Positions 1 through 64,000 of a DNA stretch of 64,000 bases are shown here, in pieces; the stretch's first letter is position 1, and the number at the start of each line of letters is the position of its first letter. The notes under the pieces are model-generated. The model was not told where the DNA came from and made no database searches. It saw only the letters and a program-made list of their open reading frames with translations. Origin of the DNA: Spirochaetota bacterium (GTDB lineage: Bacteria > Spirochaetota > UBA12135 > COTS27 > CAXSBA01); the NCBI GenBank assembly GCA_965277105.1, contig OZ255710.1:949936-1013935 (forward strand), read 5' to 3'. A program made the translations under genes and the position numbers.

Positions 1-461
1 GAAATTTTCCATATACCGGTTCATTTGAATTTTATCGTTTCTTTGATATAGGGAAAAGGGACTTAAAAAACGATACTACATTTGACGTTAGAACTTTTGA
101 AATTGATGATAGTTACAAGAATTTAAGCGATAAAGCTACTTTTAAATATGCATCGATTGAACATCGTGATATAATTGTTAATCATCCAGAATTAGATGAA
201 AATGATCATAAACCTACTATTGAGAACTTTAAGTTAGCTGAGAATCCTACTGACAATAGTAAAGTATTAGTTGTAGATGATGGAGACAATAGTATAAATA
301 ATCAAGGCATAGCAACAGATAAATTTTATGTTATAAATATACAAGCAGGTTTAACCCCTGGGGATTACACCTTTGACTTGGTTGTAAAAGCTGATGAAAA
401 TGATCCTGTTTATCAAGCAGGAGAGATTAGAAAAAATCTCGCTTTTACTATATTAGAGTAA
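1..461 (+). CDS. 3-prime part (153 codons) of a repeat-containing surface lipoprotein, paralog of the next gene; start lies upstream of window
   Basis: Open frame from window edge to TAA at 459-461. C-terminal block PGDYTFDLVVKADENDPVYQ parallels EGDYTFDVILDILDNDPKYQ of ORF 849-2363. Confidence 0.6.
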   Translation, partial: NFPYTGSFEFYRFFDIGKRDLKNDTTFDVRTFEIDDSYKNLSDKATFKYASIEHRDIIVNHPELDENDHKPTIENFKLAENPTDNSKVLVVDDGDNSINNQGIATDKFYVINIQAGLTPGDYTFDLVVKADENDPVYQAGEIRKNLAFTILE

Positions 462-478
462 CCCAAAGGCTCTTACTA

Positions 479-512
479 CCCCAAGAGAATAATCCCCATT
501 ATTCTCTTGGGG
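479..512 (+). terminator. Hairpin terminator candidate after the partial lipoprotein gene (perfect 15-bp stem, 4-nt loop)
   Basis: CCCCAAGAGAATAAT cccc ATTATTCTCTTGGGG read directly, starting 18 nt after the stop codon. No clean U-tail, so it may be factor-dependent or purely structural. Confidence 0.5.
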
Positions 513-798
513 CGAAATACTAGAAATAAAAGTAAAGACGCAGTTGTGTTAAAACTATTTATTTTATTTAGTGGCAATTATAATTATTTTATAACAACTG
601 CACAATATAACTTTCCATTACTAGCTAGAGAAATTTACATTATCACAAATGTTACAAATAATAATCCTCCATATTTCTTTAACTAACAACTAAAAGCTAG
701 GTTACCAAGTAATTTCCCAAAAACCACTACGTTTTAGTTTTTTTTTTATTAATATTTAATCTTCAAAAAAAATTATTTTATAGTTTTTATAGTTGTAG

Positions 799-804
799 TA
801 TAAT
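799..804 (+). promoter_or_regulatory. Candidate -10 hexamer TATAAT about 45 nt upstream of lipoprotein ATG (weak -35 TTTATT at 776-781)
   Basis: Consensus TATAAT in AT-rich intergenic region; spacing to ATG 849 compatible with a short leader. Confidence 0.3.
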
Positions 805-848
805 TTTAAACGAAATACTTATAAGTTTATATAAAAAAAAATAATAAT

Positions 849-2363
849 ATGAAAATAAAATATAATTTTAATAATAAATCATCAACAAGCCAACTTATAA
901 ACAAGAATAAAGGTCTTGCCTATTTCTTTTGCTTTTTAATGCTTCTTTTGTTTGGTTGTGCTAATAGCGAAAATTCATCGCTTTCTACTTCAACAGTAAT
1001 AAGTTCTAGTAGTTTTACAGTTGCTATACTAAAGCAAGAAGAAGAATTTGGGTATAGTGGGGAATTAGATTATGGTACTGTTAGTATTAATGGTGATGCA
1101 ACTGGTGATTTTTCTATTGAAAACTTTACAAATGATTCCGAAACTTCATTTACTCAAACTATAGAAATATTAAATAATAAAATAAAAGTGGAAAATGGTA
1201 TACCCGTAGGAAATTATAGCTTTGATGTGGTTTTTAAGGGTAATGGTGCCTACAATGGAGAAGCAAAAAAAACTCAAACTCTTATCATATCAAAAAGAGA
1301 AATAGATGCTAATAATCTTTCCGTAAAAGATAAACAAGAAACTGCTACAATTGTTAGGCTTGGGACTTCTGCTTTTACTTACAATTATAGAGAATTTACT
1401 TATGGAACTATCGATTATTTTGGACGTGCAGCTGAACCTCTATTTTCTATTGAAAATGTTAAGGATGAGAAAGGCGAAGACTTTACTAGTAAAAAGTTAA
1501 TAAAAGTTACTTCCAAGAATGAGATAAAAATACTGCCAGCAACCCCAGCTTTACCTATAGGGACTTATACTTTCGACATAGTTATAGAAGCGAACTCTAC
1601 TGATCCCAATTATAAAGGAAGAGTTACATCTTCTCAAACATTTAAAGTAGGAAAAACAATAGGTAACAATGATTATAGCCTTAAGCTAAATAAAACCGAA
1701 GAAACTACTGGTTATTCTGCTACTTTTAAATATGGAGCTATGACTATTTTTAATGGCGATATAAGCATAGACCCAGGAAAAGAAGAGTATAAATTTTCTA
1801 TTTCTGAAACCATCCAAGGGCCTTCGGGAGAACTAAATAATAACGATGGGAATTATCTAGAAATAACAAAACCTGATGAAATACAAGTGAACCCAGGCCT
1901 TGATGAAACAGGAGAATACACTTTCGCTTTAATTTTTGCTGTTACGAACAATTTTTATCAATCAGTAGCTACTAATGAATTAAAACTTAATATAAAAAAA
2001 ATTGAAATAAATAGCATTAATGATCCTTTTACTCTTGCTAATAAAACTAGTGCTAAAGAAAGTGGTTATAGCCAAGAATTTACCTATGCGACCATCACCA
2101 TTAATAATCTTAATCCCGCTATAACTAGCTATACTTTTTCTATTGGGAATCTCGTTAAACCTGATGGGGATCCCTTGGATAATAGTAATAATCAACACCT
2201 AGAAATAAGAGAAGATAAGATAATAGTGAAGCCAGGGCTAAACGATGAAGGGGATTATACTTTTGATGTTATTCTTGATATTCTTGATAACGATCCTAAA
2301 TACCAAGGACAAACTAGAAATAAATTCACTTTAAACATCACGTCTCCCCCAACTAATAATTAA
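849..2363 (+). CDS. Secreted repeat lipoprotein (504 aa) with 6-7 degenerate ~65-aa repeats carrying G-[DNTE]-Y-[TS]-F-[DA] motifs
   Basis: N-terminal signal with lipobox-like LLLFGC. Recurring GNYSFDVVF, GTYTFDIVI, GEYTFALIF, GDYTFDVIL blocks. Tandem to a paralog at 1-461. Confidence 0.75.
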   Translation: MKIKYNFNNKSSTSQLINKNKGLAYFFCFLMLLLFGCANSENSSLSTSTVISSSSFTVAILKQEEEFGYSGELDYGTVSINGDATGDFSIENFTNDSETSFTQTIEILNNKIKVENGIPVGNYSFDVVFKGNGAYNGEAKKTQTLIISKREIDANNLSVKDKQETATIVRLGTSAFTYNYREFTYGTIDYFGRAAEPLFSIENVKDEKGEDFTSKKLIKVTSKNEIKILPATPALPIGTYTFDIVIEANSTDPNYKGRVTSSQTFKVGKTIGNNDYSLKLNKTEETTGYSATFKYGAMTIFNGDISIDPGKEEYKFSISETIQGPSGELNNNDGNYLEITKPDEIQVNPGLDETGEYTFALIFAVTNNFYQSVATNELKLNIKKIEINSINDPFTLANKTSAKESGYSQEFTYATITINNLNPAITSYTFSIGNLVKPDGDPLDNSNNQHLEIREDKIIVKPGLNDEGDYTFDVILDILDNDPKYQGQTRNKFTLNITSPPTNN

Positions 2364-2438
2364 ACTGATACCACCCCCTAATATTAATTAACGCACACGA
2401 ATGCATACGGCGTTACTATAATTATCCTCCTTAAATTT

Positions 2439-2527
2439 ATTCTCTTTAGTGCTGATGATCCCTTTTATACGAGGAAACTTGATGGATCAATTCGTTTTAA
2501 TACAACACATTAATTGCTAAAGAGAAT
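2439..2527. repeat. Long-range inverted repeat (ATTCTCTTTAGtGC ... GCtAAAGAGAAT) with 63-nt spacer in the 450-bp ftsH upstream region; possible structured leader RNA or ncRNA
   Basis: Arms at 2439-2452 and 2516-2527 are reverse complements (11 of 11, plus GC across a 1-nt bulge). The intergenic region is unusually long for this compact locus. Confidence 0.3.
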
Positions 2528-2812
2528 ATTTATTTCATAGGCTTATTGTCACTAAGCAAGCAGCCTACTAAAAGCTTGTAAAAAATAATTTGATTATAAA
2601 AATAACCATGTTTTTTTTATGGTATTTTTTTAATTTAAACTCTTTTTAATTACTTTTACATTAACGATAGAAAACATAAAAAAACTCGTTCATCATTAAG
2701 AACTAATCTAAAAATTTGATTTTTTTCGAAAATTCAATTATTATATAATATAGTATTATTAAGTAATAAAATACTGAAAACGATAGGAGAATATAAAAAT
2801 TTCAAACTAAAA

Positions 2813-4744
2813 ATGAGTAAAAAAGCCCCCGATAAAGACAATAAAAAATTTCTAAAAGATCTAGAAAAAAAGTTAAAAAACCAGAAAAAACCTGACCCTA
2901 ATAAAAAACCGCAAAAGCCTACTTCCCCTTGGAATAGATTTTCTTTATTTTTAATTTCTTTGTTAGTAATCTTCACCTTAGTGAGCCTTTACAACCAAGA
3001 CGGGCAAGATAAAAAAGTAGTCGAAATTGCTTACTCTGATTTTGTTAGAAACGTTGAAGATGGGCTCATTAAAGAAGCGCTAATTATCGAGAACTTAAGC
3101 CTTATTGAGTTTGAAAAAGATGGTATTGCTTATAGCACTCGTATCCCCTACCCCGATGATAACCTCATCAATATCCTACTAACTAATGACGTTAAAATCA
3201 ACTCGGAAACCAGAGAGCAATCTAAAATTCTTCTTATTTTCTTGCAGTGGCTACCGTGGATTTTTTTAATGCTTTTTTTCTGGTTTATTATCTCCAAACA
3301 AATTAAAGGGCGCGGAGGAGAAGCTTTTAACTTTGGGAAAAGCAAGGCCAATATGGTTGATAAAGAAAAAATTAAAGAACGATTTTCGGATGTCAAAGGC
3401 TGTGATGAGGCTATTGAAGATTTAAAAGATGTCGTAACTTTTTTGTCAGAATCACGAAAGTTTACTCAAATCGGTGCTAAAATTCCTAAAGGCATTTTAC
3501 TTGTAGGCTCTCCGGGAACTGGGAAAACCCTACTAGCTAGAGCCATTGCCGGAGAGGCTAAAGTCCCTTTTTTCAATATTTCTGGATCAGACTTTGTGGA
3601 AATGTTTGTGGGTGTAGGAGCTTCTCGAGTTCGTGACTTATTTGAAAACGCTAAGAAAAAATCTCCTTGCATTATCTTTATTGACGAAATTGATGCTGTG
3701 GGGAGAGCTAGAGGAGTAGGCTATGGAGGAGGTAATGATGAAAGGGAGCAAACCCTTAACCAACTCCTAGTAGAAATGGATGGCTTTAAAAACGAGCAAG
3801 GGATTATTATTTTAGCCGCTACCAACCGAGTAGATGTTTTAGATAAAGCCTTACTTCGTCCCGGACGTTTTGACCGACAAGTCATAGTGGACGTCCCTGA
3901 CTTAAGGGGAAGGGAAGCCATTTTGCAGGTGCATGCTAGGAAAATTAAATACAGCAAAGATACCGATTTTAAAACCATTGCTCGCGGGACCATTGGATTT
4001 ACCGGAGCAGACTTGGCCAATTTAATCAATGAAGCGGCTTTATTTGCTACTAGAGCTAACCGCAAAGAAGTGAAGCAAATTGATTTAGAATTAGCCAAAG
4101 ATAAGATTATGCTGGGAGCCGAAAGGAAGTCCGTGTTCATTAATCCCCGAGAGAAAAAAAATACCGCTTATCACGAAGCCGGGCATGCGTTAGTAAGCCT
4201 ACTGACTCCTGAGGCTAATGACCTTAATAAAGTTACTATTGTTCCTCGTGGAAGAGCTTTAGGCGTAACCCACTTTTTACCAGAAGATGGGAAGCTAACT
4301 ATGTCGAAGAAACATCTAGAAGCTGAACTAAAAGTTTTATACGGCGGAAGAATAGCAGAAGAAATTATTTTTAAAGACGTCACCAACGGAGCCATGAACG
4401 ATATTGAGCGGGCAACTCAAATTGCTAGATCGATGGTTTGCGAATGGGGACTGAGTAATTTGGGCCCCATTTTTTACGGCGAGCAAGATAAAACCTTAGG
4501 CTACTTTGGTGGTGGTATGGGATCAGATAAAAATTATTCCCCTGATATACGGCTTAAAATTGATAATGAAATAAAATCTATTCTCAATAAAGCTTATAGG
4601 GAAGCCAAAAAAACATTAGTCACTAACATAAAAAAATTAAAAAAGCTAGCAGAAACTTTATTAGAAAAAGAAACCTTAGATGTCAAGGAAGTTTGTAAAC
4701 TGCTTAGTTTTGACTATAGTAAATTAAAAAATAAAACTAACTAA
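2813..4744 (+). CDS. ftsH: ATP-dependent zinc metalloprotease FtsH
   Basis: Walker [17 protein letters not shown] second region of homology, HEAGHA zinc site, N-terminal TM segments plus Lys-rich N-terminal extension. Confidence 0.95.
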
Positions 4745-4756
4745 AATAAAAAAGCT

Positions 4757-5743
4757 ATGAGAAATCTATCTTTAAAAAAAGTTTTTTTCTTTTCAATTTT
4801 AGCGGTTACACTAGTGATGACTATCTCGCTTTTTTTTATCCGGGAAGAGGAAATCTTTTCTCATAATAATGATCTCCAAAAAGAGTTATTTGTTTTTGAA
4901 GAAGAGTTTTTTCTTTTTATCAACGATGAGTTAGAAGAACTTTATCTAAAAAATGGTGAAGTAGATATCCCCCCCGAAGCAATCGAAAGTTTAGGCGCTC
5001 AAGCTCTAGAAAAAATTAACGACTTTGCTAAGGAAAAAAATATTAGCTCCCCGGATAACTCTGAAATACTTTTCCGCATTGAGAAACTTAAACTTTTTGT
5101 TTATCTTAACGTTCTTCATGACTACCAAAAAGCAGAAAATGCTTTAAATATTCTACCCAATACGGAAAATAAATTATTACTGATCAATGACTACATCCAG
5201 GCTTTTTCTTTTGACGAAGAAGAAAAAGTTAAAAGGTATTTAAAAACCAATAAAAATTGGATCCAAAATATGGATTACCAAACTTATAACGATTTTGAAA
5301 ACGCGATATTCCTCTCGGCTCCCATTGGAAAAAATTTCCCTGACTATCTAAAAAATTATCAAACTGTTTCAGGAGAAAAAATTAATCTGCAAAACAAGCA
5401 AGGAAAAATAATTTTAATTGACTTTTGGGCTAGCTGGTGTGTGCCTTGTTTAGCTGAGTTGCCTTACCTCATTGAAGCCCACAATGCTTATAAAAATAAA
5501 GGTTTTGAAATCATATCTATTAGTTTAGATGAAGATCGCGACACTTTTTTTAACTTCCTACAGAAATGGCAAATCAAATGGGCTCAGTTTTTTGATGGCA
5601 AAGGATTTACTGGAAAACTAGTAAACGACTACGGAGTAAAATCGCTCCCCACTACTTTCTTGCTTAATGAAAAGGGGGAAGTAATTGAAAAAGATTTATC
5701 AGGAAATGACCTACTAAGGATTCTTCATAAATCTCTAAAATGA
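4757..5743 (+). CDS. TlpA/ResA-like thiol-disulfide oxidoreductase (thioredoxin fold) with N-terminal TM anchor and extra N-terminal domain
   Basis: FWASWCVPC redox motif, AhpC/TSA-like C-terminal domain, hydrophobic N-terminus. Confidence 0.8.
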   Translation: MRNLSLKKVFFFSILAVTLVMTISLFFIREEEIFSHNNDLQKELFVFEEEFFLFINDELEELYLKNGEVDIPPEAIESLGAQALEKINDFAKEKNISSPDNSEILFRIEKLKLFVYLNVLHDYQKAENALNILPNTENKLLLINDYIQAFSFDEEEKVKRYLKTNKNWIQNMDYQTYNDFENAIFLSAPIGKNFPDYLKNYQTVSGEKINLQNKQGKIILIDFWASWCVPCLAELPYLIEAHNAYKNKGFEIISISLDEDRDTFFNFLQKWQIKWAQFFDGKGFTGKLVNDYGVKSLPTTFLLNEKGEVIEKDLSGNDLLRILHKSLK

Positions 5744-5744
5744 A

Positions 5745-6440
5745 ATGTCTCTGGCCACCAACCTCACTACGATTCTAAAACGAATTAAAAATGCCTGTGA
5801 ACAAGTTGGCCGCCCTCTTACAGAAGTAAAACCTATTTGGGTTACTAAGACTGTTTCTATTGCTACTATTAAGGAAGTTCTTGCCTTAAATCAACAACTT
5901 ATAGGAGAAAACAAAGCACAAGAAATAGCAAAGAAAATTCCTTTGCTTAGAGAAAATAATTACCAGTGCCACTTCTTGGGAAATTTACAATCCAATAAAA
6001 TTAAAAACGTCATTCCTCATATTCACTACCTTCATTCCTTAGACAAAATAACCTTAGCTGAAAAAATAGAAAAATTTCTTCAGCAAAACCCTTCTTTACC
6101 TAAGCTAAAAGTACTAATTCAAATTAACTCAAGTGGAGAAACCAATAAACACGGTATCAAAGAAAACGAGCTTGACTTATTCCTCGAAAAAACTCTTGCT
6201 TTCTCGAGATTAGAAATAAAAGGATTAATGACGATGGCTCCTTTTACCGAAGACCAAAAAGCGATTAGAAGTTGTTTTAGAGGCCTGAAAAAACTCCAAT
6301 TAAAAACCTTAGAAAAATTTAAAGGCAAGCTGGAACTTAACGAACTTTCTATGGGCATGTCCAATGACTTTGAACTAGCTATCGCCGAAGGAGCTACTAT
6401 GGTTCGTATAGGACGGCTTTTATTTGGAGAAAGGAATTAG
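5745..6440 (+). CDS. YggS-family PLP-binding (pyridoxal phosphate homeostasis) protein
   Basis: Alanine-racemase-N-like fold motifs incl. HFLGNLQSNK and C-terminal RIGRLLFG. Confidence 0.8.
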   Translation: MSLATNLTTILKRIKNACEQVGRPLTEVKPIWVTKTVSIATIKEVLALNQQLIGENKAQEIAKKIPLLRENNYQCHFLGNLQSNKIKNVIPHIHYLHSLDKITLAEKIEKFLQQNPSLPKLKVLIQINSSGETNKHGIKENELDLFLEKTLAFSRLEIKGLMTMAPFTEDQKAIRSCFRGLKKLQLKTLEKFKGKLELNELSMGMSNDFELAIAEGATMVRIGRLLFGERN

Positions 6441-6449
6441 TTATCTAAA

Positions 6450-7997
6450 ATGAAAAACTGGATAAAGAAAATAAAAGAAGCAGATTTTCTAAAAAAAGCT
6501 ACCATTGAGAAAAAAACTATTTCTATTTTTTCTACTAAAAAATTAGTACAAAATACCCCTGGAAGCTTTTTATATCAAAACGATTTAATAGATAACCTGG
6601 GAAAAGAAATTACCATTGGAATTTATGAAGACTCTGATTATCAAGAAAATATTTTAATTGGTCATAACGAAATTTATTTGCGTTCTTTTTTTTACAAAAC
6701 CCTAACCGCGAAGACTAAAGAAGAATTAATCACTTTTATTTTTTATCATCAAATTGTTAAAGACCCTGCCTTTAACGATCTCTTGATTGATTTAAATGGT
6801 TTGTTAAATGATTTTCTAAAAAGCCGCCAACAAATTTTAAATTCGGAAGAATTTCATTTTCTCTATGAAGAAATCTCCAAAGAGCATTTGATTTCTATTT
6901 TGGGACTAATTTTTGTTTCCCTTATGCATTATAAAACATTTGACCAAAAACTCAATTTAATTGAAAAGAAAAATCTCAAAGAAATTTTCTTCGCTAAAAA
7001 AATGAAAAAGTTACTAGGACTCGAAGATGATGCCTTTGAGTACATTTATGAAAAAAATGATTTTAAAAAACCACCTAAAGCAGTAATCGAAAATTACACG
7101 AAAATAAAAGAAGTTATCGAAAATAAAAAAATTAGTTTTATGGAATATATTCATAGGACTATTTTGCAAAAAAAAATTCTCTTCTGGGGAATTTGGACTA
7201 TAAGCCCTTTTTTAGCCTTAGACATTAGCATCTTTTTAAACCTACTAAGTCAAAGTAAAAATCTTAAACGAATCTATATTGATTTACCCATTAGTAGTGA
7301 AATCATTTTAAAAAAAATTATTGCCGAAGAAAAGTTTTCTCAACAAGAAGATGCTGTGGAGAGAGAAATAAAAAAACTATACCCTAATTTTGTCGAAGAC
7401 TATGCTAAAGAAACCTTGCCTTATTTCGCCCTTTTAGAAAAGATAAAAATCTTTAATATTCCTTTTTTTCTTAATGGTTTTTCCGGAGAAGAAATCCCTT
7501 ACAAAGTGCCCCAGGTTATCAATAAAGAATTAGTTTTTGAAAATGAGCAAGATTGGGAAGAAAGCATTTCTCTAGAAATAAAAAATCTGGATAAAATTAG
7601 TGACCAAGAATTAGTTATTTTTTTCTTTTTTTTAAAACCCATGCACTTTTTGCCTCCCTCTATTCAAAAAAATTCTAAAGTAGAAAAACTTATCCACGGG
7701 GACCCTTTTTTAGGATATGGACCCAAAAAAGCAGAAAACTCAATTGCTACCTACTCCCAATACAATACCGATAAATCTTATTCTTTTATTATTGAAAATA
7801 TTGACAAGCTTTACTTTAAAGATGAAATTATTAATCATTACCCACAATCTAAGTTTCTTATTTATCCTTTAAAAAACAGTCATTTTAATCAGTTTGGTTT
7901 ATTTGATAGTCTTATGTATTCTAATTTTAAAGGTGGGGGAGGCTTTGATGAAAAGCGCACTCCTTTTATCCCGACAAAAGATAAGATTAGGGTATAA
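6450..7997 (+). CDS. Hypothetical protein (515 aa), no recognisable domain
   Basis: Long ORF with genome-typical codon usage, last gene of the ftsH-side plus-strand array. Confidence 0.55.
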   Translation: MKNWIKKIKEADFLKKATIEKKTISIFSTKKLVQNTPGSFLYQNDLIDNLGKEITIGIYEDSDYQENILIGHNEIYLRSFFYKTLTAKTKEELITFIFYHQIVKDPAFNDLLIDLNGLLNDFLKSRQQILNSEEFHFLYEEISKEHLISILGLIFVSLMHYKTFDQKLNLIEKKNLKEIFFAKKMKKLLGLEDDAFEYIYEKNDFKKPPKAVIENYTKIKEVIENKKISFMEYIHRTILQKKILFWGIWTISPFLALDISIFLNLLSQSKNLKRIYIDLPISSEIILKKIIAEEKFSQQEDAVEREIKKLYPNFVEDYAKETLPYFALLEKIKIFNIPFFLNGFSGEEIPYKVPQVINKELVFENEQDWEESISLEIKNLDKISDQELVIFFFFLKPMHFLPPSIQKNSKVEKLIHGDPFLGYGPKKAENSIATYSQYNTDKSYSFIIENIDKLYFKDEIINHYPQSKFLIYPLKNSHFNQFGLFDSLMYSNFKGGGGFDEKRTPFIPTKDKIRV

Positions 7998-8003
7998 AAA
8001 AAT

Positions 8004-8596
8004 CTAGCAGTTTTCTTCTCTTAGCTTGGCTTGAGAATAATAACGATAATAATCTAAAAGCGTGCTCCCAAACTTCCTAGTTTTCCAATGAGTAAAATTA
8101 TTGGCTAAAAAATCACCTTCTTTATTTTCTATTATTCTATTTTTATTCCTTTCAATAATCACCATCCCTGTTTTTTTTAACAACTGGTATTGTAAAAGAT
8201 TTTTTATTATTGCTGGATAACTTTCTTTAAAATTATAAGGAGGATCAATAAAAATAAAATCAAAACGAATGTTTTTTTTTAAAAAAAACCTTATTCTCTC
8301 ATGATAACTCCCTCGCAAAGCAACCCCAGGGATAATATATTTATGGATATTCTCTAATAAAGAGAAAAATAACTTTTTATCTCTCTCAATAAAACCAACG
8401 TAGCTAGCCCCATTGGAGTAAGCTTCCAAACCCACAGCTCCAGTGCCTGCAAAAAGATCTAAAAAAAAACTTCCTAAAAGCTTTGGTTTAATAGTAGTAA
8501 TGAGTGATCTTTTGACAATGGCTTCTGTGGGACGAAGAGATGAGTTTTTGTAAACGTAAATGGGACGATTCTTAAGCTGCCCGGAACTAACCTTCA

Positions 8597-8597
<1 letters not shown>
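8004..8597 (-). CDS. rsmD: 16S rRNA (guanine966-N2)-methyltransferase RsmD
   Basis: DLFAGTGAVGLEA motif I and IDPPY motif IV; start overlaps gyrB stop by 1 nt (TAATG). Confidence 0.8.
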
Positions 8598-11556
<2,959 letters not shown>

Positions 11557-11614
11557 TTAAAATATTAAATAAAACCAGAAAAATATAGTTTACAACTATA
11601 ATATAATTACGCTC

Positions 11615-12670
11615 TTATGTCACTTGAGTTAATAAATTTTTATTTCTTTTAATAATTATTTCTTCTTTTTTTTCTAATAAATAATTCGATAAAATCTCTG
11701 GTTGCTTTTTCTGCAGAATAAATCTTTTTAATATTTTTTCTTGCTCAGTAGGAACCACCTGCCTAATAGCAGGGCGCACTTTCGATAATTCTTGAAAAGC
11801 TAAATCCAATTCACTATCACTCACTTTAACGCTAGGAATTATTTCCGTGTTAAAAAAGGCCTCTATCGTTAATTGTTTTCTATAAGTGTCTAAGGTTTTT
11901 TTAACAATACTTTGACTTAGAAATTTACTCTTTTTCATATCCACTTCGATTAGTTTATTAAAAATCAACTCTTCTCTAACTTCATCTAATATTTTTTCAT
12001 ATTGGTTAGGATTTCTTTCCTTAGCTTGTTCTTTACTTAAACCAAAAGAAGCCAACTGTTGCTGCAAGATAAGGTCAAGGTCTTTTTGAGTGATATCTTC
12101 TTTGTTAACTACCGCAATAACTTCAGCGTCTATTTTTTTTCTAGAGACTTTATATTTTTTCTCTAATTTTTTTTGATAGACATTTTTAGAAGCTTGTAAT
12201 TTTTCTAAAAGCGCTAAACGATATAGCCCGGATTTTTCTTCGTTCGATAAAGTCGAAAAAGGTTTTTTATCTTGATTGTATTTATTATAAACTTTTTCCA
12301 TATCTGCTTCGCTTACTTTGTCATTAGATAAGTCAACGTTTTTCAAAGTATAAATCTGCCCAATCCACTTCAAATAAGTTTGCTCATATTTCTGATTAAC
12401 TAAAGGATGCTTAGTCGTAATATCTTTTTCTTCGGCACTTAAGAGTAATATCTTTTGATCCAAATACCTACTTAGCATAGTATTTTTATCAATTTTTTGC
12501 TGGGATAGTAAATCATCCACTGACTTCTTATTGGCAATAAATTTTTGAATATCAACATACTCTTGAAATTCTTTTAAAGCAATATCAATATTCCCTAACT
12601 TTGCTAAGGTGTTAGCATAACTAATAAAAAAGAAAAGAAAAAATATAGAGATAAATTTATTTATTGTCAT
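11615..12670 (-). CDS. Secreted SurA-N-terminal-domain-like periplasmic chaperone (no PPIase domain)
   Basis: Signal peptide FFLFFFISYANT, long helical chaperone-like region; tentative assignment. Confidence 0.5.
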   Translation of the reverse strand: MTINKFISIFFLFFFISYANTLAKLGNIDIALKEFQEYVDIQKFIANKKSVDDLLSQQKIDKNTMLSRYLDQKILLLSAEEKDITTKHPLVNQKYEQTYLKWIGQIYTLKNVDLSNDKVSEADMEKVYNKYNQDKKPFSTLSNEEKSGLYRLALLEKLQASKNVYQKKLEKKYKVSRKKIDAEVIAVVNKEDITQKDLDLILQQQLASFGLSKEQAKERNPNQYEKILDEVREELIFNKLIEVDMKKSKFLSQSIVKKTLDTYRKQLTIEAFFNTEIIPSVKVSDSELDLAFQELSKVRPAIRQVVPTEQEKILKRFILQKKQPEILSNYLLEKKEEIIIKRNKNLLTQVT

Positions 12671-12788
12671 AATACCATATTATACTATAATTATCATAAA
12701 ATTGGTTAAAAATTTATCGATTTGCTTTTATCTACTCTAAATTTAAAATACTTCTTTTAATCAAAAAAAATATAAAAACCCCTAAAAT

Positions 12789-13316
12789 TTAGTCAGAATT
12801 GTCCTTATAAAACCGAGTAATTTGATAGTTAATTCCTTTTTCTTGGTGTTTTTCTAAAACAACTTTTTTAGGGAAAAACTGCAAGTATTCTTCTTTGGGG
12901 AAAAATTTATCACAATCAAAAGAGCGAGTAATTTCCGTAATGTAAATCGCTTTCACCATTTCTACCCACTTTAAACATTCCTGATAAAGCCTAGCTCCCC
13001 CAATAACAAAAACCTCTTCCGCTTCTCCACTAGCAAACTCCACAGCTTCTTCTAAATTTTTAAAAATAAAAGCGTTCTGAGTTAAAGTAGTATTTTGACT
13101 GATAATAATATTAATCCTCCCAGGCAAGGGTCGGTATTTTTCTGGTATAGATTCCCAAGTATAACGCCCCATAATAACGGCATTCTTTTTTTTAGTTTTG
13201 GTTTTAGTAGTAGTTTCCTTAAAAAAAGCTAAGTCGTTTTTCAAGTGCCAGGGCAGAACTCCGTTTTTTCCGATACCATTACATTTATCGATCGCTACTA
13301 TAAGAGAAAATTTCAT
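12789..13316 (-). CDS. folA: Dihydrofolate reductase
   Basis: IVAIDKCNGIGKNGVLPWHL and MGRYTWESIP motifs. Confidence 0.85.
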   Translation of the reverse strand: MKFSLIVAIDKCNGIGKNGVLPWHLKNDLAFFKETTTKTKTKKKNAVIMGRYTWESIPEKYRPLPGRINIIISQNTTLTQNAFIFKNLEEAVEFASGEAEEVFVIGGARLYQECLKWVEMVKAIYITEITRSFDCDKFFPKEEYLQFFPKKVVLEKHQEKGINYQITRFYKDNSD

Positions 13317-13331
13317 ATATTTTTTACAACC

Positions 13332-13934
13332 CTATTTTTTAGATTTAAGATATAAACTAAAACTTTTACGATGAATACTGGTAATTCCTTTTTCCTCAAT
13401 AGCCTTATAGTGTTTTTTTACTGGGTAGCCTTTATTATTGATAAAATCATAATCTTGATATTTATCATGGTATTTTTGCATAATCTCATCCCTAGTAACT
13501 TTAGCTAAAATAGAAGCAGCCGCAATGGAATAAGAAATGCTATCTCCTTTTTTTAAAGCCAAAAAAGGGATATTGCTTTTTGGAAGTTTTAAATAATCAG
13601 TTAAAAGGAAATCGGGTTTTATCGTAATTTTTTCTAAAGCCTCATAAGCCGCTAACAAAGTGGCCTGCAAAATATTAATGGCATCAATAACGGTATTATC
13701 AACAATTCCCAACGCCCAAGCAAGCGAGTTTTTTTTTATGAAGTCGGCCAGTTCTTGGCGAAGCAAAGGGGAAATTTTTTTAGAATCATTAATCCGTGGA
13801 TCCATTGTTTTCTTATTTAAAATAACTACTGCACTTACCACTGGCCCCGCTAATGCTCCCCGGCCAGCTTCATCCACTCCTGCAATGTGCTTATAGTTTT
13901 TATATTTTTCCTCTAAAACAAAACTACAACCCAT
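13332..13934 (-). CDS. rnhB: Ribonuclease HII
   Basis: GVDEAGRGALAGPVV catalytic motif. Confidence 0.9.
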   Translation of the reverse strand: MGCSFVLEEKYKNYKHIAGVDEAGRGALAGPVVSAVVILNKKTMDPRINDSKKISPLLRQELADFIKKNSLAWALGIVDNTVIDAINILQATLLAAYEALEKITIKPDFLLTDYLKLPKSNIPFLALKKGDSISYSIAAASILAKVTRDEIMQKYHDKYQDYDFINNKGYPVKKHYKAIEEKGITSIHRKSFSLYLKSKK

Positions 13935-13945
13935 TTAAAAAAATT

Positions 13946-14569
13946 TCATGAAGAAGTTATTTTTTGGCAAATAGAACAATTATCGATCACATGCCCTCTT
14001 GCTTTGCAAAACTCTCTCCCGTAATAAATCATCTGCAAATGCAGGTTATTCCAATTTTTTTGCGGGAAAGCTTCTTTTAAATCAGCTTCCGTTTTTTTCA
14101 CATTAGTCCCATTACTCAGCTCCCAACGATAGGCCAAACGATGAATATGGGTATCCACTGGGAAAGTCGGGATATTAAACCCCTGCGCTAAAACCACCGA
14201 AGCCGTTTTATGCCCTACTCCTGGAAGTTTTTCTAAAGCAGTGAAATTATTAGGAACTTGATTATTATGCTCTTGGATAATAATTTGAGACAATTGATAA
14301 ATAGCTTGAGATTTTTTTTCACTAAGACCACACGGCCTAATAATTTGCTTAATTTTTTTCACCCCTAATTTTCTCATTAGTTCAGGGGTATCCGCTTTTT
14401 CAAAAAGCACTTTAGTGACTTTATTAACCGCTTTGTCAGTGCAATTAGCTGATAATAAAACTGCAATTAAAAGGGTGAAATTAGAATGAAAGTGAAGAGG
14501 CGGGCAAGGATTAGGGTAAAGCTCATTGAGGGTTTTAATAATAAACTTTACTTTTTTAGCTAGTAGCAA
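13946..14569 (-). CDS. nth: Endonuclease III (HhH-GPD glycosylase with 4Fe-4S cluster)
   Basis: HhH-GPD region and C-terminal C-x6-C-x2-C-x5-C (CKARGHVIDNCSIC). Confidence 0.85.
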   Translation of the reverse strand: MLLAKKVKFIIKTLNELYPNPCPPLHFHSNFTLLIAVLLSANCTDKAVNKVTKVLFEKADTPELMRKLGVKKIKQIIRPCGLSEKKSQAIYQLSQIIIQEHNNQVPNNFTALEKLPGVGHKTASVVLAQGFNIPTFPVDTHIHRLAYRWELSNGTNVKKTEADLKEAFPQKNWNNLHLQMIYYGREFCKARGHVIDNCSICQKITSS

Positions 14570-14595
14570 TAAAATTAAAAATAGTCTAAAAAAAA

Positions 14596-14946
14596 TTACG
14601 ATTGGTTTTTATTTTCTTTCTCGTTACGGTCATTAATGGAAATTTTTCCCGTCGTTGAAGCCCCTTTGTCAATTTTAATATTAGCACTCGTCATCTTACC
14701 TTTAACCGTTCCCGTTTCCATAACATTAATGCTATTACTAGCAGTAACCTCTCCTTCCAAAGAGCCTGCTACTGTTATATTTTTAGCTTTAGCATTAGAC
14801 TTCACTACTCCGGTAATTTCCACAAAAACATCTCCTAAGGTAACTATATCTCCTTCAAATCTACCACTAATTTTCACATCATTTTTCGAGTTAATTCTTC
14901 CTTTAGCCACAATATTACTACCGATAATCGTTACATCTTTTTTCAT
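14596..14946 (-). CDS. Bactofilin-family cytoskeletal protein
   Basis: 116-aa beta-helical repeat sequence typical of DUF583/bactofilin (GSNIVAKGRINSK... ITVAGSLEGEV...). Confidence 0.7.
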   Translation of the reverse strand: MKKDVTIIGSNIVAKGRINSKNDVKISGRFEGDIVTLGDVFVEITGVVKSNAKAKNITVAGSLEGEVTASNSINVMETGTVKGKMTSANIKIDKGASTTGKISINDRNEKENKNQS

Positions 14947-14955
14947 TGTATTCCT

Positions 14956-16788
14956 TTAAAAAAGTTTCTCTTCAAAAGAAACCTGGTTTTTTAAATAAGC
15001 AATTCTATCTTCGTCCATCTGGCTTTCATCAATCTGGAGGGCTAGTTCTTGTAGCTGATTCGCACTAGCAGTTGAAGGAGAGTTCATCATTAAGTCTTGC
15101 CCTTTTTGAGTTTTAGGGAAAGCAATAACATCCCTTATATTAGTTGTCTGCATAAGCACCATAATAAGCCTATCTAAACCAGGAGCAGCTCCCCCATGAG
15201 GCGGCGCTCCAAAATCAAAAGCCTTAAGCAGGTGAGCAAATTTTGCATTAATCTCTTCTTCGCTAAGCCCAATGAGTTTCATAACTTTTTTCTGCAAACT
15301 ACTTTGAAAAATCCGCAAACTACCACTACAAAGCTCATAGCCATTGCAAATTAAATCAAACTGGGTACTTTTTACCTTTAAAGGCTCACTATCTAAGTAT
15401 TTTTCATCTTCCTTTTTAGGTAAAACAAACATATGATGCAGTGGGTCATAGCGTTTTTCTTGCTTATTCCAACTCAATAAAGGATAATCTACAATAAAGG
15501 CAAAAGCCAATTTATCTTTATCAATCAAATGGTATTTTTCCGCAACTTTAACTCGCAGCAGACCCATAGCTTCGTTTATTTTCTCTTCTTCATCTCCACC
15601 TAATAGCAATAGTTCGTTATTTTTTAAATCAAGCGAATCTTTTAAGGCCAAAATCTCATCAGAAGAAAGGTGTTTTTTAATAGAGGACTTCCATTCATCA
15701 CCATTAAAATAAATCCAAATTAGCCCCCCTAACCCACACTGCTGAGCTAAAGTGATTAGCCCATCTAAATCAGAGCGGCTTAACTCTTCTTGCGGGCTCC
15801 AATGAAAGCCTTTGATCTTACCGGGCTTAGCTAAAATATTTTGAAAAACTTTAAATTGAGAATTTTGAAAGGCAGCCGAAACATCATTAATTTCTAAACC
15901 AAACCTTAAATCTGGTTTATCATTACCATATTTTGCCATAGATTCTTTAAAAGATATTCTAGGGAAAGTCGAGGATAGGATTCTTTTTTCATCGAAAAGG
16001 TTAGTGCATATACTGGTAACTAATTCTTCTAATAGTGCAATAATTTCATCCCTTTCAACGAAGCTCATCTCCATATCTATTTGGGTATGCTCGGCTTGAC
16101 GATCAGCTCGACTATCTTCATCGCGCAGCGCTCGCGCAATTTGAAAATATTTTTTAAACCCCCCTACCATCAAAAGTTGCTTGTATTGTTGGGGAGATTG
16201 AGGAAGGGCGTAAAATTCTCCCGGATAAACTCTAGAAGGCACCAAAAAATCCCGGGCTCCTTCAGGAGTAGTCTTAGTTAAGATAGGAGTTTCAATTTCG
16301 GCAAAACCTTTTTGATTAAGGAAATTTCTTACTAAATGAGTTACCTGATACCTTTTTAAAATAAAGTTTTTTGCTCTTTCTCTTCTTAAATAAAGATAGC
16401 GATATTTTATAGCGTCATCCGAGACGGGAGTTTCTTCATTGATTTTAAACGGAAGTGGACTACAGGTATTAAGGATTTCTAATTTAGTTAAAGCAATTTC
16501 AATATCGCCACTTTTTATTTTTTCATTAATGGTTTCTGCTGAGCGTTTAGTTACTTCGCCAAAAATTCTAATAACATATTCTTCTTTTAACCCTTCAGCT
16601 AGGGAAAAATATTCTTTAGCTAATTCATCATTGGTAACGCATTGAATAATGCCAGAGTGATCTCTTAGCATAATAAAAATAAGCCCGCCGTGATTTCGAA
16701 GGCTATTAACCCAGCCAGATAAGACTACTTTTTCTCCGGTATGGTTGTTGGATAAATCGGAACATTGATGACTAGAAAAGGAATTCAT
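14956..16788 (-). CDS. aspS: Aspartate--tRNA ligase
   Basis: Class II aaRS motifs, OB anticodon-binding N-terminus, GGLDRL motif 3. Confidence 0.95.
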   Translation of the reverse strand: MNSFSSHQCSDLSNNHTGEKVVLSGWVNSLRNHGGLIFIMLRDHSGIIQCVTNDELAKEYFSLAEGLKEEYVIRIFGEVTKRSAETINEKIKSGDIEIALTKLEILNTCSPLPFKINEETPVSDDAIKYRYLYLRRERAKNFILKRYQVTHLVRNFLNQKGFAEIETPILTKTTPEGARDFLVPSRVYPGEFYALPQSPQQYKQLLMVGGFKKYFQIARALRDEDSRADRQAEHTQIDMEMSFVERDEIIALLEELVTSICTNLFDEKRILSSTFPRISFKESMAKYGNDKPDLRFGLEINDVSAAFQNSQFKVFQNILAKPGKIKGFHWSPQEELSRSDLDGLITLAQQCGLGGLIWIYFNGDEWKSSIKKHLSSDEILALKDSLDLKNNELLLLGGDEEEKINEAMGLLRVKVAEKYHLIDKDKLAFAFIVDYPLLSWNKQEKRYDPLHHMFVLPKKEDEKYLDSEPLKVKSTQFDLICNGYELCSGSLRIFQSSLQKKVMKLIGLSEEEINAKFAHLLKAFDFGAPPHGGAAPGLDRLIMVLMQTTNIRDVIAFPKTQKGQDLMMNSPSTASANQLQELALQIDESQMDEDRIAYLKNQVSFEEKLF

Positions 16789-16842
16789 ATTAATAATTTT
16801 ATCATAAATATTTTGCTTTTAGAGAAAGTTAGAAAAATCTTC

Positions 16843-18522
16843 TTAATTTTTCCTTAAACTTTCTTGATAGGCTCGATAGACGTTGTTATTGATAATAGAA
16901 TTATATTTTTTCACCTCTTGTTCGAAATAGTTTTTCGAAAAAATCAAAGAACTTTGGAAAAGATCCTTGGTAATGTAGCGCGCCTGCGAATTATCAAACT
17001 GCAAATTATTTATTTTTTCGATAGCATCTTTCTCTAAATCACCCCTTATAGGAAAAGCCAAAACCCAACCCCAAGGCCCAAAACTAGGAACCGCTGTCTG
17101 ATAAGGGATAGTGAAAAATCCCGCTTTTTCTAAAGTATTTTTTATAGTTAAAAACGTATTTCTAGCATAAAAAGGAGAAGAGGCTTGCTGGACAATAGCT
17201 CCACCTGGGGTTAACTTATTTTTTAAAAGAGCATAAAAAGAAAGGGAATATAACTTAGCTAACTCTAAATGATGGGGATCAGGAAAATCTAAAATAATCA
17301 CATCGTAAGTGCCAATAATATTGCGAACAAACTCATAAGCATCGATATTGAGTATTTGAAGCGATAAAAACGACTCTTCTTTTGCTGGAGAAAAAGAATT
17401 TTGATTAGGGATAACAAAACTTTCCATTCCGTCCTTCCATTGTAGTCCTATGTTAGGCAAAGCTACTGTCTTGCTATTTAAAAGACTATCTTGATTGATT
17501 TTTCTAAAAACTGAATGGTTCTTAGCAAGTTCTGTCACATGCGGATCTAGGTCAACTAAAACAATATTTTTTACCGTAGGGTACTTTAAAACTTCTCTAA
17601 TAGCGAGCCCATCTCCCCCTCCCAGTACTAAAATATTTTGCGGGCTCTGGGCTAGCTCCATAACCGGGTGAACTAAAAACTCATGGTAGATAAACTCATC
17701 TTGACTATTAAACTGCAAGTGGCCATTAAGGTAAAAAGAATAATTACCTACTTTGCTTTTGGTTAGCACCATATTTTGATAAGGGGTAGAGTGAGCATAT
17801 ACTACTTGATCGCGAAAAAGTTTTTGTTCTAGAAAAGGAGTAATTTTCGGAGAATAAAAAAAAGCCAGGGAATGCCCTAAGGTAATGAGTAATAAAAACC
17901 CCCATAATAATTTTTTTTTCTGGTAATGCTCTTTAAAAACTAGTAAGGCAATAACTAGCCCCAAGAGATTAATCAACGCTAGAGAAAAGCCTACTTGCAA
18001 AATGGTTTCTAGATAATTCACCAAAATAAACAGCCACAAAATAGAACCTAAAAAACCACCAAAATAATCAAAACGAAAAATTTGGGCTAGGTTAATTTTT
18101 AATTGATTGCTTTTTTTTTGATTTAATCGCAGCAAAAGAGGCACTTCCATTCCAATAATAAAGCCAATGGAAAAAGTAAAAAAAAACTGCCCCACCATAT
18201 AGTAGGCTCGGCCTTCGCCAAAAATATAATAAAGGGCCAAGGGACCAAATCCTCCAAAAAGAGAAAGGGCTATTTCTGAAAAAAAAAACCCATAAAATAA
18301 ATATTTCTCAGGGATTTTGCGTTGATAATCAGCCCCTAATCCCATAGCCATTAGCATAAACCCAATAATCAGCGCCCATTGGCTATGGCTAGAACCTAAT
18401 AAATCAGAGCCTAACTTCGAAAGGGTGTATTCGTAAGCTAAGCTACAAATACCAATAATAAAAGTCAGGGCGTAAAGCCCCAAACGATAAGCTAGGAAAG
18501 AAGAATTATCTTTAACAGCCAT
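16843..18522 (-). CDS. speE: Polyamine aminopropyltransferase (spermidine synthase) with N-terminal multi-TM domain
   Basis: C-terminal VLVLGGGDGLAIREVLKY and VDLDP motifs; about 7 predicted TM helices in first 230 aa. Confidence 0.8.
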   Translation of the reverse strand: MAVKDNSSFLAYRLGLYALTFIIGICSLAYEYTLSKLGSDLLGSSHSQWALIIGFMLMAMGLGADYQRKIPEKYLFYGFFFSEIALSLFGGFGPLALYYIFGEGRAYYMVGQFFFTFSIGFIIGMEVPLLLRLNQKKSNQLKINLAQIFRFDYFGGFLGSILWLFILVNYLETILQVGFSLALINLLGLVIALLVFKEHYQKKKLLWGFLLLITLGHSLAFFYSPKITPFLEQKLFRDQVVYAHSTPYQNMVLTKSKVGNYSFYLNGHLQFNSQDEFIYHEFLVHPVMELAQSPQNILVLGGGDGLAIREVLKYPTVKNIVLVDLDPHVTELAKNHSVFRKINQDSLLNSKTVALPNIGLQWKDGMESFVIPNQNSFSPAKEESFLSLQILNIDAYEFVRNIIGTYDVIILDFPDPHHLELAKLYSLSFYALLKNKLTPGGAIVQQASSPFYARNTFLTIKNTLEKAGFFTIPYQTAVPSFGPWGWVLAFPIRGDLEKDAIEKINNLQFDNSQARYITKDLFQSSLIFSKNYFEQEVKKYNSIINNNVYRAYQESLRKN

Positions 18523-19109
18523 TAATTAAGAAGATTTTTTTTAAAAGCTAGAAGCTTATCGACCACTCCATAGGAAAAACCTCTTCGTTGAAGTTTTTTA
18601 ATAAAAGTTAGTTCATCGTCTATTTTTCTAGATTCGTAAAAATTTTCAAGCATAGTCCTGTCATCAAAAGCATGCTCTTCTATTTCTTCTTTTGAAAAAC
18701 CTTCTTGAATTAATTCTTTTTTAACAATCCACCAAGGTTTTTTGGCAGTAGCAAAACGATGGTCAACAAAGTTGGTTAAAAAACGCTCGGGAGCGTAAAA
18801 CTTTTCTTTAGTAATTTTCTTTTTTATTTTATCTTTTAATTTTTGATGCACTTTTCTTTTTTCAAACCAACTTTCTAACTTTCGAGGAGAAACATCTTTT
18901 CTCGCTAAAAACAAGTACAATTCTTCCAAAAGAAAATGATATTCTTTTTTAATAATCGTTTTTAAATCAAACGGATTAGTCGAATCATTAGAAATAGTTT
19001 TTTGTTTGAAAAAGTAATGGTAAGTTTTATTGCCAATAGTGAGTAATGGCTGCTCTTTTTTTTCCACTAGGTACCGAAGGGGTTTGTCTTGGATTTTGTG
19101 AGCACGCAT
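18522..19109 (-). CDS. recX: Probable RecX-family regulatory protein
   Basis: Three-helix repeat pattern; RFLTNFVDHRF ... ELIQEGFS and terminal QRRGFS resemble RecX repeats. recA is not adjacent. Confidence 0.45.
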   Translation of the reverse strand: MRAHKIQDKPLRYLVEKKEQPLLTIGNKTYHYFFKQKTISNDSTNPFDLKTIIKKEYHFLLEELYLFLARKDVSPRKLESWFEKRKVHQKLKDKIKKKITKEKFYAPERFLTNFVDHRFATAKKPWWIVKKELIQEGFSKEEIEEHAFDDRTMLENFYESRKIDDELTFIKKLQRRGFSYGVVDKLLAFKKNLLN

Positions 19110-19193
19110 TAAAAAAATATTTATTTTAGAAAATTTCTTCTAAAAAAGAAATTTTAATTATTGTTTTTCGATTAAAATTTAATCACTTTATTT

Positions 19194-20015
19194 TTAATTT
19201 TTTTTTAAGAAATCCACTACGTTGTAAAAAAAAATCATCCCTAAACCGTCTTCTTTTTTTAAAAAAGGGAATTTTTTATACTCTTTAATTATTTTGCTTT
19301 GGAGGTAATGCGGGGCTAAGTTTTTGGCATGAAAGGCTTCTGGATGAGGCATTAAACCAAAAACATTACCCTGTTCGTTAGTAAGTCCTGCAATATTTAG
19401 TAAAGAGCCATTAGGGTTAACTTCTTTATTAACAGAAAAATCTTCTCCACTATAAATTAAGGCAGCAACATTTTTATCAGCAATTTCTTTAAGAGTGGCT
19501 GGCTTAGTGAAAAACTTCCCTTCTCCATGCCTAATGGGAAGGGCTAAAGGGAGAGTGAGTTTTTCTAAATGCTTTAGCCAAAAAGAGTGATTGGTTGGAC
19601 TTTTTTTTAGATAACTCCACTGATTAATAAAAGCATTATTTTGATTATCAATGAGTGTTACCTCTATTTCGTTTTTCTTACTAATATTAGGCAGCAGCCC
19701 TGTTTTAACTAAGATTTGAAAACCATTACAAATACCCATAACCGGCCAGCCGGCTTGAATAAATTTTTTAAATTCTTCTAATAAATAAAAAATGATTTTA
19801 TTGGCCATCATTTTCCCCGAAGCAATATGATCGCCATAGGCAAAACCACCGGGAATAACTATGGCTTGAAATTCTGCTAGTTTTTTTTGGTTAGCAATCA
19901 AAGCGTTAATATGCATAATAATAGGCTGAGCTCCTGCCTTGGAAAAAGCTAAGGCTGTTTCTTTTTCACAGTTAATCCCATAACCACTAATAATCAAAAC
20001 TTTAACTTTACTCAT
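19194..20015 (-). CDS. purQ: Phosphoribosylformylglycinamidine synthase, glutaminase subunit PurQ
   Basis: Class I GATase, GICNGFQ catalytic Cys motif, HPE near C-terminus. Confidence 0.85.
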   Translation of the reverse strand: MSKVKVLIISGYGINCEKETALAFSKAGAQPIIMHINALIANQKKLAEFQAIVIPGGFAYGDHIASGKMMANKIIFYLLEEFKKFIQAGWPVMGICNGFQILVKTGLLPNISKKNEIEVTLIDNQNNAFINQWSYLKKSPTNHSFWLKHLEKLTLPLALPIRHGEGKFFTKPATLKEIADKNVAALIYSGEDFSVNKEVNPNGSLLNIAGLTNEQGNVFGLMPHPEAFHAKNLAPHYLQSKIIKEYKKFPFLKKEDGLGMIFFYNVVDFLKKN

Positions 20016-20018
20016 CGT

Positions 20019-23000
20019 TTAAAAAATTAAAGATTCCTTCCATAGTTTTTTTAAATTATCAAGCGGATGATTAATAATAATATTTTTTTCTTGCTTTATA
20101 GTAAAGGTTTTTTCTTCTTTGGTAGTTCCTAAAAAAGTTAGAGAAGAAGCGAAATGCTTTTCTACTTTTTCTTTTTTATCATTAGCCACTTCAATGATCA
20201 ACCGTCCCGCACTCTCAGAAAATAATTTTTTAAAAAGAACTTCTTGGGGATTTGAACGAAGATCAGCATCGCTACTTTCTAAGGTTAAGTTATTTAAATC
20301 TACTTCTATTCCTTGATTTCCTCCCCAGGCCGATTCCCCTAATGCCACGGCTAAGCCACCATCGCTAACATCATGGCAAGCAAGGATTAAATCTTTTTGA
20401 ATAGCTTCAAATACTTTTTTATATAAAGCAAAATTTTTCTTAGGACTAACCTGAGGAACCCGATTCCCCACATAACCCAAAACGTCATAAGCCTCACTTG
20501 CTCCCAGCTCATCTTTAGTTTCTCCCAAAAGGAAAATTAAAGAATCACTGCGTTTGAAAAAAGTCGTCATAGTTTTCTTAACATCAGGTATAATCCCAAT
20601 CAACGTAAACAGTAAAGTAGGCAAAACTGAGATTTTTTCTTTTCCTTTACCATAATCGTTTTTCATAGAATCTTTTCCAGAAATTAATGGAAGATTATAG
20701 GCAAGCACCATTTCTTTTAAAGCAAAATTGGCGCGTACTAGTTGGGCTAATTTAAATTCACCATCGGGAGTTTCAGCACTCTCTATAGGGTCGGGCCAGC
20801 AAAAATTATCCAGCCCATACATTCTAGCAATGTCTCCTCCACAAGCCACGTAATTTCTTACTGCTTCATCAACAACTGCTCTAGCCATCTCGTAAGTATC
20901 AACTTTACTATAACGCGAGAGGATTCCATTGGTAACGATTAACCCTGCTTTGGAATCAGCTAAAGGCTTGATCCCACCTCCATCCATAGGCGCCTCATAA
21001 CTTTCGCCATCAAAAGGCTTTAAAATAGTTTGGGCTTTTACTTCGTGGTCGTACTGCCTTACCCAGTGCTCTTTAGAAGCAATGTTTTTGCTTTGAATTA
21101 ATTTTAGGAAAAAACGATTAAGATTAATTTTTTTTAGTGAAGGCTCGGGGAATTTTTTTGGATGATAACGAGCAGTGAGTTGGAGTTGTGGATTACCCTC
21201 ATGGAGAAAATCCATAGCTAAATGAGCCACTATTTTTTTATGATAATAAATACTAAAAAATCCACTATTAGTAAAATGCCCCAAAACCGAAATTTCGCAA
21301 TCATAAAGCTTTGCTAATTGCATTAAAGCTTTTATTTTTTTAGGATTAACTGCTAATGTCATTCTCTCTTGCGACTCAGAAACGATGATTTCCCAAGGCT
21401 GCAAGGCGGGATATTTTAAAAGGGCTAGTTCTAAATGCACTTCAGCTCCCCCGCTAATAGTAGCCATTTCACCAATAGAAGAGGAAAGTCCTCCGGCCCC
21501 ATTATCGGTAAGTGTTTGATAAAGGTCTTTATCGCGAGCCGCTAATAAAAAATCCGTCATTTTTTTTTGGGTGAAGCTATCTCCAATTTGCACTACGGAA
21601 GTAGGAGAATCTTCTAATAAAGTTCCTGAAGAAAAAGTAGCCCCATGAATACCATCTTTGCCAATTCGCCCTCCTACCATAACAATCAAATCTTGAGAAT
21701 GAATTTTTTTTTCATGGCTAAATTCTTTTTTAATTTTTCTAGGAATAATTCCCCCGGTCCCACAAAAAACTAATGGCTTACCTAAAAAAGAATCATCAAA
21801 AACAATAGCGCCATTAATCGTAGGGATACCTGATTGATTACCCCCTTTTTCAATACCTCGATGAACACCTTTAAATATTTTTTGAGGATGAAGAAGTTTT
21901 TTAGGAATCACTTTTCTATAAAAAGGGTCAGCAAAACAAAAAACATTGGTATTAAAAAGTGGTTCAGCACCTTTGCCAGTTCCTAAAATATCTCGATTTA
22001 CTCCCAAAATACCCGTTATAGCTCCCCCAAAAGGCTCTAAAGCAGAAGGAGAATTATGGGTTTCCACTTTCATAGCAATGGCGTATTTTTCATTAAAAGC
22101 AAAAATCCCAGCATTGTCCGAAAAAACCGATAACAAATCTTTTCGCTTAGCTTTAAGGGTAAAAGTGGGTTTTTTAATGTATTCTTGATAAAGAGAATTA
22201 ATAACTTTTTTCTGTCTACCACTTTCATAGTACTCTATGTGGGCTGAGAAAATTTTATGCTTGCAATGCTCACTCCAAGTTTGCGCTAGTATTTCCATTT
22301 CTACATCCGTAGGATTTTTTGGCAAGCCTAATTTTTCTCTGATTTTTTTTACAGAAGGTTTTTGATAATGCTTTATAATAGCTTCTAACTCTTGAATATT
22401 TAAAGCATACATTTTTTCTCTAGAAAGTTTTTCTAAAGAACTTTGACTTTTAGCAGAGCCTAGTAAATCAATGGTCTCAAAATATTTTAACGATGAAGAA
22501 AGCTTTTCTTGATTATTCGCAAAAGGATTTTTATCGATGAATAATGTTTTAGCATTAGCATTTAACGGGGTAATATTTATTTCTTGGATAAGAGGATTGA
22601 AAAGTAAATTATCAGCTATTATTTTAATCTTTTTCTTAGTAAGGTTTTTCCCTTTTAATAAAAACCACGTGGTGCTTTTGAGCTTAGTATCCTTAACCCA
22701 ATTTTCTTTCAAATAATCTTGTAAGCCAACTTTTAAAGTACGCGCTAAATTATCCACCACCCCCGGCTTGAAAGTTATTTCCAAACAAAAATGCCAGCTA
22801 CTAACGGGAAGGCTATTAATGAAAATTTTTTCAACTAGAGGATCTATAATGACTTTCTCGGCAATTTCTTTAATAGTTTTTTTTTCATACTCGCCCCCAA
22901 TGTAAAATCCTTTAATTATTTTGACATCGGTTAAAGCATAATTTTTGTAATACTTTTGAATATCTAACTTGAGTTTTTTATCAGCACTGGTTGAAAAAAG

Positions 23001-23027
23001 TGATTTAACTATTAGAGTATAATGCAC
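20019..23027 (-). CDS. purL: Phosphoribosylformylglycinamidine synthase PurL with N-terminal PurS-like extension (PurSL fusion, 1002 aa)
   Basis: PurM-like AIR-synthase domains. Extra about 250 aa at N-terminus includes a PurS-like ITFKPGVVDNLARTLKVGLQDY segment. Confidence 0.85.
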   Translation of the reverse strand: MHYTLIVKSLFSTSADKKLKLDIQKYYKNYALTDVKIIKGFYIGGEYEKKTIKEIAEKVIIDPLVEKIFINSLPVSSWHFCLEITFKPGVVDNLARTLKVGLQDYLKENWVKDTKLKSTTWFLLKGKNLTKKKIKIIADNLLFNPLIQEINITPLNANAKTLFIDKNPFANNQEKLSSSLKYFETIDLLGSAKSQSSLEKLSREKMYALNIQELEAIIKHYQKPSVKKIREKLGLPKNPTDVEMEILAQTWSEHCKHKIFSAHIEYYESGRQKKVINSLYQEYIKKPTFTLKAKRKDLLSVFSDNAGIFAFNEKYAIAMKVETHNSPSALEPFGGAITGILGVNRDILGTGKGAEPLFNTNVFCFADPFYRKVIPKKLLHPQKIFKGVHRGIEKGGNQSGIPTINGAIVFDDSFLGKPLVFCGTGGIIPRKIKKEFSHEKKIHSQDLIVMVGGRIGKDGIHGATFSSGTLLEDSPTSVVQIGDSFTQKKMTDFLLAARDKDLYQTLTDNGAGGLSSSIGEMATISGGAEVHLELALLKYPALQPWEIIVSESQERMTLAVNPKKIKALMQLAKLYDCEISVLGHFTNSGFFSIYYHKKIVAHLAMDFLHEGNPQLQLTARYHPKKFPEPSLKKINLNRFFLKLIQSKNIASKEHWVRQYDHEVKAQTILKPFDGESYEAPMDGGGIKPLADSKAGLIVTNGILSRYSKVDTYEMARAVVDEAVRNYVACGGDIARMYGLDNFCWPDPIESAETPDGEFKLAQLVRANFALKEMVLAYNLPLISGKDSMKNDYGKGKEKISVLPTLLFTLIGIIPDVKKTMTTFFKRSDSLIFLLGETKDELGASEAYDVLGYVGNRVPQVSPKKNFALYKKVFEAIQKDLILACHDVSDGGLAVALGESAWGGNQGIEVDLNNLTLESSDADLRSNPQEVLFKKLFSESAGRLIIEVANDKKEKVEKHFASSLTFLGTTKEEKTFTIKQEKNIIINHPLDNLKKLWKESLIF

Positions 23028-23045
23028 TAGTATCCCTTGTTATTT

Positions 23046-24041
23046 TTAAACGGTAATGTCTTTCAAACAAATTACTCCCACCAGTTTTTCCTGTTGATTA
23101 AGCACGGGGATTTCTCCAACTTTTTTTTCAACCATAATTTTCTGAGCTTCCCAAACATATTGATCTTGATTAATCGTGATAAAACTTTTATTCATATAAT
23201 TTTTAATAGAATTTCCCATTTGATGATTTTCGGTAAAAAGCCTCCTTAAATCCCCATCTGAAAAAATACCTACTAAATTATTTTTATTATTAGTAATCAC
23301 CGCTAAACCAATACGAGCATTAGTCATTTTTAACAACGCCTCACCTACCTTAGTAGTGGCAGTAACTTGAGCAATGTCTTTTTGTTTTCGCATAACTTCT
23401 TTTACATACATAAGTCGTAGCCCTAAACTTCCCCCCGGGTGATTACTCGCAAAAGAGTTTTCAGTAAATTGTTTATCGCTTTCTACTAAACTCACTGCTA
23501 AAGCATCCCCTAAGACCAACATAGCAGTAGTTGAAGTGGTAGGCGCTAAGCCTAAAAAACAGGCCTCTTCGCTTTTGCCGATAAGCAGGGTAAGAGTAGC
23601 TTCACTAGCGAGGTAAGATTTAGAGTTACTAGTAACCGCAATTAAAGGTGCTTTGATTTTTTTTATGGGGCCAATAATTGAAGTAGTTTCTTTGGTCTCC
23701 CCACTATTAGAAAAAAGGAAAACTAAGTCTTCTTCTCTTATCATTCCCAAGTCACCATGAGCAGCTTCAGCAGAGTGCATAAAAAAAGCAGATTTTCCTA
23801 GACTAGAAAAAGTACTAGCTATTTTTTGAGCAATTAGCCCCGCTTTGCCAATCCCCGAGAAAATTAGCTTACCCTTGCATTTTTTAATTTTCTCAATGAC
23901 TAGATTAAAATTATTATCTAATTTTTTCTCTAAATCGACTAGTCCTTTTTTCTCTAAAGCAATAACTTTTTTAGCAAAAGACAAGTAATTTTTTTTCACA
24001 TAAATAATTGTAAAATGAAAATCATTTTTTTTCAGCAACAA
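23046..24041 (-). CDS. kdsD: Arabinose-5-phosphate isomerase (KdsD/KpsF; SIS + tandem CBS)
   Basis: SIS domain GIGKAGLIAQKIASTFSSLG and C-terminal CBS pair. Implies KDO/LPS synthesis. Confidence 0.85.
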   Translation of the reverse strand: MLLKKNDFHFTIIYVKKNYLSFAKKVIALEKKGLVDLEKKLDNNFNLVIEKIKKCKGKLIFSGIGKAGLIAQKIASTFSSLGKSAFFMHSAEAAHGDLGMIREEDLVFLFSNSGETKETTSIIGPIKKIKAPLIAVTSNSKSYLASEATLTLLIGKSEEACFLGLAPTTSTTAMLVLGDALAVSLVESDKQFTENSFASNHPGGSLGLRLMYVKEVMRKQKDIAQVTATTKVGEALLKMTNARIGLAVITNNKNNLVGIFSDGDLRRLFTENHQMGNSIKNYMNKSFITINQDQYVWEAQKIMVEKKVGEIPVLNQQEKLVGVICLKDITV

Positions 24042-24091
24042 AAATCATCTTCCCACCTAAGTGAGCTAAAAAAGGAATTCGACCGATTTTT

Positions 24092-24670
24092 TTAAAATGA
24101 CCTTAAGTCATTTTTTTTGGTGGGAAAAGAAAAAGTAGTAAATTTTTTTAATGTAAAACCATGCTGCTTAAAAAAAAGTAAAAACCAAAAACTACTAGTT
24201 AAAACGACTGCATCATAATCATAACTTTTCCAATCTAAACCTTGCTTTATTTTAGTAATTTCTTTTAAGTTAGTTTTAATGTTAAAAAAAGTAAATAAAA
24301 AAAACTTTCCCCATACTTCAAATAACCTTTGATTGCTCGAAATAATTTTATTAATAATATAAGATAATTTAAACTCATAATTAGTCCCTATAATATTCGA
24401 ATAAAGATTAGGGCATTGTAAAATAAAACGAGTATTTTTTAATTCACTTATTTTTTTTAAAAGGGTATTTTTAGAAACTAAATGCTCCAAGACATCAATC
24501 GCCACAATAAGATCAAAATTTTTATTTAAAAGTAGTCCTAACTCTTTTTCGTTTTCCAAGTCCATTTTTTTAAAATTAATGTTTTTATTTTTAACCTGGG
24601 AATTTTTTAAAAATAAAGAAGAAGTATCAACAGCCGTTATATTTTTAAAATTACTTTTCAATAAAAGCAA
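24092..24670 (-). CDS. Class I SAM-dependent methyltransferase; annotated TTG start truncates motif I, the coding frame continues upstream to about 24841
   Basis: FDLIVAIDVLEHL post-I/motif II region in ORF. In-frame upstream codons encode ILEIGCGNGDFS (motif I) with no ATG/GTG/TTG before it. Confidence 0.6.
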   Translation of the reverse strand: MLLLKSNFKNITAVDTSSLFLKNSQVKNKNINFKKMDLENEKELGLLLNKNFDLIVAIDVLEHLVSKNTLLKKISELKNTRFILQCPNLYSNIIGTNYEFKLSYIINKIISSNQRLFEVWGKFFLFTFFNIKTNLKEITKIKQGLDWKSYDYDAVVLTSSFWFLLFFKQHGFTLKKFTTFSFPTKKNDLRSF

Positions 24671-24821
24671 AGAAAAGTCACCATTACCACAACCTATTTC
24701 TAAAATTTTTTTAGGGTGATATTCAAGAACTTCGTTTAAAACATCTTCATACCAAAGGTAATTTTTTTGGTTTAATTTTTCTAGATAGTTTTTCGATTCG
24801 TAATTATATTGATTTTTTTTA

Positions 24822-26915
24822 TCAATATTTTTTACTAGTTTTTATTATTTTTTTATTTTTTTGAATGATTTTAACAATTTTTTTAAGAATATCTTTTTGG
24901 TTGAATTCTAGTTTTTTTAAGACTTTATCTTTAGGTCCAGAGAAACCAAATTGATTGATTGATTGAACATGAACTTGCTCACTAAAAAAACTGGCAAACC
25001 CTTTGTAAGAAGTAGCCTCTAACAAAAAAATGGGTTTTTTAAAATCAGCGAGTATTGTTTTTTTCCAAGCCGAGGAGCTTTTTTCAAATAACTCCAAACA
25101 AGGAATGCTAACCACTGAAGCAGAAATACCTTTGGCTAATAAATCCTCTTGGCAATCAAGGAGAGTACCTATCTCACTCCCACTACCTAGGAGAATAATA
25201 TCAGCTTCATTAACACTAGGCGACAGCTCATAAGCACCTTTTTTAAAATCGGAAAAACTCTTTAATATCTTTTCTTTTAAAAAACAAGTAGCAGCTAAAT
25301 CTTGCCTAGTAGTTAAAATAGAAACGGGAAAATTATTTTCTAAAAAAAACATAAAACTAAAAGCCACTTCCCTAGCAGTAGCTGGGCGAAAAACATAGTG
25401 ATTAGGAACTAGACGAAGAGAGTTTAATTGTTCAATGGGCTGATGCGTAGGGCCGTCTTCTCCTACTTGAACCGAGTCATGAGAAAAAATAAACAGGTGC
25501 TTTAACTCACTAATAGCGCTTAAACGAAGGGATGGTTTGAGATAATCATAAAAACTAAAAAAAGTAGAAGAGAATGGGATAAACGTACCATTTAAAGCTA
25601 GTCCATTATTAATCGCTGCCATGGCATGCTCTCTAACTCCATAAGCAATATTCCTACCAGAAAAATCATTAGCATTAAGGTAGTGGCTACTTTTAATCGT
25701 AGCTTTCGTCGAAGCAACTAAGTCAGCCGACCCACCGATCATTTGCGGGATAGCTTCAGCACATAATTGTAAAATTTCTGAGGCTATATTTCTAGTAGAA
25801 TCTTTAGGTTTCTTTATTTTATAATCTACTAGCTTTTTTCTTAATGTTGGGGTTAATATTTTTTTAGCTTTTTCGTAAAAAGAATTCTCTTTTAAAAATC
25901 TGCTATATTGCTTTTCCCAAATTTGGTAATTTTTAATTTTCTTCTGTAAATCAAAAAAATCTTTAGTCAAAGTCTTTTCTTTGGCTAAAAAATTTCCTGT
26001 TTGAATTTGCTTAGTAACCTCTTTTTTAATTCCCTCAATTTCATTAGGGAAAAAATCAGCTAAAGTAGAGTTTTTAATAAAGTAAGCGATTTCTGCTAAT
26101 CCCGCTGGACTACCATGAGCTTTTGAACTATTTACTAACTGGTTAAGCCCTTCTCCGATTCTAGTTTTCGCAATGATTAGCTTTGGTTTTTGAATTGAGC
26201 TGGTAACGCTTTTTTTGAAAACTTCTACTAGCGAAGCCAAATCATTTCCATTTACCTGAAAAACTTCCCAACCATAGGCCTTAAATTTCGCACCAATATT
26301 CTCGGAAAAAGCAATGTTAATATTCCCATCAATAGAAATATTATTTTGATCATAAATAGCAATTAAGTTGTTTATTTTCAAGTTGGCCGCCAAAGAAGCA
26401 GCTTCTTGAGTTACCCCTTCCATCATACAACCATCGCCTAAAAGCGTGAAAACATTAAAGTTAAAAAGATTAGAAAACTTCTTGAAACGAGATTGCAACA
26501 ATTTACTTTCTAAAGCTATCCCCACTGCATTAGCAAAACCCTGTCCTAAAGGACCAGTGGTGGTCTCTATTCTTTTCGAAAGATCAAACTCTGGATGACC
26601 GGGAGTGTTACTATTAAGCTGCCGAAAAGAAGCTAAATCTTTTAAGGTAAAACTGGATCCTGATAAATAATTAAGTCCGTATAAAAGCATAGATCCATGC
26701 CCGGCTGACAAAACAAACCTATCTCGAGCTAACCAATGAGGATCGTCTGGATTGAAGTTTAGGAAATATTTATGCAAAACAACACTTAGCAGAGAACAGC
26801 CCAAAGGAAGGCCGGGATGGCCAGAGTTGGCTTTTTCAATTGACAGTAATGAAAGGTAAGATAAATAATCTTTTGCTAGTAAAATTTCTTTTTTATCATT
26901 ATTGGTTATTTTCAT
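24822..26915 (-). CDS. tkt: Transketolase
   Basis: N-terminal TPP-binding GHPG motif, GDGCMMEG, full three-domain length (697 aa). Confidence 0.9.
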   Translation of the reverse strand: MKITNNDKKEILLAKDYLSYLSLLSIEKANSGHPGLPLGCSLLSVVLHKYFLNFNPDDPHWLARDRFVLSAGHGSMLLYGLNYLSGSSFTLKDLASFRQLNSNTPGHPEFDLSKRIETTTGPLGQGFANAVGIALESKLLQSRFKKFSNLFNFNVFTLLGDGCMMEGVTQEAASLAANLKINNLIAIYDQNNISIDGNINIAFSENIGAKFKAYGWEVFQVNGNDLASLVEVFKKSVTSSIQKPKLIIAKTRIGEGLNQLVNSSKAHGSPAGLAEIAYFIKNSTLADFFPNEIEGIKKEVTKQIQTGNFLAKEKTLTKDFFDLQKKIKNYQIWEKQYSRFLKENSFYEKAKKILTPTLRKKLVDYKIKKPKDSTRNIASEILQLCAEAIPQMIGGSADLVASTKATIKSSHYLNANDFSGRNIAYGVREHAMAAINNGLALNGTFIPFSSTFFSFYDYLKPSLRLSAISELKHLFIFSHDSVQVGEDGPTHQPIEQLNSLRLVPNHYVFRPATAREVAFSFMFFLENNFPVSILTTRQDLAATCFLKEKILKSFSDFKKGAYELSPSVNEADIILLGSGSEIGTLLDCQEDLLAKGISASVVSIPCLELFEKSSSAWKKTILADFKKPIFLLEATSYKGFASFFSEQVHVQSINQFGFSGPKDKVLKKLEFNQKDILKKIVKIIQKNKKIIKTSKKY

Positions 26916-26951
26916 AGATTTAATGGATGATTATAATATTGTAAAAAAAAA

Positions 26952-29117
26952 TTAGCTTAAAGCTTCAAAAAACCTTAAATAAACACCAGGATTATCATTA
27001 ATATATTCTTTAAAAGTGTCTTTTTCTAACTTAAATAAAATTGCATTTTTAGCTTCACAACTAATAGTAGATGGCAGGTAGTTGGTGAATTCGTTATAAT
27101 TCCCAATAAAATCTCCTTTTTTAGGAGTGATAATTTTTTTGCTATTTTTATCTTTAATGGAAACACTTCCTGAATGGTAAATGTAAATCTCTTTGAATCT
27201 TTTCCCTCTTTTCAATAATTCTTGCTTTTCATTGCCAATGACAGTTCGACTAAGTAGAATTTCTAAGTCCGTTTTTTGTGAGCTAGTTAAATTTTCAAAT
27301 AGTGGCGTTTTGCTAAGAGCATCCCAACTCTGCTCGTCACGATTATGAGCAATTTTAAGGAGTTTTTCTTCTACTTTAGTTCCACTAATTAAATTAACAA
27401 AAGCTGATTTAGAAATGGCTAAAAGTTCTACTTCACTATCAGCAAAAACATTGACTGTTCGTTTTTTTGAGGTTAGCAAGGAAACTTCTCCTAAATACTG
27501 GTAAGCACCAAATCTTTTTAAGTCTTCATTGTTTTCTCCTTTTATCACCAAACTACCGCTAAGTATGATGTAGAAAACATTACCTTTTTCGCCTTTTTTA
27601 ATCAACTGTTGGCCTTTAGAATAGGTTTCTTTTTTAACTACCGCTAGAAGATCTTTGATTTTATTAGCAGTAAACTCTTTGAAAAGATCAATCTTACTAA
27701 TAATATCCATAACCGAATAAGCTTCTTCAAAAATACCCCTTTCAAAGTTAATAATTTTGGTATTAGCAATTCCAAATTTACTTAAAGTTAAGTCAGTTTT
27801 TTTCTCTTGAGTCCCTTTATGAAAATCAGTATCAGAAATATGATAAACCGATATTTTTTCTTGAATAGCTTTAGGTAAATCGTTAAGACGTCCAATAGGA
27901 GTATGAAGAGGTGGTACTCCCGATTCGTGATAAATCACATCAGCATCCCAAGGGAAATTTAGAAACTCTTCATATCGCTTCTGAGAGATAATTTTTTTAT
28001 CTAATAAATCTTTAAAGGCCTTAGGGTCGTTTAAGTGATCCGAGCTATAAACAAAAGTTTGGTCACGATAATGAAAACTGAATCCCATAGTAGGTATAGA
28101 ATGAAGCATATACCTAAAATTGAACCAAGCCCCTTTGATATTGAAGTCTTTTCCAATAATAATAGGGATAAAGTTAAATAACTGAGTCATCTTTTTAACA
28201 TTAATCTCTGCTAAAGTGGAATATTTCTTCAACCAAGAATCCATAATAGTTTTGGTGGTATAAATGGTGATTTTGTTTTGCTCCAAGATTTTTTGAAAAG
28301 TCCCCGTGTCGTGGTCAGCATGGGTGTGGGTTAAAATAATCGAATCAATGAGCTTAGGATTAACATTAGAGCGAACTAGCCACTCGGTAGAATTAACTGG
28401 GGGGTCAATCATTATCCCCATGCCATTAATCCAAACAATGAAACCAGAAGTATTACCCAAAGGATCAAAACCATGAGAAGAACCTAAGCAAGTCATCCCA
28501 AAAAGTGGGGGTTTAAACGGTTGTGTGGGAGTATTACCAATGTCATAAATAACGTTGTATTTTAACTCACTAGGGATAGTAGTGGTGAAGTTATAAAATT
28601 TATCTTCAATAATATACTCATCTTTTTCATTGAGAAAAATCTTACATTTACCTAACTCCACTTCTCTTTTTTCATTGAGAGGCTTAAACTCCACTAAATC
28701 TTCTATATTAAAGTTGGCAAAATATTTTGTTTCCGCTTTAATGTCGGGAATGTCTTTTGCCTCAGAAGGATAGTCATTAGAGATATCGTAACTTTCCGGA
28801 CCATAAAGGGCTTCATTAATAACTTTATTAAAAATAGCTTCGTGCTTCTTCAAGCAGATAATAATGGTTTTTTTTCTTTGAATAAAAAAGTTAAAATAAA
28901 TAGGGAACTCCAACTCAGCTACCGAAATGGCTTTTTTTCGGTCAAAAAAAACCTTAGGCAAGCAAATAATATTAGGCACTCCTTTTTCAAGGGACATGCT
29001 ATCTTTAATGGTTTCGGGAGGAGAACCAATTTGAATGTAGCCTTCGGATGTATTAACAATATACCCACCACGGGGAAGATCGTAATACTTACCTAATTCG
29101 AGAATTTTCTTATTCAT
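26952..29117 (-). CDS. Metallo-beta-lactamase-fold hydrolase fused to two C-terminal cyclic-nucleotide-binding (cNMP) domains, with an unknown about 200-aa N-terminal domain
   Basis: HTHADHDTG HxHxDH motif mid-protein. C-terminal GEVSLL...RTVNVFA cNMP-binding signature plus a second, more degenerate cNMP-like repeat. Confidence 0.7.
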   Translation of the reverse strand: MNKKILELGKYYDLPRGGYIVNTSEGYIQIGSPPETIKDSMSLEKGVPNIICLPKVFFDRKKAISVAELEFPIYFNFFIQRKKTIIICLKKHEAIFNKVINEALYGPESYDISNDYPSEAKDIPDIKAETKYFANFNIEDLVEFKPLNEKREVELGKCKIFLNEKDEYIIEDKFYNFTTTIPSELKYNVIYDIGNTPTQPFKPPLFGMTCLGSSHGFDPLGNTSGFIVWINGMGIMIDPPVNSTEWLVRSNVNPKLIDSIILTHTHADHDTGTFQKILEQNKITIYTTKTIMDSWLKKYSTLAEINVKKMTQLFNFIPIIIGKDFNIKGAWFNFRYMLHSIPTMGFSFHYRDQTFVYSSDHLNDPKAFKDLLDKKIISQKRYEEFLNFPWDADVIYHESGVPPLHTPIGRLNDLPKAIQEKISVYHISDTDFHKGTQEKKTDLTLSKFGIANTKIINFERGIFEEAYSVMDIISKIDLFKEFTANKIKDLLAVVKKETYSKGQQLIKKGEKGNVFYIILSGSLVIKGENNEDLKRFGAYQYLGEVSLLTSKKRTVNVFADSEVELLAISKSAFVNLISGTKVEEKLLKIAHNRDEQSWDALSKTPLFENLTSSQKTDLEILLSRTVIGNEKQELLKRGKRFKEIYIYHSGSVSIKDKNSKKIITPKKGDFIGNYNEFTNYLPSTISCEAKNAILFKLEKDTFKEYINDNPGVYLRFFEALS

Positions 29118-29190
29118 TTACTATTTAGATAGTTTATAATTATATCTTATATTCGTATTAAAATACTTTAAAATTTAATTTTTAAAAAAA

Positions 29191-29790
29191 ATGGATTTTT
29201 CTAAAGCAAAAAAAGACTTTTATACTCTAAAAGCTAAAAGAGAAAACGTTAGAGCTAGGAGCTTTTATAAGCTACAAGAAATGGATGAAAAGTTTCTTTT
29301 AATAAAAAAACATCAACAACTACTAGATTTAGGGTGTGCTCCCGGCTCTTGGTCTCAGTATTGCTTTAAAAAAACCCAAAATAATATTCATATAGTTGGA
29401 TTGGATTTAACCGCCACTTCTTTATCTTTATATAAGGATAACTTCTTTTTTATTCAAGAAAATATTTTTAATTTTTCTAAGGAGAGTTTAAAAGGCATTG
29501 CTATTCCAAACGAACACTTTGATGGGATTATTAGCGATGTGGCTCCCAAAACTTCGGGCATAAAAGCAAAAGATAGCTACGAGTCTTTTGAGCTGGTTAG
29601 TCAAGTGATTAGTTTAGGAGAAATTTTTTTAAAAGAAAAAGGGTTTATTATTTTTAAGTATTTTTTAGGAGAAGAATTTCAGGAACTTAAAGAAAGATTT
29701 CAAAAGGCTTTTAAATTATTGAAAATTTTCAAGCCCCAGGCTAGTCGAAAAGATTCTAAAGAATTATTTTTTATAGGAGAAAAAAAATGA
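29191..29790 (+). CDS. rlmE: 23S rRNA (uridine2552-2-prime-O)-methyltransferase RlmE/FtsJ
   Basis: LDLGCAPGSWSQY motif I and IISDVAPKTSG motif. Stop overlaps argG start (ATGA). Confidence 0.85.
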   Translation: MDFSKAKKDFYTLKAKRENVRARSFYKLQEMDEKFLLIKKHQQLLDLGCAPGSWSQYCFKKTQNNIHIVGLDLTATSLSLYKDNFFFIQENIFNFSKESLKGIAIPNEHFDGIISDVAPKTSGIKAKDSYESFELVSQVISLGEIFLKEKGFIIFKYFLGEEFQELKERFQKAFKLLKIFKPQASRKDSKELFFIGEKK

Positions 29791-30995
29791 AAAAAGTTAT
29801 TTTAGCCTACTCGGGAGGTTTAGACACTTCGGTAATCTGCAAATGGTTATCAGAAAAAAATTATCAAGTCGTTTGTTATGTCGCTGACGTAGGGCAACAA
29901 GCAGATTTTGCAGCAATAAAAAAAAAGGCTATAAACTCGGGGGCCAGCAAGGTAGTTGTAGAAAATTTGCAAGATGAGTTCTTGGACAAATTTATCTTGC
30001 CGGCTTTAGGATTTAACGCCCTTTACGAAAGTAGGTACCTTTTAGGGACTTCCCTCGCTAGGCCGTTAATCGCTAAGGGGCTAGTGAACTGCGCTAAAAA
30101 GGAAAAGGCGAACATCATAGCCCATGGGGCTACTGGCAAGGGCAATGATCAAGTACGCTTTGAAATATCGGCCTATTCTCTAAATCCTAAAATCACCATT
30201 ATCGCTCCTTGGCGAATGAAAGAGTTTTACTCAGTTATCAAGGGAAGAAAAGAAGCCATTAGCTACGCTAAAAAACATAATATAAAAATAGCGGCCACTT
30301 CTTCTGAGCCCTGGTCTTCTGATGACAACCTTTATCACATTAGCTTTGAAGCAGGGATACTAGAAAACCCCGAACAAAAACCACCAGAAAAAATGTTTCA
30401 ATACAGTACAAGTATTTTAAAAAGCCCCAATAAAATAACTCCAATAAACTTAGAATTTCAAAAAGGAATTCCTGTGAAAATCAATAATCAATCCCTTTCC
30501 CCGGTAAAAATCTTACAGCGCCTTAATCAACTAGGGGGAGAAAATGGAGTGGGTAGAGTGGATATCGTAGAAAGCCGTTTTTTAGGGATGAAAAGTCGAG
30601 GCGTCTATGAAACTCCTGGGGGGACAATCCTCCACCAAGCTCACGTGGATCTTGAAACTTTTACATTGAGTAGAGAATTATTAAGGTTGAAAAATTCTTT
30701 GATGTTACGCTTTTCTGATTTAGTCTATAATGGCTTTTGGTATACCGAAGAGATGAATTGCCTTTTAGCTTTTCTTAAAGAAAGTCAAAAAAACGTTAGT
30801 GGGATTGTTGATTTAGAGATTATCAAAGGCAATGTCATTATTACCGGACGAAAGTCAAACGGAAGTCTTTATAACGAAAAAATTGCCTCTATGGACGATG
30901 ATGGCGGAGCTTATAATATTGAAGATGCTAGTGGGTTTATTAAAATCAATGCCTTGAACGTGAAAGCAGAAAAGCTGCGTGGGAAAGAAAAGTGA
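29787..30995 (+). CDS. argG: Argininosuccinate synthase
   Basis: AYSGGLDTS PP-loop, conserved ArgG body; SD-like TAGGAGA 8 nt upstream. Confidence 0.95.
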   Translation: MKKVILAYSGGLDTSVICKWLSEKNYQVVCYVADVGQQADFAAIKKKAINSGASKVVVENLQDEFLDKFILPALGFNALYESRYLLGTSLARPLIAKGLVNCAKKEKANIIAHGATGKGNDQVRFEISAYSLNPKITIIAPWRMKEFYSVIKGRKEAISYAKKHNIKIAATSSEPWSSDDNLYHISFEAGILENPEQKPPEKMFQYSTSILKSPNKITPINLEFQKGIPVKINNQSLSPVKILQRLNQLGGENGVGRVDIVESRFLGMKSRGVYETPGGTILHQAHVDLETFTLSRELLRLKNSLMLRFSDLVYNGFWYTEEMNCLLAFLKESQKNVSGIVDLEIIKGNVIITGRKSNGSLYNEKIASMDDDGGAYNIEDASGFIKINALNVKAEKLRGKEK

Positions 30996-31065
30996 GTTTT
31001 GGAGGAAGTGATAAAAAGTAAAAAGCAAAAACTAGTAAAAGCTTTGAAGTAAATAGTCGATAAAC

Positions 31066-32060
31066 ATGCCGAAAGGAAGTGCCAATAAAAATCTTCACCA
31101 AGCCAAAAGCTCCAAGAAAGACGATTTTATACCCAGCTAGTAGATATCGAAAACGAGCTCAAGCATTACAAAAAACACTTCCAGGGCAAGACCGTTTATT
31201 GCAACTGCGACGACCCCAGGATAAGTAATTTCTTCCACTACTTTTCTTATAGCTTCGAGCACCTCGGCCTGAAAAAACTCATTACCACTTGCTATCAAAG
31301 TCAAGAGCGAGATTTATTCAGCACCAACAGTAGCGAAAAAGCCATCTACCTAGAATACAACGGCGATAAAAACGGCAACCGCGTTCCCGACTTAGAAGAA
31401 ATAGGAGTGCATCACTTAAAAGGCGACGGGGATTTTAGAAGCAAGGAATGCATCGAACTCCTGCAAGAAGCGGACATCGTCGTTACCAACCCTCCCTTCT
31501 CTCTTTTTAGGGAATACGTCGCCCAGCTAATCGAGTATGATAAAAAGTTTTTGATAATTGGGAGTATTAACGCTATTACTTATAAAGAAATTTTTAAACT
31601 TATTAAAGAAAATAAATTATGGCTTGGCCCTAGTATTTTTAGCGGGGATAGGGAATTTGGTGTGCCTCAAGGTTACCCTTTAAAAGCCGCTGGCTATAGA
31701 GTAGATGAGCAGGGGAATAAATTTATAAGAGTCAAAGGAGTTCGTTGGTTCACTAACCTTCCCCACAACAAACGCTACGAAGATCTTATTTTATACAAAA
31801 CCTACCGAGGCAATGAGGATCATTATCCTACTTATGACAACTACGATGCTATCGAAGTGAGCAAAACCAAAGATATCCCCATGGACTACGAGGGAGCGAT
31901 GGGCGTGCCGATTACTTTTTTAGATAAATATAACCCCGAGCAGTTTGAAATAATTGGTAAAATGAGTACAACAAAATTAGACAAATATAATTTTGGATAT
32001 CCTTATATTAAAGGAAATAAAATTTACGCAAGAATTATTATTAAAAATAAAAAACTATAA
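31066..32060 (+). pseudogene. EcoRI-methylase-family N6-adenine DNA methyltransferase (M.EcoRI homologue), split by a -1 frameshift in a T4 tract at 31125-31128. No cognate endonuclease gene
   Basis: ATG at 31066 encodes MPKGSANKNLHQAKSSKKDDF then stops. The next frame continues YTQLVDIENELKHYKKHFQGKTVYCNCDDP ... DIVVTNPPFSLFREY ... to the stop at 32060 (GTG-initiated ORF 31407-32060 in the supplied track). GC content is about 45% versus about 30% background. Confidence 0.85.
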
Positions 32061-32078
32061 AAAAAGGAAGATTGCGTT

Positions 32079-33116
32079 TTAAGAAAAGTTACTCCATTTT
32101 TCTAATAGTTCGCTAGCCTGACCACTAGTGACTATTTTTTCTACTTCGAATAAAGACTTTTTCAAAGGAATATCTTTATAAACCTTAAAAGCCAAAGCAG
32201 CGTTTAAAACTACAATATCTTTTTTGGCTCCTTTTTCTTTACCTTCTAAAATGTTTAAGGCAATTTTTTTATTATCATCTAGGTTTTTGCTGACAATACT
32301 ACTTAAAGGATATTTTTTAAAACCCAATTCCTCTGGGCTTAGCCAATATTTTTTTAGTTGCTTTTGATTAAACTCCACAATGTAAGTTTTAGCCGAAACA
32401 CTAGCCTCGTCAAGCCCGTCTTCACTACTGAGCACCATCCCCCTTTTTACGCCCAACGCCTTTAAAACTTTAGCCAAAGGGAGGCAATAGTTTTTATCAT
32501 AAACGCCCATTATTTGATAATCTATTTTCATAGGATTAAGTAGAGGGCCGAGAACATTAAAGATAGTCCTAAACCCCAAAGCCTTTCTAACGGGCATAAC
32601 ATACTTCATAACCGGATGAAGATTAGGGGCAAACAAAAAAGCGATGCCTATTTCTTTAAGGCACTTTTCTATTTTTTCAGGAGATAGATGAATGGGGATC
32701 CCTAACTTCTCCAACAAATCAGCACTGCCACATTTAGAAGTAATGGATCTATTGCCATGCTTACTAACTTTAACCCCGAGAGCAGCCAAAACAATGGCAG
32801 AAATAGTAGAAATATTAAAGGTGCTTTTATGATCCCCACCAGTCCCACAAGTGTCTATTATAGGTTCTCTAAATGGTTTTTTGATAGTAATGGCTTTTTT
32901 CTTTAAGGCTTTCGCTAGCCCATAAATTTCCTCAAAAGTTTCACCTTTAGTGTGGAGAGCAGTAAGGGTAGCCGCCACTTGAGGTTCAAGCATTTTCCCT
33001 TCGCCAATAGCTAGCATTAGTTTTTCGGCTTCTTCACTAGTAAGGTTTTTTTGTTCTATTAGTTTTTGATAAATCTCTAAAAAAGTTTTTTGGGTATTTT
33101 TTTTTGGATTAGGCAT
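32079..33116 (-). CDS. trpD: Anthranilate phosphoribosyltransferase
   Basis: GTGGD motif and conserved TrpD body. Confidence 0.9.
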   Translation of the reverse strand: MPNPKKNTQKTFLEIYQKLIEQKNLTSEEAEKLMLAIGEGKMLEPQVAATLTALHTKGETFEEIYGLAKALKKKAITIKKPFREPIIDTCGTGGDHKSTFNISTISAIVLAALGVKVSKHGNRSITSKCGSADLLEKLGIPIHLSPEKIEKCLKEIGIAFLFAPNLHPVMKYVMPVRKALGFRTIFNVLGPLLNPMKIDYQIMGVYDKNYCLPLAKVLKALGVKRGMVLSSEDGLDEASVSAKTYIVEFNQKQLKKYWLSPEELGFKKYPLSSIVSKNLDDNKKIALNILEGKEKGAKKDIVVLNAALAFKVYKDIPLKKSLFEVEKIVTSGQASELLEKWSNFS

Positions 33117-33117
33117 T

Positions 33118-33690
33118 TTATTTTTCTCTTTTTTGTTGTAAAAAATTTTTCAAAATCTCCATCCCATAAGTTGAGCCTATTGATTCTGGGTGAAACTGCA
33201 ACCCATAAACCGGGTAGTTTTTATGTCGAATGGCCATAATTTCATTATCTTCACTATAAGCAGTTACTTCTAATTCTTTAGGTAGCGTAGTTTTATCAAT
33301 CACCAGCGAATGATAACGAATAGCCGTGAAAGGGTTAGGGATTCCTTGAAAAATATTTTCACCATTATGGGTTATTGTTGATGGCTTGCCGTGGTAAATT
33401 TTTTTAGCGACTTTTATTTTAGCTCCCAATTGATGCGCTAGGCATTGATGACCTAAACATATTCCTAAAACAGGAATCTTTTGTAGGAAAGACTGAATAA
33501 TCAAAGGTGACACTCCGGCATTTTGCGGATGGCTAGGGCCAGGAGAAATAATAATTTTTTCAGCTTGAATTTTTTGTAGCTCGCTTTCATCGGTATCGTT
33601 TTTTTTAACAACAACTTTTTCTCCTAAAATCTTTAAATATTCCACCACATTATAAGTAAAAGAGTCGTAATTATCAATAACTAAAATCAT
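33118..33690 (-). CDS. trpG: Anthranilate synthase component II (glutamine amidotransferase)
   Basis: GICLGHQ catalytic triad motif; adjacent to trpE and trpD. Confidence 0.85.
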   Translation of the reverse strand: MILVIDNYDSFTYNVVEYLKILGEKVVVKKNDTDESELQKIQAEKIIISPGPSHPQNAGVSPLIIQSFLQKIPVLGICLGHQCLAHQLGAKIKVAKKIYHGKPSTITHNGENIFQGIPNPFTAIRYHSLVIDKTTLPKELEVTAYSEDNEIMAIRHKNYPVYGLQFHPESIGSTYGMEILKNFLQQKREK

Positions 33691-33698
33691 TATTTTTA

Positions 33699-35183
33699 TT
33701 ACTTTTTGAGTCGGTGATAAGTCTGCTCCAAAGCCTTGACTAAAGCGGAGGCCTTAGTGTAGCATTCATTAAACTCTTTGGTGGGATTAGAATCTACCAC
33801 AATTCCCGCTCCAGCTTGAATGGTAGCATGATCTTCTCTAAACAAAATACTTCGAATAGTAATGCAAGAGTTAAGGTTGCCGTTAAGCGATAAAGTAAAA
33901 ACCGTCCCTCCGTAAAAGTTTCTTCTTTTTTTCTCTAGTTCGTGAATTATTTCCATAGCCCGAACCTTAGGCGCCCCACTAAGGGTGCCTGCGGGGAAAG
34001 TTGCTTGTAGGACATCCCAGCAGCTGGCTTTTTTTTCTTTAAAAGACTTAATGGTCGAGACAATATGCTGCACCTGAGAATATTGATCCACCTGCATATA
34101 ATCGACCACCTTAACGCTCCCGGTTAGAGAAACTTTACTTAAATCATTACGCCCTAAGTCGACCAACATAATATGCTCAGCTATTTCTTTTTCATCAGCT
34201 AAAAGCTCTTCTTTTAATTTTAAATCTTCTGAGGTAGTAGCCCCCCTTTTTCTAGTCCCCGCTAAAGGACGTAAAAGCATCTCGTCTTTTTCAACCTTAA
34301 CCATTACCTCTGGCGAAGAACCAATGAGGGTAAAATCAGAAAATTGGAGAAAAAATAAATAAGGTGAAGGGTTTAAGGTTTTTAAGGTGCGATAAACTTC
34401 TAAAGGAGTTAAAGTTGTTTTAATGCTAAAACGGTCAGCTAAAACTACTTGAATCAACTCTCCTTTTTTTATTTGTTTAATGGCAGCTTGAACTTTTTCC
34501 TCGTAATCTTTTTGAGAAAAAAATTGAAAGTTTTTTTGATTTAGCTCTTGAGCATTAACTAGCGGAGGAGTATAAGATAATTGCTGATCAATAGCGGCAC
34601 TAATTTTTTTAAGTTTCTGAGTGATGGCTTGATAATCTTTTTCGCTACCTTCTTCTCGACAACTAGCTAAATAGCTAATGGTAGCCGTTTTTTTAACGTT
34701 ATCATAGGCAATAATAATTTCCGGCATGATTAAAATAGCATCGGGAATATCACTTTTGGTCCAAGGATAAACTGGTACTTTGGGTTCAAAAAAATTCACC
34801 ATCTCATAACCCAAGTAACCTAAATAACCACCGGTAAAGGAAGGAAGCCCGGGTAATTCTTTAATATTTTGAGGAACAATTTTTTCTTTTAAATAATCTA
34901 TTGGATTAGCATAATGAGTGATTTTTTCTTTAGTTTTTTTGTGATAATCAGTTACTTCAATTAAGGTATTTTTAATTTGAATTTCTTTTCTTTTTTCTAA
35001 CCCAATGTACGAATAGCGCCCTAAGCTATCTTCTTTTTCTACCGACTCTAATAAAAAATTTCCTTTTAATTTAATGAAAATAGAAATGACAGTTTCTAAA
35101 TCAACACTTCTACTTAAAACAACTGGCACATAATCGTAGAGTGAAGCTTCTTTTTTATAATCTTGATAATTTGGCGAAATCAA
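33699..35183 (-). CDS. trpE: Anthranilate synthase component I
   Basis: Chorismate-binding family C-terminal motifs (GAGIVVDS...); position in trpEGD array. Confidence 0.85.
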   Translation of the reverse strand: MISPNYQDYKKEASLYDYVPVVLSRSVDLETVISIFIKLKGNFLLESVEKEDSLGRYSYIGLEKRKEIQIKNTLIEVTDYHKKTKEKITHYANPIDYLKEKIVPQNIKELPGLPSFTGGYLGYLGYEMVNFFEPKVPVYPWTKSDIPDAILIMPEIIIAYDNVKKTATISYLASCREEGSEKDYQAITQKLKKISAAIDQQLSYTPPLVNAQELNQKNFQFFSQKDYEEKVQAAIKQIKKGELIQVVLADRFSIKTTLTPLEVYRTLKTLNPSPYLFFLQFSDFTLIGSSPEVMVKVEKDEMLLRPLAGTRKRGATTSEDLKLKEELLADEKEIAEHIMLVDLGRNDLSKVSLTGSVKVVDYMQVDQYSQVQHIVSTIKSFKEKKASCWDVLQATFPAGTLSGAPKVRAMEIIHELEKKRRNFYGGTVFTLSLNGNLNSCITIRSILFREDHATIQAGAGIVVDSNPTKEFNECYTKASALVKALEQTYHRLKK

Positions 35184-35515
35184 TTTTCTTGTTCGTGATT
35201 TTTAATTTTATTTAATATTTTGCTAAGCCTTTTATTAAACATAGCTTGTTCAAGATTTTTTTGATTAACAAAGTTAAAATTAGAGTTCGGGCTGTTTAAT
35301 ATTTCATCAGCTAGAGTAAGGCAAGTAAGCAGTAGTAAGTTCTTAAAATCTCCTATCGGCGCATGCATTTTTATTTTTCCCATAGTTTTGTCGATGTAAG
35401 CAGCTAGTTGGAAATAATAATTTTCTTCTTCATCGGATTTTACTTTCAGCAAATAATCTTTATCGGCAATTTTTATTTTAATAACTTTGACGTTATCATC
35501 CGATTTTTCTTTCAT
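35180..35515 (-). CDS. zapA: Cell division protein ZapA
   Basis: 111-aa protein with ZapA-like N-terminal beta region (VKVIKIKIADKDYLLKV) and coiled-coil tail. Stop overlaps trpE start by 4 nt. Confidence 0.6.
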   Translation of the reverse strand: MKEKSDDNVKVIKIKIADKDYLLKVKSDEEENYYFQLAAYIDKTMGKIKMHAPIGDFKNLLLLTCLTLADEILNSPNSNFNFVNQKNLEQAMFNKRLSKILNKIKNHEQEN

Positions 35516-35520
35516 TTTTT

Positions 35521-36021
35521 TTACTGATTTTTGGAAAACTCATCGTCGCTTAGCATAGTATCTTCAGCTGCAAAAGGGTTTTTTTCACTATCCAAAATAT
35601 TATAGTCGTCTTGATTTTTAGAGCTATCTTTGTCAAAAAAATTAGCATGTTTTTCGTCATCCCATTTTTTCTCAGAAGAAGAAAGACTTGCTTCTTTATT
35701 ATCAAATTGCTTTTCTTCTAAGAAGGGATTTTCCGCTTTTTTTTCTAAAGCCGGCTCAGGGGAAGGGGGTTCCGTTTTTTTAACGCCTTCGGTTAAAGAT
35801 TTCAGTTTATTGAGTTTATCGCGATAAATTATTTCGTTTTTTTGAAACTCAGATTTTTCTTTTTCTAGTTTTGCTATTTTTTCTTTTAATGATTGAATTT
35901 CTTCGGAAGGAGAATTAGCTTTTAACTCTGCTAATTCTTTTTTTAGAGAAGAATTTTCTTCTACTATTACCTCTAAGCTTATTTCAATCTCACTCAATAA
36001 TTGTTCATTTGTTTTTTCCAT
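35521..36021 (-). CDS. Coiled-coil protein with acidic tail (possible ZapB-like partner of ZapA)
   Basis: Heptad-rich N-terminal half, Glu/Asp-rich C-terminus, immediately upstream of zapA. Confidence 0.4.
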   Translation of the reverse strand: MEKTNEQLLSEIEISLEVIVEENSSLKKELAELKANSPSEEIQSLKEKIAKLEKEKSEFQKNEIIYRDKLNKLKSLTEGVKKTEPPSPEPALEKKAENPFLEEKQFDNKEASLSSSEKKWDDEKHANFFDKDSSKNQDDYNILDSEKNPFAAEDTMLSDDEFSKNQ

Positions 36022-36035
36022 CAGTAATCCTTTTT

Positions 36036-38423
36036 TTAGCGAAGTTCAAAATCATATTTTTTGCTTATCCCCTTAACTATTTTTTTCACCTGATTATCCG
36101 CTTCCTCTCGCGACAAAGTTTTTTTCAAAGAAGAAAACTCTAGATGAAAAACAATCGACTTTTTGTTAGCAGATAAACCTTTTCCCTGATAAATGTCTTG
36201 GAGATCAACTCGAGTTAATAAGCTAGAATTTCTTTTTATTTCTTCGATAAGCTCCCCTATCACTTTATCTTTATCAATCACAATAGCCAAATCCCTAAAA
36301 ACCGAAGGGTACTTTGAAGTAGTTTGATAAGTAGTGGGAGCTACTTTTAGCTGGTTAAGTTTAGTTAAAGAAATTTCGACATAATAAATATTTTTGTTTT
36401 TAAGGGCAAAGTAATCTAATAGATTATTTTTGATTAATCCTAAAAAACCAATCTCTTCACCATTAACCAAAATACTAGCACTACCGTCACTTGCAAAATA
36501 ATTATTTTCATTTTCTTTTAAAGAAAAATTTTTAATCGAAAGGTGCTTAAAGGCTTCTTGTAAATCGCCTTTTAAATCATAAAAGTCATAAGGGTGATTG
36601 GCCTGATTAGCATGCCAAGAGCGAATCTCTTTTTCTCCCCAGCCGGCAAAAGCTATTTTTTCTTCTTCATAGTGCTTCTCGTCTCGCTTGCCGAAAACTC
36701 TTCCTATTTCAAAAATTTTATTCAAATCTTTTTGGTTTTTTTCACTATTGAGTTTAACCGTCTTCAAAAAACCAAATAACAAATTTTTTCTTAACAAAGA
36801 AATATTTACCAGTAGCGGGTTTTGGGGGATTACCCATTCATCTAAGTTGTCGTTAATTTTATCAATGAAATTATTTTCAATAAATGGATAAGTCATTACC
36901 TCGTGATAGCCCAAACCCTGCAGTAAAGGACGAACTTTTTCTTCCAAACTAACTTCCAAAAAATAGTTGGCATTGCGAATAGCTGGCAGGGTATTAGGGA
37001 ATTTTTCATAACCATAAATCCTCGCTACTTCTTCGATCAAGTCCCAAGAATAATTAATGTCTTTTCTAAATGGGGGGATGCTTACCTCTATTTTTTCATT
37101 GTCTAAAAAAATAGTTTTAATTTGTAGCCGAGCCAAAAGCGCACTGATTTCTTTTAAAGAAAATCCTAGCCTTAAAACTCGCTCAATGTCTTTTAAAAAA
37201 AGGGTAATTTTTTTCTCTTCTATAACTAAGGTATTTGCTTCGGTAATATCCCCTATTTCTCCACCTGTTAATTCTTTGAAATAATCCAAAGCTAACTTAA
37301 GATTAGTAGAAGTTCTACTCCCATCGACATCGCGAGAAAAGGTGTAAGCAGCATCACTATTAATAGCTAATTTTTTAGCGGTTTTTCTAATCCGCTGAGG
37401 ATGAAAATAAGCAGCTTCCAAAACAATGTCTTTGGTTGTAGAAGATACTTCCGAGTTATTTCCTCCAATGACCCCGGCTAAGCCAATCACTTTTTCTTCA
37501 TCGGCAATGACTAAATCGCTTCCCGTTAGTTGGTAGGTTTTATTTTCTAAACTAGTGAACTCTTCTTTTTCTCTAGCGTCGCGAACAATAATTTTTTTAC
37601 GTATTTTATCATAATCAAAAGCATGCATAGGCTGAGCATATTCGACTAGCATAAGATTGGTAATATCCACCACGTTATTGATGCTTCTAATTTCATGCTT
37701 AAAAAGTTTTTCCTGCAGCCAAGCCGGAGATTCTTTAATGGCCACGTTTTTTATCACCACCCCGAAATAAAGCGGGCAGCCTTTGTCATTTTCAATATCT
37801 ATACTTATAGAATAGTTTTTCTCTCCGGCGTATTCTTTTACTTTTTTTTCTTTTAAACTTTTTTCTAAATAAGCAGAAACCTCTCGAGCAACTCCCCAGA
37901 CGCTAAGGCAATCACTACGGTTAGACGTTAAATCAATGTCGAGGATGAAATCTTTTTCACTAAGGATTTTTTCAGTTTTGTCTTGAATGGTTAAGTTGGA
38001 AGGCAAAACCCAAATGCCCTCACTTTTTTCTTCTAAACCCAACTCCGCTTTACTACAAATCATCCCACAAGATTCTTCCCCACGAATTTTAGATTTTTTT
38101 ATTTTCCAATTGTCAGACAAGAGCGTACCAGGCGTCGCTAAAATTACTTTATCCCCTTCCCCAAAATTCGTAGCCCCGCAAACAACCGGAACTTCTTTTT
38201 CTACTTTTTCTTCTAAATACTTTACTTTGGTTAAAGATAAACGATCAGCGTTAGGGTGCTTTTTTTTTTCGCTAATTTCACCAATTACTAAACCTTCTCT
38301 ATAGGGACTAAACTCTTTAATCGCCGCGACTTCCAACCCACGCAAGGTTAATAAGTCTTTTAATTCTTCTAATGGAATATCAATATCCACGTATTCTCGT
38401 AATTCATTTAAAGAAACTAACAT
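36036..38423 (-). CDS. pheT: Phenylalanine--tRNA ligase beta subunit
   Basis: 795-aa, tRNA-binding, B3/B4, B5 and FDX-ACB domain order. Confidence 0.9.
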   Translation of the reverse strand: MLVSLNELREYVDIDIPLEELKDLLTLRGLEVAAIKEFSPYREGLVIGEISEKKKHPNADRLSLTKVKYLEEKVEKEVPVVCGATNFGEGDKVILATPGTLLSDNWKIKKSKIRGEESCGMICSKAELGLEEKSEGIWVLPSNLTIQDKTEKILSEKDFILDIDLTSNRSDCLSVWGVAREVSAYLEKSLKEKKVKEYAGEKNYSISIDIENDKGCPLYFGVVIKNVAIKESPAWLQEKLFKHEIRSINNVVDITNLMLVEYAQPMHAFDYDKIRKKIIVRDAREKEEFTSLENKTYQLTGSDLVIADEEKVIGLAGVIGGNNSEVSSTTKDIVLEAAYFHPQRIRKTAKKLAINSDAAYTFSRDVDGSRTSTNLKLALDYFKELTGGEIGDITEANTLVIEEKKITLFLKDIERVLRLGFSLKEISALLARLQIKTIFLDNEKIEVSIPPFRKDINYSWDLIEEVARIYGYEKFPNTLPAIRNANYFLEVSLEEKVRPLLQGLGYHEVMTYPFIENNFIDKINDNLDEWVIPQNPLLVNISLLRKNLLFGFLKTVKLNSEKNQKDLNKIFEIGRVFGKRDEKHYEEEKIAFAGWGEKEIRSWHANQANHPYDFYDLKGDLQEAFKHLSIKNFSLKENENNYFASDGSASILVNGEEIGFLGLIKNNLLDYFALKNKNIYYVEISLTKLNQLKVAPTTYQTTSKYPSVFRDLAIVIDKDKVIGELIEEIKRNSSLLTRVDLQDIYQGKGLSANKKSIVFHLEFSSLKKTLSREEADNQVKKIVKGISKKYDFELR

Positions 38424-38508
38424 AATATAATAATTTTTTTTTACTCTTTTTATTCTTTAATTGTTTTATTTATTTTTATTTATTAAAGGCTAATGGAATT
38501 CTTTTTAA

Positions 38509-39492
38509 TTAAAACTGCCTTAAAAAAGCAAAATCATTTTCGTAAAACATCCGGATATCTTTAATGCCATATCGAAGCATTGCTATTCGCTCCACCCCTA
38601 AACCAAAAGCAAAACCATTATAAACTTTATCGTCAATATGACAATTGCGGAGTACTAAGGGATTGACCATCCCCGCCCCTAAAATCTCTAACCAACCGTC
38701 TTCTTTTTCTAGGTACTGGATAGAAATTTCGCAGGAAGGCTCAGTAAATGGGAAGTAGTCAGTGCGAAAACGAATTTTTAAATCGTCTCCAAAAAATCGC
38801 TTGCAAAATAAAGTCAATATTCCTTTTAAGTCGGAGAAGGTCATATTCTTATCGACCAAAAGCCCCTCTATTTGATGGAAGCAAAAAGAGTGGGTAGCAT
38901 CTAGGGTATCCCTTCGAAAAACTCTTCCCGGAGAAACAATAGCTAGCGGGGGAGGGCTCTTTTCCATTACTCGGATTTGCACTGGAGAAGTTTGAGTTCT
39001 CAGTAGTTTATTTTCCCCTAGATAAAAAGAATCTTGATCATCGCGAGCAGGATGGCCTTCAGAGATATTTAGTGCCTCAAAGTTATAATAATCGGTTTCA
39101 ATCTCATTTCCTCTAACTGTAACAAATCCCATTTGATTAAAAAACTTTAAAATTTCATTGCGAGTTTTGGTTAAAGGATGAGTGTGCCCAATTTGATTTT
39201 TTTTCCCGGCTAAGTAAATGTCCGTTTTCTCGGTAGGGGAAGTAGTTTTTTCTTTTAGCTCGTTGATTTTTTCTTGAATGATTTTTTCGCTTTTGCTTTT
39301 TACCTCATTGACTACCTTACCAATTTCCCTACGCTTCTCTTCGGTTAGTTCTCCAACGGATTTTAAAAACTTAGTAATTTCTCCTTTCCGCCCTAGGTAT
39401 TTTATCCGGAGCTCTTCGATTTTTTCCGAGCTAATGTTTTCTTGAATTTTAGCTTTCAGTTCATTAAAAGTTTTTTCAATTTCTTTTTTCAT
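38509..39492 (-). CDS. pheS: Phenylalanine--tRNA ligase alpha subunit
   Basis: Class II core motifs (FRxE-like, GLGVERIAML). Confidence 0.9.
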   Translation of the reverse strand: MKKEIEKTFNELKAKIQENISSEKIEELRIKYLGRKGEITKFLKSVGELTEEKRREIGKVVNEVKSKSEKIIQEKINELKEKTTSPTEKTDIYLAGKKNQIGHTHPLTKTRNEILKFFNQMGFVTVRGNEIETDYYNFEALNISEGHPARDDQDSFYLGENKLLRTQTSPVQIRVMEKSPPPLAIVSPGRVFRRDTLDATHSFCFHQIEGLLVDKNMTFSDLKGILTLFCKRFFGDDLKIRFRTDYFPFTEPSCEISIQYLEKEDGWLEILGAGMVNPLVLRNCHIDDKVYNGFAFGLGVERIAMLRYGIKDIRMFYENDFAFLRQF

Positions 39493-39580
39493 AAAATATT
39501 TTTTAAGTTGCTATAATTTCAACCTTAATATATTATAATATATCAAAACAAAAATCGAAAAGAAAAAACTAGGGGAAACA

Positions 39581-39979
39581 ATGAAAAGAAAGCACCAAGA
39601 ACGAGAAAATCTCGATATTAATTTATCCCCTCTTTTGGATATGGTCTTTATTCTCCTAATTTTTTTTATTGTAACCACCACCTTCACTAGAGAAACCGGA
39701 GTAGATGTAAAAAAGCCTTCTGCTAAAACCGCTGAAAGTTTTAAGGAAAAAATCATTAAAGTGGCGATTACTCGAGAAGGCACTATTCACGTTTTTGAAA
39801 AACAAGTAAGTGGGAAGGAGTTAGAAACCATTTTAAAAAGAGAAAAAGCCCGCTCACCCCAAATGAAATTATTAATCTTAGCAGACAGTCAATCAGTCAA
39901 TGAGCGACTAGTTGAAGTGATTGATAAGGCCAACTTAGCTGGGATAACGGAAACTTCCATAGCTGCTTTAAACAATTAA
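39581..39979 (+). CDS. exbD: ExbD/TolR biopolymer transport protein
   Basis: INLSPLLDMVFILLIFFIV TM helix and periplasmic domain. Confidence 0.85.
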   Translation: MKRKHQERENLDINLSPLLDMVFILLIFFIVTTTFTRETGVDVKKPSAKTAESFKEKIIKVAITREGTIHVFEKQVSGKELETILKREKARSPQMKLLILADSQSVNERLVEVIDKANLAGITETSIAALNN

Positions 39980-39999
39980 AAATAAATTAGTCTTTTTAG

Positions 40000-40587
40000 A
40001 TGAATTATAAATATAAAATAGTTCTACTAGCTTTTATAGTAAATGGGGTTATCTTTTTTTTGCTCCCCTATATAAAATATTTACAAGATAAAAAATTAGC
40101 AGAGCTGTTTAACACGCAAAACAATAACCCAATAGCACGAGAATTTAAAGTAACTCCACCAGAAGACAAAAAAAAAAAATTAAAAATTAAAAAAAACCAA
40201 TCGTCTCAAAAAAAAAAAGTTAGCAATGAAAGATTTCAGCTGAACTTAGGGGTTAATCAAGGGACGGGAATTGGAATTGCCAGTGATAACGATAAAAATA
40301 TCATTTACCAAGAAGGTGACGTGGACAGCTTGCCTGAGAAAATTAGTGGGAACGACCCACGAGTTCCTGATTTTTTTCTGCAATCTTCTTTACCCGGCAG
40401 AGTAGAAGCACTGGTGGTTATTGACGAAAAAGGCAAGGTCGTAAAAGTTAGCACATTAAAAGAAGAACCCCCCGACTACCAACTTAAAAATAGTGTTGCT
40501 AATGCTGTTTGGGGCTGGCGCTTTAAACCAGCTACTTTAAAAAATATTCCCGTGAAGATTCAAGTGATTATCCCTTTTGTCTTTTAA
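40000..40587 (+). CDS. tonB: TonB-family energy transducer (contains A12, A8 and A11 homopolymers in Lys-rich linker)
   Basis: N-terminal TM anchor, Lys-rich linker, C-terminal TonB domain ... IPVKIQVIIPFVF. Confidence 0.8.
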   Translation: MNYKYKIVLLAFIVNGVIFFLLPYIKYLQDKKLAELFNTQNNNPIAREFKVTPPEDKKKKLKIKKNQSSQKKKVSNERFQLNLGVNQGTGIGIASDNDKNIIYQEGDVDSLPEKISGNDPRVPDFFLQSSLPGRVEALVVIDEKGKVVKVSTLKEEPPDYQLKNSVANAVWGWRFKPATLKNIPVKIQVIIPFVF

Positions 40588-40604
40588 ATTATCTGTTAAA
40601 AAAA

Positions 40605-41630
40605 ATGTTTAAAAAAACTAGCATTCTATTTACTTTTTTTCTAGGAGCATTTTTTCTTTCAGCAAATGTTTTCTTAGAAAAGGCTTTCGCCGAACATGAA
40701 AAAAGAGAGTTCGCTTCCGCGGAAAAAAATTACCAAAAAGCTATTGCCGAAGGGGCTAATGAAACCATCGTTCGCTATAACCTAGCCAATTTATATTATC
40801 AAACCGATCGACTTGCTCTAGCAATCGCCAATTACCAAAACGTGATTACCCGAGCCCCTGAGTTTAAAAATGCTTACCATAACTTAGGAAAAATATTTTT
40901 TAATAGCGAAGAATACGTCCTAGCTTTGGAAACTTTTATGGGCTACTTTAAGGTCAATGCCACTGATTGGGATACCTTGGTTTTAATTGGAGATACTTTT
41001 AAAAAGCTTAATATTTTTTCCAAGGCCTATACTTTTTATGAGAAAGCCCTTACTCTAGAAAAAGAAAATGAAAATTCGTATATTATATTAGCTGAATTTT
41101 ATTTGGACTTGTTGGACAAAAAAAAAGCGTATTATTATTTAGATTTAGCCATAGAAAATCAAGTGAATACTCTGGCTATTAACGAACTTAAAGCCAACCT
41201 CTTAGAAGAAGATCAAGAGTACTTTAGAGCCATTTACCTTTATCAAAACCTCCTGCAGTCAAGAAAAAATTTAAGTGAAGACGAAACCTACCGACTAGAA
41301 GCAAAGATAATAGAAAACTTTTTAAAAGCAGGAACCACCCAACTAGCCATTAACAACTTGCAAAACATCATTAAAAAATATGGCAAAAAAAGCGATATGT
41401 TTCGCCTAGAAGACGTTTATCAAAAGCAAAAAAAAACCAAAGAAGCTTTTACTTTTTTTAGTAGTATTTATGAAAAAAACAAAACCAAGGTTTATCCTAT
41501 CGTAAAAAATTTACTTATTTTAGCCTATAATAATGAAGAAAAAGAACTGATTAATGATATAATTTCTTTCTATAAGCAAAACCAAATAAAAGACGAAATA
41601 CTTACTCTCATTGAAAATGAAACAACTTAA
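40605..41630 (+). CDS. TPR-repeat protein (TtpD-like accessory protein of TonB2-type systems)
   Basis: Signal peptide plus multiple TPR-like helical repeats; gene context. Confidence 0.65.
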   Translation: MFKKTSILFTFFLGAFFLSANVFLEKAFAEHEKREFASAEKNYQKAIAEGANETIVRYNLANLYYQTDRLALAIANYQNVITRAPEFKNAYHNLGKIFFNSEEYVLALETFMGYFKVNATDWDTLVLIGDTFKKLNIFSKAYTFYEKALTLEKENENSYIILAEFYLDLLDKKKAYYYLDLAIENQVNTLAINELKANLLEEDQEYFRAIYLYQNLLQSRKNLSEDETYRLEAKIIENFLKAGTTQLAINNLQNIIKKYGKKSDMFRLEDVYQKQKKTKEAFTFFSSIYEKNKTKVYPIVKNLLILAYNNEEKELINDIISFYKQNQIKDEILTLIENETT

Positions 41631-42438
41631 CCTAAAAAATCAGCAAGCTTCAACTAGCAAAAAGTTGCTCCCATTCATCACTTTCTTTTTAACTATATTA
41701 TTAGCTATAAGTTTTCTTTTGGCTCAAGAAAAAATTGATGGAGAAAAACTCCAAGAAGAGATTACTCAAGTAGAAAAAGATTTAGAAGAAGAAGAAAAAT
41801 ATTTTAAAGAATTTGAAAAACAACAAAGAGCCTTTATTCAAGAAAAAAAACTAGAGTTAGCTGCGGTTAGGGAAGAGATTAAACAAAGAACGAAAGAATT
41901 AGCGGAAGTTAACCAAGAAATATTTACCTTAGAAACCCAGATTGCCGAAATTGATTCTTTTAATAGCACGATTAAAACCTACCTCCTTGCTTTTACTAAG
42001 GAGCTAAAACAAAGTATTTTAACTGGCATTCCCTTTGAAAAAGAAAAAAGGGTAGCCACTATCAATACCCTAATAAATGACCTAGAAAACAATCTCACTT
42101 CTGCAGTAGAAGCTCTCACTCGTATCAGTAATTTTTTAGATGCCGAAGAAGCACTAGGCTATGATAGCCAAAACATTAAAGTAATTGAAAAAATCAACGG
42201 CGTCGCTAAGGAAGTAGAGCTCATTAGAATTGGGCGAGTGTTTTTTGCCCTCATTGATGGAGACAATATTTTCCTTTTCGAGAAAAACAATAATAACGAG
42301 TATCAAATCACAACCGATAAAAAGCCCTCTTTTAATCAAATACGAACCCTGCAAAATATATCCGATATGCTCCAAGGGCGTAAGGCTCCCGAAATTTCTG
42401 AGATTCTTTTAAATCTAAAATTACTTAAAAAAAATTAA
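41611..42438 (+). CDS. Coiled-coil DUF3450-like protein (TtpB-like)
   Basis: N-terminal TM/signal, long coiled coil; sits before the TtpC-like gene. Confidence 0.55.
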   Translation: MKMKQLNLKNQQASTSKKLLPFITFFLTILLAISFLLAQEKIDGEKLQEEITQVEKDLEEEEKYFKEFEKQQRAFIQEKKLELAAVREEIKQRTKELAEVNQEIFTLETQIAEIDSFNSTIKTYLLAFTKELKQSILTGIPFEKEKRVATINTLINDLENNLTSAVEALTRISNFLDAEEALGYDSQNIKVIEKINGVAKEVELIRIGRVFFALIDGDNIFLFEKNNNNEYQITTDKKPSFNQIRTLQNISDMLQGRKAPEISEILLNLKLLKKN

Positions 42439-42439
42439 T

Positions 42440-43894
42440 ATGAAAAAAGTTATTATCCTTGCTGTTGCCCTTTCTCTTAGCTTATCTTCTCAAAATCCTA
42501 ATGAGTTATTAGAACTAAAAAATCAACTTACTCTTAAGTTCTGGGAAGTGAAAGAAAAAAATCTTAAAAGTCAAGAGAGATTAAAAAATGAATTAACCCT
42601 TTTAGAGGAAAGCATTAAAAACGCTAACGAAAGAAGAAATAATTTAGTAGAAGAATTTTATCTTCTGCAAGAAAACTTAAGCACTATCCAAGAAAACTTA
42701 AGCCAAAAAGAAAACGAAAGAAATAGTCTGATTACCAGTTTAGACGAAATGGTTTTAGAAGAAAAAAATAAACTAAAAACCGCTTTCCCCATTATGATCG
42801 AACGGAATACGCCTAAGTTAAACGCCATTGAAAGGAATAACTACAACCCTTTAGAAAAAGCTCAAGCTATTTTAAGTTACAAAAATAATCTCATTCAAGA
42901 TAGCGAAACCCTAGAGCTTTATCAGCAAAACATAGAAAATCCTGAGAACAATGAGTTAAGCGAAGTGAATGTCTTACGAGTGGGTTTTATCGGGAGCCTT
43001 TTTTCCGATAATAATGACTTCGTTGGTTTTTTAATCCGGAAGACTGGGATCGGGGGAATCGGTTATGAATGGGAAACCAATATTCCCTATAACAAGAAAA
43101 ATGCAATTGCTACTTCGGTTACTTCTGCTATCAACAATTTAGGCAAAGACGAACTTAGCGAAATTGCTTTAGACCCAGTGCAGGCCGGAGAAAAACTCAA
43201 GTCATTTTTAAGTCAAAATAACCTAACCATTTTCCAATCTGCGCGTAACTTTATTGCCGCTGGGGGAATTATTATGTACCCTCTGCTGCTGTTAGGATTA
43301 GTTGCCTTTTTTATCATTATCGAAAGATTATTTTTTTATCGACGTTATAACTTCACTAAAAACAAGGAATTTTTTCGTTACCTAGACACCTTAAACTTCT
43401 CTTCTTTAAACGAAAGCAAAATAACTAGTTTTAATTTAACCAAGCAAAAACCTTTAACCAACTTTATCGAAAAGATTATTAGCATCAAAAAAAAAGATCC
43501 CGAAGAACTGGAAAGTGCGGCGGAAGAAAAAATTACTAGTTTAGAAAACACCCTCAATAGCAAAATAACTACCTTAGCTGTTTTAGGAACAATAGCCCCT
43601 CTACTAGGGTTACTTGGGACTGTATCAGGAATGATATCGCTTTTTGACGTGATTACTATTTACGGGACCAGTAATCCTAAGATTCTTGCTGGAGGAATAT
43701 CCATTGCCCTAATCACCACTCAAACCGGTTTATCACTAGCGATTCCCATCTTACTTTTTCATCATTATTTAGTGCGGAAGAAAACAAGGATTATTAACTT
43801 TCTAGAAGAAAAAACTATTGCCATTATCGAATTTAAAAAAAGCCAATTACGAGAAACAACTAGAGAAGAGACCACTACCGAAAAATTAAGTTAA
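42440..43894 (+). CDS. TtpC-like MotA/TolQ/ExbB-family protein with about 260-aa N-terminal periplasmic coiled-coil domain
   Basis: C-terminal TIAPLLGLLGTVSGMISLF proton-channel motif and 3 TM helices. Confidence 0.75.
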   Translation: MKKVIILAVALSLSLSSQNPNELLELKNQLTLKFWEVKEKNLKSQERLKNELTLLEESIKNANERRNNLVEEFYLLQENLSTIQENLSQKENERNSLITSLDEMVLEEKNKLKTAFPIMIERNTPKLNAIERNNYNPLEKAQAILSYKNNLIQDSETLELYQQNIENPENNELSEVNVLRVGFIGSLFSDNNDFVGFLIRKTGIGGIGYEWETNIPYNKKNAIATSVTSAINNLGKDELSEIALDPVQAGEKLKSFLSQNNLTIFQSARNFIAAGGIIMYPLLLLGLVAFFIIIERLFFYRRYNFTKNKEFFRYLDTLNFSSLNESKITSFNLTKQKPLTNFIEKIISIKKKDPEELESAAEEKITSLENTLNSKITTLAVLGTIAPLLGLLGTVSGMISLFDVITIYGTSNPKILAGGISIALITTQTGLSLAIPILLFHHYLVRKKTRIINFLEEKTIAIIEFKKSQLRETTREETTTEKLS

Positions 43895-43909
43895 ATCAAA
43901 ACAAACTAA

Positions 43910-44413
43910 ATGCTTTTATTTTTGTATGAAACCATTTATCAAACTGGCTATGTTTTTTTTCCCCTATTTTTTTTAGGGCTTTTGGGCTGGGTAATTGTCC
44001 TAGATTTTATTTACTTTAACACTAACCTTCAAAAAAAAAAAAGCCTTTTAGAAAAGATCAATAGTAATTTTCAAAAAATCTACTTAAACAAAAATTTATC
44101 CAACGCCGCTTTAATTAAAGGCAAAAGAAGTTTAACCAATCATTTTTTTAGTGGCTATGAAAGCAACTTAAAAACCATTAAAGTCATTACCATCACCACC
44201 CCTCTTTTAGGACTCCTGGGAACCGTTTCGGGGATGATAAAAACTTTTTCTCTAATCTCACTTTATGGCAATGGCAATCCTTCTTTCATTACTGACGGAA
44301 TATCCGAAGCCCTTCTAACCACTCAGGCAGGGATTACCATTGCCTTCCCACTTTTACTTGCTTATAATTATTGCCAAAAAAAACTTAAAGACATTAAAAA
44401 AAGGATTAGCTAA
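43910..44413 (+). CDS. exbB: ExbB/TolQ proton-channel protein (short form)
   Basis: TTPLLGLLGTVSGMIKTF motif; contains A12 tract at 44031-44042. Confidence 0.8.
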   Translation: MLLFLYETIYQTGYVFFPLFFLGLLGWVIVLDFIYFNTNLQKKKSLLEKINSNFQKIYLNKNLSNAALIKGKRSLTNHFFSGYESNLKTIKVITITTPLLGLLGTVSGMIKTFSLISLYGNGNPSFITDGISEALLTTQAGITIAFPLLLAYNYCQKKLKDIKKRIS

Positions 44414-44416
44414 AAA

Positions 44417-45499
44417 ATGAAAAAAGCAAAAGCCCCAAGTGAAACTATAGTTGTTATCATTAATTTAGGGACGCCTAAAACCACTAGCCTAAGTGATGTT
44501 AGAAAATATTTGAGAGAGTTTTTGATGGACCCTTACGTTATTAATAAACCTTACTGGTTTCGGTGGTTGTTAGTTAATGGTATTATTGTTAATTTTCGAT
44601 CTTTTCAAACGAGAAAATCTTATGCTACCATTTGGCAAAAAGATGATCCTCTGGGCTCTCCTCTAGCGATTTACACCAAAAAGCTAGCAAGTGCCCTAGC
44701 GCAAAAAAGCAAAAAAAAAGTTTTCTGGGCTATGCGCTATGGAGAACCTTCCATTAAAAAGGTTATTGAAAAAGTCTTTAACATAACTAAAGAAAACGAA
44801 AAAAAATATAAGGTTGTTTTTCTCCCCCTTTATCCCCACTGGGCCATGAGCACCACACTTACAGTAGAAGAAGAAATTAATAAACACTGGGCTTCACTTA
44901 AAAAAACCACTAACTCTACTAGCGAAAAAGTCATTACCCCTGCTTTTTATAATGATAAAGACTACATCCAAACTTTAGCCGATACAATAAAGCCTTTCTT
45001 GAAAAAAAAATGGCAAAAAATAATTTTTAGCTATCATGGTATTCCCGAAAGCCATCTTAAAGCATGCGATCCTACGAAAAGTCACTGCTTGCAAAAGGAA
45101 AATTGCTGCTCGTTACATCACCAAACCACCGCTCATCAGTATTGCTACCGTCATCAAGTCATTCAAACAGCCATTTTAACGGCCAAGGCATTAAAAATAA
45201 AAGAAGAAGATTATCTCATTACTTTTCAATCAAGGCTAGGAAGAGAACCATGGTTAACTCCATTTACCGACAAAACCCTAGAAAAACTACCACAAGAGGG
45301 AGTGAAAAATATCCTAATGGTTTGCCCATCTTTTGTTTCGGATAACTTAGAAACTTTATTTGAGAACGGCATTGAAAACCAAGAATTATTTATTGAAGCA
45401 GGAGGTAAGTCGTTTACTCTAATCCCTTGCCTCAACTTAAATAAAAACTGGGTTAATTTCTTAAGCCAAAAAACAAAACCCGAGCGTAAGTCTAGTTAA
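44417..45499 (+). CDS. hemH: Ferrochelatase (with C-terminal Cys cluster suggestive of 2Fe-2S type)
   Basis: Conserved ferrochelatase body; CDPTKSHCLQKENCC...YC near C-terminus. Confidence 0.85.
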   Translation: MKKAKAPSETIVVIINLGTPKTTSLSDVRKYLREFLMDPYVINKPYWFRWLLVNGIIVNFRSFQTRKSYATIWQKDDPLGSPLAIYTKKLASALAQKSKKKVFWAMRYGEPSIKKVIEKVFNITKENEKKYKVVFLPLYPHWAMSTTLTVEEEINKHWASLKKTTNSTSEKVITPAFYNDKDYIQTLADTIKPFLKKKWQKIIFSYHGIPESHLKACDPTKSHCLQKENCCSLHHQTTAHQYCYRHQVIQTAILTAKALKIKEEDYLITFQSRLGREPWLTPFTDKTLEKLPQEGVKNILMVCPSFVSDNLETLFENGIENQELFIEAGGKSFTLIPCLNLNKNWVNFLSQKTKPERKSS

Positions 45500-45608
45500 C
45501 TTTTTTTAAAAGTTCTAATTTAATTTATTCTAACAAAACAACTATATAATATAATATTCTATATTAATTAGAATATAAACAAAAACCAACTATAAACGAT
45601 TATAAAAT

Positions 45609-47177
45609 ATGGACTTACAACAATACAACATTCAAGTAAAAGACATTCTTCATAATGAATCAGTACCCAAACTCTACGAGGAAGCGTTAAAATTTCAAAA
45701 ACACACTAAAATATCTAGTAACGGAGCTTTGGTGATTTACTCCGGGGATAAAACTGGGAGATCTCCTAACGACAAAAGGCTTGTCGACACTCCAGAAATT
45801 TCTGAAGACATTTGGTGGGATAACAACATTCCTATGAAAGAAAATAGCTTTATTATTAACCGGGAAAGAGCTATTGATTATCTCAACACTAGAGAAAAAT
45901 TATACGTTTTTGATGGCTTTGCCGGAGCTGATAAAAATTGTCAGATTAAGGTAAGGGTTATTTGTAGCATGGCTTATCACGCTCTTTTTATGCATAACAT
46001 GCTTATCCGTCCCCAAGCAGAAGATCTGAAAAATTTCAAACCTGATTTTGTTATTTTTAATAGTGGGGCTTTTCCCGCTAATCAATACACCAATGAAGTT
46101 ACTTCTAAAACCAGTGTGGATATTTGCTTCAAGCGAAAAGAGATGGTTATTTTAGGGACCCAGTATGCTGGGGAAATGAAAAAAGGGGTTTTTACAATTA
46201 TGAACTACCTCCTACCCAAAAAAAATATGCTCTCTATGCACTGCTCATGTAACGAAGGCCTTGATGGCAATAACGTTTCCTTATTTTTTGGACTCTCAGG
46301 AACTGGGAAAACTACCCTCTCAGCCGATCCTACTAGAAATCTTATTGGCGATGATGAGCATGGGTGGAATGATGATGGAGTATTTAACATTGAAGGAGGG
46401 TGCTATGCTAAGTGCATTGATCTTTCAATTGATCGAGAACCAGAAATTTATAACGCTATTAAGTTTGGAACTATTTTAGAAAACGTTGAGTTGTTTAAAA
46501 ACCGCCAACCTAACTTTCAAGATAATAGCATTACCGAAAACACCCGAGCAGCTTATCCAGTGAACTACATTGAAAATGCCAAACTCTCTGGGAAAGCTCA
46601 AACCCCTAATAACATTATCTTTCTCACTTGTGACGCTTTTGGCGTCTTACCTCCGGTAAGTAAGCTTAATAATCTCCAAGCAAGCTACCATTTCATTAGT
46701 GGGTACACCGCTAAAGTTGCTGGTACCGAGATGGGCGTCACCGAGCCCACCGCTAATTTTTCTGCTTGTTTTGGAGCGCCGTTTATGGTTTGGCATCCCA
46801 ACAAATACGCTGAACTACTAAGTGAAAAAATTGAAAAAAACCAAGTGGCGGTTTGGTTAGTGAATACTGGCTGGTTAGGTGGACCTTATGGGGTGGGGAA
46901 AAGGATCTCGCTAGCTTACACGAGGACCATTATAGAAGAAATTAATAACCAAAATCTCTTAAAGGAAAAATTCATCAATTTCCCTATATTTAATTTTGCC
47001 ATACCAACCCAGTGTGCCAATATTCCCGATAAGATTTTAAACCCTAAATTATCTTGGAAAAATCCTCAAAAATATGATGAAGGGTTAAAAAGGTTAGCTC
47101 ATCTATTTATTAATAATTTCAAAAATTTTTCTGCCGGAGTAAATGAAAAAATCAAAGAAGCTGGCCCTAAAGTATAA
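45609..47177 (+). CDS. pckA: Phosphoenolpyruvate carboxykinase (ATP)
   Basis: GLSGTGKTTLS kinase-1a motif and conserved PckA body. Confidence 0.9.
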   Translation: MDLQQYNIQVKDILHNESVPKLYEEALKFQKHTKISSNGALVIYSGDKTGRSPNDKRLVDTPEISEDIWWDNNIPMKENSFIINRERAIDYLNTREKLYVFDGFAGADKNCQIKVRVICSMAYHALFMHNMLIRPQAEDLKNFKPDFVIFNSGAFPANQYTNEVTSKTSVDICFKRKEMVILGTQYAGEMKKGVFTIMNYLLPKKNMLSMHCSCNEGLDGNNVSLFFGLSGTGKTTLSADPTRNLIGDDEHGWNDDGVFNIEGGCYAKCIDLSIDREPEIYNAIKFGTILENVELFKNRQPNFQDNSITENTRAAYPVNYIENAKLSGKAQTPNNIIFLTCDAFGVLPPVSKLNNLQASYHFISGYTAKVAGTEMGVTEPTANFSACFGAPFMVWHPNKYAELLSEKIEKNQVAVWLVNTGWLGGPYGVGKRISLAYTRTIIEEINNQNLLKEKFINFPIFNFAIPTQCANIPDKILNPKLSWKNPQKYDEGLKRLAHLFINNFKNFSAGVNEKIKEAGPKV

Positions 47178-47191
47178 AATAAATAAAACTA

Positions 47192-48466
47192 TTGAAAGAA
47201 AACTCTATCACTAATTCACTTATTCACTTTATAGAAAATACTCCTACCCCTTATCATATCTATGATGAAATTAGGAGAGAGTTGCTGAAAGAAAACTCTA
47301 TTAAAGAAGAAGAAAATTATTTCTCTTCTTCTTTAATCCCGAACACCACTTACCTCATAAAAAAGCGAGGGGCCGTGGCTTTTTTATTCAACAAAAAAAT
47401 AACCGAAAAAACTCGTTTTCATATTTGGGGGGCTCATAGTGACTCGCCTAGCTTAAAAATTAGAAGTAATAGTAATCGAAAACAAAACAACCTTACTTTT
47501 TTAAAAACTGAAATTTACGGGGGACCGATTATCAATACCTGGCTGGATAGGACTTTTTCTTTAGCTGGAAAAATTTACTATCAAGAAAATAACGGAATAA
47601 AAGAGAAACTAGTAAACTTTAACGAGCCTTTATTAACCATACCTAATGCAGCGATTCACATTAATCGAGAGATAAATAAGGGATTTAAAATTGATAAAGA
47701 AAAACACCTAAGTGCTATTTTTAGCTGTCAAGAAAAAGAACTAGAAAATTTTTTAAGTGCCAAGTTAGCTATTCCTTTAAAAAGTCTTCTTTCCTATGAT
47801 CTCCAACTCTCCCTTTTAGAAAAGCCTTCCCTTTTAGGAGAAAATCAAGAAATGATTCACTCCCCTCGATTGGATAACTTGCTAATGTGTCATGCTGGAC
47901 TTCAGGGGTTTCTGGCTAGTCGGAATCAAAGCGATGATAATATCATCCCCCTAGTAATTTTTTTCAACCACGAAGAAATTGGCAGTAGAAGTGACGAAGG
48001 TGCCCTTTCTTTTTTTTTAAAAGACATCCTTGATGGGCTATTAGAAGGAAAAGATTCTTTTACTAAAAAAAAAATTATTAATCAGAGTTTCTTTATATCG
48101 GCTGATGTCGCTCATGCTTTTCATCCCCAATATAATGAGCTATATGAAGAAGGGAATAACGTTTTATTTGGAAAAGGGATTGTGCTAAAGTATAGTTCTA
48201 ATCGCCATTATGTTAGCGAGAGTAGTAGTGTGGCTTATATAAAAAATATTCTTTTAAACAACAGCATCCCTTTTCAAGAAGCTAACTCCCATGGTGAGAT
48301 TCCTTGTGGCACTACTATTGGTCCTTTGATTAATAGCCAATTAGGCATTCCAACTATTGATCTAGGAAGCCCCTTGTTAGCTATGCACAGCATAAAAGAG
48401 CTAGCTAGCATCAGAGATCACGAAGCCATTATTCAACTGGCAAAAACTTTCTTAAAGAATAAATAA
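47192..48466 (+). CDS. M18-family aspartyl aminopeptidase (TTG start)
   Basis: TPTPYHIY N-terminus, HSDSPSLK and HEEIGS metal ligands. Confidence 0.8.
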   Translation: MKENSITNSLIHFIENTPTPYHIYDEIRRELLKENSIKEEENYFSSSLIPNTTYLIKKRGAVAFLFNKKITEKTRFHIWGAHSDSPSLKIRSNSNRKQNNLTFLKTEIYGGPIINTWLDRTFSLAGKIYYQENNGIKEKLVNFNEPLLTIPNAAIHINREINKGFKIDKEKHLSAIFSCQEKELENFLSAKLAIPLKSLLSYDLQLSLLEKPSLLGENQEMIHSPRLDNLLMCHAGLQGFLASRNQSDDNIIPLVIFFNHEEIGSRSDEGALSFFLKDILDGLLEGKDSFTKKKIINQSFFISADVAHAFHPQYNELYEEGNNVLFGKGIVLKYSSNRHYVSESSSVAYIKNILLNNSIPFQEANSHGEIPCGTTIGPLINSQLGIPTIDLGSPLLAMHSIKELASIRDHEAIIQLAKTFLKNK

Positions 48467-49426
48467 GTGAATACTCAACTTCGAAGATTACGTTATAATT
48501 CTATTTTAAGGGGTATGCTGGAAGAAACTTCTTTAATTAAAGAAAACTTCATTCAGCCGCTTTTCATTAAAGCTGGCCAAAATTTTAGTCAAGAAATAGA
48601 AAGTATGCCCGGGATTTATCAATTATCCTTAGATAAAACCATTCTCGCTATAGAAAAAATGCTCGAGAAAGGACTAAATAAATTCCTCCTTTTTGGCATA
48701 CCTCATAAAAAAGATGAAATAGGAAGCGACGTCTTATCGACTAAAGGAATTATGGCCGAAAGCATTTATCAACTAAAAAAAAAGTTTCCTGATATTTATC
48801 TTATTAGCGATGTTTGTTTCTGCGGGTACATGACCCATGGGCATTGTGGGTTTATTCATAATCAAGAAGTCGATAATGAAAAAACTATCCAAGGTTTAGC
48901 TGACCAAGCCCTCATTCACGCTCAAGCAGGAATTGATATGGTAGCACCTTCAGCGATGATGGATAATATGATTAAAAGCATTCGTTTAAAACTCGATGAA
49001 AATGGGTATCCTAGAATTCCCATTATGAGCTACGCAGTAAAATTTGCTTCTGCTTTTTATGGCCCTTTTAGAGAAGCCGCTGAGTCTTCACCACAGTTTG
49101 GTGATAGAAATACCTATCAACTTAATATGACTAACCCCAATGAGGCCATGCGAGAAGCCCTTTTAGACTTAGAAGAAGGGGCTGACATTATCATGGTAAA
49201 ACCTGGGATAGCCTACTTAGATATTTTGGCAAGATTACGAGAAAAAATCTTAGCTCCTTTAGCTGTTTATCAAGTATCAGGAGAATACACTATGCTAAAA
49301 TTAGCTGCGAGTAAAAAAACCATTGACGAAAAAAGAACCGTCCTAGAAACCATGATGGCTTTTAGGCGAGCTGGGGCGCAACTCATTATATCGTATTATA
49401 GCCAAGAGCTAGTAAGTTGGTTGTAA
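48467..49426 (+). CDS. hemB: Porphobilinogen synthase (zinc type; GTG start)
   Basis: Zn-site Cys triad (CFCGYMTHGHCG), active-site lysine region. Confidence 0.9.
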   Translation: MNTQLRRLRYNSILRGMLEETSLIKENFIQPLFIKAGQNFSQEIESMPGIYQLSLDKTILAIEKMLEKGLNKFLLFGIPHKKDEIGSDVLSTKGIMAESIYQLKKKFPDIYLISDVCFCGYMTHGHCGFIHNQEVDNEKTIQGLADQALIHAQAGIDMVAPSAMMDNMIKSIRLKLDENGYPRIPIMSYAVKFASAFYGPFREAAESSPQFGDRNTYQLNMTNPNEAMREALLDLEEGADIIMVKPGIAYLDILARLREKILAPLAVYQVSGEYTMLKLAASKKTIDEKRTVLETMMAFRRAGAQLIISYYSQELVSWL

Positions 49427-49458
49427 GCACTATCCCTTCTCTTATTTTTTAAATAAAA

Positions 49459-50097
49459 ATGATTAAAAAATATCAGGACTTAGTCAGCTATTTTTTAAAG
49501 CATTCCTTTCAGGAAATTCCTATTATTAGTGAAAACTCTTTTAATCAAGTTGTCAACAAAAAAAAACTATTAAAATTTATTCAGCAAGAAGGATTATTAG
49601 AAGAAAAGGTTGATGACAAATTTCATACAATTCTAACGTTTTTAAAAGAAGAAGAAATTAATAATTATTTCGAAAAAATTTTATCAACTAAGCATAAAAA
49701 AATCCCCGTTATTTTTTTTGATAACTTTATTGAAGTAAAAGTTATTCTCATTGAAAAATTTATTGAAGAATATAAAGAGATAAAAAATTTCTCCTTTGGT
49801 GATTTTTTGCTTTTTTATGAAGAAGAGCATTTCCCCATTTTTATTGTTAACAATCAAGAAAAAATTATTTTTAAAAACGAAAAATTTTTAAAAATTGAGA
49901 AGAAATTTTTTTCTAAAAAAAACGGAAAAGCAAAAGAGAAAGTTATAACTGATTTTTTAATCACCAGCAAAAAATCAAAAAAAAAAGTTTTCTTTTACAA
50001 AAAAAAACTAGCTAATCAAATCTTTTATTTCAAACTACAAAAATTAGCTATTCAAAATAGTTTGGTCTTTCAGTTCACTTTCATTACCAATAAATAA
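49459..50097 (+). CDS. Hypothetical Lys-rich protein (212 aa)
   Basis: ORF only; no motif recognised. Confidence 0.45.
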   Translation: MIKKYQDLVSYFLKHSFQEIPIISENSFNQVVNKKKLLKFIQQEGLLEEKVDDKFHTILTFLKEEEINNYFEKILSTKHKKIPVIFFDNFIEVKVILIEKFIEEYKEIKNFSFGDFLLFYEEEHFPIFIVNNQEKIIFKNEKFLKIEKKFFSKKNGKAKEKVITDFLITSKKSKKKVFFYKKKLANQIFYFKLQKLAIQNSLVFQFTFITNK

Positions 50098-50133
50098 TTG
50101 CTTGATTAATTACGATAATTAATACTATAAAAA

Positions 50134-50856
50134 ATGTTCGTTCCTTCTAAACTAAACTATCAAGTTAAACTTCCCCAGTGGAGTGGACCTCTCGATTTAT
50201 TGTTAGATTTAATTAAAACATCCAAACTAGACATTAGTACCATCTCCCTAGAAAAAATAACCGACCAGTACCTCTTAACCCTTGATATTTTAGAAAAGTT
50301 AAGCATCCCCCTAACTAGTGATTTTCTAGTAATGGCAGCTACCTTAACTTTAATTAAATCAAGGAAGCTACTCCCACAAGAAAAAGTGGAAATGGAAGAA
50401 ATAGAGGAAATGAATAGGGAAATTATTGAAAATTTACTCACCTACGAAAAATATAAAAACGCCTCTAAAAATCTTAAAAGTCTAGAGGAAAATGTTTTCT
50501 TTTTTAAAAGCAATAAAAAATCCGGCAAAAAAACTATCCCAACAAAAAAACTAGTAGATAAATGGCAAAATGTTGAACTAAAAGATTTGGTTATGCATAT
50601 GGCCAAAATAACTGATTTAAAAAAATTTTCTAACAACCTTAAAAAAATAAAAGCAATTTCTCTAAATGAAAAAATTGAATTTATTACCAAAAAACTAGCG
50701 CAAAAAAGCTACCTTATTTTCGAAGAACTTTTAGAAGATCCCCATAAACAAGAGATAATCGTTACATTTTGGGCGATTTTAGAGCTTTATAAAAATACTA
50801 AAATTAGCCTAAAGCAAAAAGAAGCTTTTAAAGAAATTCGTATTTCTCTGATTTAA
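50134..50856 (+). CDS. scpA: Segregation and condensation protein A
   Basis: N-terminal LPQWSGPLDLLLDLI kleisin motif. Confidence 0.8.
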   Translation: MFVPSKLNYQVKLPQWSGPLDLLLDLIKTSKLDISTISLEKITDQYLLTLDILEKLSIPLTSDFLVMAATLTLIKSRKLLPQEKVEMEEIEEMNREIIENLLTYEKYKNASKNLKSLEENVFFFKSNKKSGKKTIPTKKLVDKWQNVELKDLVMHMAKITDLKKFSNNLKKIKAISLNEKIEFITKKLAQKSYLIFEELLEDPHKQEIIVTFWAILELYKNTKISLKQKEAFKEIRISLI

Positions 50857-50919
50857 TTTCTTTGATTTAACAAATTTTCACCCAATACTAAGTAATCTTT
50901 CTTTATAAAGATGAAATAA

Positions 50920-50928
50920 TGGTATAAT
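50920..50928 (+). promoter_or_regulatory. Extended -10 promoter element TGgTATAAT upstream of the beta-propeller gene
   Basis: TG-n-TATAAT read directly about 40 nt upstream of ATG 50968. Confidence 0.4.
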
Positions 50929-50967
50929 ATTTTTCTAATCTTTATATAATCAAAGTAGTAAAAGCAT

Positions 50968-52347
50968 ATGATAAAAAAAAATAATGAATACACTTACTAC
51001 TTTTTTATTTTGTTACTATTTTTACTTTTTATTTTTAATAATAGAGAAATAAAAGCCGTTACTAATAGTTTTTCTACTAATGATAAACTTTTTAGTTCTT
51101 TAAGTTATGCATCTAAGGAAAATCCTATTTTTCCGTTAGCAGAAGATATTAAAAATAAAAATTATCAAGAAGAAACTACCAATAACTTTTTAGCTATTAA
51201 CATTAATTCTTCTAGCACTAATATTCTAGAGAATGTCGATAATATTGATGACGAAGATAACCCTAATTATCAGTTAGAAGGAGCTGGAGCGATTACTACT
51301 ACAAGAGTAGGAGAAAATACTTATCTTTTTGTTGCGGGATGGAATGACGAGGGGATAAGCGTTTTTCAAATAGCAAATAATGGGAAATTAAGCTACGTTG
51401 ATAGCGTAGATGATAAAGATAATCCTAATTATCAATTAGATAAAATCCAAGACATTACTTCTGCTGAAATAAATGGGAATACTTATCTTTTTGCTGGAGG
51501 TTGGGGAGGAAATTCTATAAGCACATTTAAAGTAACTAATGATGGTAAATTAATCTATTTTTTTAATAGTAAAAATAATAAGTCTTATATATTAAATGGA
51601 GTTAACTTCATTACTATTTATAAATATAATGGACAAAATTACCTTTTAGCCACTGGAGGACGAAATGATGAACTTAGCATATTTAAGGTAGAAAATAATG
51701 GTAGTTTAACTCCTATTCAAAGTATTCCTCGTAATATTTATGATAATATGGAAGTCATTAATTCAGTTACTTCTATAGGGCGTTATTTAATCATTGGTTC
51801 TGAAATCGGATATGAAGGCCATGTTAGTGGATTTATCGAAAATAATGAAAAATTATATCTTGAAGATAGCTTTATTTATAAGCCGAGCTATCAATTTAAA
51901 GGAAGTATCTACCTTAGGAGTAGTGCATTAAATGGCATCGCCCATCTTTTCATTGCTGGATTTTATGAAGACAGTATAGATGTATTTAAAATAAAGATAA
52001 ATAACAATAATTCTAGAGAATTTGGATTAGACTATATTGCTATCTTTAATGATTATGATAATCCTAATTATAAATTAAATGGGCCTAGGGATCTTACCAC
52101 TACTATTATCAATAATAGTACTTATCTTTTTGTTGCAGGATATTATGATGATGGAATAAGTGTATTTAAAATGACTAATAATGGTCAAGTGGTTCATATA
52201 GCTAGTGTAGATGATAAAGATAATCTTAACTATGAATTAGATGGGGTTCATTCACTTACTACTGCTACAATAAATGGGACAACCTATCTCTTCGCTGCGG
52301 GGTGGAGTGACAATGGCGTAAGTGTGTTTCGCTTAAATGTCAAGTAA
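50968..52347 (+). CDS. Secreted beta-propeller repeat protein with about 8 LVIVD-like ~50-aa repeats
   Basis: Signal peptide; recurring D-x-D-N-P-N-Y-x-L-D, T-Y-L-F-[VA]-A-G and G-I-S-V-F-K motifs. Confidence 0.7.
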   Translation: MIKKNNEYTYYFFILLLFLLFIFNNREIKAVTNSFSTNDKLFSSLSYASKENPIFPLAEDIKNKNYQEETTNNFLAININSSSTNILENVDNIDDEDNPNYQLEGAGAITTTRVGENTYLFVAGWNDEGISVFQIANNGKLSYVDSVDDKDNPNYQLDKIQDITSAEINGNTYLFAGGWGGNSISTFKVTNDGKLIYFFNSKNNKSYILNGVNFITIYKYNGQNYLLATGGRNDELSIFKVENNGSLTPIQSIPRNIYDNMEVINSVTSIGRYLIIGSEIGYEGHVSGFIENNEKLYLEDSFIYKPSYQFKGSIYLRSSALNGIAHLFIAGFYEDSIDVFKIKINNNNSREFGLDYIAIFNDYDNPNYKLNGPRDLTTTIINNSTYLFVAGYYDDGISVFKMTNNGQVVHIASVDDKDNLNYELDGVHSLTTATINGTTYLFAAGWSDNGVSVFRLNVK

Positions 52348-52348
52348 T

Positions 52349-52957
52349 TTACCCTAAATCCAATAAACACTCTTTCAAAAAATCTTCTAAAGAAGAAATT
52401 TTTTCATTGCGCTTAGAAACATTAGCTATGCTTTTTTTTATTTCAAAATCTTTATAACCTAACCCCAACAACGCTTCTCGAGCCTGCTTCGTTATCCGAG
52501 AATCGTCTTCTACTGAACTAGCCAAATCGGTCAAGTCTTCAAAATTTTCCTGCAGGAGTTTTTCTGCCTTTTTAGAAAGCTCTAATAAAATTCGTTTAGC
52601 GGTTTTCTCTCCTAGCCCCTTAATGGTTTTTAAATACTCTAAATTTTTTTGCACAATATTTCCTAAAAGCTCATCAACTTTTTGGTCTCTTAAAATTTTC
52701 ACCGCTAATTTAGGCCCAATCCCGCTAACCGAAATAAGCAACAAAAAGCAATCCCGCACCACTTTGGTAGCAAAACCAAAAAGAGCATTTTCTTGCTCAC
52801 TTATCTGCTGGTATAAATAAACACAAATAGTTTTTTCTAAAAAATCTTTAAAATAATTGTTTTCAGCAGTGAAAATTTTATAACCAATGCTATTATTTTC
52901 CAACACTAAGTAATCTTCACCAACTTCTACTACTTGCCCTTTTAAATAATCAAACAT
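52349..52957 (-). CDS. ruvA: Holliday junction branch migration complex subunit RuvA
   Basis: OB N-terminus, HhH pairs, C-terminal domain III. Stop is 1 nt from convergent upstream gene stop. Confidence 0.9.
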   Translation of the reverse strand: MFDYLKGQVVEVGEDYLVLENNSIGYKIFTAENNYFKDFLEKTICVYLYQQISEQENALFGFATKVVRDCFLLLISVSGIGPKLAVKILRDQKVDELLGNIVQKNLEYLKTIKGLGEKTAKRILLELSKKAEKLLQENFEDLTDLASSVEDDSRITKQAREALLGLGYKDFEIKKSIANVSKRNEKISSLEDFLKECLLDLG

Positions 52958-52958
52958 A

Positions 52959-53423
52959 TTAATGATGGCAGTACCAATGAGTTAAGGCAATCGCTAAAGC
53001 ATCAGCAGCGTCGTCTTGCTTGATAATGGTTTTTAAGTTGAGGATTTTTTTAAGCATCCACTGCACTTCTTTTTTATTAGCAGTACCTTTTAGAGCAATG
53101 GATTTTTTTATTTGAAGTGGAGAATACTCGCTAATCGGCAAATGGTTTTTTTTCATCACAAAAAGGATAGCCCCTCGAGCTTGAGCAACTTCTATGGCGG
53201 TTTTTTGATTGGTTTTAAAAAATAGTTTTTCAATAGCTGCCAAACGAGGCTTATGGGCTTGAATGAGATTATCCAAATTTTCCCCAATCTCTAACAGCCT
53301 AGCGAAATAATCTTTATCTTTACTAGTAGAAATAACTCCCACATCCACTACCTTAGGGGTATCCAATCCTGTGATAAACGCATAACCCAAAGTAGCATAG
53401 CCTGGGTCTATCCCCAGGATCAC
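52959..53423 (-). CDS. ruvC: Crossover junction endodeoxyribonuclease RuvC
   Basis: ILGIDPGYATLGYA N-terminus (RNase H-like fold catalytic Asp). Confidence 0.9.
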   Translation of the reverse strand: MILGIDPGYATLGYAFITGLDTPKVVDVGVISTSKDKDYFARLLEIGENLDNLIQAHKPRLAAIEKLFFKTNQKTAIEVAQARGAILFVMKKNHLPISEYSPLQIKKSIALKGTANKKEVQWMLKKILNLKTIIKQDDAADALAIALTHWYCHH

Positions 53424-54145
53424 TTTTTCAACTTTTCATTAGAAAAAACATTCTGGACATCTTCCAAATCATCCAATAACCCGATAATTTTCTCGACTTT
53501 TTGATAGGTTTCGTTTTCAACTTCAATGCTATTTTTAGCTACCATAGTTATTTCTGCGTTAGCTAATTCAAACTCTTTTTTAAATAAATCATTAATCACA
53601 TAAAAATTTTCTACTTCGGTGACAATGGTGTAGCCCTCTTCTTCCACCCGGACATCCTCTACTCCATTTTCTAACGCAAGATCCATAATCTGATCTTCTT
53701 CCGCTTTTTCTTTTTCTATTTGAATAATTCCTTTTTTTTCAAACAACCAAGCTACCGAACCATTTTCACCTAAACTACCCCCATGCTTAGAAAAGGTTGC
53801 TCTTACCTGGGAAACAGTTCGATTTCTATTATCAGTAAGGCATTCTACTAAAATAGCTACCCCGCTAGGCCCATACCCTTCATAGGTTATCTCTTGATAA
53901 TCAACCGCATCTTTTCCTTCGCCACTTCCTTTTTTAATAGCATTGTCAATATTTTTCGACGGCATACTAGCCTGCTTGGCTTTATAGACGGCTGCTTTCA
54001 AACGATGATTACTCACTACATCACTTCCTCCCATTTTAGCAGCAACGGTAATTTCTTTCACTAGCTTACTAAAAAGTTTTCCTCGTTTGGCGTCTTGTGC
54101 TCCTTTACGATGTTTAATCGTAGACCATTTACTATGTCCTGACAT
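53420..54145 (-). CDS. yebC: YebC/PmpR-family transcriptional regulator
   Basis: MSGHSKWSTIKHRKG N-terminal signature. Confidence 0.9.
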   Translation of the reverse strand: MSGHSKWSTIKHRKGAQDAKRGKLFSKLVKEITVAAKMGGSDVVSNHRLKAAVYKAKQASMPSKNIDNAIKKGSGEGKDAVDYQEITYEGYGPSGVAILVECLTDNRNRTVSQVRATFSKHGGSLGENGSVAWLFEKKGIIQIEKEKAEEDQIMDLALENGVEDVRVEEEGYTIVTEVENFYVINDLFKKEFELANAEITMVAKNSIEVENETYQKVEKIIGLLDDLEDVQNVFSNEKLKK

Positions 54146-54187
54146 AATTTTCCTTCACTAATTTTTTTTTTATTTCTTCTAACTTTT

Positions 54188-55714
54188 TTATTCCCATTCT
54201 ATGGTTGCTGGGGGTTTAGAGGTAATATCCAAAACCACTCGACAAATTGATTCTACTTCCCCAGTTATTCTACTAGCAATAAGGCTTAAGGATTCTTTAC
54301 TAAGAATTTCAAAATCAGCAGTCATTCCATTTTTGCTAGAAACTAACCTTAAAGCAATAGTGTAACCATAAATTCTTTTGTCGCCCACTACTCCCACAGA
54401 TTTCAAAGGAAGTAAAACGGCAAAAACTTGCCATAGCTTTTTAAAACTAGCTAATTTCGCTACTTCCTCTTGTAGAATTTTATCGGCTTTTCTAAGCAGG
54501 TACAAGCGGTAAGGGGTTACTCGGCCAATAATTCGAATAGCTAAGCCAGGCCCGGGAAAAGGCTTCCGATGAATCATACTCCGGTCAAGTCTAAGGAGTT
54601 TGCCAATTTCTCTTACTTCGTCTTTAAATAAAAAAGCTAATGGCTCTAAAAGTCTCTGCTGCTTTTTTAATCGCAAAACCCCTTTCACTTGATTATGATG
54701 GGTTTTAATCGTCTCAGAAGGCCCTAAAACAGGGTTCGATTCTATAACGTCGGGGTATAAAGTTCCTTGGGCTAAAAAGTCAAAAGATTTTAAGGTTTTA
54801 GAAAAAATTTTTAGAAAAATTCTACCAATTATTCTTCTCTTTTTTTCGGGGTCTTTTACTAGTCGCAAATTGCGTAGGAAAATTTTTTGGGCATTGATTT
54901 TTTTCAAAGGTATGGCCAGCTTTTTAAAGTTTTCTACAATTTCTTCGGCTTCGTTTTCTCTTAAAAGCCCATTATCGACAAACACACACAGCAGTTGCTG
55001 GCCAATTGCTTGATGCAGTAATAAGGCTAGAACAGTAGAATCAACTCCCCCACTCACCGCTAACAAAACTTTTTTATTCGCTACTTCTTTTTTAATAGAA
55101 GCAGTTTTATCTTCAATAAAATTAGGCAGAGACCAAGTTTTTTTTAGTTTACTAATAGAAAACAAAAAGTTGGCAATAATTTTTTGCCCTTCTAAACTAT
55201 GAGAAACTTCTGGATGGAATTGCAGCCCATAAATAGGTTTTTTTTCGTGTTTAATCGCTCCAATAAAGTTTTTGGTAGTGGCTAAAGTGATAAAGTTTTG
55301 GGGGAGGGTATTTAGCGAATCCCCATGACTCATCCAAACTTGGCTATTTTTTTTAATCCCTTTTAAAAGCAAGTTGCTTTTAATAACGTTTATTTTTTCT
55401 TTACCATATTCACTACGCTTAGCGGGGATAATCTCTCCACCAAAATAATCCACTAATAAATGTAATCCATAGCAAATCCCTAATATAGGGACTTTCATGG
55501 TTAGTATTGTAGAATCAAACTTAGGCTTGCTTTTCAAGTAGACCGAGGCCGGGCCACCAGATAAAATAATAGCACTGGGTTTTTCTTGGGCTAAGGCATC
55601 AAAAGAAATAGTAGGAGAAAAAATACTTGCATAGACTTTCTCTTGGCGAATTGCTTTAACAATCAGCTGAGTGTATTGGGAGCCAAAGTCTAAAATCGCT
55701 ACTTTATCTTTCAT
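54188..55714 (-). CDS. guaA: GMP synthase (glutamine-hydrolysing)
   Basis: GATase N-domain plus SGGVDSTV PP-loop ATP pyrophosphatase domain. Confidence 0.9.
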   Translation of the reverse strand: MKDKVAILDFGSQYTQLIVKAIRQEKVYASIFSPTISFDALAQEKPSAIILSGGPASVYLKSKPKFDSTILTMKVPILGICYGLHLLVDYFGGEIIPAKRSEYGKEKINVIKSNLLLKGIKKNSQVWMSHGDSLNTLPQNFITLATTKNFIGAIKHEKKPIYGLQFHPEVSHSLEGQKIIANFLFSISKLKKTWSLPNFIEDKTASIKKEVANKKVLLAVSGGVDSTVLALLLHQAIGQQLLCVFVDNGLLRENEAEEIVENFKKLAIPLKKINAQKIFLRNLRLVKDPEKKRRIIGRIFLKIFSKTLKSFDFLAQGTLYPDVIESNPVLGPSETIKTHHNQVKGVLRLKKQQRLLEPLAFLFKDEVREIGKLLRLDRSMIHRKPFPGPGLAIRIIGRVTPYRLYLLRKADKILQEEVAKLASFKKLWQVFAVLLPLKSVGVVGDKRIYGYTIALRLVSSKNGMTADFEILSKESLSLIASRITGEVESICRVVLDITSKPPATIEWE

Positions 55715-55826
55715 ATAAAAAAATTTAGGTATGTAAAGTAAATAAATTATATACTAAAAAACGAGTTCTTTAGTAAGATTTTTAAACAGAGAATAGTTTT
55801 GAAAATTTATAAGGGAATTTATAATT

Positions 55827-56300
55827 TTAACAATTATAAATTAATTTAAAAACCGACATTCCTTTGAAGATAAAGTCATCATCTTCTTGAAATCCATTAA
55901 CCATTAAAACCTTTTTAACGTTTTTCATTTGCGGATTGCCAATAAAAACAACTTTTTCATATTTTTTGGTTTTAACAAAATCCAAGGCTTGTACTAAAAG
56001 ACTTTTCCCTAATCCTTTGCCTCGGTAATTAGGGTTAACAAAAAACCGCCTTAAAAGGGCCGTTTTCTCGTCATCTTTTTTTATAGCGATAGTGCCAATG
56101 ATTTTATCGTTTTTTTCACAGACCCAAAAGGCTTCCCCACTACCACCATAAACCTTTTCCATGTCATTCAAATCTTCTAAGTATTTTTCCGGGGGAATGT
56201 TTTTAAACTCAAATACGAAAATGGAAAGTATCAAAGAATAAACTTGATCTCGGTCAGAACTTTTATATTCTCGGATATAATTAATTTCTTCGGCCGCCAT
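55827..56300 (-). CDS. GNAT-family N-acetyltransferase
   Basis: RRFFVNPNYRGKGLGKSLL acetyl-CoA binding motif A. Confidence 0.75.
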   Translation of the reverse strand: MAAEEINYIREYKSSDRDQVYSLILSIFVFEFKNIPPEKYLEDLNDMEKVYGGSGEAFWVCEKNDKIIGTIAIKKDDEKTALLRRFFVNPNYRGKGLGKSLLVQALDFVKTKKYEKVVFIGNPQMKNVKKVLMVNGFQEDDDFIFKGMSVFKLIYNC

Positions 56301-56311
56301 TTTTATTCTAC

Positions 56312-57247
56312 TTATTGTTTTTTTAATTCGTCAAAGCTACTGATGATTAATCGATTAATCTCTTCTTCTTTCAAAGAAAACACCTTATCATCGTTGTTGC
56401 TAAGGGCAAGAACGCTTTCCTTCTCTTCGTCATTAAAAAGAGTAAGCCTTAACTCTTGATTATCATCCAAAATCAAGGAAAACTGATAGCTCATTTTACT
56501 TAAATCGCTTTTCTCTTTATCATCTAAAAATGCTTCTGCTTCTAAGGAAACCATGGTATTGATAATATCATTAATTTTATTTAGATCATAAAGATTATTA
56601 TTAAGATCTCGCCATTCTATTTCTGTTGTTTTTTCACTATTTTCTTTACCCTCTTCAGATAATGCTTTTTGGTTTTTCGTTAAAACAATTTCTTCATCAT
56701 CCTTACTAAGGATAATCTTCACTACCTTATCTTCTTTTTCTTTAAAAATAGTAGTGTCGATAAAGCCTTTAAAGTCTCTAGTAAAGTCAAAACGATTACC
56801 CGAAACTTGATAAATACTTTCATCATCCTGCCAAATAAAATAAAAACTGCTCCTTTGATTCCCATTACTGCCTATGGTAAAAAATCCAACTTTTTCATTA
56901 TTTTTATAAAAATTAAACTGATAGCTATTTTCTTTATCAAGCCCATATTTGCTATAAACGTTAGCGCTACTGACTAACTCCCCAGTAATATCCTTTTCAA
57001 CAAATGCTAGGATAGGATTAATTAGATTTGCTTTTGCTGGATGATCTACCTTGCCGGCTAATTGCCAACTATCGTTTTCAAAAAAAAGGATAGCTTCTTC
57101 TTGATTATGGACAATTTCAATTTTATCAACTTTCTCAGTGATTTTAGGGAATAATTTTTCTTTTGAGCTAGCCTCGCTATCTGGTAGCAGTAAAACGATG
57201 AAGAGGATAATCGTTATTCCTAAGATAACAATGTTTTTTTTTTTCAT
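56312..57247 (-). CDS. DUF4340-like secreted protein (accessory to GldG-type ABC system)
   Basis: Signal peptide; typical last gene of gldA-gldF-gldG-DUF4340 arrays. Confidence 0.55.
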   Translation of the reverse strand: MKKKNIVILGITIILFIVLLLPDSEASSKEKLFPKITEKVDKIEIVHNQEEAILFFENDSWQLAGKVDHPAKANLINPILAFVEKDITGELVSSANVYSKYGLDKENSYQFNFYKNNEKVGFFTIGSNGNQRSSFYFIWQDDESIYQVSGNRFDFTRDFKGFIDTTIFKEKEDKVVKIILSKDDEEIVLTKNQKALSEEGKENSEKTTEIEWRDLNNNLYDLNKINDIINTMVSLEAEAFLDDKEKSDLSKMSYQFSLILDDNQELRLTLFNDEEKESVLALSNNDDKVFSLKEEEINRLIISSFDELKKQ

Positions 57248-57256
57248 CTAAAAAAA

Positions 57257-59560
57257 TTAACTTTTGTACAGAGTCATAATTTTATTTTTTCTGCTTTTCC
57301 TTAAAGAAAAAGCAAGAAGTCCTATAAGCGCCACCAAAACTGGGAGTCCTATCATATTAAAAAATTTAAGGAAATCGCGATTGGTTATAGTCTTTTTAAC
57401 CAAACCTGCTTTTTCATCAAATTGCTCTAGCGGATTAGAATTTTGCCCCTTGCCACGCATTACCCCCCAATCTTCTCGGTTGTTCATATAATCAATCAAA
57501 TTCAATAAATACACCGCATTTACCCCAGCTCCTCCTGCTTCGTTAAAAATGTTATTTTTAATAACTTGGCTACTCCCCACCACCATTATTTTAGCCAGTT
57601 TTCCCTGATCAACTTTTTGCAAAATATTTTCTTGTACCAAAGAGGTAGTAGTTAAACTAGAGGCTATCTGTTGGTTATTTATCTCAGCGCTAGCATTTTC
57701 TTCATCACCCTCTTCGGCTACCGGCTTTGCGGGAACCTGTTTATCTTTAAAAAAGCTTTGAAACTCCCCTTCTAAAATATAGGCTAAGGTATAATCACTA
57801 TAAGCATTTTCATCTACTGGGGGGACAATAGATTGGGGAATTAATGAAATATTATCTTTCATTAACCAAGAATCTTCTGAAGAATAATAAAGTTCGTAAC
57901 TTTTTATATTGTTATGCTTCTTAAAATTATCCTCTTGTAAAGCAAGCGAGGCATTCTGCAAAGAGATAAACTCTTTAATATTTTGGAGAACTTTAAAATC
58001 GTTATTTACTTTGCGAACAATCGGAGCGAAATACACTTTGGTTTCTTGGATACCCCCATTAGGAGTTTGTTGACGAGCGACATAAGAGCCCTTATCTAGC
58101 ACCACGCTTTTTTCAACATTAATCCCATAGTGAGTAAGTAATTCTCCTAATCGGTTAGGATTTTCTCGAAAAACTGGCGGAGCTTGGGGGTTAGGACTTT
58201 CTGAAATAAAAGCATCTTGAAAAAAAATAATCGACTTTCCCGCCATAAGGAACTGATCAACAAGGTATAAATCGTAATCGGAAAACTCTTCCGAGGTTCC
58301 AGCAATGATAAGGCTATTGTATTTTTCGCTAAGGCCTATTAAATCTATTGCATCCACACTATAAGTCCTACTTAGGGCATTATAAAAATTAGCGCCTTCT
58401 GCTTGCTGCCCCCCACCAAAAATATTTGCTCCCCCCAAAGGATTAGCCGGACTAATTAACCCAACAGCTCCCTTACTTTGGAGGTAGGCAATTTTCTCAT
58501 TCACGTCTAACAAGGATTCAATGCTACCGTTAATGGCTTCTGCTAGATTTTCACCTAAGTCAGTTAGTACGTAAGCCGTTACTTGCTGGATTCCTTCGGC
58601 AGTTAATTGCAAAGTGTTTTCAATATTAAGAAGCTCAATGACTTCGATTTTATCCCCCAACTCAATCACCAAATTAGCATAACCAACACCAGCAGGAAAA
58701 TTTCCTACATTGTTAATAGTAAAGGCATTCCAAGGATAGCTTCGTGCCTGCTCGGATTGCAGGAATTGTCGATCTTGTTGATTGATATTTTCCTTGACTT
58801 GGAAATCTACTTTATTGAAATTATCTACTTTGATTTTGTCAATGGTCGGCTTAAGTGAGTCGCTTACTTTTTCCAAATCCCTTATCCCAAAAAATTTACC
58901 AGCCACAACAAAATCTTCATTAAGATAAAGGGTAATCCCAATATTTTCCGGCAGGCCAATTAGCTTATCGTTTTTTCTCGTAAGTTTACTAATTAGTTCG
59001 GTTAACTGGTATTCCAAGGAGTTTTGGTTGCCTAGAAAAGGGATTCGCTCTAAGGCATTGCCATATTCTAGCACCAACCCTAAGTACGCCTTTACAAGTT
59101 TCACTTCGTCTTTATCGAAAGATTGCACTTGTTGAGGAGCAATGCCATACTGACTGGCGAGCTCTAGGTTTTGTCGCATTTCACTAGACTCTTCTTCTTT
59201 TTTTTCGTCTATATCATAAAACGTATAAGTGAACTGCTCACCTCCAACGTCGTTATATTCGGCTAAAATATCGCGAAGGTTAATTTCCACTTCGTTTAAA
59301 GGCGCCGGCAGATTTTCGGAAATAAACACTTTGATTCTAATGGGATCATTTAAATTTTCCACTAAATTTTTACTAGCTTCCGACAAGGTGAACGCATTCG
59401 CTCTCGTAAGGTCTAAACGCAGAGGATAACGATATAATAGAAAAAAAAAACCTATAACCAAAAGCAGGTAAATGAGTGTATTAAATCGATTAATATTTTT
59501 TTTCTTAGCTAAAAGGTTTAATGGGTTTGGTTTTAATTTTGGGTTTTGTTTTTTTTCCAT
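57257..59560 (-). CDS. gldG: GldG-like ABC transporter-associated protein (N- and C-terminal TM anchors)
   Basis: 767 aa, TM helix near each end, Gldg-family architecture, in an operon with an ABC-2 permease and ATPase. Confidence 0.7.
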   Translation of the reverse strand: MEKKQNPKLKPNPLNLLAKKKNINRFNTLIYLLLVIGFFFLLYRYPLRLDLTRANAFTLSEASKNLVENLNDPIRIKVFISENLPAPLNEVEINLRDILAEYNDVGGEQFTYTFYDIDEKKEEESSEMRQNLELASQYGIAPQQVQSFDKDEVKLVKAYLGLVLEYGNALERIPFLGNQNSLEYQLTELISKLTRKNDKLIGLPENIGITLYLNEDFVVAGKFFGIRDLEKVSDSLKPTIDKIKVDNFNKVDFQVKENINQQDRQFLQSEQARSYPWNAFTINNVGNFPAGVGYANLVIELGDKIEVIELLNIENTLQLTAEGIQQVTAYVLTDLGENLAEAINGSIESLLDVNEKIAYLQSKGAVGLISPANPLGGANIFGGGQQAEGANFYNALSRTYSVDAIDLIGLSEKYNSLIIAGTSEEFSDYDLYLVDQFLMAGKSIIFFQDAFISESPNPQAPPVFRENPNRLGELLTHYGINVEKSVVLDKGSYVARQQTPNGGIQETKVYFAPIVRKVNNDFKVLQNIKEFISLQNASLALQEDNFKKHNNIKSYELYYSSEDSWLMKDNISLIPQSIVPPVDENAYSDYTLAYILEGEFQSFFKDKQVPAKPVAEEGDEENASAEINNQQIASSLTTTSLVQENILQKVDQGKLAKIMVVGSSQVIKNNIFNEAGGAGVNAVYLLNLIDYMNNREDWGVMRGKGQNSNPLEQFDEKAGLVKKTITNRDFLKFFNMIGLPVLVALIGLLAFSLRKSRKNKIMTLYKS

Positions 59561-59570
59561 TTTTTATTCC

Positions 59571-60293
59571 TTAATTTTCTTTATTTAATTGTCTCCTAAG
59601 ATTTTCATAAGTTAGACGAAGAAAAACCAAAATAAGCAAAAGAAAAAAACCAATGTCCCTTAAGTCTAAAACCCCTTTGGCAATATTTTGGAAATGCTTA
59701 TCCGAAGAGAAAAAGGCAACTAACTTAAACAAGCCTTGGGGAAGGAAGTTAAAAAATTTATCGATTAAGAAAAAAATTAGGCATAAAAACAAAGCAATGA
59801 GAAAAGCGACAATTTGATTTTTAGTTAAAGAAGAACAAAAAAGCCCTATACTGGCATAAGCACTAGCTAAAAAAAAACCACCAATAAAACCACTAATCAC
59901 CGGACCCCAATCAAGGTTGCCAACTAATTCAACAGAAAACGCATAGGGGAAAATAAAAAAAAGCATAGAAAGAATAAACCAACTAACCCCCAGAAATTTC
60001 CCTAAAACAATTTCTTCTAACTTGAGCGGCAAAGTAATAAGTATTTCATAAGAGCCCGTGCTTTTTTCTTCCGCAAAAACTTTCATAGTGATAGCGGGTA
60101 TGATAAAAGTTAAAATCCAAGGAAGCATATTAAAGTAGGTGCGAAGTTCTGCTTGATTTTGTAGAAAAAAAGTAGTCCAGAAAAAAACCCCACTAACAAT
60201 AAGAAAAAAAATTAGTACAATGTAAGCAATTGGCGAGTAGAAATACTGTTGGATTTCTTTTCTTGCTATTTCTCTAATAATAGGCCATCTCAT
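59571..60293 (-). CDS. gldF: ABC-2 family permease (GldF-like)
   Basis: 6 predicted TM helices; stop/start overlap with ATPase gene. Confidence 0.7.
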   Translation of the reverse strand: MRWPIIREIARKEIQQYFYSPIAYIVLIFFLIVSGVFFWTTFFLQNQAELRTYFNMLPWILTFIIPAITMKVFAEEKSTGSYEILITLPLKLEEIVLGKFLGVSWFILSMLFFIFPYAFSVELVGNLDWGPVISGFIGGFFLASAYASIGLFCSSLTKNQIVAFLIALFLCLIFFLIDKFFNFLPQGLFKLVAFFSSDKHFQNIAKGVLDLRDIGFFLLLILVFLRLTYENLRRQLNKEN

Positions 60294-61312
60294 TTTGGTT
60301 CGTCTTCTTTTTTGTTGGCTTCGTTGTCGCTACTTTCATTACGAGAATTTATTTCATCATTGTTATCCTGTTCTTTATCTTGGGTTAAAACCCTAAAGAC
60401 ATCTTCCAAACTTTCTTCTTTTTGGTTGAAATTAATAATCTGTAAATCAGTATTTTTTAATAAGGCAAATATTTCATTACGAAGGTCTTTATCCCCAGCA
60501 TAACGAATAGTAACTAAAATATTTTCTTGCTTTTTTTCTTCATCAATTTTTTCAATCGCAAAATTACTTTTTAAATTTTCGCTAAAAGCATCTAACTGCT
60601 CCCTTATTTCATTACTAAATTGAATAACAATCGTTTTCCTATTTCCAAGCTGACTCTTTAGTCCTTCTAACGGGTTATCTGCTACTATTTTACCTCGATT
60701 GATAATAATGATCCTATCACAAGTAGCTTCTACTTCACTTAAAATATGCGAGGACAAAATCACCGTTTTGGTTTCTCCAATTTTTTTTATAAGCTTACGA
60801 ATTTCAATAATCTGATTAGGATCTAAACCAGAAGTTGGCTCATCTAAAATAAGGATTTGCGGGTCTCCCATAAGCGCGTGGGCTAAGCCGACTCGCTGCT
60901 TGTACCCCTTTGACAAAGCATTAATATTTTTATAGGCAACATCGTTAAGGCTACATAAATCAATAAGTTCTTTAATCCTTGATTTCTGCTCAGTTAAAGG
61001 AAGTTCGCGAATACGGGCAATAAAAACTAAGTAATCATAAACCATCATATCTCCATACAATGGAGCCGACTCGGGAAGATACCCAATTTTTTTCTTCGCT
61101 AATAAAGGATCTTCATCTATGTACGTGTCGGCTACTTTAACCCTACCAGAAGTAGGAGATAAGTAACCACAGATAGTTCTAATGGTCGTACTTTTCCCTG
61201 CTCCATTAGGCCCTAAAAGGCCGATTACTTCTCCTCTATTAATAGTTAAGGAAATGTTATCAACTGCTTTAAAGTCTTGATAGTACTTTACTAAATTTTC
61301 TATAACAATCAT
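60290..61312 (-). CDS. gldA: ABC transporter ATP-binding protein (GldA-like) with acidic C-terminal tail
   Basis: Walker A GPNGAGKST, signature LSKGYKQR, Walker B ILILDEPTSGLD. Confidence 0.85.
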   Translation of the reverse strand: MIVIENLVKYYQDFKAVDNISLTINRGEVIGLLGPNGAGKSTTIRTICGYLSPTSGRVKVADTYIDEDPLLAKKKIGYLPESAPLYGDMMVYDYLVFIARIRELPLTEQKSRIKELIDLCSLNDVAYKNINALSKGYKQRVGLAHALMGDPQILILDEPTSGLDPNQIIEIRKLIKKIGETKTVILSSHILSEVEATCDRIIIINRGKIVADNPLEGLKSQLGNRKTIVIQFSNEIREQLDAFSENLKSNFAIEKIDEEKKQENILVTIRYAGDKDLRNEIFALLKNTDLQIINFNQKEESLEDVFRVLTQDKEQDNNDEINSRNESSDNEANKKEDEPK

Positions 61313-61471
61313 ATTTTTTTAATATTTTGAATAATTATAATATATCTTTATATATATTTTATAAGGAAAACAGATTTTTTAAATTTAAATTTTTTGAATT
61401 TTTTCACTATTTTACATTATAATGTTTTTCAGCGTAAAAGAATGCATTAACTAAAAATGGATTAATTAAAA

Positions 61472-61696
61472 TTGGATTTCAACACACTTATACTTAACCT
61501 AACTAATCTTTTCTCTTTCACGCTTACCCTTTCTCTTACTTTATCCTTAGGAGTTCTACTCGCTCATTTACAAAAACAAAAAAAAACACTCCCCTATTCT
61601 TTCAAAAAAAAATTATTTTTCTTTCTAAAAAATTTTGCACTTATCTTTTCAGGTTTAATGATTATTATTACCGTACTATTACTTACCGTTAGATAA
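61472..61696 (+). CDS. Possible small two-TM membrane protein (74 aa)
   Basis: Two hydrophobic stretches; follows a TATAAT-containing AT-rich region; could equally be non-coding. Confidence 0.3.
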   Translation: MDFNTLILNLTNLFSFTLTLSLTLSLGVLLAHLQKQKKTLPYSFKKKLFFFLKNFALIFSGLMIIITVLLLTVR

Positions 61697-61713
61697 TATT
61701 AAACAAGCCACTT

Positions 61714-62232
61714 ATGACCAGTAATCACAACTACCCTATTAAAGATTTTAATGAATACTATATGCATGTCGCAATAGCCGTGAGGATGCGAGCCAACTGC
61801 AAGGGAAGAAAAGTGGGGGCAGTTTTAGTAAAAGAAAACCGAATAATTTCTACCGGATACAATGGCACCCCAGAAGGATATAAAAACTGCCTAGATGGAG
61901 GTTGTGCTAGATGCAATAAGCGAGATAAACTAAAAGGGCAATACGACATTTGCATCTGCGTTCATGCTGAGCAGAATGCTTTAATTACCGCAGCCCGTTT
62001 CGGATTAGCTACTGCTGGGGCTACCATCTATTCGACCATTCGCCCTTGTTTTAACTGCACCAAAGAATTACTCCAAGCAGGGATAAAAAAAGTTTATTAC
62101 CTTTATGAACTAGGAGCTCCCCATCCTGATCCAGACATCCATAATATGTATGAAGAAATCCAAGATAAATTTGATATCATTAAAAAAATGGAGGTACATG
62201 ACCCCTATAAGAAATGGGCAATGGGAAAATAA
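61714..62232 (+). CDS. dCMP deaminase (ComEB-like zinc deaminase)
   Basis: HAEQNAL and PCFNCTKEL zinc-binding motifs. Confidence 0.85.
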   Translation: MTSNHNYPIKDFNEYYMHVAIAVRMRANCKGRKVGAVLVKENRIISTGYNGTPEGYKNCLDGGCARCNKRDKLKGQYDICICVHAEQNALITAARFGLATAGATIYSTIRPCFNCTKELLQAGIKKVYYLYELGAPHPDPDIHNMYEEIQDKFDIIKKMEVHDPYKKWAMGK

Positions 62233-62244
62233 TTTTTTTAAAAC

Positions 62245-62691
62245 ATGGCTAGTAAATACGAAGTGCCAAATTTTTTAAAAGATAAAATCCTGCAAGAGAT
62301 TTATACTAAATGGCTTACTAGTAAAGCAAAAGCTCAACACACAAGAGATAAAAAACGTTGGGGGATAAAACATTCTTATAGTGATTATAAAAAAGCTATA
62401 CATAAAGCAATTATAGAATCCCGAGGCCAAGATTTTTATACTAAAGAAAAACTTCACTGGCATTTGCTAGGAAAGTATAATAACAAAGCAGCAAAGCAAA
62501 ATGGCTTAAACTACAAAAAACAATTTGCTTTATTACCAACATTAGACCACTACGACCCTCAGTTAAAAAATACTAATTTTGTTATTTGCTCTTGGCGAAC
62601 TAATGATGCCAAAAACGATTTAAGCCACCAAGAGTTTGTTAAGCTATGTCAATTGGTGGTTGCCAAGAGTAAAAAAAAGCCTAGCAGGTAA
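62245..62691 (+). CDS. Hypothetical basic protein (148 aa) with a degenerate HNH-like segment
   Basis: LDHYDP ... N ... WRTNDAKND resembles a His-Me finger core but lacks the zinc Cys pairs; tentative. Confidence 0.45.
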   Translation: MASKYEVPNFLKDKILQEIYTKWLTSKAKAQHTRDKKRWGIKHSYSDYKKAIHKAIIESRGQDFYTKEKLHWHLLGKYNNKAAKQNGLNYKKQFALLPTLDHYDPQLKNTNFVICSWRTNDAKNDLSHQEFVKLCQLVVAKSKKKPSR

Positions 62692-62793
62692 TAAAAACTT
62701 TCTCTAAATCAAAAAAAATATATGAAATAAACTATGGGTCTAATTTATGTTATGCTTATAAGGTAAAAATTAAAAAAATTATTTAAAACAACT

Positions 62794-63609
62794 ATGTTTA
62801 AAAACATCCCCACTTTTGTCGTTAACCTGAAAAGAAGCACCGAAAGAAGAAAGTATATCGAAAATCACCTTAAAAGCAAAAATATCCAATATGAACTCAT
62901 CGAAGCCGTTGATGGTAAAACCCTCACTCAAGAGCAAATAAAAGCAGTGACTGGTAAAAAAGGATTTATTGAACTTCAGCAACTTAACCAGGAATTTTGC
63001 TCTAATAATAATAAAGAGCTAATAACTATGACTAAAAGCACCATAGGTTGCGCTTTAAGCCACATTAAAATTTTCAAACGAATCGTCAATGAAGCAATTC
63101 CCTACGCTTTAATCCTAGAAGACGATGCTATGATTGAAGATGGAATTGATAATGACTTCCTAGATTCTCTGCCTATGAATTGGGACGTTTTGCTTTTGGG
63201 GTATCGGTTAAATCATGATGTCCCTCCTGATCCTGTTCCTTGTAGTTTTTGGGGAAGGTATAAAAAAAATAATTTTGTTATGGCTAAGCCAGTAAGAAAA
63301 AGGATGGTCTACTGCACTCATGGGTACATTGTTAGCCAGCAAGGGGCCAAGAGGCTACTAAAGCTAACTCACCCACTAGAAAAACCCATAGATCATTTAA
63401 CCGGGGATAGAAGTTTAGTAAACCTCTTCATTTTTAAAAAACCAATTATTAGCTTGTCTTACACCCATGCTACTACTTCTACTATTTACCCCGAAAATTT
63501 TGGTGCTTTTGATAAAAGAGACACTAAAAAAACTAATTTTATAATTAAATTTATAAAAACCCTAAAAAAAATTAATTTTAAAATAATTTTTAGACAACTT
63601 TTACCTTAG
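62794..63609 (+). CDS. Glycosyltransferase family 25 (LOS/LPS beta-glycosyltransferase, Lic2B/LgtB-like)
   Basis: N-terminal FVVNLKRSTERRKYIENHL and GCALSH motifs typical of GT25. Confidence 0.8.
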   Translation: MFKNIPTFVVNLKRSTERRKYIENHLKSKNIQYELIEAVDGKTLTQEQIKAVTGKKGFIELQQLNQEFCSNNNKELITMTKSTIGCALSHIKIFKRIVNEAIPYALILEDDAMIEDGIDNDFLDSLPMNWDVLLLGYRLNHDVPPDPVPCSFWGRYKKNNFVMAKPVRKRMVYCTHGYIVSQQGAKRLLKLTHPLEKPIDHLTGDRSLVNLFIFKKPIISLSYTHATTSTIYPENFGAFDKRDTKKTNFIIKFIKTLKKINFKIIFRQLLP

Positions 63610-63743
63610 GATTCTAAAATAAGACAAAAAAACAATAACGGAAGAAATACAATATTAAGCATTAAAATTAATAAACATTATATACTTGTTTAAATAAAAT
63701 CGCCTGCTAATTCACCACTTAAACGGGAAATAAAGAAAACCTA

Positions 63744-64000
63744 TGTTTAAAAATATCCCCACTTTTGTCGTTAACCTGAAAAGAAGCACCGAAAGAAGAA
63801 AATATATCGAAAATCACCTTAAAGATAAAAATATCCAATATGAACTAATAGAGGCAGTAGATAGAGAAAATCTAACAGAAGAACAAATAAGAAAAGTAGC
63901 TGATAAAGAGTGGGTTATCAAACTAAGCAGCCAACTTCCGCAAGTATTGAAAGGCATAATAGGCTGTGCCTTAAGTCATAAAAAGATTTTTAAACGAATT
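63744..64000 (+). CDS. Second GT25 glycosyltransferase paralog (5-prime part; continues beyond window)
   Basis: MFKNIPTFVVNLKRSTERRKYIENHLKDKNIQYELIEAVD ...; first ~105 nt nearly identical to 62794-62905. Confidence 0.75.

What the first reader, a model, noticed from the sequence alone, without database searches (positions are those of the whole stretch)
26952..29117. Metallo-beta-lactamase-fold hydrolase fused to tandem cyclic-nucleotide-binding domains
The 721-aa product has an HxHxDH (HTHADHDTG) MBL core in its middle. The same fold is used by class II cyclic nucleotide phosphodiesterases and RNase Z-type nucleases. The C-terminal about 250 aa contain a clear cNMP-binding signature (GEVSLL ... 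RTVNVFA) and a second, degenerate cNMP-like repeat. The first about 200 aa form an unassigned N-terminal domain. A hydrolase directly gated by a cyclic nucleotide would be a one-component second-messenger effector, for example a cNMP-regulated phosphodiesterase or nuclease. The substrate and ligand are not obvious from sequence.
Basis: partly seen in the sequence, partly recalled or inferred. Interest (0 to 1): 0.55.

Follow-up and report, generated by a model that had tools for sequence, protein, structure and literature searches.

The report
Cyclic-nucleotide-activated phosphodiesterase, Dictyostelium PdeD/PdeE type
This gene encodes a spirochaete version of an enzyme already characterised in the slime mould Dictyostelium, which destroys cAMP or cGMP and is switched on by that same nucleotide; it is a correct but largely ordinary find, apart from an undescribed N-terminal domain.

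Summary
ORF 26952-29117 (minus strand, 721 aa) has a metallo-beta-lactamase (MBL) core with all metal ligands intact, followed by two cyclic-nucleotide-binding (CNB) domains and preceded by a conserved ~200-aa N-terminal domain.

The protein is a full-length homologue of the Dictyostelium cNMP-stimulated cNMP phosphodiesterases PdeD/GbpA and PdeE/GbpB:
- 31% identity over residues 15-672 to D. purpureum PdeE (E 2e-87).
- The family profile hits dictyostelid orthologues at E ≤ 1e-128.

The family is near-universal in Leptospirales and related spirochaetes (at least 573 species genomes). NCBI already names members "cAMP/cGMP-dependent 3',5'-cyclic-AMP/GMP phosphodiesterase". It is also widespread in protists and algae, once fused to a nucleotide cyclase.

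New details from this analysis:
- Only CNB-A keeps the ligand-binding Glu and Arg. CNB-B is degenerate across the family.
- The N-terminal domain belongs to the ancestral module. It has no Pfam model and no solved relative. Its predicted fold weakly but consistently resembles a histidine-less MBL domain, possibly a built-in pseudo-partner like the N-half of ELAC2.

The ligand (cAMP or cGMP) is unresolved. I found no bacterial member that has been characterised experimentally.

The parts
26952..29117 (-). Complete ORF, 721 aa plus stop: N-domain, MBL phosphodiesterase core, CNB-A, CNB-B
   Evidence: ORF list. Full-length homologues of 715-740 aa at 43-75% identity. AF2 model mean pLDDT 88.3, pTM 0.88.
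28509..29117 (-). N-terminal conserved domain (residues 1-203) with motifs LPRGGY, GSPPETIKD and EFPIYFNFF; no histidine ligands; candidate degenerate pseudo-MBL domain
   Evidence: Invariant residues in A1/A3 and in about 160-174 of 176 homologues. No Pfam family and no PDB relative by sequence profile. Domain model pLDDT 87.8. Foldseek top hits are mostly MBL-fold proteins, but weak (best E 5.6e-3, TM 0.35-0.48). hhalign against the catalytic MBL finds nothing (probability 0.3%). Present in eukaryotic homologues and in 127 of 145 MBL-containing representative clusters.
27753..28508 (-). Catalytic metallo-beta-lactamase-fold phosphodiesterase domain (residues 204-455)
   Evidence: Pfam Lactamase_B and Lactamase_B_2. 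Profile hits to Apyc1 (7u2s, 7u2r), a putative metal-dependent hydrolase (7t28) and BA1088 (1zkp). D238, H264, H266, D268, H269, D270, H339, D360, H397, E398, H405 and H426 conserved in 175-176 of 176.
28308..28331 (-). Metal-binding signature T263-H-T-H-A-D-H-D270
   Evidence: Translation. Matches the [T/S]HxHxDH signature of atypical class-II PDEs (PMC9293780) and the PdeD/PdeE motif HCHADHDS (PMC3188802). Family consensus is THCHADHDA.
27342..27716 (-). CNB-A (residues 468-592): canonical cyclic-nucleotide-binding domain, the predicted sensor
   Evidence: Pfam cNMP_binding best stretch 497-577. PDB sequence hits to PKG and PKA-R CNB domains, E 1e-15 to 1e-24. Foldseek matches the tandem CNB modules of PKA-R and PKG.
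27441..27491 (-). Phosphate-binding cassette of CNB-A: G543-E544 ... R553-T554-V555 ... A559
   Evidence: Translation. Gly 96%, Glu 93% and Arg 85% conserved in 176 homologues.
26955..27332 (-). CNB-B (residues 596-721): degenerate CNB fold lacking the cassette Glu and Arg (G672-N673 ... P682-S683)
   Evidence: Pfam 26.8 bits, below the 27.5-bit cutoff. Translation KGDFIGNYNEFTNYLPS. The Arg-equivalent position is Pro in 97 of 176 and Arg in 7 of 176; Glu is present in only 59 of 176.

Best explanation
The gene encodes a cytoplasmic, self-contained cyclic-nucleotide phosphodiesterase of the PdeD/PdeE (GbpA/GbpB) type. Different authors call this type 'class IIb', 'PDE_III' or 'atypical class II' MBL PDE.

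Proposed mechanism:
1. A binuclear metal centre hydrolyses the 3',5'-cyclic phosphodiester of cAMP and/or cGMP to the 5'-NMP. The centre is built from D238, H264/H266/D268/H269, H339, D360 and H426.
2. Basal activity is low.
3. When the cyclic nucleotide rises, it binds the canonical cassette of CNB-A (E544, R553).
4. The tandem CNB module rearranges, as it does in PKA-R and PKG, and this relieves inhibition of the catalytic core.
5. The enzyme therefore degrades its own activator. This substrate-activated sink caps or terminates cNMP spikes.

CNB-B has lost the ligand-contacting residues and probably acts as a structural or transducing element. The conserved N-terminal domain is part of the catalytic unit. 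My inference is that it is a degenerate MBL-like half that packs against the active domain and replaces the second protomer that homodimeric MBL PDEs use to complete the active site.

Shown here: the domains, residue conservation, homology to the characterised family, and distribution. Inferred: the activity itself, activation by ligand, ligand identity (cAMP favoured, about 0.7), and the role of the N domain.
For: - Domains and motifs.
- Catalytic residues conserved in 175-176 of 176 homologues; CNB-A cassette Gly 96%, Glu 93%, Arg 85%.
- The A1 profile hits D. purpureum DICPUDRAFT_56777 (E 3.4e-129), Heterostelium 'cGMP-stimulated cGMP phosphodiesterase' (5.8e-149) and Cavenderia 'cAMP/cGMP-stimulated cAMP/cGMP phosphodiesterase' (2.1e-128). 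PMC3188802 lists DICPUDRAFT_56777 as PdeE.
- BLASTP: 31% identity over residues 15-672 (E 2e-87) and 30% over residues 164-720 (E 8e-91).
- Literature: GbpA and GbpB are activated by cNMP binding to two domains downstream of the MBL catalytic domain; GbpA is cGMP-specific and GbpB prefers cAMP (PMC11988041). The PdeD/PdeE motif is HCHADHDS, and the family consensus here is THCHADHDA.
- The [T/S]HxHxDH signature of atypical class-II PDEs (Rv1339, CpdA, YhfI) is met (PMC9293780).
- The MBL profile's best PDB hits are Apyc1 cNMP phosphodiesterases and BA1088. YhfI-type enzymes prefer cAMP/cGMP, and Apyc1 needs residues from the opposing protomer (PMC9117128).
- Gene-fusion link: in Chloropicon the whole N+MBL+CNB module lies inside a protein annotated 'guanylate cyclase', between two stretches that I read as class III cyclase domains.
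- cAMP is an established messenger in Leptospira: the diguanylate cyclase Lcd1 senses cAMP (cited in PMC6717892).
- NCBI names orthologues 'cAMP/cGMP-dependent 3',5'-cyclic-AMP/GMP phosphodiesterase'.
Against: - I found no biochemical data for any bacterial member in the searchable literature.
- Identity to the characterised eukaryotic clade is only about 30%, so substrate, activator and even the sign of regulation could differ.
- Ligand specificity cannot be read from the cassette. The R-T of the window protein occurs in both cAMP and cGMP binders, and that position varies across the family (S/T/A/K/N/Q).
- No cyclase or other CNB protein was detected in the 64-kb window, though this was a weak test.
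- No conserved neighbours give functional context.
- The pseudo-MBL reading of the N domain rests on weak Foldseek scores and has no sequence support.
Confidence: 0.8

Rival explanations
1. A cNMP-gated nuclease of the RNase Z, RNase J or CPSF type. The MBL core would cleave RNA or DNA, and the cyclic nucleotide would only act as the allosteric signal.
For: Sub-threshold NCBIfam hits to RNase Z (33 bits against a cutoff of about 293) and RNase J1. [quoted passage not shown] RNase Z, ELAC2 and RNase J appear among the fold neighbours of the N domain.
Against: The best sequence-profile matches in the PDB are cNMP phosphodiesterases, not RNase Z. Full-length homology is to enzymes characterised as cNMP PDEs. 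I found no beta-CASP or KH domain. The fusion partner is a nucleotide cyclase.
Confidence: 0.04
2. A phosphodiesterase whose substrate differs from its activator. Examples are a cAMP-activated hydrolase of cGMP, cyclic pyrimidines (cCMP/cUMP), 2',3'-cNMPs or cyclic dinucleotides. Such an enzyme would provide cross-talk between messengers or tune Pycsar-like immunity.
For: There is a weak Pfam hit to Anti-Pycsar Apyc1 (16.9 bits, cutoff 50), and Apyc1 structures are among the closest solved MBL cores. The CNB-A domain also resembles the CNB domains of Pycsar effectors (PADLOC E 2.5e-11 to 2e-9). GbpB is dual-specific for both substrate and activator.
Against: The PADLOC hits cover only the generic CNB fold (residues 474-582). 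The neighbours are housekeeping genes, not a defence island. The gene is a conserved single-copy core gene across Leptospirales. YhfI-type host enzymes prefer cAMP/cGMP, and relaxed pyrimidine specificity is reported as an Apyc1-specific feature.
Confidence: 0.1
3. A constitutive PDE in which the CNB module no longer senses a nucleotide. The module would serve only for dimerisation or scaffolding, or would bind a different ligand such as a nucleoside, as in trypanosome PKA-R.
For: CNB-B is clearly degenerate. About 15% of family members lack the CNB-A Arg, apparently including D. purpureum PdeE in the BLAST alignment. Nucleoside-binding trypanosome PKA-R structures are among the fold hits.
Against: The window protein and 85-93% of homologues keep both E544 and R553 of CNB-A. 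That level of conservation is hard to explain without phosphate and ribose contacts. The characterised relatives are ligand-activated.
Confidence: 0.06

Closest known systems
Dictyostelium PdeD/GbpA (cGMP-stimulated cGMP PDE) and PdeE/GbpB (cAMP-stimulated cAMP/cGMP PDE), also called 'class IIb' or 'PDE_III' MBL phosphodiesterases
   Same: Same domain order: N domain, MBL core, CNB-A, CNB-B. Same catalytic motif ([T]HCHADHD[AS]). Full-length sequence homology at 30-31% identity, E 1e-87 to 1e-91 pairwise and 1e-128 to 1e-149 by profile. The N-domain motifs (GxPPETIKD, EFP) are shared.
   Different: The bacterial protein is compact (721 aa) and lacks the long low-complexity N-terminal extensions and inserts of the dictyostelid proteins (965-1105 aa). 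The host is a spirochaete. The ligand and substrate are untested. The window protein has Thr instead of Cys in HxH (HTHADHDT).
Atypical class-II MBL cNMP phosphodiesterases: M. tuberculosis Rv1339, C. glutamicum CpdA, B. subtilis YhfI, B. anthracis BA1088, phage Apyc1
   Same: Same MBL fold and the same [T/S]HxHxDH binuclear-metal signature. These are the nearest solved structures by sequence profile. Their substrates are 3',5'-cNMPs.
   Different: Those enzymes are single-domain homodimers of about 250 aa with no CNB sensor and no N-terminal accessory domain. Sequence similarity is marginal (E 1e-5 to 1e-4).
Tandem CNB-A/CNB-B regulatory modules of PKA regulatory subunits and PKG
   Same: The C-terminal 255 residues superpose on tandem CNB modules (Foldseek E 1e-19 to 1e-14). 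CNB-A has the canonical G-E...R-[ST] cassette.
   Different: In PKA-R and PKG both CNB domains bind ligand and the output is a kinase. Here CNB-B lacks the ligand-contacting Glu and Arg, and the output is a fused hydrolase.
Long-form RNase Z (ELAC2): an inactive N-terminal pseudo-MBL half plus an active C-terminal MBL half
   Same: It offers a possible analogy for the N domain. ELAC2 appears among the N domain's fold neighbours. The N domain has no metal-binding histidines and shows the same order of secondary-structure elements as the first about 150 residues of the catalytic domain.
   Different: No sequence relationship was detected. The N domain is shorter than a full MBL fold (about 200 aa). 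The substrate is a small molecule rather than tRNA. The interface could not be examined.
Mammalian PDE2 and Bdellovibrio Bd1971 (cNMP-activated phosphodiesterases)
   Same: Same logic: a cyclic nucleotide binds a fused sensor domain and activates a phosphodiesterase. Bd1971 uses a CNB-type domain to sense cAMP (PMC6717892).
   Different: The catalytic folds are unrelated (HD-type class I in PDE2, EAL in Bd1971). PDE2 uses a different sensor (GAF; from my own knowledge). Bd1971 degrades c-di-GMP, not its own activator.

Membership tests
PdeD/PdeE (GbpA/GbpB) cNMP-stimulated MBL phosphodiesterases | Significant full-length sequence homology to dictyostelid PdeD/PdeE | tested here: met
   Profile E 3.4e-129 (D. 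purpureum PdeE), 5.8e-149 (Heterostelium PdeD-type) and 2.1e-128 (Cavenderia PdeE-type). BLASTP 31% over residues 15-672 and 30% over residues 164-720.
PdeD/PdeE (GbpA/GbpB) cNMP-stimulated MBL phosphodiesterases | Architecture: MBL catalytic domain followed by two CNB domains | tested here: met
   Pfam, AF2 model, Foldseek tandem CNB hits. Architecture as described in PMC11988041.
PdeD/PdeE (GbpA/GbpB) cNMP-stimulated MBL phosphodiesterases | Catalytic motif HCHADHDS-like | tested here: met
   The window has HTHADHDT. The family consensus is THCHADHDA, with the exact THCHADHDS in 14 representatives. Motif quoted from PMC3188802.
PdeD/PdeE (GbpA/GbpB) cNMP-stimulated MBL phosphodiesterases | Hydrolysis of cAMP/cGMP, stimulated by cAMP/cGMP | not testable with these tools
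   This needs an enzyme assay. I found no bacterial member characterised in the searchable literature.
Atypical class-II PDEs (PF12706; Rv1339/CpdA/YhfI) | [T/S]HxHxDH metal-binding signature with downstream His and Asp ligands | tested here: met
   T263-H-T-H-A-D-H269. Position 263 is T in 169 and S in 7 of 176 homologues. H339, D360 and H426 are conserved in 175-176 of 176. Lactamase_B_2 scores 28.3 bits against a 27-bit cutoff.
Anti-Pycsar Apyc1 (PF23023) | Pfam gathering score for the family | tested here: not met
   16.9 bits against a cutoff of 50, covering only residues 226-273. This reflects relatedness of the fold and motif, not membership.
RNase Z (TIGR02651 / ElaC) | NCBIfam equivalog score | tested here: not met
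   33 bits against a cutoff of 292.95.
Canonical ligand-binding CNB domain (PF00027) | Phosphate-binding cassette with Gly-Glu and Arg-[Ser/Thr/Ala] | tested here: met
   Met for CNB-A: G543-E544 ... R553-T554, conserved in 85-96% of homologues. Not met for CNB-B: N673 and P682 occupy the Glu and Arg positions, and the Pfam score is just below the cutoff.
MBL fold (for the N-terminal domain, as a degenerate copy) | Structural similarity to MBL-fold proteins and/or sequence-profile similarity | tested here: inconclusive

The most novel reading that the evidence does not exclude
The conserved, unannotated N-terminal domain is a degenerate, metal-free MBL-like half that forms an intramolecular pseudo-dimer with the active MBL domain, as the two halves of ELAC2 do. 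On this reading the invariant R16, E35, K38, D39, E68, E70 and Y74 would supply the 'opposing-protomer' residues that homodimeric MBL cNMP phosphodiesterases such as Apyc1 need. N+MBL would then be the true catalytic unit of the whole PdeD/PdeE family, from spirochaetes to algae. As far as I could find, this feature has not been described, and the family has no solved structure. A secondary point is that this may be the principal cAMP-degrading enzyme of Leptospira and is uncharacterised in bacteria.
Probability: 0.4. Interest if true: 0.45.

Novelty: new member of a known kind. Interest (0 to 1): 0.3.

Why it matters
The result has modest significance.

- It places a spirochaete gene, and by extension the orthologues in pathogenic Leptospira interrogans and L. 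borgpetersenii, in an experimentally characterised family of self-activating cNMP phosphodiesterases. That gives a concrete, testable candidate for how these bacteria terminate cAMP (or cGMP) signals.
- Leptospira is already known to use cAMP to control c-di-GMP synthesis through Lcd1. A substrate-activated cAMP sink would therefore sit upstream of biofilm and motility decisions.
- The family's distribution is patchy and spans domains of life: Spirochaetota plus dictyostelids, green algae, Rhizaria, haptophytes and chytrids. This suggests ancient horizontal transfer and makes the compact bacterial protein an attractive target for the first structure of the family.
- The N-terminal domain has no Pfam model and no solved relative, so it is a small structural question in its own right.

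Tried and rejected
1. Primary Dictyostelium papers (PMC133600, PMC133599, PMC124474) are not held. I relied on a 2025 review and a 2011 genome paper instead.
3. With the full-length model as query, the Foldseek search was dominated by the tandem CNB module and said nothing about the MBL or N domains. I therefore cut the alignment into domains.
4. The internal-duplication test (hhalign, N domain against catalytic MBL) was negative.
5. The N-domain profile found nothing in the PDB.
6. Model coordinates are not exposed to scripts, so inter-domain contacts and the active-site environment could not be examined.
7. Gene-neighbourhood analysis over 80 loci found no universally conserved partner. A thioredoxin and a ~270-aa ORF lie upstream in 26 and 30 of the 80 loci, and an acyl-CoA-dehydrogenase-like gene downstream in 20. 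None of these is in the window.
8. A search of the window for a nucleotide cyclase or further CNB proteins was negative, though phmmer with single distant queries has low sensitivity.
9. Promoter and terminator scans around the gene were not above shuffled expectation and were not used.
10. A defence-system role was considered because of the Apyc1 and PADLOC hits. I rejected it because the hits are domain-level only and the context is housekeeping.
11. Literature searches for a characterised bacterial MBL+CNB PDE returned nothing relevant.
Full report
**Observation**

The quoted motifs are real:
- THTHADHD is residues 263-270.
- GEVSLLTSKKRTVNVFA is residues 543-559.

Pfam detects three families above their curated cutoffs:

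| Family | Score | Position |
|---|---|---|
| cNMP_binding | E 3.7e-23, two stretches | best stretch 497-577 |
| Lactamase_B | E 1.7e-7 | 221-363 |
| Lactamase_B_2 | 28.3 bits (cutoff 27) | 253-360 |

The second CNB repeat scored alone reaches 26.8 bits against a 27.5-bit cutoff, so "degenerate" is a fair description. The first ~200 residues match no Pfam or NCBIfam family.

**What the protein is**

A word-indexed search of 5.8 billion proteins returned 1,246 hits. The best 120 are full-length proteins or fragments at 43-75% identity, typically 715-740 aa, and almost all come from Spirochaetota. NCBI already names several "cAMP/cGMP-dependent 3',5'-cyclic-AMP/GMP phosphodiesterase".

A scan of one genome per GTDB species found at least 573 species with a confirmed relative. 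The best 80 are Leptospira (including L. interrogans, L. borgpetersenii and L. weilii), Leptonema, Turneriella, Brevinema, Brachyspira, Exilispira and Treponema MAGs, plus unclassified Spirochaetota. The nearest relative (75% identity) lies on a 1.8-Mb contig of an uncultured Spirochaetota MAG with the same flanking genes.

An exhaustive profile search of 1.84 billion cluster representatives found 1,145 clusters at E ≤ 1e-30. Many of the best 150 are long proteins of 800-2,600 aa. Exact look-ups showed that the ones I could trace are eukaryotic:
- Chlorokybus
- Rhodelphis
- Paulinella
- the haptophyte Scyphosphaera
- Batrachochytrium
- Chloropicon
- three dictyostelids (next paragraph)

The three dictyostelid hits are decisive:
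- **P0237** is D. purpureum DICPUDRAFT_56777, which the D. purpureum genome paper lists as PdeE (PMC3188802).
- **P0203** is Heterostelium album "cGMP-stimulated cGMP phosphodiesterase".
- **P0240** is Cavenderia fasciculata "cAMP/cGMP-stimulated cAMP/cGMP phosphodiesterase".

They match the spirochaete profile at E 3.4e-129, 5.8e-149 and 2.1e-128 respectively. Pairwise BLASTP of the window protein gives:
- 31% identity over residues 15-672 to D. purpureum PdeE (E 2e-87);
- 30% identity over residues 164-720 to the Heterostelium protein (E 8e-91), plus a separate N-domain segment at 49% over residues 28-72.

The literature describes this family precisely. GbpA/PdeD and GbpB/PdeE are intracellular PDEs with an MBL catalytic domain followed by two cyclic-nucleotide-binding domains whose occupancy activates hydrolysis. 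GbpA is cGMP-specific, and GbpB prefers cAMP (PMC11988041). Their catalytic motif is HCHADHDS (PMC3188802). The consensus of the family here is THCHADHDA, 14 representatives carry the exact THCHADHDS, and the window protein has THTHADHDT. The window protein is therefore a bacterial member of the PdeD/PdeE family.

**Catalytic core**

In an alignment of 176 homologues of 650-830 aa, these residues are conserved in 175 or 176 sequences: D238, H264, H266, D268, H269, D270, H339, D360, H397, E398, H405 and H426. Position 263 is T in 169 and S in 7.

This satisfies the [T/S]HxHxDH signature that Thomson et al. used to define "atypical class-II PDEs" (Rv1339, CpdA, YhfI; PMC9293780).

A profile of the MBL segment searched against all PDB sequences finds six chains at E ≤ 0.01:
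- two Apyc1 anti-Pycsar cNMP phosphodiesterases (7u2s, 7u2r);
- a "putative metal-dependent hydrolase" (7t28);
- BA1088 (1zkp), whose PDB title calls it the ELAC homologue of B. anthracis and which appears alongside the YhfI structures in the fold search;
- one glyoxalase II;
- one further [quoted passage not shown].

RNase Z and RNase J reach only far-sub-threshold NCBIfam scores. The Apyc1 paper shows that these MBL enzymes hydrolyse 3',5'-cNMPs to 5'-NMPs at a two-Zn site, that B. subtilis YhfI strongly prefers cAMP/cGMP, and that they act as homodimers in which residues from the opposing protomer (E74, Y112 in Apyc1) are required (PMC9117128). No member of the PdeD/PdeE family itself has a solved structure; the full-length PDB sequence search matched only CNB domains.

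**Sensor module**

The AF2 model built on 33 homologues is confident (mean pLDDT 88.3, pTM 0.88). Its C-terminal 255 residues superpose on the tandem CNB-A/CNB-B modules of PKA regulatory subunits and PKG (Foldseek E 1e-19 to 1e-14).

| Cassette position | CNB-A (window) | CNB-A in 176 homologues | CNB-B (window) | CNB-B in 176 homologues |
|---|---|---|---|---|
| Gly | G543 | 96% | G672 | 150 of 176 |
| Glu | E544 | 93% | N673 | Glu in 59 of 176 |
| Arg | R553 | 85% | P682 | Pro in 97, Arg in 7 |

Only CNB-A is therefore a credible ligand site. CNB-B is a conserved but ligand-blind CNB fold, presumably a structural or transducing element.

Ligand identity cannot be read from the sequence. The residue after the Arg is Thr in the window protein but S/T/A/K/N/Q across the family. 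From my own knowledge, R-S and R-T cassettes occur in both cAMP binders (CAP, MloK1) and cGMP binders (PKG). I favour cAMP at about 0.7 because it is the documented messenger in Leptospira; the cAMP-activated diguanylate cyclase Lcd1 is cited in PMC6717892.

**The N-terminal domain**

Residues 1-203 are strongly conserved. The motifs LPRGGY, GSPPETIKD and EFPxYxNF are invariant in A1 and present in about 160-174 of 176 homologues.

The domain is not a spirochaete addition:
- The same motifs precede the MBL core in the eukaryotic proteins.
- Domain HMMs detect it next to the MBL core in 127 of 145 MBL-containing representatives. The 18 without it are mostly short sequences that may be fragments.
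- CNB content is more variable, so N+MBL behaves as the conserved unit.

It has no Pfam model and no sequence-detectable relative in the PDB. Modelled alone it folds confidently (pLDDT 87.8).

Foldseek against the PDB returns no strong hit (best E 5.6e-3). Even so, the top of the list is made up almost entirely of MBL-fold proteins aligned over 165-198 of the 203 residues at TM 0.35-0.48. These include Apyc1, BA1088, YhfI, tRNase Z, ELAC2, RNase J, CPSF3, FprA, an arylsulfatase and SPS-1. The few other hits scattered among them (GPCR-Gs complexes, lysine monooxygenase, FNR, integrase) have TM 0.11-0.22.

The order of predicted secondary-structure elements is βββ-α-β-α-β-α-(α)-βββββ, which parallels residues 206-358 of the catalytic domain. 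By eye, the segment after β3 reads IQIGSPPE in the N domain and IMIDPPVN in the catalytic domain, and β4 reads IICLP against IILTH. The domain contains no conserved histidine.

My reading, at about 0.4, is that the N domain is a degenerate MBL-like half that plays the part of the second protomer. This is analogous to the inactive N-terminal half of long-form RNase Z (the ELAC2 comparison is from my own knowledge).

**Context**

The gene sits among housekeeping genes.

| Coordinates | Strand | Gene | Position relative to the PDE gene |
|---|---|---|---|
| 23046-24041 | - | KpsF-like SIS/CBS isomerase | further downstream |
| 24092-24670 | - | small methyltransferase | further downstream |
| 24822-26915 | - | transketolase | downstream, 36 bp away, no convincing terminator between |
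| 29191-29790 | + | RlmE/FtsJ | upstream, divergent |
| 29787-30995 | + | argininosuccinate synthase | upstream, divergent |
| 32079-33116 | - | TrpD | further upstream |

Across 80 related loci, no neighbour is universally conserved. PADLOC hits are confined to the generic CNB fold shared with Pycsar effectors. Nothing suggests a defence island or an operon partner, so this is a stand-alone, one-component enzyme.

The one informative association is a gene fusion. In Chloropicon roscoffensis the entire N+MBL+CNB module lies at about residues 480-1234 of a ~2,000-aa membrane protein annotated "guanylate cyclase", between two stretches that I read as class III cyclase domains from their sequence motifs. 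This ties the module to cNMP metabolism.

**Mechanism proposed**

Steps 1, 2 and 4 below are inferred from homology and step 3 from the fold match; none was tested here.
1. The binuclear metal site hydrolyses cAMP and/or cGMP.
2. The nucleotide also binds CNB-A.
3. The tandem CNB module rearranges as in PKA-R and PKG.
4. Inhibition of the N+MBL catalytic unit is relieved.

The result is a substrate-activated sink that contributes little at low cNMP and increasingly more as levels rise. The review reports this behaviour for GbpB relative to RegA.

**Rivals**

| Rival | Confidence | Main reason for the low score |
|---|---|---|
| cNMP-gated nuclease | about 0.04 | Contradicted by the family assignment |
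| PDE whose substrate differs from its activator (cross-talk, cyclic pyrimidines) | about 0.10 | Cannot be excluded without assays |
| Constitutive PDE with a non-sensing CNB module | about 0.06 | Disfavoured by conservation of E544 and R553 |

**Novelty and verdict**

The architecture, however, has been characterised in Dictyostelium since 2002 (publication date taken from the reference list shown) and is already propagated into RefSeq names for Leptospira.

Added value here:
- explicit proof of membership;
- the finding that CNB-B is ligand-blind across the family;
- recognition that the unannotated N-terminal domain is an ancestral part of the catalytic unit with a possible pseudo-MBL fold;
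- the broad spirochaete and protist distribution;
- the absence of any characterised bacterial member in the searchable literature.

This is a new member of a known kind, with interest 0.3.

Noticed in passing
window 31407-32060 (+), with the gap 30996-31406: A 217-aa ORF with a GTG start matches only positions 120-345 of the 345-position EcoRI adenine methyltransferase profile (E 1.7e-97). No upstream ORF supplies the missing N-terminal third. The surrounding 2 kb has the highest GC in the window (0.392 against about 0.33). It looks like a 5'-truncated remnant of a horizontally acquired restriction-modification methylase.
   Followed up: partly
P0177/P0274 (Chloropicon roscoffensis protein annotated 'guanylate cyclase', 1951-2113 aa): The whole N+MBL+CNB phosphodiesterase module is embedded between two stretches that look like class III cyclase domains, each preceded by hydrophobic stretches that look like transmembrane segments. 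If so, one polypeptide could both make and destroy a cyclic nucleotide.
   Followed up: partly
L008, L018, L025 and other Leptospirales loci, immediately upstream of the PDE gene: In 26 of 80 related loci a thioredoxin-like ORF of about 103 aa (WCGPC motif) lies directly upstream on the same strand. In 30 of 80 loci a ~270-aa ORF also lies upstream. Neither is present in the window. This may be a lineage-specific operon or mere synteny.
   Followed up: no
window 1-64000: No tRNA gene and no Rfam family at gathering threshold anywhere in the 64 kb. GC is about 0.29-0.39 throughout and cumulative GC skew declines steadily, consistent with a single replichore of a low-GC spirochaete chromosome.
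   Followed up: no
P0237 (D. purpureum PdeE), CNB-A region aligned to window residues 543-559: In the BLAST alignment the D. purpureum PdeE CNB-A cassette reads GESALQLDKSINASATV and appears to lack the canonical Arg. The Heterostelium PdeD-type protein keeps it (GEMSLIMGGLRSAKV). Which CNB domain senses the ligand may therefore differ between the PdeD and PdeE branches.
   Followed up: no
window 24092-24670 (-): A 192-aa ORF matches class I SAM-methyltransferase profiles only from about profile position 13-40 onward and starts with TTG. It may be N-terminally mis-called or truncated.
   Followed up: no

Follow-up and report, generated by a model that had tools for sequence, protein, structure and literature searches.

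M.EcoRI, which modifies GAATTC by N6-adenine methylation (m6A), is encoded beside a gene annotated as 'type-2 restriction enzyme EcoRI' (the methylase is WP_002670781.1 of the E. coli plasmid NZ_OW967970.1) and is 326 amino acids long (PMC4081073). Other methylases of the same family, EcoRI_methylase (PF13651), occur in two-gene cassettes with a nuclease composed of DUF262 and HNH regions, of the type represented by WP_014928793.1/WP_014928792.1 of the Gordonia sp. KTR9 plasmid pGKT1. This DUF262+HNH cassette is not new, as PADLOC already has it. Also relevant for comparison are the lineage-conserved orphan methyltransferases of the Dam and CcrM type, which have no adjacent nuclease, and the phasevarions (mod genes of Type III together with certain Type II and Type I genes), where a simple repeat close to the 5' end interrupts the methyltransferase frame.

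The gene described here lies between argG and trpD in the window, i.e., the whole 64-kb stretch of DNA that was analyzed, from whose first letter all window positions are counted. Judging from its sequence, it codes for a DNA methyltransferase of the N6-adenine type and belongs to the EcoRI_methylase family, the activity being predicted. It shares with M.EcoRI the PF13651 domain, the NPPF motif, and 54.1% identity over the full length (the window protein, once its frame is repaired, has 331 residues), but falls into another clade, is frameshifted, and is accompanied by neither an R.EcoRI gene nor a remnant of one. The methylases of the Gordonia-type cassettes are 65–79% identical to it; it nests among them and agrees with them in start, length, and invariant residues. 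Unlike these cassettes, the window locus carries no trace of the nuclease, its methylase is frameshifted, and it is situated on the chromosome between two biosynthetic genes, a position that bears no hallmarks of a mobile element. The gene resembles the Dam and CcrM orphans in having no adjacent nuclease; unlike them, it is not found at the same locus in its nearest relative, has a foreign composition, and is disrupted.

In our opinion, the locus is probably the remnant of a restriction-modification (R-M) system that was recently acquired and then recently inactivated by a real one-nucleotide deletion. The preliminary description of this DNA had offered three options, namely, a decaying remnant of a mobile R-M system, a solitary methyltransferase toggled by homopolymer slippage, or an assembly error at a homopolymer, and the first of these fits best. 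The locus would then be an ordinary, expected decay product of a Type II R-M cassette; less likely, the solitary methylase is intact and a single consensus error accounts for the shift. In annotation, frameshifted (pseudo)gene with membership in the EcoRI_methylase family is the appropriate label, whereas the name 'M.EcoRI' and a GAATTC-specific assignment should be avoided. Beyond annotation, the locus has little significance; it would exemplify the end state of an R-M cassette, in which the nuclease is gone, the methylase stands alone, and the first disabling lesion has just been acquired.

Reading frames and family of the methyltransferase gene

The methylase gene has no uninterrupted frame, being broken by a one-nucleotide deletion in the T run at 31125–31128 and a stop codon at 31138–31140 (Table 1). 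Translation of frame 0 from the ATG at 31066 yields MPKGSANKNLHQAKSSKKDDFIPS, i.e., 24 codons, and ends at this TAG, as had been described initially. The −1 (equivalently, +2) frame is open from 31087 to a TAA ending at 32060 and holds every peptide quoted in the preliminary description, including NPPF. An open frame of 325 codons in DNA of 33–39% GC cannot be a product of chance.

The homopolymer listing of the window gives the run as T4, and insertion of one T into it produces, upon translation, a methylase product of 331 amino acids. This product, the window sequence with one T added to the T4 run, is termed the repaired protein below. When the best homologue (P0002) was compared with the window by tblastn, its residues 1–21 matched frame 1 at 31066–31128, while its residues 13–329 matched frame 3 at 31101–32057. 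Because the two pieces lie in different frames, the frame change is confined to GAT-TTT-(T)AT, i.e., to the T run. The one-nucleotide deletion in a T tract proposed earlier is borne out both by the repair and by the meeting of the tblastn pieces at this run. At the shift site, all 119 aligned homologues have K-D-[ED]-F-Y-T-Q-L, with no change of frame.

The first ATG, GTG, or TTG codon of the −1 frame is the GTG at 31407. A product initiated there would be devoid of the N-terminal 113 residues, where more than 30 invariant positions lie; for this reason, it is not expected to be an active enzyme. The 217-aa ORF started by GTG has no entry in the protein collection.

Table 1. Features of the methyltransferase locus and of its boundaries; positions refer to the window.
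Feature	Position	Strand	Basis
argG, left boundary	29787..30995	+	Pfam PF00764 and PF20979; tblastx collinearity with L001 to 30989
AT-rich 70-nt spacer, argG stop to methyltransferase ATG	30996..31065	+	no convincing promoter or Shine-Dalgarno sequence
Methyltransferase 5' segment, frame 0, codons 1–21, MPKGSANKNLHQAKSSKKDDF	31066..31128	+	translation; 67% identity to P0002 residues 1–21; invariant A13, K17, F21
T4 run, site of the one-nucleotide deletion; ancestral GAT TTY TAT (D-F-Y)	31125..31128	+	run listing; tblastn bracketing; 119 homologues unshifted
Methyltransferase 3' segment, −1 frame, codons 22–331 and TAA	31129..32060	+	open frame; PF13651; 90 invariant columns kept
Premature TAG, frame 0, three codons past the shift	31138..31140	+	translation
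Catalytic motif IV, N-P-P-F (AAC CCT CCC TTC)	31488..31499	+	sequence; P143, P144, F145 invariant and N142 nearly so in 120 sequences
18-nt spacer, methyltransferase stop to convergent trpD stop	32061..32078	.	no room for, or remnant of, a nuclease gene
trpD, right boundary, first of the convergent trpE-trpG-trpD run	32079..33116	-	Pfam PF00591 and PF02885

The repaired protein matches the entire PF13651 profile (positions 1–345 of 345) over its residues 9–329, with 474.8 bits (E = 2.4e-142) against a gathering cut-off of 26.4 bits. It is also matched by the PADLOC MTase_II model PDLC03297 (E = 2.5e-132); neither the NCBIfam models nor the solved structures contained a match to it. Its scored homologues number more than 8,000, with 79% identity for the best, and they read K-K-D-E-F-Y-T-Q-L uninterrupted across the shift site. 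Family membership is thereby confirmed at full profile length, and so is the collinear similarity to M.EcoRI that the preliminary description had put forward, NPPF included, the alignment extending over 100% of the query.

An alignment of 120 sequences provides a measure of drift. The repaired protein retains the invariant residue in 90 of 90 invariant columns and deviates at 4 of the 179 columns that are at least 90% conserved. The intact homologues (n = 119) deviate on average at 3.5 ± 2.5 such columns, and 54 of them do so as often as the repaired protein or more often. By this measure, the repaired protein exhibits no excess drift and no sign of neutral drift, which implies that the frameshift is either very recent or not real.

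The branch of the family and its nuclease partners

The position of the window methylase within the family is indicated by its neighbors in a neighbor-joining tree: 17 of the 20 nearest are followed by a DUF262+HNH nuclease gene, three have no detected partner, and none is linked to R.EcoRI. The R.EcoRI-linked methylases, the E. coli one included, form a separate clade of 12 leaves that excludes the window protein. The tree distance from the window protein to these methylases is at least 0.42, versus 0.18–0.33 to the 20 nearest neighbors. Within its own clade, identity to the window protein is 65–79%, with the best matches at 72–79%. By its tree position, the window gene is no orthologue of M.EcoRI, although it belongs to the EcoRI_methylase family. 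As the closest relatives are linked to DUF262+HNH nucleases and the nuclease is absent here, GAATTC specificity would be an assumption.

The gene context of the relatives was compared in the nearest related genome (L012), two metagenome genomes (L013 and L021), and two plasmids, Gordonia pGKT1 and one of Chryseobacterium. In five of five contexts, the DUF262+HNH gene lies directly downstream of the methylase gene; the methylase stop and the nuclease start usually overlap, and the nuclease comprises about 360 amino acids with GmrSD_N/DUF262 and HNH regions. These partners are 54–63% identical to one another, and the PADLOC REase_II model PDLC03418 covers the partner end to end (E = 5e-140). The nuclease carries no NCBIfam name, its PDB relatives are confined to the HNH motif, and the literature searched contained neither a recognition site nor a prototype enzyme for the cassette. 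Among the best 80 IMG/VR loci, a DUF262-HNH gene follows the methylase in 57, an R.EcoRI-like gene precedes it in 8, and the remaining 15 contain neither of the two. It should be noted, for the curation of defence systems, that most close relatives of the window methylase travel with a DUF262+HNH nuclease, not with an EcoRI-type one.

The two-gene cassette occupies 8001–10093 in L012, 5001–7623 in L013, 5001–8213 in L021, and 2986–5216 in L025, and is present in 57 of the loci L026–L105; it is spread over Spirochaetota, Bacteroidota and Actinomycetota plasmids and viral contigs. The L021 cassette has tandem methylase genes of the EcoRI family (5001–5999 and 6136–7107) ahead of a single DUF262-HNH gene, their products having identities of 71% and 54%, respectively, with the window protein. 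On the Chryseobacterium taklimakanense plasmid NZ_CP034172 (L024), the methylase at 3001–3943 is likewise broken: it runs through three frames, both shifts lying close to the 3' end, next to a DUF262 nuclease annotated as intact. For a classical R-M pair such a combination is odd, except in the case of an inactive nuclease or of errors in the assembly.

Counts of GAATTC were also considered. The window contains 8 such sites versus 26.8 ± 5.2 expected from dinucleotide-preserving shuffles, at least 8 being present in 100 of 100 shuffles. The initial statement that GAATTC is not depleted is therefore contradicted under the dinucleotide model, though the deficit is not unique to this palindrome: the observed-to-model ratio is 0.30 for GAATTC, and AGATCT (0.37), AAGCTT (0.42), and CTTAAG (0.48) are similarly low, a 2- to 3-fold under-representation. 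Order-3 and order-4 Markov models predict only 11–12 GAATTC sites. Given the higher-order models and the other low palindromes, and with GAATTC being no more than an assumed site for the clade, the counts speak neither for nor against the methylase. ACTAGT, TCGCGA, and CTCGAG are over-represented in the window. The eight GAATTC sites span 16781–49019, and the window is too small for palindrome counts to be tied to any restriction system.

Genomic setting and probable foreign origin

The immediate setting is as first described, with argG directly upstream of the methylase gene at a distance of 70 nt and a convergent trpD 18 nt downstream. The other genes of the convergent run were assigned by Pfam domains, trpG by GATase and trpE by Chorismate_bind and Anth_synt_I_N. 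The statement that no restriction gene flanks the methylase also holds. Searched by tblastn, the 64-kb window contains no remnant of R.EcoRI (PF02963; best E = 1.3) and no remnant of the DUF262-HNH partner, five proteins of this type giving nothing below E = 0.8. A promoter and terminator scan returned nothing above shuffle expectation, and neither tRNA genes nor Rfam matches are present in the window. A candidate target-site duplication was rejected: the best flanking direct repeat, the 9-bp AAGAAAAGT at 30985 and 32081, lies inside both neighbor genes, and a rough, uncomputed estimate places it at chance level.

The segment had been described as GC-rich, at about 45% in surroundings of about 30%. 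These figures do not stand. The GC content of the methylase gene is 38.6% (43.5% in the 5' half and 33.9% in the 3' half), compared with 33.1% for the window, 38.7% for argG, and 35.8% for trpD, and the gene as a whole is not an outlier with respect to the 56 other ORFs (z = 1.5). What does stand out is GC3, which is 0.431 in the methylase gene versus 0.286 ± 0.039 in the 56 other ORFs (maximum 0.365; z = 3.7). Analogously, GC3 is 0.55 in the first 160 codons, and no 160-codon window of host genes exceeds 0.43.

Along the gene, GC3 is patchy, with values of 0.52–0.58 in codons 1–166, 0.24 in codons 167–221, 0.48 in codons 222–277, and 0.22 in codons 278–332. A mosaic origin was considered for this pattern and rejected, as the 5' half is GC3-richer in three of four homologous genes (clearly in L012, L017, and L021, and only marginally in the fourth, L013). 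The gradient thus seems to be largely a family trait and not evidence of recombination.

Synteny was compared with the nearest relative, a Spirochaetota metagenome genome (L001) in which argG is 75% identical. The two genomes are collinear through the genes for transketolase, a cNMP-binding/metallo-beta-lactamase protein, rlmE, and argG, and the collinearity ends at the argG stop. The breakpoint is located at 30989–30995 of the window and at 7203 of L001, and the methylase gene sits on it. A trpE-trpG-trpD run beside argG was seen in none of the relatives examined. The nearest relative carries its own methylase and nuclease cassette at an unrelated locus, and the methylase of that cassette (P0019) is the 19th closest of 119 to the window methylase, thus no nearer to it than copies of other lineages. 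Vertical inheritance shared with this relative was rejected on the basis of that rank and of the different context. The family is star-like, with a mean pairwise identity of 74% ± 4%, so that identity alone cannot settle whether descent was vertical or horizontal.

A comparison of the argG-trpD junction in related genomes had been suggested as a means of scoring presence or absence of the insert. The 3' flank of argG holds unrelated genes in L001 and in three more distant relatives (L022, L106, and L107), and none of the relatives available in the databases has an empty junction; the insertion is accordingly one that we infer. Members of the EcoRI_methylase family are abundant on plasmids and viral contigs. 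The horizontal acquisition of the methylase proposed in the preliminary description appears to be well supported, albeit not demonstrated, by the GC3 outlier, the synteny break, and the different location of the relative's copy; the GC content of the whole gene does not support it.

Origin of the one-nucleotide deletion

The following course of events would account for the locus. The methylase belongs to a clade whose usual arrangement is a Type II R-M cassette of two genes, the methylase gene being followed by an overlapping gene for a DUF262+HNH protein of about 360 amino acids. Horizontal transfer would have brought it into an AT-rich, Spirochaetota-like genome of about 1.69 Mb, where it would have been left alone at the argG/trpD synteny breakpoint, with the nuclease gone. 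The GAT-TTT-TAT run would then have lost one base (T5 to T4), ending translation after 24 codons. A solitary methylase, having no nuclease to counter, would be dispensable and would decay, as is the usual end of an R-M cassette.

That the deletion is a real mutation we consider probable, and the state of the other genes in the window argues for it. Apart from two intergenic regions of ordinary kind and the edge of the window, the 56 other ORFs tile it with gaps of less than 160 nt. A second split gene is absent from the 64 kb, despite 1,220 homopolymers that measure 5 nt or more, 272 of them 7 nt or more, and the A6 and T6 runs inside the methylase gene itself are in frame. Both the absence of another split gene and the intact A6 and T6 runs were counted in favor of a real mutation over an error.

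The strongest rival is an assembly or base-calling error, in which case the true sequence would be T5 and the gene would encode an intact, expressed, solitary m6A methyltransferase, either an orphan with an epigenetic or anti-restriction role or the surviving half of a cassette. We hold this to be a possibility to be reckoned with, though an unlikely one. The conservation of the repaired protein is indistinguishable from that of intact homologues, and the sole lesion, being in a homopolymer, looks exactly like a consensus error. The source is a single metagenome contig of 1.69 Mb, with one assembly on record, and genomes recovered from metagenomes as one contig are frequently assembled from long reads. 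In the same archives, sister assemblies of this long-read type exhibit genes shattered by indels (L014, L016, and L020, as opposed to L013 and L017), and false pseudogenes created by frameshifts are a common and well-documented occurrence in public genomes (PMC11017572). Against these considerations, none of the approximately 57 genes in the 64 kb is split apart from the methylase gene, although the 272 longer runs would be far more error-prone than T5, and an error would need to have struck precisely the gene whose loss is, a priori, the easiest to tolerate. The assembly error named in the preliminary description thus retains the single homopolymer lesion and the lack of drift on its side, while the rest of the window speaks against it.

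In the fragmented archive assemblies (ENA), which derive from long reads of the same populations as L013 and L017, the affected regions are 678–1523 of L014, 380–3898 of L016, and 889–3518 of L020, where neighboring genes for acyl-CoA dehydrogenase, a GKRP/SIS protein, and others are broken; the gene map of the window is clean by contrast.

Phase variation, i.e., a phasevarion-like toggling of the gene between ON (T5) and OFF (T4) by slipped-strand mispairing, with epigenetic heterogeneity of the population as the outcome, is in our estimation very improbable. The shift does fall within a homopolymer, toward the 5' end of a methyltransferase gene that is intact in all other respects, and this is where phase-variation tracts are usually found, as in the Haemophilus, Neisseria, and Helicobacter mod genes. 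Contingency tracts, however, are typically 7–8 nt or longer, or consist of multi-copy repeats, whereas the tract in question is only 4–5 nt, far too short by comparison with phasevarions. Nothing sets it apart from the other homopolymers of the window, 2,566 of which measure 4 nt or more and 1,220 of which measure 5 nt or more, and the longer A6 and T6 runs of the same gene remain in frame. Moreover, what the homologues have in common at this site, D/E-F-Y, is conservation of residues and not expansion of a tract, and the window gene exhibits no expansion relative to them. The toggling by homopolymer slippage suggested earlier is accordingly poorly supported.

A related and similarly remote scenario is a real T4/T5 polymorphism in the natural population of this organism, which is uncultured and has a small genome, by which the captured methylase would be switched ON and OFF, or rescued at a low level by −1 slippage on U_UUU. 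If true, it would generate heterogeneous m6A methylomes from an unusually short tract. Scanning of the metagenome contigs with a pattern tolerant of T4 and T5 gave 0 matches, i.e., neither a second assembly nor a variant.

The least probable explanation of all is programmed −1 ribosomal frameshifting, in which tRNA-Phe would slip from UUU to U-UU in GAU-UUU-AUA and the full 331-aa protein would be made: such a P-site slip on U_UUU would yield the conserved D-F-Y-T-Q-L exactly, but GAU-UUU-AUA does not match the X_XXY_YYZ heptamer, which is absent, the 82 nt downstream are no more stably folded than their shuffled versions (−9.7 kcal/mol; z = +0.37), and the frame changes here in 0 of 119 close homologues and 0 of 80 viral loci, which leaves no conserved recoding signal.

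Elsewhere in the window, tandem paralogues of family-25 glycosyltransferase (PF01755) are encoded at 62794–63609 and 63743–64000, the second of which runs past the window end; their first 27 residues are identical.
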